This document shows positions 1 through 64,000 of a stretch of DNA of 64,000 nt, piece by piece. Source of the stretch: an uncultured Acidobacteriota bacterium. Its GTDB lineage: Bacteria; Acidobacteriota; UBA6911. The position numbers and the translations under genes were made by a program. The notes beneath the pieces are model-generated. The model searched no databases, was not told the DNA's origin, and saw only the letters and a list, made by a program, of their open reading frames with translations. The stretch's first letter is position 1; each line of letters starts with the position of its first letter. Location: positions 1-64,000 of the forward strand of contig CAWJKZ010000023.1 in the NCBI GenBank assembly GCA_963843575.1, in the 5' to 3' direction.

Positions 1-90
1 TGGATTCAGGAATGACATGCGACCTCCAAGCGGTGGAGGGAGCCAATATGCCGTAGTATCGGACCAAGTTGAAGCGGGGGGAAATAGGGG
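1..90 (-). mobile_element. IS91-family (Y2) transposase C-terminal remnant, running off the window edge
   Basis: Minus strand reads ISPRFNLVRYYGILAPSTAWRSHVIPES, matching the PRFxLxRYHGVxAP motif of IS91-like transposases. Confidence 0.6.
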
Positions 91-199
91 ACGCGTTGCT
101 TTGGGCCCAGCGATCTTTGGAGCGCGTGACGTTTCGGCAACTCGGTTTCTTATGGCCAAGAGCCCTCCTCATGGCATGCTCGCATACCGAGATCAGACT

Positions 200-495
200 A
201 CCACCAAGGCTACTTCCCGCGTCAGTTGCCAGGATCGCCGTCTCGACGACGCGCAGCGCCCGCGCTACCTCTTCACCGTTGACTCCTTCCGGCACGTCGT
301 TTTCCGAGTGCAAGATCTTCAGGAGCGAGGGTTCGGCTTCCACCTTTTTCCCGCGGACTGCCTGTCGCACGGCCTCCAGCTCGCCGGATGAGACCAATGA
401 AAGCCCCAAGGTCTCAACGCCCGCTTCGCGGAAAACCTTATCGTCGCCCGTCCGTGAAGTGGCGCGTAAGGAGTCCGGGGCTGCATTCCGGTGGG
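200..495 (-). pseudogene. C-terminal remnant of an M28-like peptidase
   Basis: Minus frame reads GDDKVFREAGVETLGLSLV...LHSENDVPEGVNGEEVARALRVVETAI, resembling the SDHxxFxxAG...YHSxxD tail of M28 peptidases; the frame has no start codon. Confidence 0.4.
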
Positions 496-572
496 GACGT
501 CAGGCACCATAGGAAGCCGAGGCGCATCAAGTAACGGCAGGTCGGCAGCTTCATGCTATCCCCCGTCCCAAC

Positions 573-1586
573 TCACCTACCCTGGTGCCGCCGCCTCTCC
601 TCCGGGCTCAGGCGCAGAAATCTCGCGGCGTTGTTATACAGAATGTCGCGTTTCTCTTCGGACGAAAGGAAATCAGCTTTCTCGATGGATTCAATGGCGA
701 TTTCGAGTGCTTCGGGCCACACCATCTGGTCCGAGCCGAAGAGCACGCGTTTTCCGAACCCGGCCTGCACCATTCTCCGCAGATATGCGTGGAATTCAGA
801 CTGCGGGATTGCGAAGCTGATTACTCCCACGTCGACGTACAGTTGCGGGTACGTCCAGAGCATGGCGAGGGTGTCGTCCAGCATGGGCCAGCCTGCGTGC
901 ATGGCGTAGACACGCAGTTTCGGGTGTCGGATGAGCACTTCCTCGAGGACCAACGGGCTGTGTAGCCTGGCCCTGTATCCCGAGGCTCCGAGGTACGGCG
1001 CCCCCGGCGGGCCGGGGCCGATGTGGATGCCCAGCGGGATGTCCATCTGTTCGGCCAAAGCCAGGTACGGCTCGAACCGGGCATCGCCGGGCTCGATTCC
1101 CTGGTACTGAATCCCGACCTCGCCGAGCACACGAAACCCGCCGCTGCTGAACCTGTTGCGCATCTGTTCAGCCGACGGCTCATCGCTCCCGAGATTAAAT
1201 GCCAGGCCGGGAATGATCCGCTCGCCGCCTTCTTTCCGCCACTGATCAATGAGGGAACCGCTGGTCACGGCAAAGACGTTACGGCGTTTCATGATCGCGA
1301 GCGTGCGGTCCATGAGCTCGCGATCGGTCATCGGCGAGCGCAAGGGGTGATCGCATGGGACGTTCTTCATGAAAGCCATGAACGTGGCGCCCCAATCGGC
1401 ACCCGTGTTGGCGGGCGGATAGCCCATTCCAGGCGCACAGAGTGCCACGGGAGGCGGCCCCTGGCTATTGGCAGGCGACGCGTGCAGGTGCATGTCTATG
1501 ATGGGCGCAGGCGATTCCTGCGCAACCGCCGAAAGACCAAGGAAACAGAGGGCCAGAAGTATCCTGTTCATGGAGCAATACCTCAC
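573..1586 (-). CDS. Exported amidohydrolase (Amidohydro_2 family)
   Basis: Signal peptide, IIDMHLH metal motif, GIHIG, MHAGWP and LFGSDQ motifs. Confidence 0.9.
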   Translation of the reverse strand: MRYCSMNRILLALCFLGLSAVAQESPAPIIDMHLHASPANSQGPPPVALCAPGMGYPPANTGADWGATFMAFMKNVPCDHPLRSPMTDRELMDRTLAIMKRRNVFAVTSGSLIDQWRKEGGERIIPGLAFNLGSDEPSAEQMRNRFSSGGFRVLGEVGIQYQGIEPGDARFEPYLALAEQMDIPLGIHIGPGPPGAPYLGASGYRARLHSPLVLEEVLIRHPKLRVYAMHAGWPMLDDTLAMLWTYPQLYVDVGVISFAIPQSEFHAYLRRMVQAGFGKRVLFGSDQMVWPEALEIAIESIEKADFLSSEEKRDILYNNAARFLRLSPEERRRHQGR

Positions 1587-1918
1587 GGAGCAAACGCGGG
1601 TCGAGTCCAGCTCACATTATGCGACTTGGTGTCCCGGACACAACTCTGTCTTTGAGGTCGTGCCGGCGGCAAATTCCAGGCTCACTGTACCATTCCAATG
1701 TAAAATCAGCGGCTGCTCAGAGCAGATAGTCGAAACAAGCTGCATTTTTATGTTTGGGGTCTTGCTCCGGGGGGGCGCCGATATGGGGGCGTTATGTTAA
1801 CCTCGACCCGTCCGCTGCAACTGTCCAGAGCCCAGGGTCGATCAAAAACGGGATTTCACACCCGAATGATGTTGCCGGATAGGGAATCTTCACACACGTC
1901 TGCTACCAGAACGGCGGA

Positions 1919-2536
1919 TTGATCCCCTGCTCACGAAAAGTCAAGCTCGTCGATCTCACGTTCCGGCAGGGCGGGCGCGGCGTCCGCGTGTACACCCACA
2001 AGTTCACGAAAGGGTATCCCACGAACGTCGACATGATCGTCAGCGATCAGGGGTACGGTGCCAACGAATACATAGAAGCCCCAAAACCACTCGTCATAGT
2101 AACCGGGCCGGGGCCGGGCAGCGGCAAGCTGGCCACCTGTCTCTCGCAGCTGTATCACGATCATCGTGCCGGGATCGAATCGGGCTATGTCAAGTTCGAG
2201 ACCTTCCCGATCTGGAATCTCCCGCTCAAGCACCCCGTTAACATCGCCTACGAGGCGACCACGGCGGATATCGCCGACTTTAACCTGATCGAGCCGTTCC
2301 ACCTCGACGCGTATGGCTCGGTCGCTGTCAACTACAACCGGGACGTCGAGATTATTCCGGTCTTGAGGCGGATCCTCGAGCGCATTACCGAGACCGCATC
2401 CGTATACCGCTCGCCGACGGACATGGGGGTAGACCGTGTCGGATTCGCCATCGTCGACGACGAGGCAGTGCGCGAGGCCTCCCGCCAGGAGGTGATCCGG
2501 CGCTATTTTCGGTATGGCTGCGAGTACGGGCAGTGA
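1919..2536 (+). pseudogene. Internal fragment of a DUF1846-family protein
   Basis: [47 protein letters not shown] and NYNRDVE motifs; about 200 aa, lacking both ends of the usual longer protein. Confidence 0.75.
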
Positions 2537-2643
2537 CGGAAGCCTCGGACCACTTGCCCTTGCTGGTCGAACTGGAATGTTGAGACTGGCCCCGAAAACA
2601 GTGGACGCCGGGCTCCGCAGTCATTACGCTCGAACTCGGGGTA

Positions 2644-3591
2644 ATGATCTACATGTGCCTCTGCCTTGAATCACTGATCATCCTGGTCTCCATGCTGCTC
2701 TCGCAGGAGCGGGCAGCCGACGCACTGCAGCGGGGCATCACGCCCGCCGAACTGGAGCTTTACAGGGCCACTAAACCGATCGTCGCGTACTCCAGGGAAG
2801 AGTTGCTGGCCGGTTATCCCGAGCTTTCGCACGTGCAGTTCGAGTTGGATCAGGACCGGCTCGACCCCATGCTGCGCGAGATAGGCGAGCGCGTGGCGAT
2901 GATGTTCCAGGACCTCCCCAATACGGCATCGCACGAGGACGTGCACAGGCTGTACCGCGCCCTCGGGTTCAAGCAGGAAGCCAGTTCGCGCGAGAGCTAC
3001 GATTATCTCTTCCTTGCGCACAGTCAGAGCGACCGGATGGGCTGGGACGAGGTAAGGACCGGACATGACGGCAACCCAATCCCTTACGAGAAACTGAAAG
3101 GGAAGGGGTTCCTGACGTCCGGGTATGCCGGCCTGGGCTACTTCTTCCACCCCCAGCAGCAGCCCGGTTCGCGCTTCCGGTATGTCGGAACGGAATCATC
3201 GAAGGCCAGGCTCCAGGTGATCGCATTTGCACAGAAACCGGAAAGCGCGGACCTGCTGGGGAGAATAACCACAGAGGAAACCGCTTACCCGCTGTTATTC
3301 CAGGGACTCGCCTGGGTTGATCCCGACACTCATCAGATAGTGAGGATGCGCGTGGGATTGCTGGCGCCGAGGCCGGATCTCGGCCTGTATCGGCAGGACA
3401 CGGAGATCTGGTTCAGGGAAATCCGGTTTGACGACGTGAAACGGGGCGTGTGGTTGCCCCACGAGGTGGTCGTCAACATCGAGTACAAAAACCGGATGTT
3501 CCGAAACCGGCACCGCTACTCGGACTACAGGCTCTTCACAGTCGAAACTTACGAAAAGCGCGAACGTCCGGCTGCCGCGCCCCAGCCTTGA
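2644..3591 (+). CDS. Hypothetical exported/membrane-anchored protein of an Acidobacteria-type family
   Basis: 315-aa ORF with hydrophobic N-terminus and QGLAWVDP...IVRMR / WLPHEVVV...RNRHRYSDYRLF segments; coding-like composition. Confidence 0.7.
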   Translation: MIYMCLCLESLIILVSMLLSQERAADALQRGITPAELELYRATKPIVAYSREELLAGYPELSHVQFELDQDRLDPMLREIGERVAMMFQDLPNTASHEDVHRLYRALGFKQEASSRESYDYLFLAHSQSDRMGWDEVRTGHDGNPIPYEKLKGKGFLTSGYAGLGYFFHPQQQPGSRFRYVGTESSKARLQVIAFAQKPESADLLGRITTEETAYPLLFQGLAWVDPDTHQIVRMRVGLLAPRPDLGLYRQDTEIWFREIRFDDVKRGVWLPHEVVVNIEYKNRMFRNRHRYSDYRLFTVETYEKRERPAAAPQP

Positions 3592-3593
3592 GG

Positions 3594-3820
3594 TCAGACG
3601 CCGGCCGCTGCGGAGTGAGACTTATCACCGTCGCCAACGAACAATACTGCGACCAGCTGCTTCAGGAAATCGGGCTGCTGCATCAGCAGGTCGATGAAAT
3701 CATCCCGGTCAACGCGCAAGATCACGCTGGGGGTGGTGCAACACGCTCGCTTCACGACCGGGATGCCGGCTATCATCTGGTACACGCCGATCGCGTCACC
3801 CGCACCCGCCTGCCTGGGCT
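3594..3820 (-). pseudogene. cNMP-binding domain C-terminal remnant
   Basis: AGAGDAIGVYQMIAG...ACCTTPSVILRVDRDDFIDLLMQQPDF resembles the end of a cyclic-nucleotide-binding domain; no credible 5' part. Confidence 0.5.
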
Positions 3821-3922
3821 TTCCTGTTTCGCGCCTGGGCTCCTGTGCTCCGCGGTGGCGTCGCGAAGCGAGCCGGAGCCCTGGGTCGAACTTTTGGGGC
3901 TTAGCGTGCTCTGCCAACAGCT

Positions 3923-6334
3923 TTATTCCGCGCGCAGGACTTCCGCGGGGTCGATGCGGGTGGCTTTCCACGCGGGGTAGGCGCTCGCGACGACGGCGAC
4001 CAGCAGCACCGCCGCCACGCTGAAAAGCAGCGCGATCGGGTCGTACGGACTCATCCCATACAGCAGGCCCGCGATCAGCCGCCCCGACGCGAGCGAAGCC
4101 GCCGCGCCCACTACGGCTCCCGCGCCGGCCAGGACGAGGCCGTGCCGGATCACGAGCGTCATCACGGTCCGGCGGTCGGCGCCGAGCGCCATCCGCACGC
4201 CCATCTCCCGCGTCCTGCGGTTGACGCCCTGCAGGACAACCCCGAACAGCCCGCCCGCCGCAAGCAGCAGCCCGAGACCACCGACCACAGCCGAGAGCAG
4301 GGCGAGGACACTGCTGGAATACCGCGCGTCCTTGACCTGCTGCTTCAGCGTCGTCGCCACGAAGAACATGATCCCGGGATTCGCCGCCCGCATCTCGCGC
4401 TTCACGGCCGTCATGAGCTGGGACGCGTCTCCCGCCGCCTCCACGACGAACGTGACTTCACGCACCGGGGCCTGCGCGAACGGAAAGAACAGGAACGGCT
4501 CCGGCACTTCGGGGACGTTTTCGATCACGCCGTCTTCCGCAACCCCGACGATCTCGGTGTCCGCGTCGTCCACCCGGATGTGCTGCCCGATTGCATCCGC
4601 CGCCGGCCAGAACCGGCGCTGCATCGTTTGACTGACGATCGCCACCAGCGCGGCTGCGGCCCCGTCGGAGCGGGCAAACCCGCGTCCCGCGAGGATGCGG
4701 GTCCCCATGGCGGCGAAGTAGTCCTCGCTCACCTGGTTGTAACGCAGGCGCAGCACGCCCGCGGCAGTATTGCCCGGGATCACGACATCCCGTGTGGCTC
4801 CGCCGCCAAACAGTCCGAGCGGGATGCGGCGCGCGTAGGCGGCCTGCCGGATTCCAGGCAGCGTCCGGACGCGTTCGACGATCTCCTCGCACGTTGCCGT
4901 CACGCGATCCCTGGCCGCCTCGAGCCCCGAATTCAGCACCAGCGTGTTGCGGTCCGTATCGAAACCGATACGCTGCTCCAGAGTGTTCTGGAAGCTGCGC
5001 GCCAGCAATGCGGCGGCCGTGATGAGCAGCACGGTCAGGGCTGCCTGCCCGGCAACCAGCACGTAGCGTCCCGCATGGCTGCGGCGGGCCTGGAATCCAC
5101 GCCCTTTCAGAACGGCCATCAGGTCCCGGCGGGCCGACGACAGCGCGGGAGCGAGGCCGAAAAGGAAAACGGTTGCCACGCAGCTCAATACGGTGACGAG
5201 CACCACGCGCCGGTCCATGCGAATGTCGTATTTCATGAACTCCGGCCCGGGCGGCAGCAGCGCAGGGATGAGCGGTATCATCCAGCTGATCACCAGGAAC
5301 ACCAGCGCGCCCGCGGCCAGCGCCAGGACGGCGCCCTCCGTCAGGAGCTGCCGCACCACGCGCCATTGCGTCGCACCTACCGACAGCCTGATGCTGATTT
5401 CGCGCTCGCGTCCCTCCGCCTGCGCCAGCAGGAGCATGGCCACGTTTGCGCACGCGATGAGCAACACGATGCCGACGACCGACAGCAGTAACAGCGTCGG
5501 GGCCGGTCCGCCGCCGCTTTGGCGCTCGGCTTCGGTATAGGCGACGATGCGGCGCCCGCGGTTCGTGCCGGGGTAGTCCTGCTCGAGCCGCCGACTCACG
5601 GTGTCGAGCTGCGCCGCCGCCTGCTCCATCGACGATCCGGGGCGAAGGCGGGCCACTCCCTCGAACTGCCCGCCGCCGCGGTCCTCGAACTCGCGGGCGT
5701 TGCCCGGGTTCATGGCCTTCCAGGTGACCACAGGTACCCAGACCCCCGTCGCGACTTCCCGATCGAGTCCGCGGAACTCTGGAGGCAGCACTCCGACGAC
5801 CGTGAAGGCGCGGTTCGCCATACGAACGGATTTTCCGACGATGTCCGGGTCGGCCCCGAAATACCGTCGCCACGCGCCGTCGCTCAGCGCTACCGCCGGC
5901 TGGCCGGCAAGACCGGCGTCGAGTGTGGGTTCGAACAGCCGGCCGCGCGCCGGCTTCACCCCGAGCAGCGCGAAGTAGTTGTCCGACACGATCGTAAGCG
6001 GGACGAGTTCGGCCACCCCGTCCTTTTCGATCATCGTGCCGCGCCGGTTCTGGACCGCGATGTCGGCGAAGGCGGGTGCCGACGCCTTCGCCTCGAGATA
6101 TTCGAGCCAGGCCATCCCGCCGCGCTGCCCCTCGGCTGTGCGCATGGCGACCCATACGAGGCCAGCCGGGTCGGCGACGGCAAACGACCTCAGGTACATG
6201 GCATCGACGAGGCTGAACATCGTCGAGTTGGCCGCGATCCCCAGGGCGAGCGAGGGAACGGCGATGATCGAAACGACGGGGTAGCGGCGGAGTACCCTCA
6301 GCGCATAGCGAAAGTCGAAGGCGAGTGAAAGCAT
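3923..6334 (-). CDS. ABC transporter permease, ADOP/MacB-FtsX duplicated type
   Basis: LALGIAANSTMFSLVDA, LLIACANVA, REREISIRLSVGA, RTREMGVRMALGA and PAWKATRIDPAEVLRAE hallmarks. Confidence 0.95.
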   Translation of the reverse strand: MLSLAFDFRYALRVLRRYPVVSIIAVPSLALGIAANSTMFSLVDAMYLRSFAVADPAGLVWVAMRTAEGQRGGMAWLEYLEAKASAPAFADIAVQNRRGTMIEKDGVAELVPLTIVSDNYFALLGVKPARGRLFEPTLDAGLAGQPAVALSDGAWRRYFGADPDIVGKSVRMANRAFTVVGVLPPEFRGLDREVATGVWVPVVTWKAMNPGNAREFEDRGGGQFEGVARLRPGSSMEQAAAQLDTVSRRLEQDYPGTNRGRRIVAYTEAERQSGGGPAPTLLLLSVVGIVLLIACANVAMLLLAQAEGREREISIRLSVGATQWRVVRQLLTEGAVLALAAGALVFLVISWMIPLIPALLPPGPEFMKYDIRMDRRVVLVTVLSCVATVFLFGLAPALSSARRDLMAVLKGRGFQARRSHAGRYVLVAGQAALTVLLITAAALLARSFQNTLEQRIGFDTDRNTLVLNSGLEAARDRVTATCEEIVERVRTLPGIRQAAYARRIPLGLFGGGATRDVVIPGNTAAGVLRLRYNQVSEDYFAAMGTRILAGRGFARSDGAAAALVAIVSQTMQRRFWPAADAIGQHIRVDDADTEIVGVAEDGVIENVPEVPEPFLFFPFAQAPVREVTFVVEAAGDASQLMTAVKREMRAANPGIMFFVATTLKQQVKDARYSSSVLALLSAVVGGLGLLLAAGGLFGVVLQGVNRRTREMGVRMALGADRRTVMTLVIRHGLVLAGAGAVVGAAASLASGRLIAGLLYGMSPYDPIALLFSVAAVLLVAVVASAYPAWKATRIDPAEVLRAE

Positions 6335-6377
6335 GCGCGCTATTTTGCCACGGATTCCACGGATTGCTTACGTTCGT

Positions 6378-6650
6378 TTACAGCCAGTATTGCCATCGGG
6401 CGAAGGCGATGACGTACGCTGCAAGGCAAGCGTTGGTCACCCCGTGCGCCAGGATGCAGTCAGGCAGGCTTCGGGTTCGCACCATCCACCAGCCATACGC
6501 GACTCCCGCGAGCAGCCCCACGTCCCAGTAGGGACCGTGCTCGCTCGCGAAAAGCGCCGCCGTCACCCAGAACGACAGGGCGGTGCAGGTGCCCATCCGC
6601 AACTTCTCAAACTCCGGACGCGCGAGGTAGCGCATGAGCCATCCGCGCCT
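6378..6650 (-). pseudogene. CAAX-protease-related (CPBP) intramembrane metalloprotease, C-terminal remnant
   Basis: RGWLMRYL...LFASEH...GLLAGVAY...RTRSLPDCILAHGVTN; the upstream part of the ORF is non-homologous. Confidence 0.75.
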
Positions 6651-6802
6651 GGGGTTCGTATCGGCGGGAAAAGTTGGCGGAGTTTCCTTGCGGATAATTA
6701 CGAGAGCAATCAAGGTGCCCGGACAAGTTTGAGCTCTTGCTCGAGATCGCGTCTCAGCCTTCTGATTTATTCGAGGATTTTCTTGCTGGCATCTGCATAT
6801 AC

Positions 6803-6970
6803 ATGAACCTGATCCACACCGCAGAGCTCGCAAAAGGCAACCCGTTCGATTATCTGACGGAGCTGCAGAAGCACGCCAAAGATGTGGCGAGAAGCACTTC
6901 AGGGTGGATGCCATGGAACTACGGGGACACCCTGAGAGCACTCGACCATCCGGTAGGGACCACAGATTGA
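6803..6970 (+). mobile_element. IS66-family transposase C-terminal remnant
   Basis: MNLIHTAELAKGNPFDYLTELQKH...WMPWNY matches the IS66 TnpC C-terminal SLIxTC..N..P..YL...PWN pattern. Confidence 0.75.
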
Positions 6971-7641
6971 CGACCCTTGCCACTTTCCGAGTAATCACCG
7001 TATCATGAAAAAACAACCCGTGCGTACCCAGAAACCTCGCAACCACTCAAGATCGAAACAAAAGGAATCCACTCCCAAGTACTCTATGAGAGACTTGCAT
7101 GAACTGCTCGACATCGTGACCGCGCAGGGCGGGCGCCAGGCGGTGGAGGAATACCTGGAGCGATGGCATTGCAGTCAGGGCGACGGCGGGCTGCGGCTGT
7201 GGCGACAGGCTGCGTCCGGCGTTTTCCGGCGGGGCCCGGAAAGTCCTGTGTGCCCAAGGCAGCCCTCACGGTGGAATGCCGGACGAGGCCGATCGGCGTG
7301 AGTCCGTTGGATCCGCGGAATCCGCGTTCTGTTTTGGCTTTTGTCTTTCATCGCCCGTGTTGTTCTGCGCCCTGAAAAATACGTCAGCGTACTTATGAGA
7401 CTGTGTACTTAGCAGGGACGGGAGCCGTCGCCCCTCCAACTCCAGCCACCGGCGCCAGGGAACCTCCGAATATCGACACGGCGTGGAGGAGCTCCGGCTG
7501 AAGTCCAGCGTGCTGCCCAGGAGCGGCACAAACTACTTCTGGCCCGGATTGGAGAACTCAATAGCTGAGTTCGGCTCTCGACATTCGACGTTTGTCATTT
7601 CGAGGTTTGCGATGGGCGACCGTCCCCGATGAGCGGAGGCC

Positions 7642-8814
7642 CTAGCAGCTAGAGTTGACCCTCCCCTTTTGGTAGGCAGCGATCGCTTTGTGTGCGGCAG
7701 GCGTCCCGATCGACTGGAGAGCCTGCATGGCCGCAACCCCGATACTCTCAAGTCCACCACCATAACAAAACTCTTCTTTGTGGCTGACGTGGATGCAGGC
7801 GAGGCACCAAGGAGTTTCGTCATCACTGGAAAGGCTCGAGGCGAGAAACGGAAGCGCTCGGTCGTCTCCAAGACGGCCGAGGACCGTAATGAGTGCGTGC
7901 TGCATTCGGGGAGTGAGCGGCCCGTTGCTGGCCGAAAGGAGCTGAGGGAGTGCCTTGTTGCCGAATGCCTTGAGGCCGTCGCAGGCGTAATAGCGAACGT
8001 AATCCGACTCGTCGTCGAGCGCCCGGAGGAACGTGGGAATGTCCGCTGGATCCTGATGGTGTTTGAGTCCTCGCAGCGCTGCAGCGCGCTCGAAATAGCG
8101 CTCCGAGACGACGAATCGCCTAAACAGGTCCTGAGCTGGCCCCGGCTGCGGGAGTTCTGACAGCGCCCAAAGTGCATGCGGACGGCAGGGGTAGCTCTCG
8201 TCCTGCACCGCTCGAAGCAGCGCCTCCTCAGCTTCCGGTGCGGTCATCTGCCCCAAAGTCAGTAAGGCGAGGCGGCAGACTTCGTGATTGGGATGCGACA
8301 ACGCTTTGACCAACGCCGCCCTCGCACTCGGATGATCGAGCTTCTCCAGGTGTCGTACCCCTTCGAGTTGGCGCTCCGGAACCGGATCGTCCAGGAATGC
8401 TATCGCCGCTCGCACGACGGGAGGCACATCGCTCTTCCTCGTTCGAGCAGCTCCTACTTCCACGAGGAGCTTCTCCCAGCAATGTTGCTTCGTGAAGTCG
8501 ACGCGCTGGATAGCGGCCAGGCGCGGATGGAGCCTTGCGTCTTCAAGGAGGATGGGCAGCACGGGAGTCGAACAACTTAACGCGTGGGCCCATTCATAGG
8601 TCACATACTGCGACTCCATCGACGCACGGGTGACGACGAGGATCAATACATCACAGGCATCCACGGCCGCGTCGATCCCCGATGCCCACTCGGTCCCGGC
8701 ATCGAGCCTCGAGGTATCCTTCCAGACCCGAAATCCTCCCGCAAGGAGCCGGTTTTCGAGTTCCATCGTAAATGCGGCGTCCTGGCGAGCGTACGAAATG
8801 AAAATGTGTCCCAT
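7642..8814 (-). CDS. TIR domain + HEAT/PBS-lyase repeat protein
   Basis: GAGGAG RBS before ATG 8814; HIFISYARQD...VWKD...SMESQYVTYEW (TIR_2 with Glu) followed by HEAT repeats (LRALDDESDYVRYYACDGL, ALITVLGRLGDDRALPFL). Confidence 0.88.
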   Translation of the reverse strand: MGHIFISYARQDAAFTMELENRLLAGGFRVWKDTSRLDAGTEWASGIDAAVDACDVLILVVTRASMESQYVTYEWAHALSCSTPVLPILLEDARLHPRLAAIQRVDFTKQHCWEKLLVEVGAARTRKSDVPPVVRAAIAFLDDPVPERQLEGVRHLEKLDHPSARAALVKALSHPNHEVCRLALLTLGQMTAPEAEEALLRAVQDESYPCRPHALWALSELPQPGPAQDLFRRFVVSERYFERAAALRGLKHHQDPADIPTFLRALDDESDYVRYYACDGLKAFGNKALPQLLSASNGPLTPRMQHALITVLGRLGDDRALPFLASSLSSDDETPWCLACIHVSHKEEFCYGGGLESIGVAAMQALQSIGTPAAHKAIAAYQKGRVNSSC

Positions 8815-9596
8815 GAAATTGACTCCTCGGGCAGAAAATCGAAGAGAGGTATTCCGGAAGGTAATCTTGCTTCTCGTACTCTCGAACCTCCTTGATCTTC
8901 CGGTTCGCCGCATTGGCCGCGAAGACTCTCTTCACCCCGGCCGCTTGGGGCCAGGTCTGCTTCATGTTCCTACAATGCCTGTTTGAAGCGCCAGCAAGTC
9001 GTTAAGCGTCTGGACGCGGGCGGGGTGGGGTACGACCGACGATGTGCACGAGCGGCTGGAGAAGTTCCCATCGCTTCGATGGCGGCCGATTTGGGGACGG
9101 ACATCAGACGACTGCGTCGTTTTCGCCCCTTAGGTGACTTTGTGTTGCCGGCCGTGGACGACATCGCATTGCGCCCAGAAGATGTCCTTCACCCACCCAG
9201 GCGAGCCTCGGAGGCGCAGAAACAAGCTGGTGCATCGCCCAATCACACCAATCGATTCTATCCCTCTGGCCTTGAAAAGGTCGATGAGAATCCCTCCTCG
9301 TCCCGGAACTGATGCGCGACCTGGCGTCTCGGGGTGCCGCGCCCCCGCTTTGAGAATCTTCGAGCCTTGGAGGTCAAAAACCAACCTCAAAGAAGGTCTC
9401 CAAGAATCTCGCCGTGCTCCGGCATATCCACGATGCCTTCAGGCGTACTCCGTGTGATGCGCAGTCATCTGTGACGTCCTGTATAAACGTGTGCTGCCGA
9501 ATCCTGGACGGCCCAGGACGACAGCTTACTGAAGATGCGCGGCCGTCGGCCGCGCAGGCACCAACTGGCGCAGTACCGCCCACAAGACCGCGAGCG

Positions 9597-9770
9597 TCAG
9601 CCCTCCCATGACGGCGAACACAGAGATCCGCTGTCCGCCGCCGGCCACGTTCCGCGCCGCCATCGACACGTCCATGAGCCAAGTCCATGATCACGGCGAA
9701 GCTGAGCATCACCGGCACGAGCCAGTAGCCGAGCGGCCTGCGGCGGACGAGTGCGACGCCGCCCACAATA
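9597..9770 (-). pseudogene. Membrane protein C-terminal fragment
   Basis: Hydrophobic GGVALVRRRPLGYWLVPVMLSFAVIMDL segment that breaks frame; abuts the end of the next gene. Confidence 0.3.
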
Positions 9771-9811
9771 GTGGGAGTGAGTCTTTGCCGGAGAACACCC
9801 GTCTTTCCCGC

Positions 9812-11761
9812 CTACCACATGCGGTCGGGCGGGGTGCTCGTAAGCTGAAAGCCGCCTTCCGTTTGCTCCAGTCGCAGAACTTCCAGATGGATGTTTTCCT
9901 GGGACTCTATTCGCATTCGGCCCAGAAACCCGTCGGCGACATTTTCGAAAATTTCATCGAAGAATCTGGCCTCATGTCCAGCAAAGGTCAAGATCTTCTG
10001 CTGCACCTGCATGCCTGTCTGGTCGAACAAACTTACAGCGAGGGAAAACGGACCGGCAAGATCCCCGGGCGCCCAAGCCAGGCCCGTATTGACGGATGGA
10101 GTTTTCTCGACCGGAAACCAGAACAGTCTCCCAGAAGGAGCCGGAGACGACCCGGTGCAAACTTGGAGCCGGTCATTCGCCCGATAGTGGTAAAAATAGG
10201 CCGTAGCAATATCGTAAATGGTAGAGCCACCGTCCGCATACATTTGCAGGTATCCTGCGCGGGTCAGGGAGTCGCCTGAGAGCCGCAGCCTGACCGTCGA
10301 GCGGGGAGAGATGGAAACCGAGAACGAGCTGGATCCCGTACGTTCGATCCCGTTGAGGCTCCAGAAACCGTGCCACGTCTCGTTGCAGCCCTGCACGAGG
10401 TTGAAATGACCCGACCAATCGACATCCCTCTTATTGCTCAACAGCACTGTGCACTCGTAACCGCCGCCCAGGGCAAGCTGAGGCCACGTCATGCTCGAAG
10501 CGGAGAAGCCTGATACGTGTGGGACCGCGTAATTCTCCGATCGATAGCCTACGACCATCTCCCTTCTGGATAGGTCCGTCGTCGCAGTCCAGAGGGTCTT
10601 GTGGCCGCCCGATGTCTGACGGATTGCATCCATCACTCCCGCGACGTCCGGCACGCTTGAGATCCCTGACCTCAACAGATCCGTGGCGGTCCGATAGCGC
10701 CAACACGTCCCATAAGCGTACTCTTCTCCCTCCTGCAGCGCCGTGTTCGTCAGGACCAGGAAGTTAGAGCGGCGCGGAAAGACGAGCAGGTTCTTGTCCT
10801 TGTCAAAGGCCACGACTACTGATTTTCCTTGAGCGTCGGCAAGCATAAAATGGATAAATCCCGAAGGAAACCAGATCCTGGCTTTCCCGATCAGATTCAA
10901 GGCTTCGTCCACCGTTGCGCAGGTGTCGACAACTGCCCTTATAAGATGATGCGACTCAATTGCGGGCCGGTCAGGATAGGCCGACGTATCACCGTAACCC
11001 GCATATTGCGGCGGGTTGCTCAGCGAGGCCAGGCCCATGAACAGTCCCTTCTCGTTGATTGCATCCATCATCCATTGGTGCAGTTGAAACATCGAGTGGC
11101 CGATCGTTTTGTAGGCGCCGTCCAGGTTGGAGAGAACAAGAAAATGAGGCAAATCGGCCTCGTAATCGAAGTTCCGGCCGATCAGCTGCCGCCTTTCACC
11201 CTCGAGGTAGTCGGAGATGAGACTGCAGCCGACCGTTGGTGCCGATGGAGAGAAGTGCCTGGAGTTGCCGAATTGCTGGTATTTGAACAAGCGCCACCAC
11301 AACTCAGCCTCGAAGGAATACTCCAGATACGTGAAATCCAGGTCGTCGGGACTCATGTCGTATGCCCGAGCGATGCCGCGCGCCTTCTCGAGGTATTGCG
11401 GGTAGATGGACCGATACACTTCCACGATCCGGCGACTCATCTCCGCGTTCGCCCGTCTCGGCATCTGCATGCCGTAGTCCCTGGCGATCCTGCCCACGAG
11501 AAAGCCGAATTCATCATGGGTACCGATGGCGGTGAGTCTCTTTGGAAACAGGCCCGGCGCGATGTTTTCATATTTCACTGTGACTCTGCCAAGTCGCTGC
11601 TCGGCCTGGGAGAGCAGTCGTTTGAAGTCCTCATCGTAGTTTTCGTACAGGTCGTCGGGTTGTCGAGTGCGAGCGGCCGAGAGTGCGGGGACTGGATGGC
11701 TGGACGCCGACATGGAGAACAAGAGTACGGCGACCTGAAATCCCAACCAGCGGGGTATCAT
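9812..11761 (-). CDS. Exported Ntn-hydrolase (C45/choloylglycine hydrolase-like) with a C-terminal accessory domain
   Basis: AGGAGG RBS, signal peptide, G|CS nucleophile site, IGRNFDY, DAINEKGL, HFMLADAQG and LTN motifs; C-terminal WPQLALGGGYECTVLLSN beta-domain. Confidence 0.85.
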   Translation of the reverse strand: MIPRWLGFQVAVLLFSMSASSHPVPALSAARTRQPDDLYENYDEDFKRLLSQAEQRLGRVTVKYENIAPGLFPKRLTAIGTHDEFGFLVGRIARDYGMQMPRRANAEMSRRIVEVYRSIYPQYLEKARGIARAYDMSPDDLDFTYLEYSFEAELWWRLFKYQQFGNSRHFSPSAPTVGCSLISDYLEGERRQLIGRNFDYEADLPHFLVLSNLDGAYKTIGHSMFQLHQWMMDAINEKGLFMGLASLSNPPQYAGYGDTSAYPDRPAIESHHLIRAVVDTCATVDEALNLIGKARIWFPSGFIHFMLADAQGKSVVVAFDKDKNLLVFPRRSNFLVLTNTALQEGEEYAYGTCWRYRTATDLLRSGISSVPDVAGVMDAIRQTSGGHKTLWTATTDLSRREMVVGYRSENYAVPHVSGFSASSMTWPQLALGGGYECTVLLSNKRDVDWSGHFNLVQGCNETWHGFWSLNGIERTGSSSFSVSISPRSTVRLRLSGDSLTRAGYLQMYADGGSTIYDIATAYFYHYRANDRLQVCTGSSPAPSGRLFWFPVEKTPSVNTGLAWAPGDLAGPFSLAVSLFDQTGMQVQQKILTFAGHEARFFDEIFENVADGFLGRMRIESQENIHLEVLRLEQTEGGFQLTSTPPDRMW

Positions 11762-11970
11762 CGAAATCCTCCTTCTGGCCTGGAAACAGATCCGCAGCTG
11801 CGTGTTTGGGCCAATGATACGAAATTGGGGACACAATGTGCATCAAATATCCTGCAAGGATGCCGTTTTGATCGACATCAAGTCCGATCCCTGCAGAATC
11901 CGGCGCCACATGCCGCGCCGGAGACTCGCGCCGGCGCGGCACGTCGCCCGACACTGTGTCAGCAGCCGCT

Positions 11971-12055
11971 ATTTTGAAAAAACAGGGGCAAAAAGCGGAA
12001 ATAAGGCCTGTCGGGGAGCCCTAAAACGAGGGAAGTCGTTGACAGGAATCGGGTT
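11971..12055 (+). repeat. Dispersed A-tract/AATAAGGCC element, copy A
   Basis: gaaaaaac..caaaaagcggaAATAAGGCC..aaaac; similar to 43250-43338 (minus) and 58128-58216. Confidence 0.5.
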
Positions 12056-12110
12056 CTCCGGGTCCCTATCTGATTGGGCCCGGGGAGTCATTAGCGCACG
12101 GTCACGCCGA

Positions 12111-12200
12111 GGGAGGAATACTTTTGAGAAAGCAGCTCGCGGGGGGGAATACTTCTGAAAAACTCAGCCTCGAGGGGTCCCATACTTTCGAAAACCTACA
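12111..12200 (+). repeat. Three imperfect tandem repeats of about 30 bp
   Basis: gggaggaatacttttgagaaa / gggggggaatacttctgaaaaa / gaggggtcccatactttcgaaaa. Confidence 0.55.
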
Positions 12201-12310
12201 CTGCAACCGAGGCACAGGCCGATAGAATTGTGCAGGCCCTATGTTTTGTGGCCAGCGAGGGTAGAATCAAAACCATAGTATGCGATTCTGCTGACCGGAA
12301 GGAGGACTCT

Positions 12311-12730
12311 ATGTCATTCAATCTATCAGACATTAAATGGGGGTGGGTAGCCCTCGGGGTGGTCATCGCCTTCGCCATCGCCTTGGGAAGTTCGACCTGT
12401 GTGGTCACGGGATATGCCACCTATCTCGCTTTCAAAGTAAGGGGAACCCCTGATCAGGCGTTGATCAACGCCTTCGCGTCCAATACGGCAGAGGGAGTGC
12501 AGAGTATTCTCATCGGCGTGGGTACACTCGTTGGTGGATTCTTCGCGGGGCGTAAGGCCAAAGTGAATGCGCTGCAAAACGGTCTGGCGGTTGGCCTCAT
12601 CTCAGCCCTCATAAGCCTGGCGCTCAATTTGTTGGGCAGCTTCCACCTCTGGACGGTCGTGAGTGCTGTTCTCGCCATCTGCGGAAGCTGGGTCGGCGGG
12701 CGACTTGCCAGCAAGCGAGCTTCAGCCTGA
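12311..12730 (+). CDS. Small 4-TM membrane protein (TIGR04086-like)
   Basis: GGAGG RBS before ATG 12311; four hydrophobic segments and GGFFAGRKAKVNALQNGLAVG. Confidence 0.75.
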   Translation: MSFNLSDIKWGWVALGVVIAFAIALGSSTCVVTGYATYLAFKVRGTPDQALINAFASNTAEGVQSILIGVGTLVGGFFAGRKAKVNALQNGLAVGLISALISLALNLLGSFHLWTVVSAVLAICGSWVGGRLASKRASA

Positions 12731-12819
12731 TAGGTAAAATAAACGGGGTCTTCTCGTTGAGGGTCTCGCAAAATGATTGCGAGCAAGTGGTGGGTTTATC
12801 GGATTTGTGTCCTTTCCTG

Positions 12820-12885
12820 CCTAATCCTGGACCGGTTTCACATCGCCATGCACATGAATAAGGCCATCGACGAAGTTCGGGCAAG
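12820..12885 (+). mobile_element. ISL3-family transposase remnant
   Basis: LILDRFHIAMHMNKAIDEVRA is the DRFH...N.A.D.VR signature of ISL3 transposases. Confidence 0.7.
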
Positions 12886-12987
12886 AGCATTCCCTACCGA
12901 CTTTGTTGAGCTACCACCAGGCACTTCAAATTCTTCTGGTCGCGTATCAGCAGCTTGCCGTCAACAAGTGCTATGGGAGCCCAGTTT

Positions 12988-14185
12988 TCACCCTGGCTCC
13001 AGCAGCTCGGCGCTGGCCAGCGGCTTGAAACCGGACGGGTCAGGCTCGATAAGATACAGCATCTTGTTGCCGTCAGTGCTCAGCAGCAGACCGTCGGCGA
13101 GGATTGAACCGCCCTTATTGAAGGCCGGCTCGTCGCCTGTTTTCCACTTGATCTGGCCGTCCATGCTCATACATACCAGTCCATCGCTTCGCTCGTTGAT
13201 CGTGTACTGGGCATAGAAATGGTCTTTATACAGAATCGGCGGCTGTGTGTGGGCGCCGAAGTTGACGTTCTTGAATAGTTCTGTAACTCCGTAGCTGCCG
13301 TCTGCTTTCTTTTGAACCTTTATCATGGCGGCGCCTGCGTTATATCCGCCCGTGATGAGCACCCGTCCTTCACCGGCATCGACCGCATGCGGAACGGGAA
13401 TTCCGCACTGCCAGTTGCTGTACGTCCACAGAACTTTTCCGCTAAGCGGGTCGAGGCCGTTGACGCTGCCGCCGCTGGCGTTGCGGCCAAATCCCATGCC
13501 GGCCATTATCATAACCAGGTGGTCGTCTCCGCCGACTTTGACTATGGACGGGCTGACATATCCGACACCGCCGGACAGAGCAGGTGATTTCCATTTAAGC
13601 TCACCTGTCAGTTTGTCATATGCGACCACACTCGCCTGGGATGTTTGCGATGCCACGATAAGCAGATTGCGGTAAATCAAGGGATTCTGAGTTATTGCCC
13701 ACCTGGGCAGCTGACCGCCGCCGAAATCCTTCCAGATATTTTTGTTCCAGACGGGTTTGTGTGTGCTTGTGTTGATGCAATACAGGTCTCCCAGCTGGTC
13801 CGCAGGTATAGACATTATTACCATCCACAGTCGGAGTGGTTCGCGAGCCGGGATGATCAAACCTGCCCGGGGCATCATAGGCAAAGTTCCAAAGCTCCTT
13901 GCCGTTGGAAAAGTCGAAACATCTCAGGTTGTCCCCGACCTTGTCGTCTCTGTCGAGCAGATAGACCTTGCCGCCACTGACGGCCGGACCGCCATAGCCG
14001 ATGCCAACAGGAGCCGTCCAGAGGACCTTCGGGCCTTCCTTTGGCCAGGTTCGCAATAAGCCCTTCTCCGTGGATGTGCTGTCTCTTTTGGGTCCAAAAT
14101 ATCCTGGCCAATCCGCAGCAAAGGCGCAGGCTACGGATAATGAGACGATTACCGTTATGAGTTTTACCTTGGCTTTCATTGGCAT
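12988..14185 (-). pseudogene. PQQ-like beta-propeller (BamB-family) protein with a frameshift near 13800 and probably a truncated C-terminus
   Basis: Signal peptide + ADWPGYFGPKRD...VLW...GYGGPAV in one frame, continuing as LGDLYC...VW in another; ends at LASAELLEPG, about 100 bp from the ISL3 remnant. Confidence 0.8.
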
Positions 14186-14267
14186 GGCTCCTTTTCCATT
14201 GAACAGAATAATGTCAGCACTTGCAGATTCTTCACATAGGACTACAGCCTTCCGGCACCAATTCCCG

Positions 14268-15692
14268 TTACTTTTCAGATCCACCAGCACTCCCGGCAAT
14301 GGCATAGAGCTCCGAGCGCGTCATGATGTAGAGCACCCCGTTGGCAGGCACGGGCGTGCTGTAGACCGAGTTCCCCATATCGATCTCGGAGATCTTCTTC
14401 ATCTCCGTGCCGGCCTTGAGGACGGCAACATCTCCGTCCTGATCGCCGAGGTAGACCTTGCCGTCAGCCACCAGCGGAGAACCCCAAACCGGGGCCATCA
14501 TGTCAAAAGTCCAATAGGGTTTTCCGGTCTTGACATCCAGGCAGTGCAAAATCCCTTTGAAATCGGAGATATAAACCAATCCGTCGGCGACCGCCGCTGT
14601 CGAAATGGACCGGCTGATTTTGTCGTACTGCCAGACCCGGCCTGATTCGGTTATGTCGCCTCGCTGGGCGGGATCGATACAATACGTGTGTCCGACTCCG
14701 TTGCCGTGATCCGGATCCTGCCCCACACTCATGAACACTTTGCCCCCGCTGAATACGGGCGTGGAAATGCCGTAGTTGCGTGTCTTGGGCCACACGGCGT
14801 CTTTGGGATTCAAATCGAATTTCCAGAGTTTTTCTCCGGTTCGGGCGTTGAAGCCGTAGATCCAGCCGTCACCTCCCGGGAAGAACACCTGCTGAACTCC
14901 ATCCACCTGGCCGAGAGCCGGGGAGGACCACTGGCCGTGCAGGATGCCTTCACCCGGAGAATTGTCCTGCCACACGACCTTGCCGGTGTTTTTGTTGACG
15001 GCGATAAAGCTGGGAGCTTTCGGCGCAGGGATCTTCTCGTCATTGCCGTCGCGGCCGTTGGAGGTCCCGAGGAAGACCAGATCCTCCCAAATGACCGGTG
15101 ATGAACTGGCCATGAAAAGCTGGACCACGCCCAGTTCCTTCATCATATCGAGCTTCCAGATGATGTCGGCATCGGTTGGCCCTTTGTGGACCTCATCCTG
15201 GAAAGGACCGTCGTTCTTGCCGTCCATGAATCCTTCTGTGTCCAGGCAAATCAGCTCCCCGCGGTTGCTCACATAATAGAGCCGCTTCCCTTCCACGGCC
15301 GGGGATGAGCAGACGCCCTGTTCGGGCCAGTCGTTTTCCCATCCGGAATCCAGCTTGTCCGTCACGGCCTGCCAGAGAAATTTGCCGTCGGACTCCCGGA
15401 AGCACATGAGCACACCCTTGTCGCCCTTGATTTCAGGATTCCTGGGATTTTCATTGTTGGTGCCGAGGAAAATCTTCCCATCGGCCACTACCGGATTTCC
15501 GTACGAGGTCGAACCGATCTGCGCCTTCCATTTTATGTTTTTCCCGCTTTTGACATCCCAGAACTCCGGGAGGTTTTTCATGGCCGAAGTCATGTTGCGT
15601 TGCGCCGTGCCGCCCCACATCGGCCAGTCTTGAGAAACCAGCGGCAACGAGGCTATGCCGGAGAGCATGAGACACAGAACACCACCTTTCAT
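14268..15692 (-). CDS. PQQ-like beta-propeller repeat protein, exported
   Basis: Signal peptide, DWPMWGG, NIKWKAQIGSTSYGNPVVADGKIF and repeated SSP/GKVVW blades. Confidence 0.9.
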   Translation of the reverse strand: MKGGVLCLMLSGIASLPLVSQDWPMWGGTAQRNMTSAMKNLPEFWDVKSGKNIKWKAQIGSTSYGNPVVADGKIFLGTNNENPRNPEIKGDKGVLMCFRESDGKFLWQAVTDKLDSGWENDWPEQGVCSSPAVEGKRLYYVSNRGELICLDTEGFMDGKNDGPFQDEVHKGPTDADIIWKLDMMKELGVVQLFMASSSPVIWEDLVFLGTSNGRDGNDEKIPAPKAPSFIAVNKNTGKVVWQDNSPGEGILHGQWSSPALGQVDGVQQVFFPGGDGWIYGFNARTGEKLWKFDLNPKDAVWPKTRNYGISTPVFSGGKVFMSVGQDPDHGNGVGHTYCIDPAQRGDITESGRVWQYDKISRSISTAAVADGLVYISDFKGILHCLDVKTGKPYWTFDMMAPVWGSPLVADGKVYLGDQDGDVAVLKAGTEMKKISEIDMGNSVYSTPVPANGVLYIMTRSELYAIAGSAGGSEK

Positions 15693-16597
15693 GCGTAAGC
15701 TCCTGTTCCGTCGCTGGGGAAGGTGGGCAGCACGATGGCCGGCGCCAACCGCGACCGTCTCGATAATCTCGTGGTGCCCAGGCATCGCGTGCACCCGAAA
15801 GACAATTATACCCTGCATCTTGTGGACTCGCGCGGTCCGTGTCTCTGTCGGACGGACTTTCTTCCTGGTGGAGCCGGGAGTGAAACGAAGGGACCCGCTC
15901 ACGCCCTCGGTGGGATCCGCGAGCCGTCCCGCCAGGCCACATACAACTCTCCAGCCTCCCGGCTGGTGAACCTATGAGCGGCTGACGCGCAGGCCACGGC
16001 TTTGCATCTTCCGGGTTGACGCGCACCCCCGGCACCGGGAACCTCATGGCGACGAGCGCGGTAATCTCGCCGCGGCGGCCTTTTTCCTGCGCGGAGCGGG
16101 GCAGGGGTCGACCGCCGAAGCTCGGGGGGTATGCGACTGCTCACTCGATTTCGACCCACCGGATGTCCCACGGCTTGAGCCGCAGAGGCACATCGCCCAG
16201 CGCCTCGGCGCGGCCGAAGGTTGTGTCCATAGTGGGCTTTCGGGCGCTCGGCGGCGCCGTTCAATAATGGGCAACGAGAGTTGTCCGTCTTTCCGTCGGA
16301 TTCGGGATGCGAACCCACTCCTTCGCGGGATCGAGGTCGCTCCACGAGACCTCATGACGGGCATCCCTGATCCTGTTTCGCCCGCCGGGCCACACGATAT
16401 CCCCTGCGGCGCCAGATGCGTGCAAGTTGAGATCCGTGGAAACCCGCGACAATCCCTGTTCCATCCGAGATGGGCGCCGCTCCGGCGCGATGCGCTGGGC
16501 AAGCCGTTTCTTTCGGACGCGGATCGACACAATCGGATCCAGAACCAAGGCCCTGGCGACAGGCCGCGTCGTTCTGCCCTGTCCGGCTCACGCGTCC

Positions 16598-17848
16598 TCA
16601 ACCGTTTTGAGTATCTCCGGTGTATTCGATGCCCAGCATGGAAAGGTCATCGGAAAATCGGTGGTTTTTGCGCCACGACTTGAGAGTGTCCAGCAGATTG
16701 TCGAGAGTGCTCTGAATAGATAGGGATCGGCTGGCGACGACTGCATTCAAGAGGCCTCCGGCGCCGTACTCTTGGCCGCTGCTGTCGGACGCCTCGGTGA
16801 AACCGTCGGTGTAGAGAAAAAGCCGGTCGCCCGGACCGAGGACAATCGACTGCTCCTCATATTCCACATCCGGGAACAAGCCGATTGGAAATCCCTGATT
16901 GGGAAGCAAGAACGGCCCGCCGTCACGCGGCAGAACCAGCGGGGCCGGATGCCCTGCCGAGACATACCGGAACTGCCCGCTGCGCAGATCGAGGATTCCG
17001 TAGATCATGCTGAAATACTGCAAGTTCTCGCTCTCCATGGGGAAACGCCGGTTGAGTTGCTTCGCGACTTCGGATGGGGAGCCGATGTCAAGGCGCGACG
17101 CGCTCCGAGGATCCTGAGGTGAGGCCTGAAGTGGTGGAGGCAAGTATGCGAGCAGGTGGTGGAGCGTGACGGACAGAAGGGCAGCACCTACGCCATGTCC
17201 GGACACGTCGATGACGTAGAGCACGACGCGCTCGCCGTCCAGCGGAATGAAGCTCAGGGTGTCCCCAGCCAGTTCCTCGCAGGGGTGAAAAATCCAGGAC
17301 AGGTTTGCACCGCGCAACGAGACGTAGGCCGGCGGCAGGAGGGTCCGCTGAATGCGCGCCGCCATCTCCAGTTCCGTCTTCATCCTGCGGTTGGCGACTT
17401 CCAGCTCCTCCTTGGCCCGGCGCAGAGCGTCCTCCGCGTTCTTCCTCGCCGTGATGTCGGTCTGCACGCCGATATAATGCGTCACCCTCTGATCCGCGTC
17501 CCTGATCGGTGTGATCGACAGCCGATTCCAAAAGGGCGTGCCGTCCTTGCGATAATTCAAAATCTCGACCACGCACTCCCGCTGCTCTCGCAGAGCGCGC
17601 CGGATTTCTTCCACAGCCGCGGGGTCCGCTCCGGGTCCCTGAAGGAAGCGGCAGTTTTTGCCGATGATCGACTCGACAGAGTAACCTGTCAGCCGTTCGA
17701 AACCGGAGTTGGCATAAATCAGAGGATTATCGGGGAGCCGCGCATCCGAAATGGTGATCCCCTCGGCGGCGGCCGAGAGCGCCCTGTCCTTGAGTGCCAA
17801 TTGCTCTGCCCGCCGGTATTCGTTGAGTTGGGATTTTTTGCTCGTCAT
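16598..17848 (-). CDS. LOV domain-SpoIIE/PP2C serine phosphatase
   Basis: DNPLIYAN..F..LTGY, GKNCRFLQ, NYRKDGTPFWN and IGVQTDIT (LOV); coiled coil; GD, DVSGHG, SAGH, YTDG and DD (PP2C). Confidence 0.92.
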   Translation of the reverse strand: MTSKKSQLNEYRRAEQLALKDRALSAAAEGITISDARLPDNPLIYANSGFERLTGYSVESIIGKNCRFLQGPGADPAAVEEIRRALREQRECVVEILNYRKDGTPFWNRLSITPIRDADQRVTHYIGVQTDITARKNAEDALRRAKEELEVANRRMKTELEMAARIQRTLLPPAYVSLRGANLSWIFHPCEELAGDTLSFIPLDGERVVLYVIDVSGHGVGAALLSVTLHHLLAYLPPPLQASPQDPRSASRLDIGSPSEVAKQLNRRFPMESENLQYFSMIYGILDLRSGQFRYVSAGHPAPLVLPRDGGPFLLPNQGFPIGLFPDVEYEEQSIVLGPGDRLFLYTDGFTEASDSSGQEYGAGGLLNAVVASRSLSIQSTLDNLLDTLKSWRKNHRFSDDLSMLGIEYTGDTQNG

Positions 17849-18232
17849 GGTCTCTGTTTTCCCGCCCGCGCTTGATTCTTCTCCCCAGGCCGTTGGTCGG
17901 TCGGAAGCCGCTTCTCCCCTTGCTTCCACCCGGCCACGTTCGCTGAATTGTTCATTATAGCCTGCGTCATGATGACAGGGGCCAGGCACCCTGGTGATTC
18001 CTTCACGATCTGTTGTCAGCGCTCTTCGTGCTCACGCGCGAAGGTAAGGCGTGAGCAGGTGCCGGTTGCAGAAACACGCCCGCACGCGTCCCGTCCCATC
18101 GCTCGGACATCCGACCCCCGGGTGGCAGGGCAGAGTGCTTTGGATCATGACCGCGGACAGCGGGCGCCATGCTATGCTTGCGTCGGTCGCGGAATTTAGC
18201 GGTCGAGCGATTCCGTCGGACGGGGAATTCCC

Positions 18233-19003
18233 ATGGCGCATCTCATACTTGTCCAGCTCGCGGTAGCCGCGCTTTATGCGGGCCTCTGGTTTATGATCGC
18301 ACTGAAACTGCGGCGGAACGACGTGGCGGATATCGCGTGGGGCGCCGATTTTATCGTTCTCGCCCTTGCCGGCCAGTTCACGGTGGCGGCGGTGTCGATC
18401 CGCGGACTACTCGTCCTGGCGCTCCTGACCGCCTGGGGCTTGCGCCTCTCGTTGCACATCGGCCTGCGGAATCGGGGAAAACCCGAAGACCCGCGCTACC
18501 GCGAATGGCGCGAAGAATGGGGTGCGCACGCGAGCGTGCGGGCGTTCTTCCAGGTGTTCCTGCTCCAGGGTTTCCTGGCCGTCGTTATCCTCCTCCCCGC
18601 GACCTACATCCTGGCTCATCGAAGCTCTGATTTCACCTGGATCGACGCACTCGGCGCCGCGGTCTGGCTGGTGGGTTTTGGTTTCGAGGTCGTCGGAGAC
18701 CTGCAGCTGGCTCGATTCAAGAATGATCCGGGCAACCGCGGGCGGGTCATCACCTCGGGGCTCTGGAAATACACGCGCCATCCCAACTACTTCGGCGAGG
18801 TGACGCTGTGGTGGGGCCTCTGGCTGATGGCGTGCTCAATTCCCGGCGGCTGGAGAACCGTTTTGGGTCCGGCCACGATCACCTGGTTGATCCTGTTCGT
18901 GTCGGGTATCCCGCTCCTCGAAAAGAAATACGAGGGAATCGTCGAGTTCAAAGAGTACCGGGGGCGGACAAGTGCTTTCTTCCCGTTTCCACCCAGGCGT
19001 TGA
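18233..19003 (+). CDS. DUF1295 / steroid 5-alpha-reductase-like membrane protein
   Basis: DIAWG, EDPRY, GDLQLARFK, GLWKYTRHPNYFGE and SGIPLLE motifs. Confidence 0.92.
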   Translation: MAHLILVQLAVAALYAGLWFMIALKLRRNDVADIAWGADFIVLALAGQFTVAAVSIRGLLVLALLTAWGLRLSLHIGLRNRGKPEDPRYREWREEWGAHASVRAFFQVFLLQGFLAVVILLPATYILAHRSSDFTWIDALGAAVWLVGFGFEVVGDLQLARFKNDPGNRGRVITSGLWKYTRHPNYFGEVTLWWGLWLMACSIPGGWRTVLGPATITWLILFVSGIPLLEKKYEGIVEFKEYRGRTSAFFPFPPRR

Positions 19004-19100
19004 TGGGGTCATTCCGGCGGCATTCTGTAAAGTTGTTTTGTCCTGCCGCCCCTGTCGGCTGCTCTCGATTGTGCCCGTCGCGGATCTGCGCATCGGGCGC

Positions 19101-19210
19101 ATGCCGTCCATGATATACCTCGATCCGACCGAACTGGAACCGCTGTTCCGGGGACGAGCGCCCTGGCCCGTCGGTCGGCCGAATCCCGCTCGGTTCCTGC
19201 GGCGTGACTG
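19101..19210 (+). pseudogene. DUF1365 N-terminal remnant
   Basis: MIYLDPTELEPLF...W.VGRPNPARFLRRD resembles the YLDLDEL...RF.RRDY segment of DUF1365; context between DUF1295 and DUF2878 fits. Confidence 0.5.
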
Positions 19211-19356
19211 CGACATCGATGCGGTGCGCGCGCTCGGGTGTCCCGGCCGCCTGATCCGTTTGCGGGAGTATATCTTCGTTGGTGTGAAGGGGCATTCCCG
19301 GGGCGCCGCATCTGCGGCCTCCCAATGACCTTCATCAAGCCCGGTCGTGACAGATT

Positions 19357-19804
19357 ATGCGTCCGTTCGTGAACTTCGTCGCTTTTCAGATAGGATGGTT
19401 CGCGGCCGTGGTGGGCGCGGGCCATGGCAGGCCTTGGCTCGGCGTGGTTGTCGTTCCATTGGTCCTCCTCGTCCATCTGGTGCTTTCCGCAGACCGGAGG
19501 CAGGAGCTGCTCGTTGCGCTTGCCGCGGCCGTTCAGCCCACTTTGGATGGTCATGCTCTGGGTGAATCAGGCGACCACCCTGAATTCCTGCATGGCATGG
19601 TTGCGTGGGCACTATCTGGCGGGCTCCCTTTTCGGCGCGGTCGGGGGACCTCTCGCCTATCTCGGCGGCGCGAAGCTTGGCGCAGCCACCCTCCCCTCAA
19701 CCCACGGCCTCGTCATCCTGGGGATTACGTGGGCGGGCGCTTTCCCGGCACTGCTGGCGCTGGCCGAGCTCGTGCGCAGGTGCCTGGCTGCGCGCAAGGA
19801 ATGA
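19357..19804 (+). pseudogene. DUF2878-family membrane protein with internal deletion/frameshift near 19530
   Basis: VNFVAFQIGWFAAV...VHL in one frame, PLWMVMLW..ATTLN....WL...LFGAVGGPLAYLGGAKLGA in another; the usual intervening helix is missing. Confidence 0.8.
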
Positions 19805-20131
19805 TAAGGGGGCGAGCGGAGACGATTCGACGCGCCTAATGCTGCGGCGTTCGTGGTGGATGGCCAGGAACGGAGACGGAGGCGGCCGCCGCCCGGAACG
19901 CGCGAGCTACGTCGCGGATGAACCGTCGGGCTGGGAGATTGGCCAAACGATGGCGCATGGATCTCGCTTGATGACATGGGCGGGATCCGGGTGTCGCGGA
20001 CACAATCTTGCGGCGATCACGTGCACGCGAAGGTTGACGCCTGATAGTCGAGCGGCTGGTCAAGCGGTTTGTGCGACATCTTTGCCGAGAACATGAATAC
20101 AATCCTATCGGATTGGAGGGCAGAATCCACC

Positions 20132-22426
20132 ATGAGAAGACTTCATCCTTGCGATCGGGGCGCACTCGCTTGCTGTGTGACGGCAATTGTTTTTGCGACG
20201 CTTTGCTGCACAGGTTCGCACATCTCGGCTCAGCAGGGGTCAGGAATTGACCTTGCCGAGAAGAGAGCCCTTTGGACCCCTGTCGGGCTTACCGGTGGAG
20301 GCGCGATGTACATGCCCTCCATTTCACCGCACGATCCCAATCTCATTCTTGTTACCTGCGACATGAGCGGTGCATATCGCACCACTGACGGGGGCAAAAC
20401 GTGGGACATGATCCATTACGAATATCTGCTCGGGTCCACCCGCTGCCGGTCCGTATTTGATCCCCGTGATCCCAACGTCATTTTCGGCGCTCACGGTTAT
20501 CGCGGCGAGTTGCGGGTGAGTCGAGATCGCGGTCAAACCTGGAGTCCGTTGGGGAAAGGCCTGCCGCCAGGGCTTCTGCAACTGGCCATCGACAGTAGGG
20601 GAGGTTTCCTTCTCGCGGGCACCCAGGCAGGGATCTATTATTCTGCTGACAGCGGGCAGAACTGGACGCAGGGTACAGGCTTCACTGGTCGTCCAGTCGG
20701 CCTGCATATCGGCCGGCCCGACTCCCGCGGGCAGAGGCGCTGCTTCGCCGCCTCCACCAAGGCCTTCTTTCGGTCCCTCGACGGCGGAGTGACCTGGGAA
20801 AGGACTGGAAAGGGTCTGCCCGAGAAGCCTCTGGTGGACTTCGCCGCGGGTTCCACACCCGATCGGTCAACACTCTATTGCGTCTCCGAGGGTGAGATTG
20901 CCGGCGGCCAATACGTCGGCGGGATCTATCGCTCCACTGACGGCGGAGAGACCTGGAAGCAGGCCATGGGCAAGGGGATTGAGGTTGCCGAGAGGGTGAT
21001 CGTAAGAGGAGAAAATCGCTCCGTCATCGTTCCCGGTTATAGCTTTGTGGTGACTAACAATGTGCGGCCGGAGACCGTTTATGTTGCCCAGTCCCGGCCC
21101 GGCCAGGTCTATCGCAGTGACGACGCAGGTGAAACATGGCGGCCTACCTACTTCGCCAATCCGAATGAAGAGGGCTTCAACGTCGAACCGAGTTACTCCA
21201 TGGCTGAGACTGGGCGCGGCGGCAGCACGGCGTCAGGGCTGGGTATTCATCCCACGGACCCAGAGACCGTTGTAATGACGGACTGGTTCAAGTGTCAGGT
21301 CACCAGGGATGGCGGCAAGAGCTGGCAGACCCTCCATACTCGGAGCGCTGAGCCGGAACGTCTCCTGGCCAAGGGACAAAGGTGGATCAACAACGGGTTG
21401 GTCGTTACCACTGTCTGGCACCATTACATCGATCCGTTTGAACGGAATCGCCGCTACATCGCATACACCGACGTGAAATTTGCCCGGAGTGTGGATGCGG
21501 GCAAAACGTGGATTTCCGATTTTGCGGCACCGCTGCGCAACACCACCTACGAGCTGGCCTTCGATCCGGAGATACCGGGCAAGATCTGGGGAGCCTTTGC
21601 CGACATGCACGACATTCCCAACGGCAACATCATCCACGGGAGGCACTATCGGGAGCAGTCGGGCGGCGGGGTGGGAATCAGCGAAGATTTCGCGGTTACC
21701 TGGAAGGATACCTCCGAGGGCCTTCCGAAGGAACCGGTGACCTCCATTGTGCTTGACCCGAAGAGCGCGACGAATGCCCGAGTCCTTTATGCGTCACTGT
21801 TCGAAGCAGGGGTGTTCAAATCGGTGGACGGAGGCAAGAGCTGGCTCAAGAAGTCCGAGGGTCTTGGTGCGCCCGACAAGAACATGCGCGCCTGTCGGTT
21901 GATTCTGCATCCCGATGGGACGCTCTTCTGTCTGGTCACGGCGTTAGTGAAGGATGGAAAGTTCCAGCCGGAAGGTCCGGGGCTTTATTGCTCGAAGGAC
22001 GGCGCCGAATCCTGGAGATATCTCAATAGATCTCAGCCCTTGTTGTGGCCGAAAGATTATGACGTTGACCCGCGTGACAGCAACGTCATCTACCTGGGCG
22101 CCGCCGACGCCGATCGGAAGCCGGAGGGCGGCCTGTACAAGACGTCGGACGGCGGTCTTACGTGGAGCCTCATTGCGCGAAAGGGGCCGGAGACCTTCGG
22201 GGCTACTGTCCATCCGAAGCGGCCGGACTGGGTCTATATGTGTCTCACAGAGAGTGCTCCGGGCCCCGGCCTCTGGTTAAGCAAGGATGCCGGAAAGAGC
22301 TGGAAGCCGTTCCTGGGCATCCCCTTCCGTAACATCCAACGCGTCTCCTTCGACGAGGCCGACGAGTCGTTGATCTACGTCAACACGTTCGGCGGAAGCA
22401 TTTGGAAAGGGCCCGCGGACGAATAG
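20132..22426 (+). CDS. Exported BNR/Asp-box (VPS10/GH74-like) beta-propeller protein
   Basis: Signal peptide, GGGAMY.PSISPHDPN..LVTCDMSGAYRTTDGGKTW and many S.DGG.TW Asp boxes. Confidence 0.88.
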   Translation: MRRLHPCDRGALACCVTAIVFATLCCTGSHISAQQGSGIDLAEKRALWTPVGLTGGGAMYMPSISPHDPNLILVTCDMSGAYRTTDGGKTWDMIHYEYLLGSTRCRSVFDPRDPNVIFGAHGYRGELRVSRDRGQTWSPLGKGLPPGLLQLAIDSRGGFLLAGTQAGIYYSADSGQNWTQGTGFTGRPVGLHIGRPDSRGQRRCFAASTKAFFRSLDGGVTWERTGKGLPEKPLVDFAAGSTPDRSTLYCVSEGEIAGGQYVGGIYRSTDGGETWKQAMGKGIEVAERVIVRGENRSVIVPGYSFVVTNNVRPETVYVAQSRPGQVYRSDDAGETWRPTYFANPNEEGFNVEPSYSMAETGRGGSTASGLGIHPTDPETVVMTDWFKCQVTRDGGKSWQTLHTRSAEPERLLAKGQRWINNGLVVTTVWHHYIDPFERNRRYIAYTDVKFARSVDAGKTWISDFAAPLRNTTYELAFDPEIPGKIWGAFADMHDIPNGNIIHGRHYREQSGGGVGISEDFAVTWKDTSEGLPKEPVTSIVLDPKSATNARVLYASLFEAGVFKSVDGGKSWLKKSEGLGAPDKNMRACRLILHPDGTLFCLVTALVKDGKFQPEGPGLYCSKDGAESWRYLNRSQPLLWPKDYDVDPRDSNVIYLGAADADRKPEGGLYKTSDGGLTWSLIARKGPETFGATVHPKRPDWVYMCLTESAPGPGLWLSKDAGKSWKPFLGIPFRNIQRVSFDEADESLIYVNTFGGSIWKGPADE

Positions 22427-22578
22427 CCGGGAACGCAGGTCGGGCCGCATACGCTTGCGCTGACGCTGGACATTCCCAGCGGCAAGACCGGCGACTCGGT
22501 CAAGCCGGAGTTGCTGGCACGCGCCAAGATGATTGTGGCGAAGGTGCGTTGAGTTTCGCGGCACCGCGTGCTGCCAGC

Positions 22579-23928
22579 TCAGACGAGACCACGCTCCCCG
22601 GCAAGTTCATCGATTGCCCGCGCGAGCGCGCGGGTGCATTGCCGCAGGTCGTCTTCGCTTGAGACGAGCGGAGGCGCAATTTCGATCGCCGTCCCGATCG
22701 CACCGACCAGCACTCCGTGCTGACGCGTCCGCCGCGCGATCTGCTTGACGGTGTCATCTTGAAACGCGGCCCTCGTGGATTTGTCGGCGGTGAAGTCGAT
22801 CGCCTGCCAGAAGCCCCGCCCCCGGATGTCCCCGACGACCGGGTGATTCCCGAATGCGGCTTTCATGTCGTCCTGCCACGCTTTACCGAGCGCGTCCGAG
22901 CGTTCGACGAGCCCATCGCGTTTCATGATTTCGATGACCTTGAGCGCGACGGCACACGAGACCGCATGTCCGCTGTAGGTGTGAACATGCCGGAAATGCC
23001 TGATGCCGTCGGCGATTTCGTCGCGGGTGATGACGGCGCCGATGGGCGCGTAGCCGGCCCCCATCGATTTCGCCACATTCATGATGTCGGGCTCGATCCC
23101 GATCTGTTCGGTGGCGAACCACGTACCGGTGCGACCGAATCCTGTGATGACCTCATCGATGACCAAAATGATTCCATATTTGTCGCAAAGCTGTCGGACC
23201 TTCTTCCAGTAGCTTGGCAACGGAATCTGGACACCGTTGGCCTGCTGAAAGGGCTCGCCGATAAATGCCGCAACCAGCTCGGGGTCCTCGAGCTGGATCT
23301 GCCTCTCGAGGTGCGCCACGCAGACATCCGAGTAGGTTTCCTCATCGAGGCCGAAGGGATTGCGATATCGCATGGGATTTGCGACGAAGCTGTGCCCGGG
23401 CACGCGCGGATCCGGCACGTCGCGCACGGGCAGCCAATCGGTGCACGACAGGGCAGCCATCGTCGCCCCGTGATAGGAGTTCCAGCGGGAGATCACCTTG
23501 AACGCGCGAGGCTTCTTCCCACTCTGTTGCAGGTACTGCTTGGCAATCTTGAGCGCGGTCTCGGTCGCTTCCGATCCGCCGCTGGTGAAGGTCACCTTGT
23601 TGAGTCGGCCCGGCGTGATCGCGGCAAGCTTCTCGGCAAGCAGGGCGGCAGGCACGCTTGTCATGCGACCGGAACCGGAATAGTGCATCTGGACGGCCTG
23701 GTCGTACATCGCCTGAGCGATTTCCTTGTTGCCGTAGCCGAGGGATGCTGCCCGGGTGACCGCGCTCATCATGTCGAGATAGTTGTTCCCGTACTGGTCG
23801 GTCACGGTGACGCCATCGCCCCTGACCAGAATCGTGGGACCATCGGCGTCGAGATCATCCTTCGGGACAAGCGGGAATATCGTGTGGGCGAGGCTGATCT
23901 TCGTCAGATCATCAAGTCTTCCGGGCAT
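22579..23928 (-). CDS. Class III aminotransferase (omega-transaminase-like)
   Basis: FTSGGSEATETA, SYHGAT, DEVITGFGRTG, PLP lysine in VAKSM, HTYSGH. Confidence 0.92.
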   Translation of the reverse strand: MPGRLDDLTKISLAHTIFPLVPKDDLDADGPTILVRGDGVTVTDQYGNNYLDMMSAVTRAASLGYGNKEIAQAMYDQAVQMHYSGSGRMTSVPAALLAEKLAAITPGRLNKVTFTSGGSEATETALKIAKQYLQQSGKKPRAFKVISRWNSYHGATMAALSCTDWLPVRDVPDPRVPGHSFVANPMRYRNPFGLDEETYSDVCVAHLERQIQLEDPELVAAFIGEPFQQANGVQIPLPSYWKKVRQLCDKYGIILVIDEVITGFGRTGTWFATEQIGIEPDIMNVAKSMGAGYAPIGAVITRDEIADGIRHFRHVHTYSGHAVSCAVALKVIEIMKRDGLVERSDALGKAWQDDMKAAFGNHPVVGDIRGRGFWQAIDFTADKSTRAAFQDDTVKQIARRTRQHGVLVGAIGTAIEIAPPLVSSEDDLRQCTRALARAIDELAGERGLV

Positions 23929-24364
23929 GGTTCCGATCCTTTCGACCTCGGGAGATGCCATACTGTTCTGACACCCTGTCTTCCACCGGCCTGAACATAT
24001 AGGACTTTCTGTGCTGGAGCACAAGCGGAAAGTCGATCGGGTCCGTGACGAACGACAATTGCCGACCCCGTAGTCAGATTTCGAGCGAGCCCATGCGCCG
24101 TGACCGGTCCTTTGAAGGGCTGTCAAGGACAGCTCAGGAGCACTCGTCTTCTGGGATTTGAAGGTCGCACGCCTGCAGAGGGGCGCTGTCCCCGGCCTTG
24201 GCAGACGAGTCGGGTCTCGCTTCCGGCCGTCGTGAGGTCATCAACCGCCGCACGACGAACTCGCTTCCCTTCCTTCGCCCACGCTCCCGCCGTGCAGCCC
24301 CGCCATTTGGCGCATCACAGCAGAATGCCGATTTCCACTCCGCGTACCGGGTTGTCGGAGCCCG

Positions 24365-24600
24365 TTGATGATGGCCTGGGCTCAGGCGATCAACGAATCA
24401 GCCGTTGCTGCGTCCAGTCGGCCGCTTCGCTCAAGCGCTCATACCTCATTGATGAACGCGTTGAGCTGGCCGCTTGCCGCGTTAGAATTCCCCGGCGCCA
24501 GAGATCGTTGTGCCTGGTTCGTCACATCCTGCAGAAAGCTGTTCGTAGAATTGGCATTCGCGCGCAACTGTGTAATCTCGCCAGCCGATGCCAGGTAATA
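24365..24600 (-). pseudogene. FIMAH-like helical domain remnant with two in-frame stops
   Basis: AASGQLNAFINEV*ALERSGRLDAATADSLIA*AQAII resembles the QL.AFINEV....I....A..LI helical tail found on secreted proteins. Confidence 0.5.
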
Positions 24601-24627
24601 GCTGCCCGATATCGCGGCATACTCATA

Positions 24628-25701
24628 CTATTTATATAGGCCGTCAATGTACCCACTCTGGTCCAACTGACGGACAAAGCTGTCGTTGTAGTAGTCCTCG
24701 AGCTTGTGTTTCCGCATCTCCGGGTTGTCGAAGAATACCACCATTTTCTTGAGTCCTTCGTACGGCGGATACGGCTTGCTCGGCAGGAGGGAAACCTTCT
24801 TGTAGAAATAATCCTGCAGCTTGGGATCTTTCACGTCGTACCACTTCGCCATGGCGTTACTCGCGACTTTCTTGTCCTGTTTCAGAAGCGCGAGTGCATC
24901 AACCAGGGACTTGACCAGCCTGCGCGCCGCTTCTTGGTTCGTGGTGAGCCAGAGCCGATCGACCATCATGGAGGAGCCAGCCATGGGCATCTTGTACTTG
25001 CTCAAGTCCACGAGATCTTTCAATCCATCCGCGACGGCCATCGTCTCATAGAGCTCAGACGCGACAAATGCGTCGACCTTGCCAGCCTTTAATCCAGGGA
25101 TGTTGCCGGACCCGGCAATAAGGAAGATGTCACGATCCGGCTTCCAACCCATGGCTTGGGCAAAGCTCAGCGCGGCGAGATGAGTCGTCGCACCGTTTCC
25201 CGAGTATCCAAGCCTCTTGCCCTTGAGTTGGTCAACTGCCGTGATGTCCTGCCGACAGATGATGTGGGTACGAACCATGTGATCAGTACATGCCAGGACG
25301 ACGGACTCCGGAGTGCCACTGACGGTCGTATACCTCACGATCGTGGGGCAAGCGCCTCCTATAGATATAGGAAGGTTGGGTCCGCCATCTTTGAGGATAT
25401 ATTTGTCCGGTACGATGACGCCGTTACGACGCGCAACCGCTGCTGCTCCATCGCCTATGAACTGCTCCACCTCCAGGCCGTTTTTCGTGTAAATCCCCTC
25501 TTCCAGCGCAACCACGTAAGGTAGCTTGTTTAGAGAGACGTCCGCCAACTTCACCCGAATTTTGAGGGGGGTATTCTGTCCCAAGGCAAGAGGAAGTGCC
25601 GTCAGAAGAATCAATATGAGCGGGACGGAGGCGACGACCCTCGCGGTGGTGGTCTTCACGCAATGGTTGAGTGTTAGAGTTCTGCATGAGATTCTCTTCA
25701 T
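24628..25701 (-). CDS. ABC substrate-binding protein, SsuA/NMT1-THI5 family (orphan)
   Basis: Signal peptide, LPYVVALEEGIYTKNGLEVE, DQLKGKRLG, GKVDA and YYNDSFVRQLDQSGYIDGLY. Confidence 0.85.
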   Translation of the reverse strand: MKRISCRTLTLNHCVKTTTARVVASVPLILILLTALPLALGQNTPLKIRVKLADVSLNKLPYVVALEEGIYTKNGLEVEQFIGDGAAAVARRNGVIVPDKYILKDGGPNLPISIGGACPTIVRYTTVSGTPESVVLACTDHMVRTHIICRQDITAVDQLKGKRLGYSGNGATTHLAALSFAQAMGWKPDRDIFLIAGSGNIPGLKAGKVDAFVASELYETMAVADGLKDLVDLSKYKMPMAGSSMMVDRLWLTTNQEAARRLVKSLVDALALLKQDKKVASNAMAKWYDVKDPKLQDYFYKKVSLLPSKPYPPYEGLKKMVVFFDNPEMRKHKLEDYYNDSFVRQLDQSGYIDGLYK

Positions 25702-25785
25702 TTCCGACACCCCAGGTAAAAGGACGTTAGAGATCGAATAAAGCATACAGGGTCCTGCGTTCGCGCTTCGCGCATAATATCACGG

Positions 25786-26500
25786 TCATTGAACGGGCTG
25801 CGGGGACAGCACCCGTTCGAACACCTGTTTGGCGAACTTAATGTTGTCCGAGCCCTTGGCCTCGATTGCGTAGTATCCCCTATAACCCATGTCATGGCAG
25901 ACACGGATCATTCGTTCGAACAGTTCCAGATTAGGCTGTTCTTTGTACGACATACCCTTGGCAAAAGGGAGGAGACTTTTCAGATAGGCGAGGTTGTCGA
26001 AAACCGATGGTTCGCGCCACCGCCAGTCGATATAGGATCCGAAATAGAGACTGTCGATTTGCCGAATTAGTCCAATCATCCACTCGGCGTCGTCAGAGAG
26101 CCCACCGTGGTTTTCAATCACCACGCTGACTTTGGCGGGCACGGCATACTCCAGAAGCCGACCATAGGTTTCCACCGCCCGATCGAGGGCATCCCGCTTG
26201 GATATGCCCTCTGATCCCCGGCAATTCGTCCGGATGGAATGGCAGCCAAGAAACTGGGCGATGTCAATCCACTTCCGATGATTTGCGACGAACTGTTCCC
26301 TCTCTTTGCTGGAAGTCTCTACAGGATCACCTTCGTCATCCACCATCAGGACGAGCATGCGGACGTCGTACTTTGCCGCATTGTCCTTAAGCTTTCTGAG
26401 ATATCCGTAGGTTGGAACCTCAAACAGGGTGTTCACGAATTCAATCGCGCCTATGCCGAACTCCTCGCGCGCAATCCTGGGGAAGTCCAGGTTGGTGAAC
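25786..26500 (-). pseudogene. Sugar-phosphate isomerase/epimerase (AP_endonuc_2 TIM barrel), 5'-truncated
   Basis: FTNLDFPRIAREEFGIGAIEFVN..., LGCHSIRTN, IENHGG and GYYAIE; the usual N-terminus is absent. Confidence 0.7.
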
Positions 26501-26810
26501 TGTAAACCAGAACAGCACCGATTTCCAGGCGGATGTCAGGGGACCATCCGAGATAGATGCCCGCCATGCCTTGGCACTTAACTACATGTGGGAGCCCTCA
26601 TTCCGTCGCGGCCCGGCATCTCTGCTCAAATCGTGGCGATTTTCCGGGTCCACGGTCTTTCGCACCGGCAACTGGTTCAATCTGTGGCCCCGGTTGCGGC
26701 AACCTCGACGGAGAATCGGATGATCGCCCCAATATCCTGAAAGCATTTTTTGGTTCGGATATTGAACCTGGCGGCCGAGGGAATCTGGGATTTCGCGTTT
26801 TCAGGAAACA

Positions 26811-27272
26811 TTGGTGTATGTTATGAGTGGGCATTGCGACCCGAAACTCATGGCGATTCGCCTGGGACGGGAAGGCGACCTCACAGGAACCGACGCGGTG
26901 GCGTGGACACACAATCGCGGCATGTCCTATACATCGTCGCCCGTCCTGCATGAGGGCAGATTGTATACCCTGACCGACAACGGCCTGCTCAGCTGCTTCA
27001 ATGCCGCGTCGGGCGAACCGGTTTACCAGCAGAAACGACTGCCGGTGCCGGACAGTTACAAGGCTTCCCCCATCGCCGCCGATGGAAAGCTCTATCTTGC
27101 GAGTGAGAGCGGGGTGGTCACTGTTATAAGGATGGGCGACCAGTATGAGGTGCTAGCGACAAACTCGCTGGAAGATCAGATGTTTGTCGCCTCGCCGGTT
27201 GTTGCCGACGGCGAGCTGTTCCTGCGCAGCAAAACCCACGTTTTTGCGATCGGTCAGGGCACTTCGAATTGA
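26811..27272 (+). pseudogene. PQQ-like beta-propeller, C-terminal fragment
   Basis: SSPVLHEGRLY, YKASPIAADGKLY and ASPVVADGELFLRS: only the last blades are present. Confidence 0.75.
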
Positions 27273-27321
27273 TCCGGATGTTGAACACGGAGCGAACTTG
27301 AATCGAGGAGGATGACTACAG

Positions 27322-28808
27322 ATGATCGCGCAATGGTCCGGAGCTCCGGGATTTGTGCTGCTTTGCCCCAAAGCCCTCCTGTGGGCCATGGCAGGCTGTG
27401 CGCTGGTGTCTCCCGCCCTGAGTCAGGATCGGGTCAGGATCGTTCCCGAGCGCACAGACGAGCTGCTGGTCAACCCGGGCAAAGGCTTCGCCACATTCCA
27501 GCATTTTAACGGCGACCCGCTGTTCCCGGGACGGTGGAACGAGCAGGGCCCCTTGACGTTTTCCGAAGAGATCAGGACGTTGCAGAATTTGGATTATCCA
27601 CCCACGAGCCTCGCTTACTGCCGCTGGTACTGGGATGTGCTGGAGCCGGAAAAAGGGAAGTACGCCTGGAACATCGTGGACAACGCCCTGCTCCAGGCCC
27701 GCCGCCACGGCCAGACTCTGCAGATTCGGTTCATGCCGCAGTCGATGGTCGGAACCCAGATACCCAAGTGGTACATCGAGGAAGCCAGGGGTTTCTGGGT
27801 GCAGGAGACCGAGCGCGGCACTCCGGAAGAGCGTAAACAGAAAGTGTGGCAACCCGACTACCTCGACCCGAAATTTCTGGAATACTGGGGGCGCTCATCC
27901 GGGAGGGCGGGCGTCGTTATGACGGTCACCCATGGCTCGAGTCCGTGGATCTCGGCGCGCTTGGATTCTGGGGCGAGTGGCATACCTATACCCGACCGGC
28001 GATGATGCCGCCCTGGGACATAAAGAAGAAGTTGATCGATATCTACCTGGAGTCATTCAAAAAGACGCCCCTGTTGATGCTGATAGGGGACGAGCAGGGC
28101 CTGGCTTATGCAACCGGACGCGGTGCTGGCTGGCGCGCCGACAGCCTCGGCGATCCCAAGTACTGCGCGCCCTGGTGCGAAATGATCGACCGCTATCCGC
28201 AGCGGATTTCCGCATCCGGAGCCACGGAGGCCTGGAAGACCGCCCCGGTCGTATTCGAAGTCGCGCGTACCTTTGCCGACCATTTCAAATCCGGATGGGA
28301 TATCGACAACACTATCGAGGAGGCCCTTCGCTGGCACGTGAGTTCCGTGAACGCGAAGAGTTCGGCCATACCCCGGGAGTGGCTCCCGAAGTTCAATGAG
28401 TTCACGAAACGAATGGGCTATCGGCTGGAACTGCGGCGCTGCGAATACCAGGCACGCGTTCGTGCGGGCAGCCTGATGCCTGTTCAAATGTGGTGGGTGA
28501 ATGTCGGGGTGGCTCCCCCATACCGTCGCTATGTGCCGGCGATTGAACTGAAGAACGAAGGTGGGTCGGCGGTCATCCGGCTCAACTCCGACGTGACCCG
28601 ATGGCTGCCCGGCAACGACGTCGTTCTGGACGAAAACGTCTGGATCCCCGAACTTGGACCCGGGACGTACGAAGTTCGCGTCGGGCTTCTGGACCCGTTC
28701 ACCGGCAAGCCCGCCATCAAACTCCCCCTCAAGGGGCGCACCGAGGATAACTGGCACCCCCTCGGTCGAATTGAGATTCTGCCCTGGAAACTGGGGCTGC
28801 AGGACTAG
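27322..28808 (+). CDS. DUF4832-domain glycoside-hydrolase-like protein (GH42-like N-terminus), frameshift at G-run near 27890
   Basis: LLVNPGKG, AYCRWYWDVLEPEKGKYAW, RYDGHP, GFWGEWH, GWRADSLG, RMGYRLEL and NVGVAPPY; one extra G in the tggggg run joins the two ORFs. Confidence 0.8.
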
Positions 28809-29061
28809 GGGCAAGTCCTGTAGTTGCGATACCGATTTCTCGCTGAGCGGAATCGGGCGATGCGCCGCCATTCGACGAGGAAACCAACCCACCGCCCTGT
28901 TCCATCCTGCGCAAAGCGGGGAAGAGTGATCCGGGTTCGAGCCGGAAGGCCCAATCAGCGATTGACTATGGCATCGACATCATGGCAAAAGGGCACCTGC
29001 AGGTGCCTGCGGACCAGGCGAGAGCCTCGATCATCTGTCGAACAGAGGGAGCGTATCACAA

Positions 29062-30154
29062 ATGGCGCATATGACACGCCGTTCATGGATCAAGAGTAAT
29101 GTAGCTGTTGCCGGTGCCGTCAGCGCGGCTTCATCTCTACCCAGGAGCGTTCTGGCAACGCAGCAGGGCAAAATCATATTGTCACACGTCCTGAGTCTGA
29201 ATGAACCTGAACGCTGGAAACTCTGCCTGCAGATGGGTGTCAAACATGTCGTTTCCACTCCCTCGCTGAGTGGCATCGGTCCCGATCAATATGAAGCTGC
29301 GATGAGAAAACATAAAGACGCATGGGCCGAGGCGGGATTCACCGTTGCCGTCTATGAAACCATGACGCCGGTTCCCGCCGATAACATAAGGCGAGGCTCG
29401 GCTGGCCGGGATCAGGAACTCAGAAACTGGATTGCAGTCGTTGAAGCCATGGGTAAGGTCGGCATTCCGGTGCTATGTTACAACCTGGGTCAAGGAGGAA
29501 AGCGAACAAGTAACAAAGTCGTCTTGCGTGGCGGAGCCGTCACAACCGAGCATAATTATGAGGAATCCAAGAAACTCCCTCCTTCAAAGGAGATATACAC
29601 TGAGGACCAGCTGTGGGAAGCCCTGACGTGGCTGATAGAACGCATTATTCCGGTATGTGAAAAAGCAAATGTCAAAATGGGGTATCATCCTAACGATCCC
29701 ACCGTGTCTCCCATATCTCGGTTCCGCGCAGATTATGATCAGCCCCGCGGCCTATCGCCGTTTGTTCTCGATTGCGGACAGTCCTTACAACGGTGTCTCA
29801 TTCTGCCAGGGGAACTTCAGATCGATGAAGTACGCCCCGGGCGAAAGCATATATTCGGTGGCCACGGAATTCGCCGAGAGACGCAAGATTCAATTCGTTC
29901 ACTTCCGTGATGTCGAAGGTACGGCCGAGACTCGCTACCACGAGACATTCCATGACAATGGCCCGACAGATATGGCCAGGATGCTCCAATGCTACAGCAG
30001 AGGCGGATTCGTCGGCCCCTTGCGTACCGACCATGCACCGGCCATGGAGGGCGAGGACTCGCAGGCAAGACCGGGCTATGCAATGCTGGGACATGTTTTC
30101 GCCATCGGGTATACGATAGGTTTGATGCAGGCATTGAATATAGCATATGAGTAG
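29062..30154 (+). CDS. uxuA: Mannonate dehydratase (UxuA)-family protein with Tat-like signal, frameshift near 29710
   Basis: MTRRSWIK twin-Arg leader; LCYN, YHPNDP, NGVSFCQG, VHFRDV, ETFHDNG.TDM, LRTDHAP and FAIGY motifs split over two frames. Confidence 0.8.
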
Positions 30155-30369
30155 ATTGCCTCCGGCAGGACGTGGTTGCCGGGGTCGTTCACTGCCGAAG
30201 GCTCAGCCTTCGCGCTCATCGAACGAACCCAAGCCTCTGCCCCACGAAATAACGGCTGACCAGATTCGGCCACCATGAGAGCCAGCGCCGAAAAGCGCTG
30301 GAGCCGGGCTTCGACACACGCCAAAGGGAATCCGGGGAGACGAATGGGACGCGGTCTGTCACCAGGTCA

Positions 30370-30408
30370 GCATTTGCGTGTATCCGCGCAAATCTGCGTC
30401 CTGGAAAC
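30370..30408 (+). repeat. ATCCGCG-core short tandem repeat (REP-like)
   Basis: tttgcgtg-tatccgcgca-aatctgcgtc-ctggaaac; near-identical to 32618-32653 and 60750-60797. Confidence 0.65.
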
Positions 30409-30551
30409 CTCGGCGTATTTCTGAAGACGAATACTCAGCGCCTGTGTGCTCACGACCTGGGCTTTCCGTGGCTGTGTCAAATTACTGATGCGGCAGGGCC
30501 GATGTGGGCCATAATGGGCCAGCAGTGCCCATACAGAGGAGGTTGTTCGCT

Positions 30552-31238
30552 ATGGCAAATGGTGAACACGTCCAGATGCTCCTCGCCGCAACGGTCTCAA
30601 AGGACTGCCTGACATGGAACCAGTGGAGGTCGGACAACCCCAATCTCGTCCCTGACCTCAGGGGAGCTGATCTTCGCAACGCGAACCTGCGATGCGTCGA
30701 TCTGAGCGCGGCTGACCTGCGGAAGGCAGATCTCAGCAACGCCGTATTGGCTGCCGCAAAACTGGGCGGAACGAAGTTGGAGGATGCGAATCTGTCCGGT
30801 GCGGATCTCACCGGTGCAGACCTGAAATGCGCGCACCTGATGCGCGCCGACATGACTGGTGCAGACCTGAACGGAGCGGATTTGCGATATGCCGATCTGC
30901 GAGGCACGAACTTCCTGGATGCCACACTCTTTGATGCATTGGTGGATCCCGGCGCTCTGAGACGTGCCTTGAATCCGTCGCCGGGCGGCCCGGATCGAAA
31001 GCGCCGCGGCCGCAAGGCCACGGTTCGGCCCGACAAGACGGTCACCCTGATTCGCGATAACCCGCTGCCCGGTTGGGTTGCGGCGGCGGCCAGGCGCCTT
31101 TCGAAGTTGGGCCCGGCATTAGTCAAGCACGAAGAACTGACGACCCTGGGGCTGTCCGGGCACGAAGGGTCCTCGCCAAACCGGAGCGGTGCGCCGCCCA
31201 ATGCAGCGGACCCGCGTCCCGATGAACCTGTGAAATAA
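30552..31238 (+). CDS. Pentapeptide-repeat protein; C-terminus apparently unrelated or degenerate
   Basis: GGAGG RBS; MANGEHVQML...WNQWR..NP...PDLRGADLRNANL followed by about 17 A(D/N)Lxx repeats. Confidence 0.75.
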   Translation: MANGEHVQMLLAATVSKDCLTWNQWRSDNPNLVPDLRGADLRNANLRCVDLSAADLRKADLSNAVLAAAKLGGTKLEDANLSGADLTGADLKCAHLMRADMTGADLNGADLRYADLRGTNFLDATLFDALVDPGALRRALNPSPGGPDRKRRGRKATVRPDKTVTLIRDNPLPGWVAAAARRLSKLGPALVKHEELTTLGLSGHEGSSPNRSGAPPNAADPRPDEPVK

Positions 31239-31380
31239 GAATAGGATGCCCGACAAAGGCCGCCGCATTCCGATCAGAACGGGATGACGAGCTTCTCATC
31301 GTCGAGGTGGCGGGCGGGTCCACAGTCCCTCTCCTCCCGTCCCGGCTCAGCCATTCCGACGCCCCACACGTGCAGGTTCG

Positions 31381-32568
31381 TCACCCGGCCACGCCTGTCG
31401 ACCGCAGCGCCTGTACCCTCGGGACGCGGCTCTTGGGCGTGTCGAGGCTGAAGGCGCGGGCGTCGCCGAGTTCCGAACGGACGTACTCCTCCGTGTGCGC
31501 CACGGCCCGCTCGAGTGCCTTGCTCTTCGGCACCCACGCGGTCCAGGCGATCGAGTCCGATTCGGGGTCGAACTCCCAGAGGCCCACGACCCGCCCTCGG
31601 TCGAGTATGGCGTGGCTTGGCAGATCGGCGATGGGGTTGCCGCCTTTCGACAGGAATGGGTTTCCCACATCGGCAGCGGCAAGCAGCGATTTGACGTCGC
31701 GCCGGAGCTGGATGATCCCGTCCAAGCTGCTCACCAGCACGTACCGACTGCCGGAAGGCGGACGGAAGGCATCGAACGCTGCGCGCTCGTCGGGCAGCAT
31801 CAGCCTGTCGTCACCCGGTTGCAGCGCCTGCAGTCGCAGCGGTTCGACGGCCGCTCGCGCCGCCTTGTTGCCGAGGCCCGAGAACCACTGGAACTCCGAC
31901 AGGCGCGCCGGCCCGGCCCAGCGGAAGTACCGGCGCGCCAGCTCGGAAAACGTTTCCTCGGCGGACAGCCTGAAGGCGGCAAGCGGGTTCGGGCGCCACA
32001 CGGCATACCGGTAGCGCTGCTGGTCGAGACGCCCGTTGACCGGGATGCGGCGGATTTCCCCGGCCGACTGCAGCTTGCCGAGCGCCAGCGGCAGCGTGGT
32101 GGTTAGCCCTTTCTTCCTCCCTTCCTCTCCGAGGCTTCTTGCGGCGCCGGCTGTGACCTGCCGCAGTGCTTCCGGCTCAAGCGGCTCCTTCTCAAGAGCG
32201 GCCACGATCCGATCCGAGAGCATGTCGATTTCCGCGTCGGTGACTCCGATCTTGCGGGCGATCTTCATGTCCGGCTCGTCGGCAAAACCCTGCCCGGTCT
32301 TGAGGCCGAGCGCGAAGTCCGATGCAGGCAGGACATACGTGCAGCCGCGCGCGCTCGGGAGTTCGTGAATCTGCACGCTCGCGAGCGCCTCGTCCGCAGC
32401 GGCCCGCGTGCAACCCGCGCGGGCAAACAGCGTCAGGTACGGGCCGACACCCCCGACCGACCTGGCCCACCCCGTCCGTTGCAGCACCTCGGCCGGCGTG
32501 CACCCTTGCATACTTCCGTCCAGCCCCTGCCGGTGACTCCACCAAGCCTGAATCGTCGTTTCTTGCAT
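31381..32568 (-). CDS. HTH_42 winged-helix protein (AlkZ/YcaQ-like DNA crosslink glycosylase family)
   Basis: RQGL, PYLTLFAR, RGCTYVLPASD, ELARRYFRWAGPA...FQWFSGL and ILDRGRVVGLW. Confidence 0.8.
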   Translation of the reverse strand: MQETTIQAWWSHRQGLDGSMQGCTPAEVLQRTGWARSVGGVGPYLTLFARAGCTRAAADEALASVQIHELPSARGCTYVLPASDFALGLKTGQGFADEPDMKIARKIGVTDAEIDMLSDRIVAALEKEPLEPEALRQVTAGAARSLGEEGRKKGLTTTLPLALGKLQSAGEIRRIPVNGRLDQQRYRYAVWRPNPLAAFRLSAEETFSELARRYFRWAGPARLSEFQWFSGLGNKAARAAVEPLRLQALQPGDDRLMLPDERAAFDAFRPPSGSRYVLVSSLDGIIQLRRDVKSLLAAADVGNPFLSKGGNPIADLPSHAILDRGRVVGLWEFDPESDSIAWTAWVPKSKALERAVAHTEEYVRSELGDARAFSLDTPKSRVPRVQALRSTGVAG

Positions 32569-32617
32569 GTCCGTGATTCTATCAACCGGACGGTTGCGCG
32601 TCACCTCTCCAGGCAAC

Positions 32618-32653
32618 ATCCGCGTGAATCAGCGCAAATCCGCGTCCTGGAAT
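32618..32653 (+). repeat. ATCCGCG-core short tandem repeat (REP-like)
   Basis: atccgcgtga-atcagcgcaa-atccgcgtcc-tggaat. Confidence 0.65.
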
Positions 32654-32686
32654 CTACAGTAACCAACGAATGGGACACCATCCTCC

Positions 32687-33460
32687 TCATACCAGTGGTC
32701 CCTGAATGCCGAGTTTTTCAGCCAGCGCCTCGCGGTATCGGCGGCTGAGCGGCAGGACTTGACCACTCTGCAGGATGAGCTTGTAGTCGCCGTGCCAGTG
32801 CGGTCTCAGCTCACGGATGCGGTCGAGGTTCACCACCGCAGAGCGATGGATACGTGCGAAACGTCCGGGATCGAGACCCGATTCGAGATGCGTCAGGCTG
32901 TCCCGGACTATGTGACTCTGTTTTCCGGCGTGCACACAGACATAGTTGCCCGCCGCCTCCAGCCAGTCCACTTCCGCCGTATTGAGCAGGAGCACCCGTT
33001 CACCCGTCTTGACGACCAGCCTCTGGAGGTACGTCGGCTCCGCGCCGAACCGGCTCGCCAGCCGCCGGATCTGCTCGCTGATCTCGTCGGAGCCGTGCTC
33101 CCCGAGGCGGCGGCGGACCCTCTGCAAAGTCTCCTGGAATCGCAGTGGATCGAATGGCTTGAGCAGATAGTCCAGGGCCTCGGCTTCAAAGGCCTGAAGT
33201 GCGTAGGAATCGTAAGCCGTCACAAAAACCAGGGCCGGCAGGCGGCACGGGCCAATCGCCCGGATCACCTCAATGCCGTTCATCTCCGGCATCTGGATAT
33301 CCAGGAAGACCAGGTCCGGGTTCAGGTCATTGATCGCAGACACGGCCGCCCGCCCATCCGCGCACTCGCCGACCACGGTCACGTCCGATTCCCCCCGGAG
33401 CATGCGCCGGATGCGCTTGCGAGCGAGAGGTTCGTCGTCCACGATCAGCGCGCGGTACAC
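32687..33460 (-). CDS. LytTR-family response regulator
   Basis: IVDDEPLAR, FLDIQMP, VTAY, DYLLKP (REC) and FARIHRSAVVN, LSRRY (LytTR). Confidence 0.95.
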   Translation of the reverse strand: MYRALIVDDEPLARKRIRRMLRGESDVTVVGECADGRAAVSAINDLNPDLVFLDIQMPEMNGIEVIRAIGPCRLPALVFVTAYDSYALQAFEAEALDYLLKPFDPLRFQETLQRVRRRLGEHGSDEISEQIRRLASRFGAEPTYLQRLVVKTGERVLLLNTAEVDWLEAAGNYVCVHAGKQSHIVRDSLTHLESGLDPGRFARIHRSAVVNLDRIRELRPHWHGDYKLILQSGQVLPLSRRYREALAEKLGIQGPLV

Positions 33461-33605
33461 GCGGCGGTCCTCCTTTGTTCACCATCCTATCCGATAATTG
33501 CCGCAAGGCCGACAACAAGTCGAAGTCCCCCGAGTTCCATGCCGGAAGCGGGGTTCGGGTTCAGCACCGTATCTGACCAGCAGAACCGGAAGGACAGTGC
33601 AGACC

Positions 33606-34751
33606 TCAACACGGAAGGTCAGGATCGTCGCCGCGTGGTGCGGGGATAGCGAGGCGGACTCTCCACCCGCCTTCGGGAGTTGCGCCATATTCCAGGCTGT
33701 AGTCTTCGCCGTAAAGTGATTTCAAGCGGTCGCGTGTGTTGCGCAGCCCCAGCCCTTCCGATGTCATCCCCGCTAGGCCCGCGGGACAGTCGTTGCAGAT
33801 CTCCAACTCGAGGTGTTCCGCATTCCGGCGGGTTACGATCCGCACCCGGCCCTGCCGGCTCAGCCGCGAGATGCCGTGGCGCACCGCATTCTCCGCCAGC
33901 GGCTGGAGAATCAGGACCGGCACCAGGCACGATCGCGTATCCGGTGCAATCTCGAAGTCCACGAGTATCCGGTCCTGGAACCGTATTTTCTCGATTTCCA
34001 GATAGAGCTCGAGAGTCTCCAGCTCCTTCCCGAGCGGCACAAGCGCCGCGTCCCGCCGGTCGAGAGAAAGCCGCAGGAGTTCGCTCAGCCGCGCGACCAT
34101 GCGCTCCGCTGCTGCGACGTCTTCGTACATGAGTTCCGATATGGAGTTCAGCGTGTTGAACAAAAAGTGAGGGTGCAGCTGCATGGTCAAAAGGTGGAGC
34201 CGTGCCTGCGCCAAACCAGACTCCAGCTGAATGCGATCGAGTTCGCTCTTGCGCAGCAGCTGGTAGTTCTGGCGTGCGGACACAAAACCCACCACGCACG
34301 CGTAGAAGAACATGAGTGACGTGAAATAGTAGGTCAGGACCTGCCACCAGACATGCCAAAACGGCACATCGGGCCGCCCTTCGATAAACGCGAAACCGTA
34401 CCGAAAGTGAAACGAGTAATAAGGTCCGAACACCACACCGATGAGGCGGTCCAGCATCGTGTAGAGCGCGGGGTGGATCATGCACACCAGGACTCCGCCG
34501 AGAACGATCGGAAGCGCGTGTCTCCACCACCGCTCACGTGCCAGCGGATAACGCCGTGCGAACCAGACGATGAGCGGGATCAGAATCCCGAAACAGGTCG
34601 CGGATGCCAGTTGAGCGAGAAACAGGTGGGCCCTGGTCGTGCCCGGCTGCCAGTTCCTCATCATCAGCACATGAATGAACTCGCCTAGTGCCATGAGGGC
34701 GATGGCTGCCAGGACGAGCAAGGCATTGTAACCAGCGCGCCTCAGGTTCAT
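33606..34751 (-). CDS. LytS/YehU-family sensor histidine kinase
   Basis: Four TM segments, QLHPHFLFNTLN, ILQPLAENAVRHG and GLGLRNTRDRL. Confidence 0.95.
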   Translation of the reverse strand: MNLRRAGYNALLVLAAIALMALGEFIHVLMMRNWQPGTTRAHLFLAQLASATCFGILIPLIVWFARRYPLARERWWRHALPIVLGGVLVCMIHPALYTMLDRLIGVVFGPYYSFHFRYGFAFIEGRPDVPFWHVWWQVLTYYFTSLMFFYACVVGFVSARQNYQLLRKSELDRIQLESGLAQARLHLLTMQLHPHFLFNTLNSISELMYEDVAAAERMVARLSELLRLSLDRRDAALVPLGKELETLELYLEIEKIRFQDRILVDFEIAPDTRSCLVPVLILQPLAENAVRHGISRLSRQGRVRIVTRRNAEHLELEICNDCPAGLAGMTSEGLGLRNTRDRLKSLYGEDYSLEYGATPEGGWRVRLAIPAPRGDDPDLPC

Positions 34752-34778
34752 GCGGCCTCCCTTTGAACGCTGTCCGTT

Positions 34779-35391
34779 TCAGCTGGCTCGGTACGCACCC
34801 TGGTTGAACGCCATCCGGTGTCGCACGAGGCGGGCCAACTCTATTCTGCCGCGATGCACCCGGGATTTTACAGTGCCCACCGGTGTATTCAGCAATAGTG
34901 CGATCTCGTCGTAGTGCAGGCCCTCGACGTCGCGCAGGACGACCGCTTCCCGCAGCTCCGTGCAAAGCAGCAGGAGTCCCGCGCGCAGCGCAGCTATCCT
35001 CTCCTGTTTCTCGATACCGGAATCGGGATGGATTCGAATCGAAGGCTCCGGACAGGTGCCGCCTTGCGCGCCTTCGCTTTGAGTGAAAGAGAGGGCCTTG
35101 TTTCGCTCCCGGGATTCTCTGCGATAAGTGTCGATCAGCATGTTGCGGGTGATCCTGCTCACCCACGCGCGAAAACCGCCCCTTTCGTCTCGAAAAGAGT
35201 GGAGTGTCTGAAACACTCTGATGAAGACTTCCTGGGTCACGTCCTCGGCCTTTTCACGCGAGCCCACCCAACGGGAGCAGGTGCGGAGAATCCAACCGAC
35301 ATTGCCCTGGACCAGGCGCTCCCAGGCTACGGCATCGCCCAGCTGAGCGCTTCGAATCGTCTCGCGCTCGCACCCGAAACCGTCTTCCCAT
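34779..35391 (-). CDS. ECF RNA polymerase sigma factor (start uncertain; possible 1-nt frameshift at ATG 35391)
   Basis: AEDVTQEVFIRVF, FRAWVSRITRNMLID and LRDVEGLHYDEIA...PVGTVKSRVHRGR; upstream of about 35390 the ORF looks non-coding. Confidence 0.88.
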
Positions 35392-35754
35392 TGTCGACGG
35401 GTCCGGGGCGTGGCGTCCGTGTTCGGGATTGCCTTCGATCGGGGCGCCTCAACCCTGTGGGGCTTTGCAGTCCCGGTCTTGATGAGGCAGGGGGGCCGCG
35501 GAATCGTGGCACAGGAGGCAGGTTGCAGGCTCTCGATGGTATCCATAATCTGGTTCCACCTTAGGCGGATCCAGTTTCTGCTCCAACCGGATTGTGACGA
35601 AAGGTGGTCCGGGCGTGACGAGCGGGTTCCCGGCAGGGCCATCCGGACGCCTGGTCTGCGGCGTGTTGCCTGCACCCGGCGCTATCGCCATTGAAGCGCC
35701 AGGGGAGTCTCCGCACCGGTCGCGGGCAGACCGCGGACTTTGAATACGACAGCG

Positions 35755-35920
35755 TTATTTCGGACGCGGATGTACGCAGATGCTCGCAGATCACGAAGGC
35801 ATTGTTGACCGGCCGCGCCCGGCGGTCCGTGTGAACCCGTGACTGTCAACGATAAACCTAGTTGTTTCCCCCGGCCGCGGGGCCTTTCTTTACCCGCGTC
35901 CATCCGCGTCCGAAAAAACA
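35755..35920. repeat. Inverted pair of ATCCGCG-core repeat clusters
   Basis: tttcggacgcggatgtacgcagatgctcgcagat (35758-35791) is inverted relative to acccgcgtccatccgcgtccgaaaa (35892-35916). Confidence 0.6.
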
Positions 35921-35985
35921 ATTTCGTATTTATGTCATTGACCACTTAGAATCCAGGGGACGACCTCAATTGGAGCGAGAGGCTT

Positions 35986-37938
35986 ATGCGCAGGAAACTC
36001 ATGGTCTTGGTGTCCGTCTGTCTGCTGAGCGTTTCTGCTGTTACTTGCAGGCGCGAAACCGCTCCTCAGCCCGATGGGGCGGTGCCGGGGGCCGATATGG
36101 CCCAAGAACGGGAGGCTCTTCCTTACCGGGTTCTTGTTGTCATCGGTGACCAGTGGAAGGATCCTGGCAGCTACACGATAAGCATGCGTACCGGGGCGCC
36201 GGAGTTTTGTGACGTCGTCAACATGCTCAAAGTGTGGGGCGTCCCTTTCGACATCCTGCGGCTCGATCAGCAGCGTCTGCAGATAAACAGGTTTCTCGAT
36301 GGGATCGCGAAACCACGGTACAGTTGCATCATATGGCTTGCCGATCCGAACAAGCTCAGCGGTATGTCGGCCCATTACGATACCGTGCGCCGCGCCATCG
36401 AAGAGTATCACATGAGCTTCATAGCGCTCTTCGACTTCATCAATGCTCCTGAAATAGCAAACCTGGTGGGCGTGAATCTCCAGGGTGCTGAATCCCCTTC
36501 AAATACGGCTCAGCGGCCGGCCTTCACGATCGCAAAAGAGCATTTCCTGACCGAAGGACTGGTCGGGACCGTGTTCTCTGACGAAAATGCGGCAGTCGTC
36601 AAGGGCAGCCTGCTGGACGGCGCCACTGCGCTGGCGAGCTTCGGGCCGTATTCGCAGCTTGTGACGAGGGACATCGGGGACCACACGAAAACGGTGTGGA
36701 TAGGCGGCGGGCACGAATGGTTCAGGAAGTATCCCGCGATGAGACAGATGTTCAGGCGGGCGCTTGTTTACACCATGGGATATGGACTGTTCAACGACAA
36801 CTTCGAAAACGCCGTGATGCTCGTGATGGATGACATAGGCGCATCCGAGCACGCCTACAGCCTCCAATGGCATTACCCGACACCCAGCAAGGAAGTGCTG
36901 TTAAAGAGCCTGATAGAGCCGCTCGACAAGTACGGCTTCGTGATGGTGCAGAATGTCACCCCCGGATATGCCAATCCCCAGACGAGAATGATCGAATCGC
37001 CGTGGGAAAGGGAAAAGTTCACGGACCCGTTCGGAAACGTGCAGGACTACGCCTCCACGAAGGAGGGTCTGGACGAGGGGGTGCGCAGGGGCGTCTTTGA
37101 GATACAGCCGCATCGCGCGTGGACGCACGTGACCTGGGATCTTGACTCACCTCCGGGACCTTACTGGGATGGAGGAGTGGAGGGCATAATGGCCCATCCC
37201 GACTGGTACCAGGAGACCTTGGATCAGATACGGAAGCAGGCGGTGCCCTCGAACGATATGCTGTTCATCTATAAAACCGGAAGAGACGCAGTCGAAAAGC
37301 AGTTCGGGGTGACGCCGCTGGCGACGACGGTCAGGCCGGAAGATCAATGGTATGGCGACGGATACGGGCGGCTGGCTGCGGTTGCGGGATACGGGGTGGG
37401 GAGACGTCAATACATAGGAAATGATTACCTGATTCAATTTAACATGATGCAGCCGGAGCTGCTCGGGTGCCACGACATAGACCTCGTGCCCAAAACGGAT
37501 TCGGAGATCATAGCGGCGGTCCGGGAACCCTGGCCCTGGACGAATGAGCTGAGGGCCAAGTTGAAGGCGGCGAGAATCGTCGGAACGAAGAATGCGGGGC
37601 TGGATTTCGGCAAAACCGACTGGATCGAATCGAGGAAAAACAAGAAGTGGATGGGATACAACGAGCTTTGCGCATACCTGCACAGCGACATCGAGACGAA
37701 GCCGAAAGAGCGGCTGACGTTACTGCTCAATTACGACCAGCACTACTGCAGACATTTCGAGAAGAAAACATCGGCGTGGACGCTGGAGTTATCCGACGGC
37801 TTCAGGAAAACCCTCGGAGCCGGGGGATCGATCCACATCGACGGCAGATCGACCGGGATTACCCCGCGATCCAGGCAGGTGCTCGAGATCCCGGCCGGCC
37901 TTGGCACCAGGACGGTCGAAATCAGAAGCGGGCAGTGA
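35986..37938 (+). CDS. Hypothetical lipoprotein with a polysaccharide-deacetylase-like central barrel
   Basis: Lipobox-like SAVTC; VMLVMDD, EIQPH..WTH and LGCHD motifs reminiscent of the CE4/DUF2334 fold. Confidence 0.65.
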   Translation: MRRKLMVLVSVCLLSVSAVTCRRETAPQPDGAVPGADMAQEREALPYRVLVVIGDQWKDPGSYTISMRTGAPEFCDVVNMLKVWGVPFDILRLDQQRLQINRFLDGIAKPRYSCIIWLADPNKLSGMSAHYDTVRRAIEEYHMSFIALFDFINAPEIANLVGVNLQGAESPSNTAQRPAFTIAKEHFLTEGLVGTVFSDENAAVVKGSLLDGATALASFGPYSQLVTRDIGDHTKTVWIGGGHEWFRKYPAMRQMFRRALVYTMGYGLFNDNFENAVMLVMDDIGASEHAYSLQWHYPTPSKEVLLKSLIEPLDKYGFVMVQNVTPGYANPQTRMIESPWEREKFTDPFGNVQDYASTKEGLDEGVRRGVFEIQPHRAWTHVTWDLDSPPGPYWDGGVEGIMAHPDWYQETLDQIRKQAVPSNDMLFIYKTGRDAVEKQFGVTPLATTVRPEDQWYGDGYGRLAAVAGYGVGRRQYIGNDYLIQFNMMQPELLGCHDIDLVPKTDSEIIAAVREPWPWTNELRAKLKAARIVGTKNAGLDFGKTDWIESRKNKKWMGYNELCAYLHSDIETKPKERLTLLLNYDQHYCRHFEKKTSAWTLELSDGFRKTLGAGGSIHIDGRSTGITPRSRQVLEIPAGLGTRTVEIRSGQ

Positions 37939-38010
37939 ATCTACATGCGCCCCGTCCTGTGTAGATCCGCGGAAATCCGCGTCCCGCTTTTGTCTTCGCC
38001 CCCCCGCCGC

Positions 38011-39138
38011 TCAGGGATGCACCTTTGCGTTGGAGTCATTCGTGTCGCGGTTGTCGGAAACATATCCGGCAGGCGCCGCACAGGCCTGGTAGGGTCTGGT
38101 CAGATCGCCGAAACCATCGCCGTCCTCATCCTTGAAGAAGGTCTTGACGCTGCAGTCTCCAGCCTTTATCGTCTGGTCCAAAGCCCTCAGCAAAGACAGA
38201 TCGCCGCTGGCATCAGAGGCGATTTCCCATATCATCACCCCGCCCAGTTTTTGTTTGGCGAGCTCCGTCTTCCTCACAATGGTCGGTATCCCGTTATAGA
38301 ACCTCATGCCGGCGGCATCCTGGTAGGATAGATCCGGTTTGCCCTCTATAATCTCGCGGAAATCGATATATCGGGCCGGCGGGGTGAAATCGAAGCCGTA
38401 AAACGGCACACCGAGAACGATGCGATCGGCCGGCAGTTTGCATTTCTCGGTCCAGAAGACAATGGCTTCCTCCGCATATGAATAGGGTGAGTGAGGCCCG
38501 ATCTCGTTTGGGCTCCATATCCCGGTCTTGTCGTACACCATCACATTGATGAAATCATAGGAATCGATGGCTTCCTGGGTGATTGATTCGTGCAGGTGTG
38601 TTGCTCCGAGGGCGGCGGTAATTCCCTTCCCCTTTGCATGCAGGGCTTTTTTCAGCTCGACCACGAAAGGATTGTACAGTTCGCGAATCGTAGGCAGGAG
38701 GTTGCCCTCGATGTCTACATCCACCCCATCGAGATGGTTTTGTTCGACATAGTCGGCAACGTGTTTTACGAATGCCTGTCTGTTTTGCGGCTGCAGGACG
38801 GATTGCCAGATCGCGGTGTCCGGGCGGCCGCCTCCGGCAAGCGACACAAACACTTTCAGCCCGGCATCATGCCCCTTCTTGACGACGGGAGCGATGTCAG
38901 AGTGTCTGTCAAAAGCGAGATTCCCCTCTTTGTCCGGGTTGGCAAAGGCGAGGTTCAGGTATGTGAGCCTGTTCAGCTCCAGGTCGTCGACGCGGTTGAA
39001 ATTTCCACCGCCCAGATAGCCGACGACCTTGAAGGTAGTGTCCTTGGTGTATACGTCAGGCCCGTAACCGACCTGTTTTGGCTGGCAGGAAGCGGATAGA
39101 AAGAGGAGTGCAACCAGGGGCAGGCGTAATATTCTCAT
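38011..39138 (-). CDS. GH18 (chitinase-like) lipoprotein with C-terminal MopE-like metal-binding repeat
   Basis: LSASC lipobox, SLAGG, DGVDVDIE catalytic motif, MVYD, LGVPFYG and GGVMIWE; tail FFKDEDGDGFGD....QAC..PAGYV....D.ND....HP. Confidence 0.9.
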   Translation of the reverse strand: MRILRLPLVALLFLSASCQPKQVGYGPDVYTKDTTFKVVGYLGGGNFNRVDDLELNRLTYLNLAFANPDKEGNLAFDRHSDIAPVVKKGHDAGLKVFVSLAGGGRPDTAIWQSVLQPQNRQAFVKHVADYVEQNHLDGVDVDIEGNLLPTIRELYNPFVVELKKALHAKGKGITAALGATHLHESITQEAIDSYDFINVMVYDKTGIWSPNEIGPHSPYSYAEEAIVFWTEKCKLPADRIVLGVPFYGFDFTPPARYIDFREIIEGKPDLSYQDAAGMRFYNGIPTIVRKTELAKQKLGGVMIWEIASDASGDLSLLRALDQTIKAGDCSVKTFFKDEDGDGFGDLTRPYQACAAPAGYVSDNRDTNDSNAKVHP

Positions 39139-39177
39139 GGGATAGATCTCCTCGGTACTCGTGTTCATAAATGCGCT

Positions 39178-39212
39178 TTTCCGGAACGCGGATTTGCGCG
39201 GATGAACGCGGC
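39178..39212 (-). repeat. ATCCGCG-core short tandem repeat (REP-like)
   Basis: ggaacgcggat-ttgcgcggat-gaacgcgg; inverted relative to the copy at 37963-37984 on the other side of the GH18 gene. Confidence 0.6.
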
Positions 39213-39240
39213 TATTGACTTGGTGACAAGCCGCGCCCGG

Positions 39241-40863
39241 CTATTTTGCTGCCGCCAGCGCGACATCGCCCTGGGTCTTGGCCGGAGTGAATATCCCGAT
39301 CACCCCGCGAAGCCCGACGGTCATCACGATGTTTCCGAAGAACGAGAGGAAACCGACGAGCAGGAGGCAACCCGACAGCCCGGCGAGGATCATGTAGACG
39401 TTGAACTCGCCGTTGACGTAAAGCGATCGTCGGAGCATCCCGTTCAGCCCGGCCATGCCCATGAACGCGCCCATCCCTATGCCGCCGACAAGATGCGACC
39501 AGAAGTGAAATGTCGCGAGTTTCTGGCTGTAGAGCTTGGCATTGTTGGTCAGGATCGGGAAAAGCACATAGAAAGCCGAGTACAGGGTCATCGTCAAACC
39601 GACCAGCACGGCCACGTGGACGTGGGGTCCGACGATCCACTGGGTGTTGTGGAGGATGCGATTCAATCCTACGTCCGCCTGCATAATGCCGGCCGGAACG
39701 GCGAGGGCGAATCCGAGGAGGCCGCCGAGGAGAAAGCGCAGTTCGTTCGTCATTTTCAAAGGGCGGGCGCTCCAGAGCGTCGCCAGGGTGATGAAGAAGG
39801 CGAGCCCCTGGGTGATCAGTTCGAATGCCGTGACCATCTCGCCCGACACCACCTTGAGAATCGCCGGCTGGGCCTGATCCGAAAGGAGGTGATGCGACCA
39901 GACGGTCCAGGACACGACCATTTCGACGAAAAGAGCCGCGCGTGCGATATTCTGCATGAAGAGATTCTTGCCGGTGATCATGGTGGCGAGCAGATACCAC
40001 GCACCGGCGACGAAGATCAGCACCAGCCCGTCGGCGATCAGGTCAAGACCCCACCAGAACCAGTTCTTGTAGAGCAGGGCGTCGACGGCCGTCCGGCGCA
40101 GGTCGTAACCGAGAAGGGATCCGATCATGTAGACGAGTATCAGGACTCCGGTGAACAGGATGATGCCCGAATTGAGGGCCATGTCCACCGTGCCCCGGGC
40201 GATGGCGGCGGCGGGAAGCGGCACGAGGTGTTCCTTCTTTTGTTTCGCAAAGAGGTTTGTCAATCCCGTCCATCCGATCGCCGAGGCGAGGAGGCTGCCC
40301 GACGGCTGCTTTTCGAATCCTGCGGGCGTGTAAGCGATCGTCGCGAAGACGTTGATGATGAAAAACACCGTGCCGACCATCACCAGCGCGATGCCCACGA
40401 TGAATATCGTCCCACCCCAGACGCTGAATTGGCTGAAATCGGCGGGCAACGGCCAGTAGAGCGTGTAGAGCGGGGCATAGTGTGAAACAAAACCGGCTCC
40501 CCAGAAGACGAAGGTCCCGACGCCGACCAGCGCCATGGTCCAGACCGCGAGCTTGTGGCTCCAGAGCGGTTTCTTCATGAGGAATGGAACCAGGAACAGG
40601 AAGGCCCCGAACACGATCGAATAGGTGGACCCGAAGATTCCGATCAGCGGATGAGCGGTCAGGATAGCGAAGAACTGATTCTTGTCGATGATCGGGATCG
40701 GCTTGATCTCGTAGACCCTCATGATCATGCCCTCGAAAACGGCGAAGCCGTAGTAGATCAGCCCGATCACAACAAACCTGAGAGTGTTCTTCTGCATCGG
40801 CGTCAGGGTGTCCGGTTTAAAGGAGGCCTGTTCGCCTGCGAGCAAGGTATCGATGAATGCCAT
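39241..40863 (-). CDS. Heme-copper oxidoreductase subunit I, B-family-derived, gNOR-like putative nitric oxide reductase
   Basis: Polytopic membrane protein; TAHP, TLYWPL, WSHHL and HNTQWIVGPHVH retained, but helix VI reads FWWGLDLIAD instead of FW..GHP.VY. Confidence 0.85.
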   Translation of the reverse strand: MAFIDTLLAGEQASFKPDTLTPMQKNTLRFVVIGLIYYGFAVFEGMIMRVYEIKPIPIIDKNQFFAILTAHPLIGIFGSTYSIVFGAFLFLVPFLMKKPLWSHKLAVWTMALVGVGTFVFWGAGFVSHYAPLYTLYWPLPADFSQFSVWGGTIFIVGIALVMVGTVFFIINVFATIAYTPAGFEKQPSGSLLASAIGWTGLTNLFAKQKKEHLVPLPAAAIARGTVDMALNSGIILFTGVLILVYMIGSLLGYDLRRTAVDALLYKNWFWWGLDLIADGLVLIFVAGAWYLLATMITGKNLFMQNIARAALFVEMVVSWTVWSHHLLSDQAQPAILKVVSGEMVTAFELITQGLAFFITLATLWSARPLKMTNELRFLLGGLLGFALAVPAGIMQADVGLNRILHNTQWIVGPHVHVAVLVGLTMTLYSAFYVLFPILTNNAKLYSQKLATFHFWSHLVGGIGMGAFMGMAGLNGMLRRSLYVNGEFNVYMILAGLSGCLLLVGFLSFFGNIVMTVGLRGVIGIFTPAKTQGDVALAAAK

Positions 40864-40891
40864 GTTTCTGTCCTCGATCTGAACGTGCGCG

Positions 40892-41455
40892 TCAGTTGGA
40901 TTTCCCGGCTCCCACCACCGTGAATGCATCTTCGACGATCATGTTTGCGCCTCTTGGTCCGGAATACTCCGTCGATCGGATCGAATACGTTCCAGGCTTC
41001 TCGAAGCGCCAGAGGATGTCGTTTCGATGCCCCGGCACGACCTGCAGCTGGAACAGCATGGAGTTGTCTTTGCGGAACAGACCGAAGCCGTAAGTCAGGT
41101 CGTTGGACTTGATGTCGAAAAGAACCAGATCGCCTTCCGTCGCCACCATCTTTTCGGGAGGCAGCTGGAACTCGTGATTTGCGACCGTAATGTCGAACGT
41201 TTTGTCGGGACGATAGTCGCCCCGGTTCAGATCCACTTTGGCCCACGGAATCGTATTGTAAGTAATGATGTGCAGCGACACCCCGAGAACGGCGAGGAAG
41301 AGGACAAACGAATAGAAAACCCAGGGTTTGACGGGGGTCCCTTTCCCGGTTCGGGTTATGTTCAGCGCGAACCAGCTCATCAGCAGGATGATGGCCACGC
41401 AATACAACGTGTAAGCGATGGTCTGTCCATACAGAACGATCTCAGAATCAACCAT
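40892..41455 (-). CDS. Heme-copper oxidoreductase subunit II (cupredoxin fold, CuA ligands lost)
   Basis: GGAGG RBS, two TM helices, SNDLTYGF (vs S.DV.HGF) and STEYSGPRGANM (vs C.EYCG..H..M). Confidence 0.85.
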   Translation of the reverse strand: MVDSEIVLYGQTIAYTLYCVAIILLMSWFALNITRTGKGTPVKPWVFYSFVLFLAVLGVSLHIITYNTIPWAKVDLNRGDYRPDKTFDITVANHEFQLPPEKMVATEGDLVLFDIKSNDLTYGFGLFRKDNSMLFQLQVVPGHRNDILWRFEKPGTYSIRSTEYSGPRGANMIVEDAFTVVGAGKSN

Positions 41456-41478
41456 TTTCGCCTCCAGCAAATCCCTGT

Positions 41479-42085
41479 TTATCCTTGTTCCGCTTCTTTG
41501 ATAAAACCAGCTGCCCGGAGTCTCGACTGCAGGAGTTTTCCTGCCCCGGCGAGGTAGGGAGGAGCCGCCGCCTCGAGCGCGGCCGCCATTTGAATAACCC
41601 ATGTGGCGAGATGCTCCTCGATGAAACTCTGCGCGCCTTCCGCCGCCACGGCTGCGTGGCCGGCGTCGCCGCAATTCAGGGCATAGGCTTCCTTCACTTT
41701 CAGATAGGCGATGAAACCGGTCTCGACTGAAATGTGGTCGTCCGCCTCCATCGTCTCGGGGCGATAGGCGAACGCCTGGTAGTACGCCGCAATGCTCGAG
41801 AGGAGCTGTCCGGAATCGACTCCCCCGTGGTACGCAACCTCGCGCGCCGGCACGGGGCCGCCCGGTCCGAACAACGAGTGAAACATCCCCTCCGAAGCCT
41901 CCGCCAGGGCCGCGCCCGCCGCCTGGCGCATAAGTGGGTCTTGCACATCCGTCTTCAACTGCCCGACCCGGTCGCTCCAGGGGCCGGCAGGACATTCGAA
42001 GAGCAGGCTGAGCAGCCGCCATTCCGCTGCGCACCAGCTGGTTGACGGCATCGACGGCCGGCCTCACGAACACCGGTTCGCGCAT
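41479..42085 (-). CDS. TorD/DmsD-family redox-enzyme maturation chaperone (5' end possibly frameshifted)
   Basis: AEWRLLSLLFE.P, LFGPGGPVPAREVAY, YYQAFAY, EADDHISVETGFIAYL and FIEEHLATW. Confidence 0.8.
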
Positions 42086-42126
42086 CGGCACCTTTACGAG
42101 GGCAGTTCCTTTGGCATCGCTGCCGA

Positions 42127-42663
42127 TCACCCAATCTCCCTGCCGGCTCCAAGGAGCGCGAGGTCGTGTGCGGCGGAAAGGCCAGCCGGCCCGGCGCCGA
42201 GAATTGCGACGCGCTCCCCGTTTGCCTTGACGAGGCTGCCGTCCGTGCCCGAACGCAGCAAGGCGGAAAACTCCTCGGGGCCCCCGGCAACCGGCGGGGT
42301 GCAGGACTCAATTCTGCCCAGCACATCCGCGCACGGTTGCGTTTCGGGGCCAAACAACCCGCAGGCGAATCCCTTCAGGGCGCGGATCGCGATCGGCCGG
42401 TCTGTCCCCGTGAAGCTGCCGTCGTCGTCCACGCGCGGGACTTTGCCGCGGCGGCAGGTCACCTCGCACGGGGCGCCGCAAATGCGCCCGCAGATGGACG
42501 CGAAGGGATTCGGCCCGCGCGCAATCAGGTAGGCTTCCTCGAAGCGCCCCTCCGCGATCGCGCGCACATAGCCGCGGGCATCGGTGTGAACTGGGCAGGA
42601 AACCTGGCAGGAGATCAGATCCTGATAGTAGTCCCCGGCCGGGATCGCCGCCCTGATTCTCAT
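42127..42663 (-). pseudogene. GltD/Fer4_20-type Fe-S flavoprotein oxidoreductase, N-terminal fragment
   Basis: CQVSCPVHTDARGYV, NPFASICGRICGAPCEVTCRR, IAIRALK and VAILGAGPAGLSAAHDL, then an abrupt stop inside the Rossmann fold. Confidence 0.85.
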
Positions 42664-43172
42664 TTGTGGCGGCCTCCCGAGCGCCTGTTCCGCGGCACCG
42701 ACAGATCGCACGGCAGCGCGGCAGCATGGGAGCCCTTGGCCATGAAGCACAGGACCCTGCCGTTGACCGCTTTAACGGTGGCCGGCCTTTCCAGGAGATC
42801 GGCCAGGGTCCAGCGGGAGAGGATGCCGCACACCGTCCGATGCAGTTCCAGCGTCGCCTCGTGGAAGCGACAGAATGAGATGTCACGGCATGAAGCGCTG
42901 CAGTAATCGCCGTGGATCTTGCCCTGGCACGATTCGACGATGGCCAGCAGGGTGATCTGGGAAGGAGCCTGATTCATGCGCAGGCCGCCCCGGGCGCCCT
43001 TTCCCGCCTGCAGGATCCCGCTTTTGACGAGATGCCTCATGACCTTGGCCAGGTAGGATGGGGACTCGCCGAGCGCCTCGGCGATCCGTCGTGGCGGCAC
43101 GGCGACGCGCGCATCCATTTTTGAGAGATGGACCAGAGCCCGCAGGGCCGACACCGTGGATTTCGCGATCAT
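42660..43172 (-). CDS. Rrf2-family transcriptional regulator with Cys cluster
   Basis: ALRALVHL, IAEALGESPSYLAKV, GARGGLRM, ITLLAIVE and CQG...C...C.....C.FH. Confidence 0.92.
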   Translation of the reverse strand: MIAKSTVSALRALVHLSKMDARVAVPPRRIAEALGESPSYLAKVMRHLVKSGILQAGKGARGGLRMNQAPSQITLLAIVESCQGKIHGDYCSASCRDISFCRFHEATLELHRTVCGILSRWTLADLLERPATVKAVNGRVLCFMAKGSHAAALPCDLSVPRNRRSGGRHK

Positions 43173-43198
43173 GGACGAATCTCAGACAATAGCGACAC

Positions 43199-43226
43199 CA
43201 TATATCCACAATCCCGACCCCGTCAA
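43199..43226 (-). promoter_or_regulatory. Putative sigma70 promoter of the Rrf2 operon
   Basis: Minus strand TTGACG-N16-TATATG about 27 bp upstream of the ATG. Confidence 0.45.
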
Positions 43227-43249
43227 GCAGATAGGGGACGGACCTGCAC

Positions 43250-43338
43250 AACCTTATTGTCTCCTATAAGTTCTCTGATTTTTCGCCCGAAAAACCGGCC
43301 TTATTTGCGGTTTTTGGCGTCGTTTTTTGCGATTAAGG
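43250..43338 (-). repeat. Dispersed A-tract/AATAAGGCC element, copy B
   Basis: Reverse complement ccttaatcgcaaaaaacgacgccaaaaaccgcaAATAAGGCCggtttttcgggcgaaaaa aligns with 58128-58190. Confidence 0.6.
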
Positions 43339-43597
43339 TCGGAGGACTCGCCTGAACAGCTCATCGGTCAAGAGCGCCGACGCTTTGGACCAGACCTTCC
43401 GCCCGGTATCCGGGCGGCTTCGCTGGCACGGATGATTATGACCTTCGCGTGGATGGTCTCGCGTGCTCAGTGAAGCGCACATCGAATCGCGAAGGGGGCC
43501 GGGTCGGCGGCCCACTTTCTGTTATGATGCCGCAACAGCTCGCAGCTGGGAGCGCATCGGCGGCTGCAGTGAAACCCTCAACATCGGCAGGTGGTCT

Positions 43598-45544
43598 ATG
43601 AAGTGCGCGGTGCCGGCTTTGTGGCTGCTGTTGACCTGCGCGGGGACTCCGTCGGTCGCCGCGCAGGGAAGTGCGGCAGATCAGCTTGCGGCGTCCGCCG
43701 CCGCAGCTGGGCGGCCGCGGCTTTTCTTGGGCGGCGGTGGCGTCCCGCGCCTGCGACAACTCATCCAGACCACGCACCGCCGGCAGTGGCACAGGCTGAG
43801 GGCGGCGGTGGACGCGAGCCTGAACCAGTCGCCGCCCGAATACCAAAAGCCCGAAGTCGGCGGCGATTCGACACGGCCGGGCACTCTGAACGACGAAATG
43901 CTTTGGCAGCGCCAGTACGGTTACGTCCTGCCGGGGATGGCGCTCGTCGCGCTTCTCGACGAGGATCCGAGGTATTTTGAACTGGTCCGGAAATGGGCTC
44001 TGAGACCAGGACGGTACCCGCTCTGGGGTGCGGGCATTTACGAGAACACCGGCCTGGCGGCGAAGCACCAGCTCTTCGGGATCTCGCTTGCGTACGACTG
44101 GCTCCATGAACGATGGTCGGACGAGGACCGCACGAGCCTGCGCAGGACTCTATCAGAGCACGGCCGCATTCTCTACGAGGCGGCTGAGGGGGTCAACGAC
44201 CGGGGCTGGTGGAAGCGGGAGTGGCGGCAGAACCACGCCTGGAACGGGTATCAGGCCCTCGCGGTCACGGGTGTCGCCCTCGCGGGCGAGAACCCGAACG
44301 CGGGTACATGGCTTGCGAAGGGGATCTGGGGCGGGGCGCACATCGTGGCCGAGCTGCCGGATGAAGGCGCTTACGAGGAGGGGATACCGTACTGGGGCTA
44401 CGGCATGGAGGCGCTGATGCGCCTCGTCGAAGCGGTACGGCCGTATGGCGGCCAGGACTTCTACGCTTCGGGGTACTTCCGCAGGACAAACCTGTTCCGG
44501 CTTTACATGGCGGGACCCGATGTGGCTCAGGTCGCGAACTTCGGCGACGGCCGCACCACGGATTGGCACGCGGTCGGCACGATCATGTACCGGCTCGCAT
44601 CCCAGTATCGTGACGGCGTGACGCAGTGGCTCGCGGAATCGCTCCCCGAGCGGACCGACATCGATGCGGCGTGCTGGGCCCTGCTCTGGTACGACCCGGC
44701 CGTCGTGGCGCGGCTGCCTGAGAATCAGCCGCTCTCGCACGTCTTCCAGGTCACGGGATTTGCGGGCGCGAGGACCAGCTGGCAGAAGGACGCCCTGACG
44801 CTCCACTTGCGCAGCGGCGCGGCGGACGTGTCGCATTCCCACCTGGACGTGAACAACTTCCTCCTGAACGCAGGCGGCCGATGGCTGCTGCGCGATTACG
44901 GCTACGGAGATGTCGGTCCCGGCTATTTCAACAAGAACACCATTTATTTCAGCACCGGGACGTGGGGGCACAACTGCCTCGTCATCGGCGGGAAACACCA
45001 GCGCCGCGACCGCGACAGCGTCGGCGTGATTACGGACGCCCGGGACGCCGACGGACTGCTCTGGTGGCGCTCAGATGCGACGAAATGTTACGAGGGCGCC
45101 GAGTTGGTGACGCGGGACCTGATGCTTCTGCGTCCGGGGCCGGGCACCGGGAAATGGGGTTCGATCGTCGTACGGGACCTGGCCCGGACTACGGCGCCGT
45201 CCAGCTTCGATTTCATGCTGCAGCCAGCAGGCAAGGTCGCACTCGAACCTGCAGGATTCCGGGTCGAAACCGCGGACGCCCGGCTTGTCGGGCGCGTCCT
45301 TTCCCCGGCCGGCGCGGTGCTGAGTCTGAGCGACGGGATTGGCGGCAACATCAACGTTACGGATCCGCTCAGCCTGCGTATTTCAACCCCCGGCCCGGCG
45401 AACCGCGTTGAGTTCGTCGTGGTGCTGGTGCCACTGGCGCCCGGCGAGCAGGAACCCGAGATAGCCGGCTCGGCCGCCCTCATCCGTATCGGCCGCCGGG
45501 AGCTGGCCTTCGCCGGGGAGCCGCATCTCCAACGCCGGTTTTAG
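43598..45544 (+). CDS. DUF4962 / heparinase II/III-like polysaccharide lyase
   Basis: Signal peptide, RPRLF, LAYDWL, QNH, EGIPYWGYG, NFGD, HSHLDVNNFLL and TWGHNCLVIGG. Confidence 0.85.
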   Translation: MKCAVPALWLLLTCAGTPSVAAQGSAADQLAASAAAAGRPRLFLGGGGVPRLRQLIQTTHRRQWHRLRAAVDASLNQSPPEYQKPEVGGDSTRPGTLNDEMLWQRQYGYVLPGMALVALLDEDPRYFELVRKWALRPGRYPLWGAGIYENTGLAAKHQLFGISLAYDWLHERWSDEDRTSLRRTLSEHGRILYEAAEGVNDRGWWKREWRQNHAWNGYQALAVTGVALAGENPNAGTWLAKGIWGGAHIVAELPDEGAYEEGIPYWGYGMEALMRLVEAVRPYGGQDFYASGYFRRTNLFRLYMAGPDVAQVANFGDGRTTDWHAVGTIMYRLASQYRDGVTQWLAESLPERTDIDAACWALLWYDPAVVARLPENQPLSHVFQVTGFAGARTSWQKDALTLHLRSGAADVSHSHLDVNNFLLNAGGRWLLRDYGYGDVGPGYFNKNTIYFSTGTWGHNCLVIGGKHQRRDRDSVGVITDARDADGLLWWRSDATKCYEGAELVTRDLMLLRPGPGTGKWGSIVVRDLARTTAPSSFDFMLQPAGKVALEPAGFRVETADARLVGRVLSPAGAVLSLSDGIGGNINVTDPLSLRISTPGPANRVEFVVVLVPLAPGEQEPEIAGSAALIRIGRRELAFAGEPHLQRRF

Positions 45545-46979
45545 CGCTGGTTTTGGCGGTATATGGCTCAGCCTTCAGCGCTTCTCCTGGTGCGTCCCCA
45601 TTCGCGCGCCAGTAGAGGGTGCAGGCCCCCTGGCAGCTTTCGGCGTCGGCGCAGGTGTGGCAGCCGGGCGGCATCATGAGTTTGTCGCGCAGGAAGCGCG
45701 CCTGGCGTGACTGCCACACCGTCCGGAAATCCTGCCGGAGGAGGTTCCCCAGCGATTCGCCGGGAGGGAAGCTCGAGCATGGCAGAACGTCGCCCGAAGG
45801 GGCCACGTGGAGAAGGCCGTCGGCCGCGGCGCAACCCCGGTTGCCCATGCCGTTGGCGATGGTGTTGAAGATGCAAAGCGGCACGGGGGAGTACCAGACG
45901 AAGCCGATTTTGCGGGTTTCGGCCCTCGCCCGCACCCGCAGGATGCGTTCGCCGATCTCGCTGTACCACACCCTGAGGCCGGGATTGGCCGCCGCCCGCC
46001 CGCACGGGATCAGCAGGTTCATCGTGACGCGCTGGAGGCCGCGCCCGGAGGCCAGGTCGACGATCTCCTCCAGGCGCTCGATATTGCCGCGGCTCACGGT
46101 GGTATTCGTGTGCACGCGCACACCCCTGGCCTGGAGGCGTTCGACGCCGCGCCAAAGGCGCTCGAACGCCCCCTCGCGGCCGACGAGCGCGTCGTGGGTC
46201 GCGGCGTCAGGGCCTTCCAGCGAGAGCTGCGCCGAATCGAGCCCGGCGTCGGCCAGCCTGCCCGTAAGAACGTCGTCGAGGTGCTGGCCGTTGGAGATCA
46301 GGTTCGCCGCCATGCGGAGCTCTTTTGCCCGCAGCACCAGGCGCGGCAGCCCGGGGCGCAGCGTCGGCTCGCCACCGGTGAAGCTGACGCTGGGGCAGCG
46401 GGCGTCGTGCCGGATGATCTCCAGCACCCGGCCCACCTCGTCGTCGCTCATCACCGGCATCCGGCCGCCCTCCCGGGGCGGCCCGGCGGATGCCCACCCG
46501 GCGTAACAGAAGGCGCAAGCGAGGTCGCAGTCGTAGGTCAAGGCTATTTCGGACAGGAGCGGGTAGCGGCAGAAATCACGGCTGAACGGTTCGCGGATTA
46601 CGGCCCGCCGGCCCTCGGCCTCCCCCAGATCGCCGCGCAGCCAGGCGGACAGGTCGGTGAAGAAGTTGTGGATCTCGCTCCGCCGGGCTGGCGTATCCCC
46701 CTCGATGGCGAGCACGTCGGCGATCCCTGCCCCGTCGCGCAGCATGGCGGAGAGGATGCGCAGGGCGGTCTTGTTGAGCTTGACCGGCGTGTTGGGTACG
46801 AGGATCAGCAGGTCGTCCTCCGGCCGGACCTCCAGGTGCGCCCGGGCCCCGGCGACCACTTCGTCCACCCACCGCAGATCGACCGGGTGCGGCTGACGCG
46901 GCGACGTCTCTACCCAGATAGGGCCGGCCGACGGAGACGGCAGGGACGCGCGCCGGATGCGCCTGCTCACGAGTCCCAT
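45480..46979 (-). CDS. Radical SAM/SPASM-domain enzyme with N-terminal PqqD/RRE-like domain
   Basis: CDLACAFC (CxxxCxxC), FTGGEP, SNG, LSLEG...HD; SPASM C.AA..LLHV.PSGDVLPC...LGN...CHTC.....CQGAC; N-terminal LLILVPNTPVKLNKTALRIL 3-strand/3-helix pattern. Confidence 0.92.
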   Translation of the reverse strand: MGLVSRRIRRASLPSPSAGPIWVETSPRQPHPVDLRWVDEVVAGARAHLEVRPEDDLLILVPNTPVKLNKTALRILSAMLRDGAGIADVLAIEGDTPARRSEIHNFFTDLSAWLRGDLGEAEGRRAVIREPFSRDFCRYPLLSEIALTYDCDLACAFCYAGWASAGPPREGGRMPVMSDDEVGRVLEIIRHDARCPSVSFTGGEPTLRPGLPRLVLRAKELRMAANLISNGQHLDDVLTGRLADAGLDSAQLSLEGPDAATHDALVGREGAFERLWRGVERLQARGVRVHTNTTVSRGNIERLEEIVDLASGRGLQRVTMNLLIPCGRAAANPGLRVWYSEIGERILRVRARAETRKIGFVWYSPVPLCIFNTIANGMGNRGCAAADGLLHVAPSGDVLPCSSFPPGESLGNLLRQDFRTVWQSRQARFLRDKLMMPPGCHTCADAESCQGACTLYWRANGDAPGEALKAEPYTAKTSAKTGVGDAAPRRRPAPGGRYG

Positions 46980-47971
46980 CAACCCGCCACCTCCCCTCCG
47001 CTTTCTGCGTGGGCTGCGCGCCCCAGGGTGACCGCCTCGAGGGCGATGGCGCGGACTTGTTCCGGCTCGGTGTGCCAACCGCCGCCCCGGTCGGCATACT
47101 GCCGGATCACAAGGAAACGAACCCCGTCCTTCTCCCCCCGCTCGAAGACCAGGTCGACACCCCGGACGGACTTGCGGCCCCTGAGCTGCGGCAGACGGAA
47201 GTTCCCGCGGCCGAGGACCACCGCGTAGCCATAGGGATAGTCCGTGCCCTTGACGCTGTTAATGGACACCTGGAATTGAATCCCGAGGAACCCCGATTGG
47301 TCCTCCTGCGCAGGCCGCAGCATCAAACGCGCGTCGACGGGATAATTGCCCCTGGTGCCCCGGCGCAGGGCGAGCATCGGGACAACATCGAACTCGCCTT
47401 TGACCATCTCGTCGACCGCCGCCCTGGCGACCTCCAGGGCCGCGCCCTTCTTGCGGAGTTCGCTCGGGTTCCATATGGTGCGCATGCCGTTGAACCAGAG
47501 CGGCACCAGCAAAAACAAGACGGCGCATGACATCCGGCCTAGGCTCTCGGACTCGAGCGACAGGCTCAGCACGTAGGGAATCCCCGCGCAAACCGCCAGC
47601 AGGACGGCCAGGGTCATCCTCCCCCAACGGTTTGAGATGTCCCATGGGGTCGTATCCCAGCGCTCGCCGCGCCGCTCGTGGGCCGTGACGCGCTCGAGCC
47701 AGGCGTCCTCGGTCGGCACCCAGGAATCCTCGTGTTTCGGGGTGGCTCCTCCCGGGGCCGAGGTCACCGCGTGCACCCAGAGGGGCAGGTGCCCGGCCAG
47801 GATGATCCCCAGGCCGAGATACTGGATCACCGTGCTCCCGGACAGGCAGGACAGGATACTGCCGCCGAGGAAGAACAATCCCGCGGTCGCGAAGCGCGCA
47901 GACAACCCCGGCATCCGGACAAGAAACCGCAGGGACGATGCTTCCGCACGGCTCGGAAAGAAGGCGCTCAA
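46979..47971 (-). CDS. Hypothetical integral membrane protein (about 4 TM plus soluble C-terminal domain)
   Basis: GGAGG RBS and TTG start overlapping the upstream TGA (TTGA); its TGA overlaps the radical SAM ATG (TGATG); two hydrophobic hairpins. Confidence 0.8.
   Translation of the reverse strand: MSAFFPSRAEASSLRFLVRMPGLSARFATAGLFFLGGSILSCLSGSTVIQYLGLGIILAGHLPLWVHAVTSAPGGATPKHEDSWVPTEDAWLERVTAHERRGERWDTTPWDISNRWGRMTLAVLLAVCAGIPYVLSLSLESESLGRMSCAVLFLLVPLWFNGMRTIWNPSELRKKGAALEVARAAVDEMVKGEFDVVPMLALRRGTRGNYPVDARLMLRPAQEDQSGFLGIQFQVSINSVKGTDYPYGYAVVLGRGNFRLPQLRGRKSVRGVDLVFERGEKDGVRFLVIRQYADRGGGWHTEPEQVRAIALEAVTLGRAAHAESGGEVAG

Positions 47972-64000: not shown

Follow-up and report, generated by a model that had tools for sequence, protein, structure and literature searches.

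Are the two adjoining genes at positions 39241-41455 of the window, by which we mean the whole stretch of 64,000 nucleotides of acidobacterial DNA analysed, those of a cytochrome c oxidase, or do they encode a nitric oxide (NO) reductase of the gNOR family? Public sources name these proteins 'cytochrome c oxidase subunit 1' or 'cbb3-type cytochrome c oxidase subunit I', which confirms the expectation of the original prediction that automatic annotation would call them cytochrome c oxidase. The name has consequences. It wrongly implies aerobic respiration in many anaerobes and masks what may be a source of N2O, a greenhouse gas, and the gNOR family is both large (at least 546 species genomes) and extremely conserved.

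The ORF check of the window places exactly two genes in this interval, both on the minus strand (Table 1). The open frame of subunit I covers 39241-40929 with an upstream ATG at 40929, and translation probably begins at the ATG at 40863, which follows GAGGA. The resulting protein of 540 residues, to which the subunit I residue numbers refer, agrees in length with its database copy P0003, and the homologues have 530-556 residues. NCBIfam gives neither subunit a family-level name, all matches being far under the cut-offs, and a motif scan of both sequences found no CxxCH motif for heme c.

Table 1. Coordinates of the two enzyme genes, their diagnostic residues and the neighbouring genes (positions in the window)
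Feature	Position	Strand	Remark
Subunit I, heme-copper-type enzyme	39241-40863	-	540 aa; Pfam COX1 169.8 bits; database copy P0003 100% identical
H414 and H416 (GPHVHV), helix X heme ligands	39616-39624	-	HNTxW...GPHVH in 120/120 listed close matches
H324-H325 pair (WSHH), two retained non-heme-metal ligands	39889-39894	-	WSHH in 120/120 listed close matches
Helix VI motif FWWGLDLIAD	40030-40059	-	D274 (40042-40044) at the CuB-His position; D278 (40030-40032) at the cross-link Tyr position
H71 (LTAHP), helix II low-spin heme ligand	40651-40653	-	(I/L)(L/M)TAHP in 118/120 listed close matches
Subunit II, two membrane helices and cupredoxin domain without CuA ligands	40892-41455	-	187 aa
CuA ligand positions, subunit II	40940-41092	-	Residue-by-residue alignment to 2cua/1ehk subunit II
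M172 at CuA Met	40940-40942	-	
G169 at second CuA His	40949-40951	-	
S161, S165 at two CuA Cys	40973-40975, 40961-40963	-	
Y122 at first CuA His	41090-41092	-	
TorD/NarJ-like chaperone ORF	41479-42051	-	Pfam Nitrate_red_del E 1.9e-8; 23 nt upstream of subunit II
Truncated GltD-like Fe-S/FAD protein fragment	42127-42650	-	Fer4_20 E 9e-13; between the Rrf2 and TorD-like ORFs
Rrf2-family regulator, candidate NO-/redox-sensing regulator of the enzyme genes	42660-43172	-	Pfam Rrf2 E 2e-22

The active site of subunit I differs from that of oxygen reductases in helix VI (KNWFWWGLDLIAD). The original prediction had read FWWGLDLIAD there in place of FWWxGHPxVY, and two alignments agree with this reading. 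When the family profile was aligned to PDB sequences, the two aspartates fell on the motif ...fwwtGHPIaY... of Thermus ba3, D274 on its GHP histidine and D278 on its tyrosine, and a MAFFT alignment with GHPVVY-bearing relatives gave the same helix VI register. The pattern WWGLD(L/M)(I/V)AD is present in all 120 listed close matches and in a sister cluster of 43-45% identity (P0125, P0159, and P0270). By this sequence comparison, the Asp/Asp pair is neither a chance occurrence nor private to the subunit I of this genome. With Asp in place of both its partners, the His-Tyr cofactor known from oxygen reductases cannot form, and four-electron O2 reduction by the canonical route would therefore be excluded.

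The other metal ligands are conserved. The heme histidines and the HH pair had been expected to be kept, and H71, H414, H416, and H324/H325 are all there. In the profile alignment H324/H325 match the HH pair of ba3. Counting the outgroups, H416 is invariant and H71 and H414 are nearly so; the pattern search found no (I/L)(L/M)TAHP in the remaining two of the 120 listed close matches. Also retained is the arginine pair R478/R479, which we take, by comparison with ba3, to bind the heme propionates. C-type oxidases have a tyrosine six residues before the HH pair, and subunit I has no tyrosine at that place. The AlphaFold model of subunit I (pLDDT 82.8, pTM 0.86) has the complete helix bundle of heme-copper oxidases, with Z scores of 33-36 against solved oxidases. 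The nearest solved sequence by the family profile is Thermus ba3 (E 5e-14, versus 2e-11 to 1e-8 for the A- and C-types). Foldseek and VIA put A-type oxidases first, in a ranking where the A, B, and C types are nearly tied (Z within about 3) and the B family is not singled out.

Subunit II had no match in Pfam. A profile of 20 subunit II sequences matches the CuA domain of Thermus ba3 (E 6e-6 to 1e-4), and the AlphaFold model consists of a beta-sandwich and two membrane helices, whereas ba3 subunit II has one membrane helix. The top PDB match of the model is ba3 subunit II (E 4.7e-8), and 2cua_A aligns with an rmsd of 3.0 over about 102 columns. Both the profile and the model bear out the claim that this is a CuA-less subunit with Tyr/Ser/Ser and no His at the ligand positions. 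Y122, S161, S165, and G169 are at the His/Cys/Cys/His positions, and these four residues and M172 are all invariant in the 20-sequence alignment. A subunit II gene adjoins that of subunit I in 76 of the 80 genome loci compared (taken from at least 546) and in 76 of 80 metagenome loci.

The heme-copper family with this combination, gNOR, is said to have been described by Sievert et al. in 2008. Murali et al. (PNAS 2024, PMC11214002) characterize gNOR by an Asp in place of one active-site His, a CuA-less cupredoxin, and quinol as the proposed electron donor, and the appendix table of PMC8756737 gives 'D' at the active-site Tyr position. The two sources agree with the original prediction that gNOR is the family with Asp for a CuB His and no active-site Tyr; it is the sole heme-copper family described with a CuB histidine given up. 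The gNOR of Ca. Methylomirabilis oxyfera is DAMO_1118-1119 (PMC6094997). A point against membership is that a preprint (10.1101/592808) ascribes to gNOR a His-to-Glu change at a heme ligand; the Asp/Asp family has His at all three heme-ligand positions.

We found every published gNOR-defining feature that we tried, namely a COX1-type subunit I, Asp for His, Asp for Tyr, and a CuA-less cupredoxin. Judged by these features, the two genes are very probably members of the gNOR family. None of six gNOR accessions of Dataset S4 of PMC11214002 (e.g., CBE68178.1 and OFY63238.1) was among the clusters of 20 proteins, and no named gNOR reference organism was among the 80 loci drawn from at least 546 species genomes. 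The gene pair is thus a new carrier of an already described family and leaves the knowledge of that family unchanged. Among the papers searched from 2023 on that name both gNOR and nitric oxide reductase, no title or opening of an abstract points to the purification or characterization of a gNOR.

The family is carried by at least 546 species genomes with many phylum labels at 76-82% identity. Among the loci compared, the gene G+C content ranges over 34-65% while the protein identity stays at about 78-80%; the identity across phyla together with the G+C spread suggests that the protein is active and under strong purifying selection. Bacteroidales are dominant in our scan, which also contains Ignavibacteria, Aminicenantales, and Vicinamibacterales. 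The same taxa, again with Bacteroidales dominant, are listed for gNOR in Dataset S8 of PMC11214002, which covers 156 GTDB genomes of an older and smaller release and already includes three Acidobacteriota with gNOR, and Murali et al. (PMC11214002) count 913 gNOR matches in metagenomes. Tenuifilum thalassicum, Persephonella marina, and Sulfurimonas denitrificans are cultured carriers in Dataset S8. Because of the Bacteroidota-rich spread we also considered the 'N2O red' family of that paper, which is related to cNOR and common in Bacteroidota. It was set aside because both subunits best match ba3 by sequence, the partner is a cupredoxin, and the gNOR taxa of Dataset S8 are the same.

In the phylogenetic tree, the 16 Asp/Asp sequences all fall into a single group (SH-aLRT 94), which joins Tyr-less relatives (99) next to GHPVVY sequences; the Tyr-less His/Asn relatives P0229 and P0256 are outside the Asp/Asp clade. 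The family is apart from all six His/Tyr relatives in a tree whose outgroups are few, long-branched, and without family names. In this tree sample, then, it does not cluster with genuine O2 reductases, in line with the original prediction.

The host was predicted to be an acidobacterium, and all five organism-named RecA matches within the best 120 are from Acidobacteria/Acidobacteriota. We looked for nir and nos genes elsewhere in the genome, as the original prediction had proposed, and neither NirK nor NosZ was found in this 88% complete genome; NirS gave a weak domain match only. A qNOR gene, split over frames, is present at a separate and unrelated locus. At the DNA level, nothing in the genome of the same genus matches 39.2-45.5 kb, and an orthologue of the gene pair was found in none of 40 relatives of the host, so the pair was probably acquired horizontally. 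Short near-identical contigs occur in soil and sediment runs, where most matching contigs are from relatives less than 90% alike, and no sequencing run contains more than 0.15 of the sampled words. A single 182-nt contig of a sediment RNA library matches subunit II with 2 mismatches, which is too little to indicate transcription or habitat.

The surroundings of the genes were compared with other loci of the family. In 43 of 70 loci the gene immediately preceding the pair, in the same orientation, encodes an Rrf2 protein (tblastn: 71 of 130 loci); the Rrf2 gene of the window is 1.2 kb upstream of the enzyme genes and not adjacent. Its product is 22-26% identical to gNOR-linked Rrf2 proteins and keeps C91, C98, C101, and H104 of the Cys-Cys-Cys-His pattern. 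NsrR is itself a member of the Rrf2 family, and the six gNOR-linked Rrf2 proteins compared with NCBIfam were nearer to the SUF-regulator, IscR, or RirA models than to NsrR. The frame of the GltD-like fragment ends just past its GAGPAG motif and has no continuation in any frame. FNR/Dnr boxes (TTGAT-N4-ATCAA, up to two mismatches) gave 16 matches versus 14.7 expected, none of them at 40400-43500 except one within subunit I. As a point against the NO-reductase reading, most loci of the family have no other nitrogen-oxide gene nearby.

The TorD-like gene next to subunit II was considered as a dedicated gNOR chaperone, and this was rejected because the gene is missing in all 160 other loci and is linked to molybdoenzymes in relatives, in which its homologues adjoin EB_dh and molybdopterin oxidoreductase genes. 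The ORF is probably a bystander, the orphan of a molybdoenzyme operon.

Overall, a gNOR-family enzyme acting as a predicted NO reductase is the best explanation of the locus, and we favor it with reasonable though far from complete confidence. The mechanism, which is predicted for the whole family by analogy and on which we are slightly more reserved, would be as follows. The sequence gives H71 and H416 as ligands of the low-spin heme and H414 as that of the high-spin heme. The site that is CuB in oxidases consists of H324, H325, and D274, with D278 as a second carboxylate at the place of the Tyr. Such a 2-His/carboxylate site is expected to bind non-heme iron like FeB of cNOR/qNOR, and this iron, facing the high-spin heme, may couple two NO molecules (2NO + 2e- + 2H+ -> N2O + H2O). 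Since there is no CuA or cytochrome c entry point, the simplest electron donor would be membrane quinol, which also serves cytochrome bo3. The Fe-S Rrf2 regulator probably turns on expression. Because no NirK or NosZ and only the weak NirS-domain match was found in the genome, the role here would be NO detoxification rather than denitrification, and an acidobacterial carrier seemingly lacking nitrite and nitrous oxide reductases points to a predicted detoxifying role that releases N2O.

The membership in Pfam COX1, the full oxidase fold, the retained heme ligands and R478/R479, and the public-source names would also suit a genuine terminal oxygen reductase, as implied by the names cytochrome c oxidase subunit I/II. 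This reading is very improbable, however, as all members examined have Asp in place of the His and of the Tyr that form the cofactor, the tyrosine of the C-type site is absent, and there is neither CuA nor heme c to take electrons from cytochrome c. Together with the separation from all His/Tyr relatives in the tree, the Asp/Asp active site and the absence of CuA and CxxCH sustain the claim that the enzyme is not a cytochrome c oxidase. We also regard it as improbable, if somewhat less so, that the pair is a decaying passenger in this genome, i.e., a recent, unregulated transferred remnant among gene fragments with no present function. The absence of the pair from the 40 relatives, the adjoining truncated GltD-like and orphan TorD-like genes, the displaced Rrf2 gene, and several window neighbors which cover only part of their Pfam models would fit such decay, but neither frame is broken or shortened, all family-invariant residues are present, and the codon-position G+C of the two genes is typical of the coding sequence of this genome. 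The near-identical contigs in soil and sediment runs, including the one from an RNA library, are a weak hint in the same direction, and broken frames in the assembly, such as the split qNOR, may be assembly errors.

A more serious alternative, though still an unlikely one, is a gNOR-family enzyme whose true substrate is not NO. The substrate would be another small oxidant of sulfidic, anoxic habitats (N2O, peroxide, S-O or S-N species), and trace O2 scavenging by a non-canonical route might be included. NO reduction is a prediction by analogy throughout the gNOR family. Most carriers in Dataset S8 part 2 of PMC11214002 are without nir or nos, NirK and NosZ were likewise not found here, and gNOR is biased to sulfidic environments in the same paper. 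YeeE/YedE sulfur transporter and rhodanese genes are downstream in 13 of 103 loci. Many carriers in Dataset S8 (PMC11214002) and this genome itself have a qNOR, which leaves no obvious need for a second NOR, but several organisms have NORs of several families (PMC11214002). In favor of NO, a heme opposite a non-heme His/carboxylate metal is the design of cNOR/qNOR (PMC11214002), and a myoglobin with an engineered 2-His-1-Glu iron site had NOR activity (reference 42 of PMC11214002). The commonest partner of the genes is an Fe-S Rrf2 regulator, with the reservation on NsrR given above. Hemerythrin/DUF438 and DUF1858 genes, which are members of nitrosative-stress regulons, are downstream in 7 of 103 loci. 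The broader form, in which the gNOR family as a whole is no NO reductase and performs some other unnamed reaction of sulfidic low-oxygen life, e.g., on S-N/S-O species, seems less probable still. A heme/His2Asp2 centre may then have been transferred between anaerobes with ten or more phylum labels with about 80% identity kept. Such a reading would agree with the occasional YeeE/rhodanese neighbors and with most carriers lacking nir genes, and if it were true, the acidobacterial copy would be one further carrier of that chemistry.

The predicted NO reductase can be compared with several known enzymes. The E. coli bo3 ubiquinol oxidase is a strong fold match and likewise has a CuA-less cupredoxin subunit II, receiving its electrons from quinol, a likeness drawn by the gNOR authors themselves (PMC11214002). 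Unlike the enzyme of the window, however, bo3, a proton-pumping O2 reductase of the A type, has the Tyr and all three CuB His. Of the solved sequences, those of Thermus thermophilus ba3 (PDB 1EHK, 1XME) match both subunits best, and the two enzymes have the fold, heme ligands, HH pair, and cupredoxin subunit II in common. In contrast to D274, D278, Y122, S161, S165, and G169 here, ba3 has the GHP His, the cross-linked Tyr, and a full CuA (His, two Cys, His, and Met), of which only the Met (M172) is retained.

Among the NO reductases, in cNOR and qNOR (NorBC, NorZ), too, the heme faces a non-heme metal site with a carboxylate in it and the Tyr is absent, and the electron donor of qNOR is quinol (PMC11214002). 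These two have three His and a Glu at FeB and belong to the C-family branch, whereas here there are two His, an Asp, and a second Asp in a B-family-like sequence. Their partner is a cytochrome c subunit or a fused N-terminal domain instead of the cupredoxin without CxxCH found here. The sNOR, bNOR, eNOR, and nNOR enzymes are B-family-derived and likewise Tyr-less with cupredoxin-type subunits; the Tyr position is Asn in sNOR and bNOR and Gln in eNOR in the table of PMC8756737. Within these B-family-derived NORs, by the account in PMC11214002, NO reduction was shown for eNOR and bNOR only. They keep three active-site His and a CuA-type subunit II, but the helix VI His is Asp and CuA is absent in the present enzyme. 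By description, no difference of the enzyme from gNOR was detected; the locus differs in the displaced Rrf2 gene, which lies behind the TorD-like gene and the GltD-like fragment, and in relatives of the host without the genes (0/40). Common to gNOR and the pair described here are the two-gene unit, the Asp for the active-site His, the Asp for the Tyr, the CuA-less cupredoxin, and the absence of heme c, and the taxonomic spread over Bacteroidales, Ignavibacteria, Aminicenantales, Vicinamibacterales, and others is the same.

The gNOR-type gene pair occupies 39241-41455 as two minus-strand genes with 28 nt between them and GAGGA within the gap. The subunit I frame opens at 40929, and the ATG at 40863 is the start consistent with the family. 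This gives 540 aa, the length of the identical database protein P0003, and the homologues listed span 530-556 aa.

Coordinates of the gene pair and its neighbours in the window
Feature	Position	Strand	Remarks
Subunit I gene	39241-40863	-	Pfam COX1, 169.8 bits; downstream gene of the pair
Subunit II gene	40892-41455	-	187 aa; upstream gene of the pair
TorD/NarJ-like chaperone ORF	41479-42051	-	Ends 23 nt before subunit II
GltD-like Fe-S/FAD gene, truncated	42127-42650	-	Between Rrf2 and subunit II
Rrf2 gene	42660-43172		1.2 kb upstream of the gene pair; cluster ligands kept

In subunit I, H71 (LTAHP), H324/H325 (WSHH) and H414/H416 (GPHVHV) are all kept, as the original prediction had claimed for the heme ligands and the HH pair. 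Helix VI reads KNWFWWGLDLIAD. We searched a profile of eight subunit I sequences against PDB sequences, and the top match was Thermus thermophilus ba3 (E 5e-14 to 7e-13), compared with 2e-11 to ~1e-8 for A-type oxidases and ~1e-9 to 4e-7 for cbb3. In the profile alignment to ba3, D274 is paired with the GHP histidine and D278 with the tyrosine, and MAFFT with GHPVVY-bearing relatives leaves this register unchanged. The proposed aspartate at a CuB ligand and the missing cross-linking tyrosine of helix VI are both borne out. Because the helix VI histidine is lost, the His-Tyr cofactor cannot form. Six positions ahead of the HH pair, at the tyrosine position of C-type oxidases, the residue is Ser, not Tyr. 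In helix X, the HMMER register is off by one residue (extra Pro), and MAFFT pairs H-V-H with H-F-H. The subunit I model (pLDDT 82.8, pTM 0.86) shows the whole helix bundle of an oxidase. Foldseek and VIA ranked A-type oxidases at the top (Z up to 36.2) and cbb3 at about 33, and ba3 was not among the 50 entries shown. The modelled fold confirms the heme-copper superfamily and picks no single family within it.

Subunit II gave no Pfam match at E 0.01, and its NCBIfam matches to SoxA, CoxB and the NosZ C-terminus were all far below threshold. A profile from a 20-sequence alignment, whose members are 58-69% identical to the window's protein, matches the ba3 CuA domain (E 6e-6 to 1.3e-4). Y122, S161, S165, G169 and M172 align with the CuA ligands His, Cys, Cys, His and Met and are invariant across the alignment, in agreement with the CuA-less subunit II that had been predicted. 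The model (pLDDT 82.4) combines two membrane helices with a beta-sandwich, and Foldseek matches it best to ba3 subunit II (E 4.7e-8), with an rmsd of 3.0 over ~102 columns to 2cua_A. A sequence scan found one Cys in each subunit and CxxCH in neither, and the CuA and heme c entry points are both lost.

This residue set is highly conserved. WWGLD(L/M)(I/V)AD, WSHH and HNTxW...GPHVH each occur in 120/120 close matches listed, and (I/L)(L/M)TAHP occurs in 118 of them. An all-against-all representative search found no more than 355 proteins at E 0.001. They fall into a compact main cluster, whose representative is 75% identical, and a second full-length cluster with the same Asp/Asp motif (P0125, 45% identical), after which identity drops to 20-31%. 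Nine distant full-length proteins were aligned: five have GHPxVY (four B-like and the A-like P0267), two have His/Asn (one being P0229, 26% identical) and one has Arg/Gln. In two alignments the distant heme-copper relative P0262, a single Logan-derived protein of 462 aa (27-28% identity), has Arg in place of the helix VI His and Gln in place of the Tyr; this may reflect a further family without one of its CuB histidines, or a misalignment.

We built a tree (IQ-TREE, LG+C20, quick search) of 25 rows, namely 15 family members (the window's protein among them, the others from named genomes), P0125 and the nine distant relatives. All 16 Asp/Asp rows group together (SH-aLRT 94), and this group joins the Tyr-less His/Asn and Arg/Gln rows with support of 99. 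The six His/Tyr rows lie opposite, so that clustering with genuine O2 reductases was not seen in this tree, which is limited by long branches and by outgroups that carry no family names. In a scan of one genome per species, at least 546 species genomes carry the family at 76-82% identity. Bacteroidales predominate, and other carriers are Ignavibacteria, Aminicenantes, Acidobacteriota, Vicinamibacterales, Gemmatimonadota, Anaerolineae, Spirochaetota and others. Gene G+C ranges from 34 to 65% across loci and protein identity is still ~78-80%, which argues for strong constraint on the protein.

Subunit II lies beside subunit I in 76/80 genome loci and 76/80 metagenome loci. A same-strand Rrf2-family regulator is directly upstream in 43/70 loci by Pfam and 71/130 by tblastn. 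These regulators keep a pattern of three Cys and one His, and none reaches the cut-off of any specific NCBIfam model, that for NsrR included. At one locus (L034), a diheme cytochrome c gene (5309-6349, +) takes the usual Rrf2 position directly upstream of subunit II, and therefore some members may use cytochrome c as donor. Two YeeE/YedE sulfur-transporter genes and rhodaneses follow downstream in 13 of the 103 loci with enough flank (tblastn; L009, L012, L013, L018 and L057 were checked by Pfam), and this recurrence is a sulfur link of the gene pair. An unknown 155-aa gene also recurs with this set, just downstream of the pair. In 7/103 loci (tblastn), the downstream genes are DUF438-hemerythrin-PAS and DUF1858/DUF2249, with a cupin gene in four. 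At L010, L016, L017 and L020, cupin, DUF438-hemerythrin-PAS_10 and DUF1858/DUF2249 genes lie downstream of subunit I.

The window's own Rrf2 protein is 22-26% identical to the gNOR-linked regulators, and no FNR-type box was found near the operon. The GltD-like frame halts just past its dinucleotide-binding GAGPAG motif, in-frame stops follow, and no frame continues it. We rejected the TorD-like gene as part of the gNOR system. It is absent from all 160 other gNOR loci, and its homologues in the relatives G005 and G032 adjoin EB_dh and molybdopterin oxidoreductase genes, so it is an orphan here; the 64-kb window holds no molybdoenzyme gene. Elsewhere in the window, ORFs at 1919-2536, 25786-26436 and 29657-30154 cover only part of their Pfam models (DUF1846 129-312 of 333, UxuA 209-351 of 352, AP_endonuc_2 30-159 of 249) and are truncated genes or frameshift errors. 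A 423-aa protein (7642-8913, -) in which HEAT repeats follow a TIR_2 domain may act in defence or signalling.

The host genome (6.68 Mb, 27 contigs, 88% complete) is acidobacterial as predicted, since all five organism-named hits among the best 120 for RecA are Acidobacteria/Acidobacteriota. Besides an A-type oxidase, it encodes a qNOR. The qNOR gene (L003, G000:C10:224649-228233) matches Alcaligenes qNOR 6qq5 (E 1e-59) and is spread across three or more reading frames, so either the gene is broken or the assembly contains a frameshift. Of the nir and nos genes proposed for checking, NirK and NosZ were not found in this 88% complete genome, and NirS gave a weak domain match only. No gNOR orthologue occurs in 40 relatives (1 of the same genus, 23 of the same family, 16 of the same class), seven of which have only 23-28% matches to other oxidase-type genes. 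In the same-genus genome (81% complete), the flanks match at 75-82% DNA identity on other contigs, with no match between 39.2 and 45.5 kb. The gene pair therefore belongs to an accessory patch and is probably an acquisition. Contigs of 151-331 nt with 0-1 mismatches in DNA runs from soil and sediment indicate near-identical strains elsewhere. A 182-nt contig with 2 mismatches on 41004-41185 (subunit II) in the sediment metatranscriptome run X16 weakly suggests transcription.

We predict that the gene pair reduces NO with quinol as donor. The heme would face a non-heme iron coordinated by H324, H325 and D274, perhaps also D278, where two NO would be converted to N2O. This prediction draws on the cNOR/qNOR design, on a myoglobin reported to have NOR activity through an engineered 2-His-1-Glu iron site (cited in PMC11214002) and on the Rrf2 link. 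Protons would probably not come from the cytoplasm, so that little or no energy would be conserved.

Judged by its described features, the pair appears rightly placed in gNOR, an already published enzyme type, as originally predicted. The present genome set is about four-fold larger than that of the gNOR paper, so the at least 546 carriers fit the 156 GTDB genomes reported there. The other published counts are 10 NCBI genomes and 913 IMG metagenome hits (PMC11214002). That paper describes gNOR as the first heme-copper family with an active-site histidine replaced, by aspartate, with a subunit II cupredoxin that has no CuA residues, conserved candidate quinol-binding residues, a predicted role in NO reduction and an occurrence biased toward sulfidic habitats (Murali et al., PNAS 2024, PMC11214002). 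For gNOR, an appendix table gives Asp in place of the tyrosine and no proton channel, credited to Sievert et al. 2008 (PMC8756737). In Candidatus Methylomirabilis oxyfera, gNOR is likewise a two-gene unit, DAMO_1118-1119 (PMC6094997). In the papers searched, those since 2023 included, we found no report of gNOR purification or assay. One discrepancy is that preprint 10.1101/592808 gives gNOR a His-to-Glu change at a heme ligand, whereas the window's family does not have that change. The taxon distribution in our scan is that of Dataset S8 (PMC11214002), where gNOR occurs in three Acidobacteriota (an Edaphobacter, a member of the Aminicenantales and Fen-181 of the Vicinamibacterales) and in many Bacteroidales, Ignavibacteria, Persephonella, Sulfurimonas and Methylomirabilis. 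The majority of these carriers have neither nir nor nos genes, and qNOR is present in several. The gene pair would thus add one more carrier to a published enzyme type with a predicted function.
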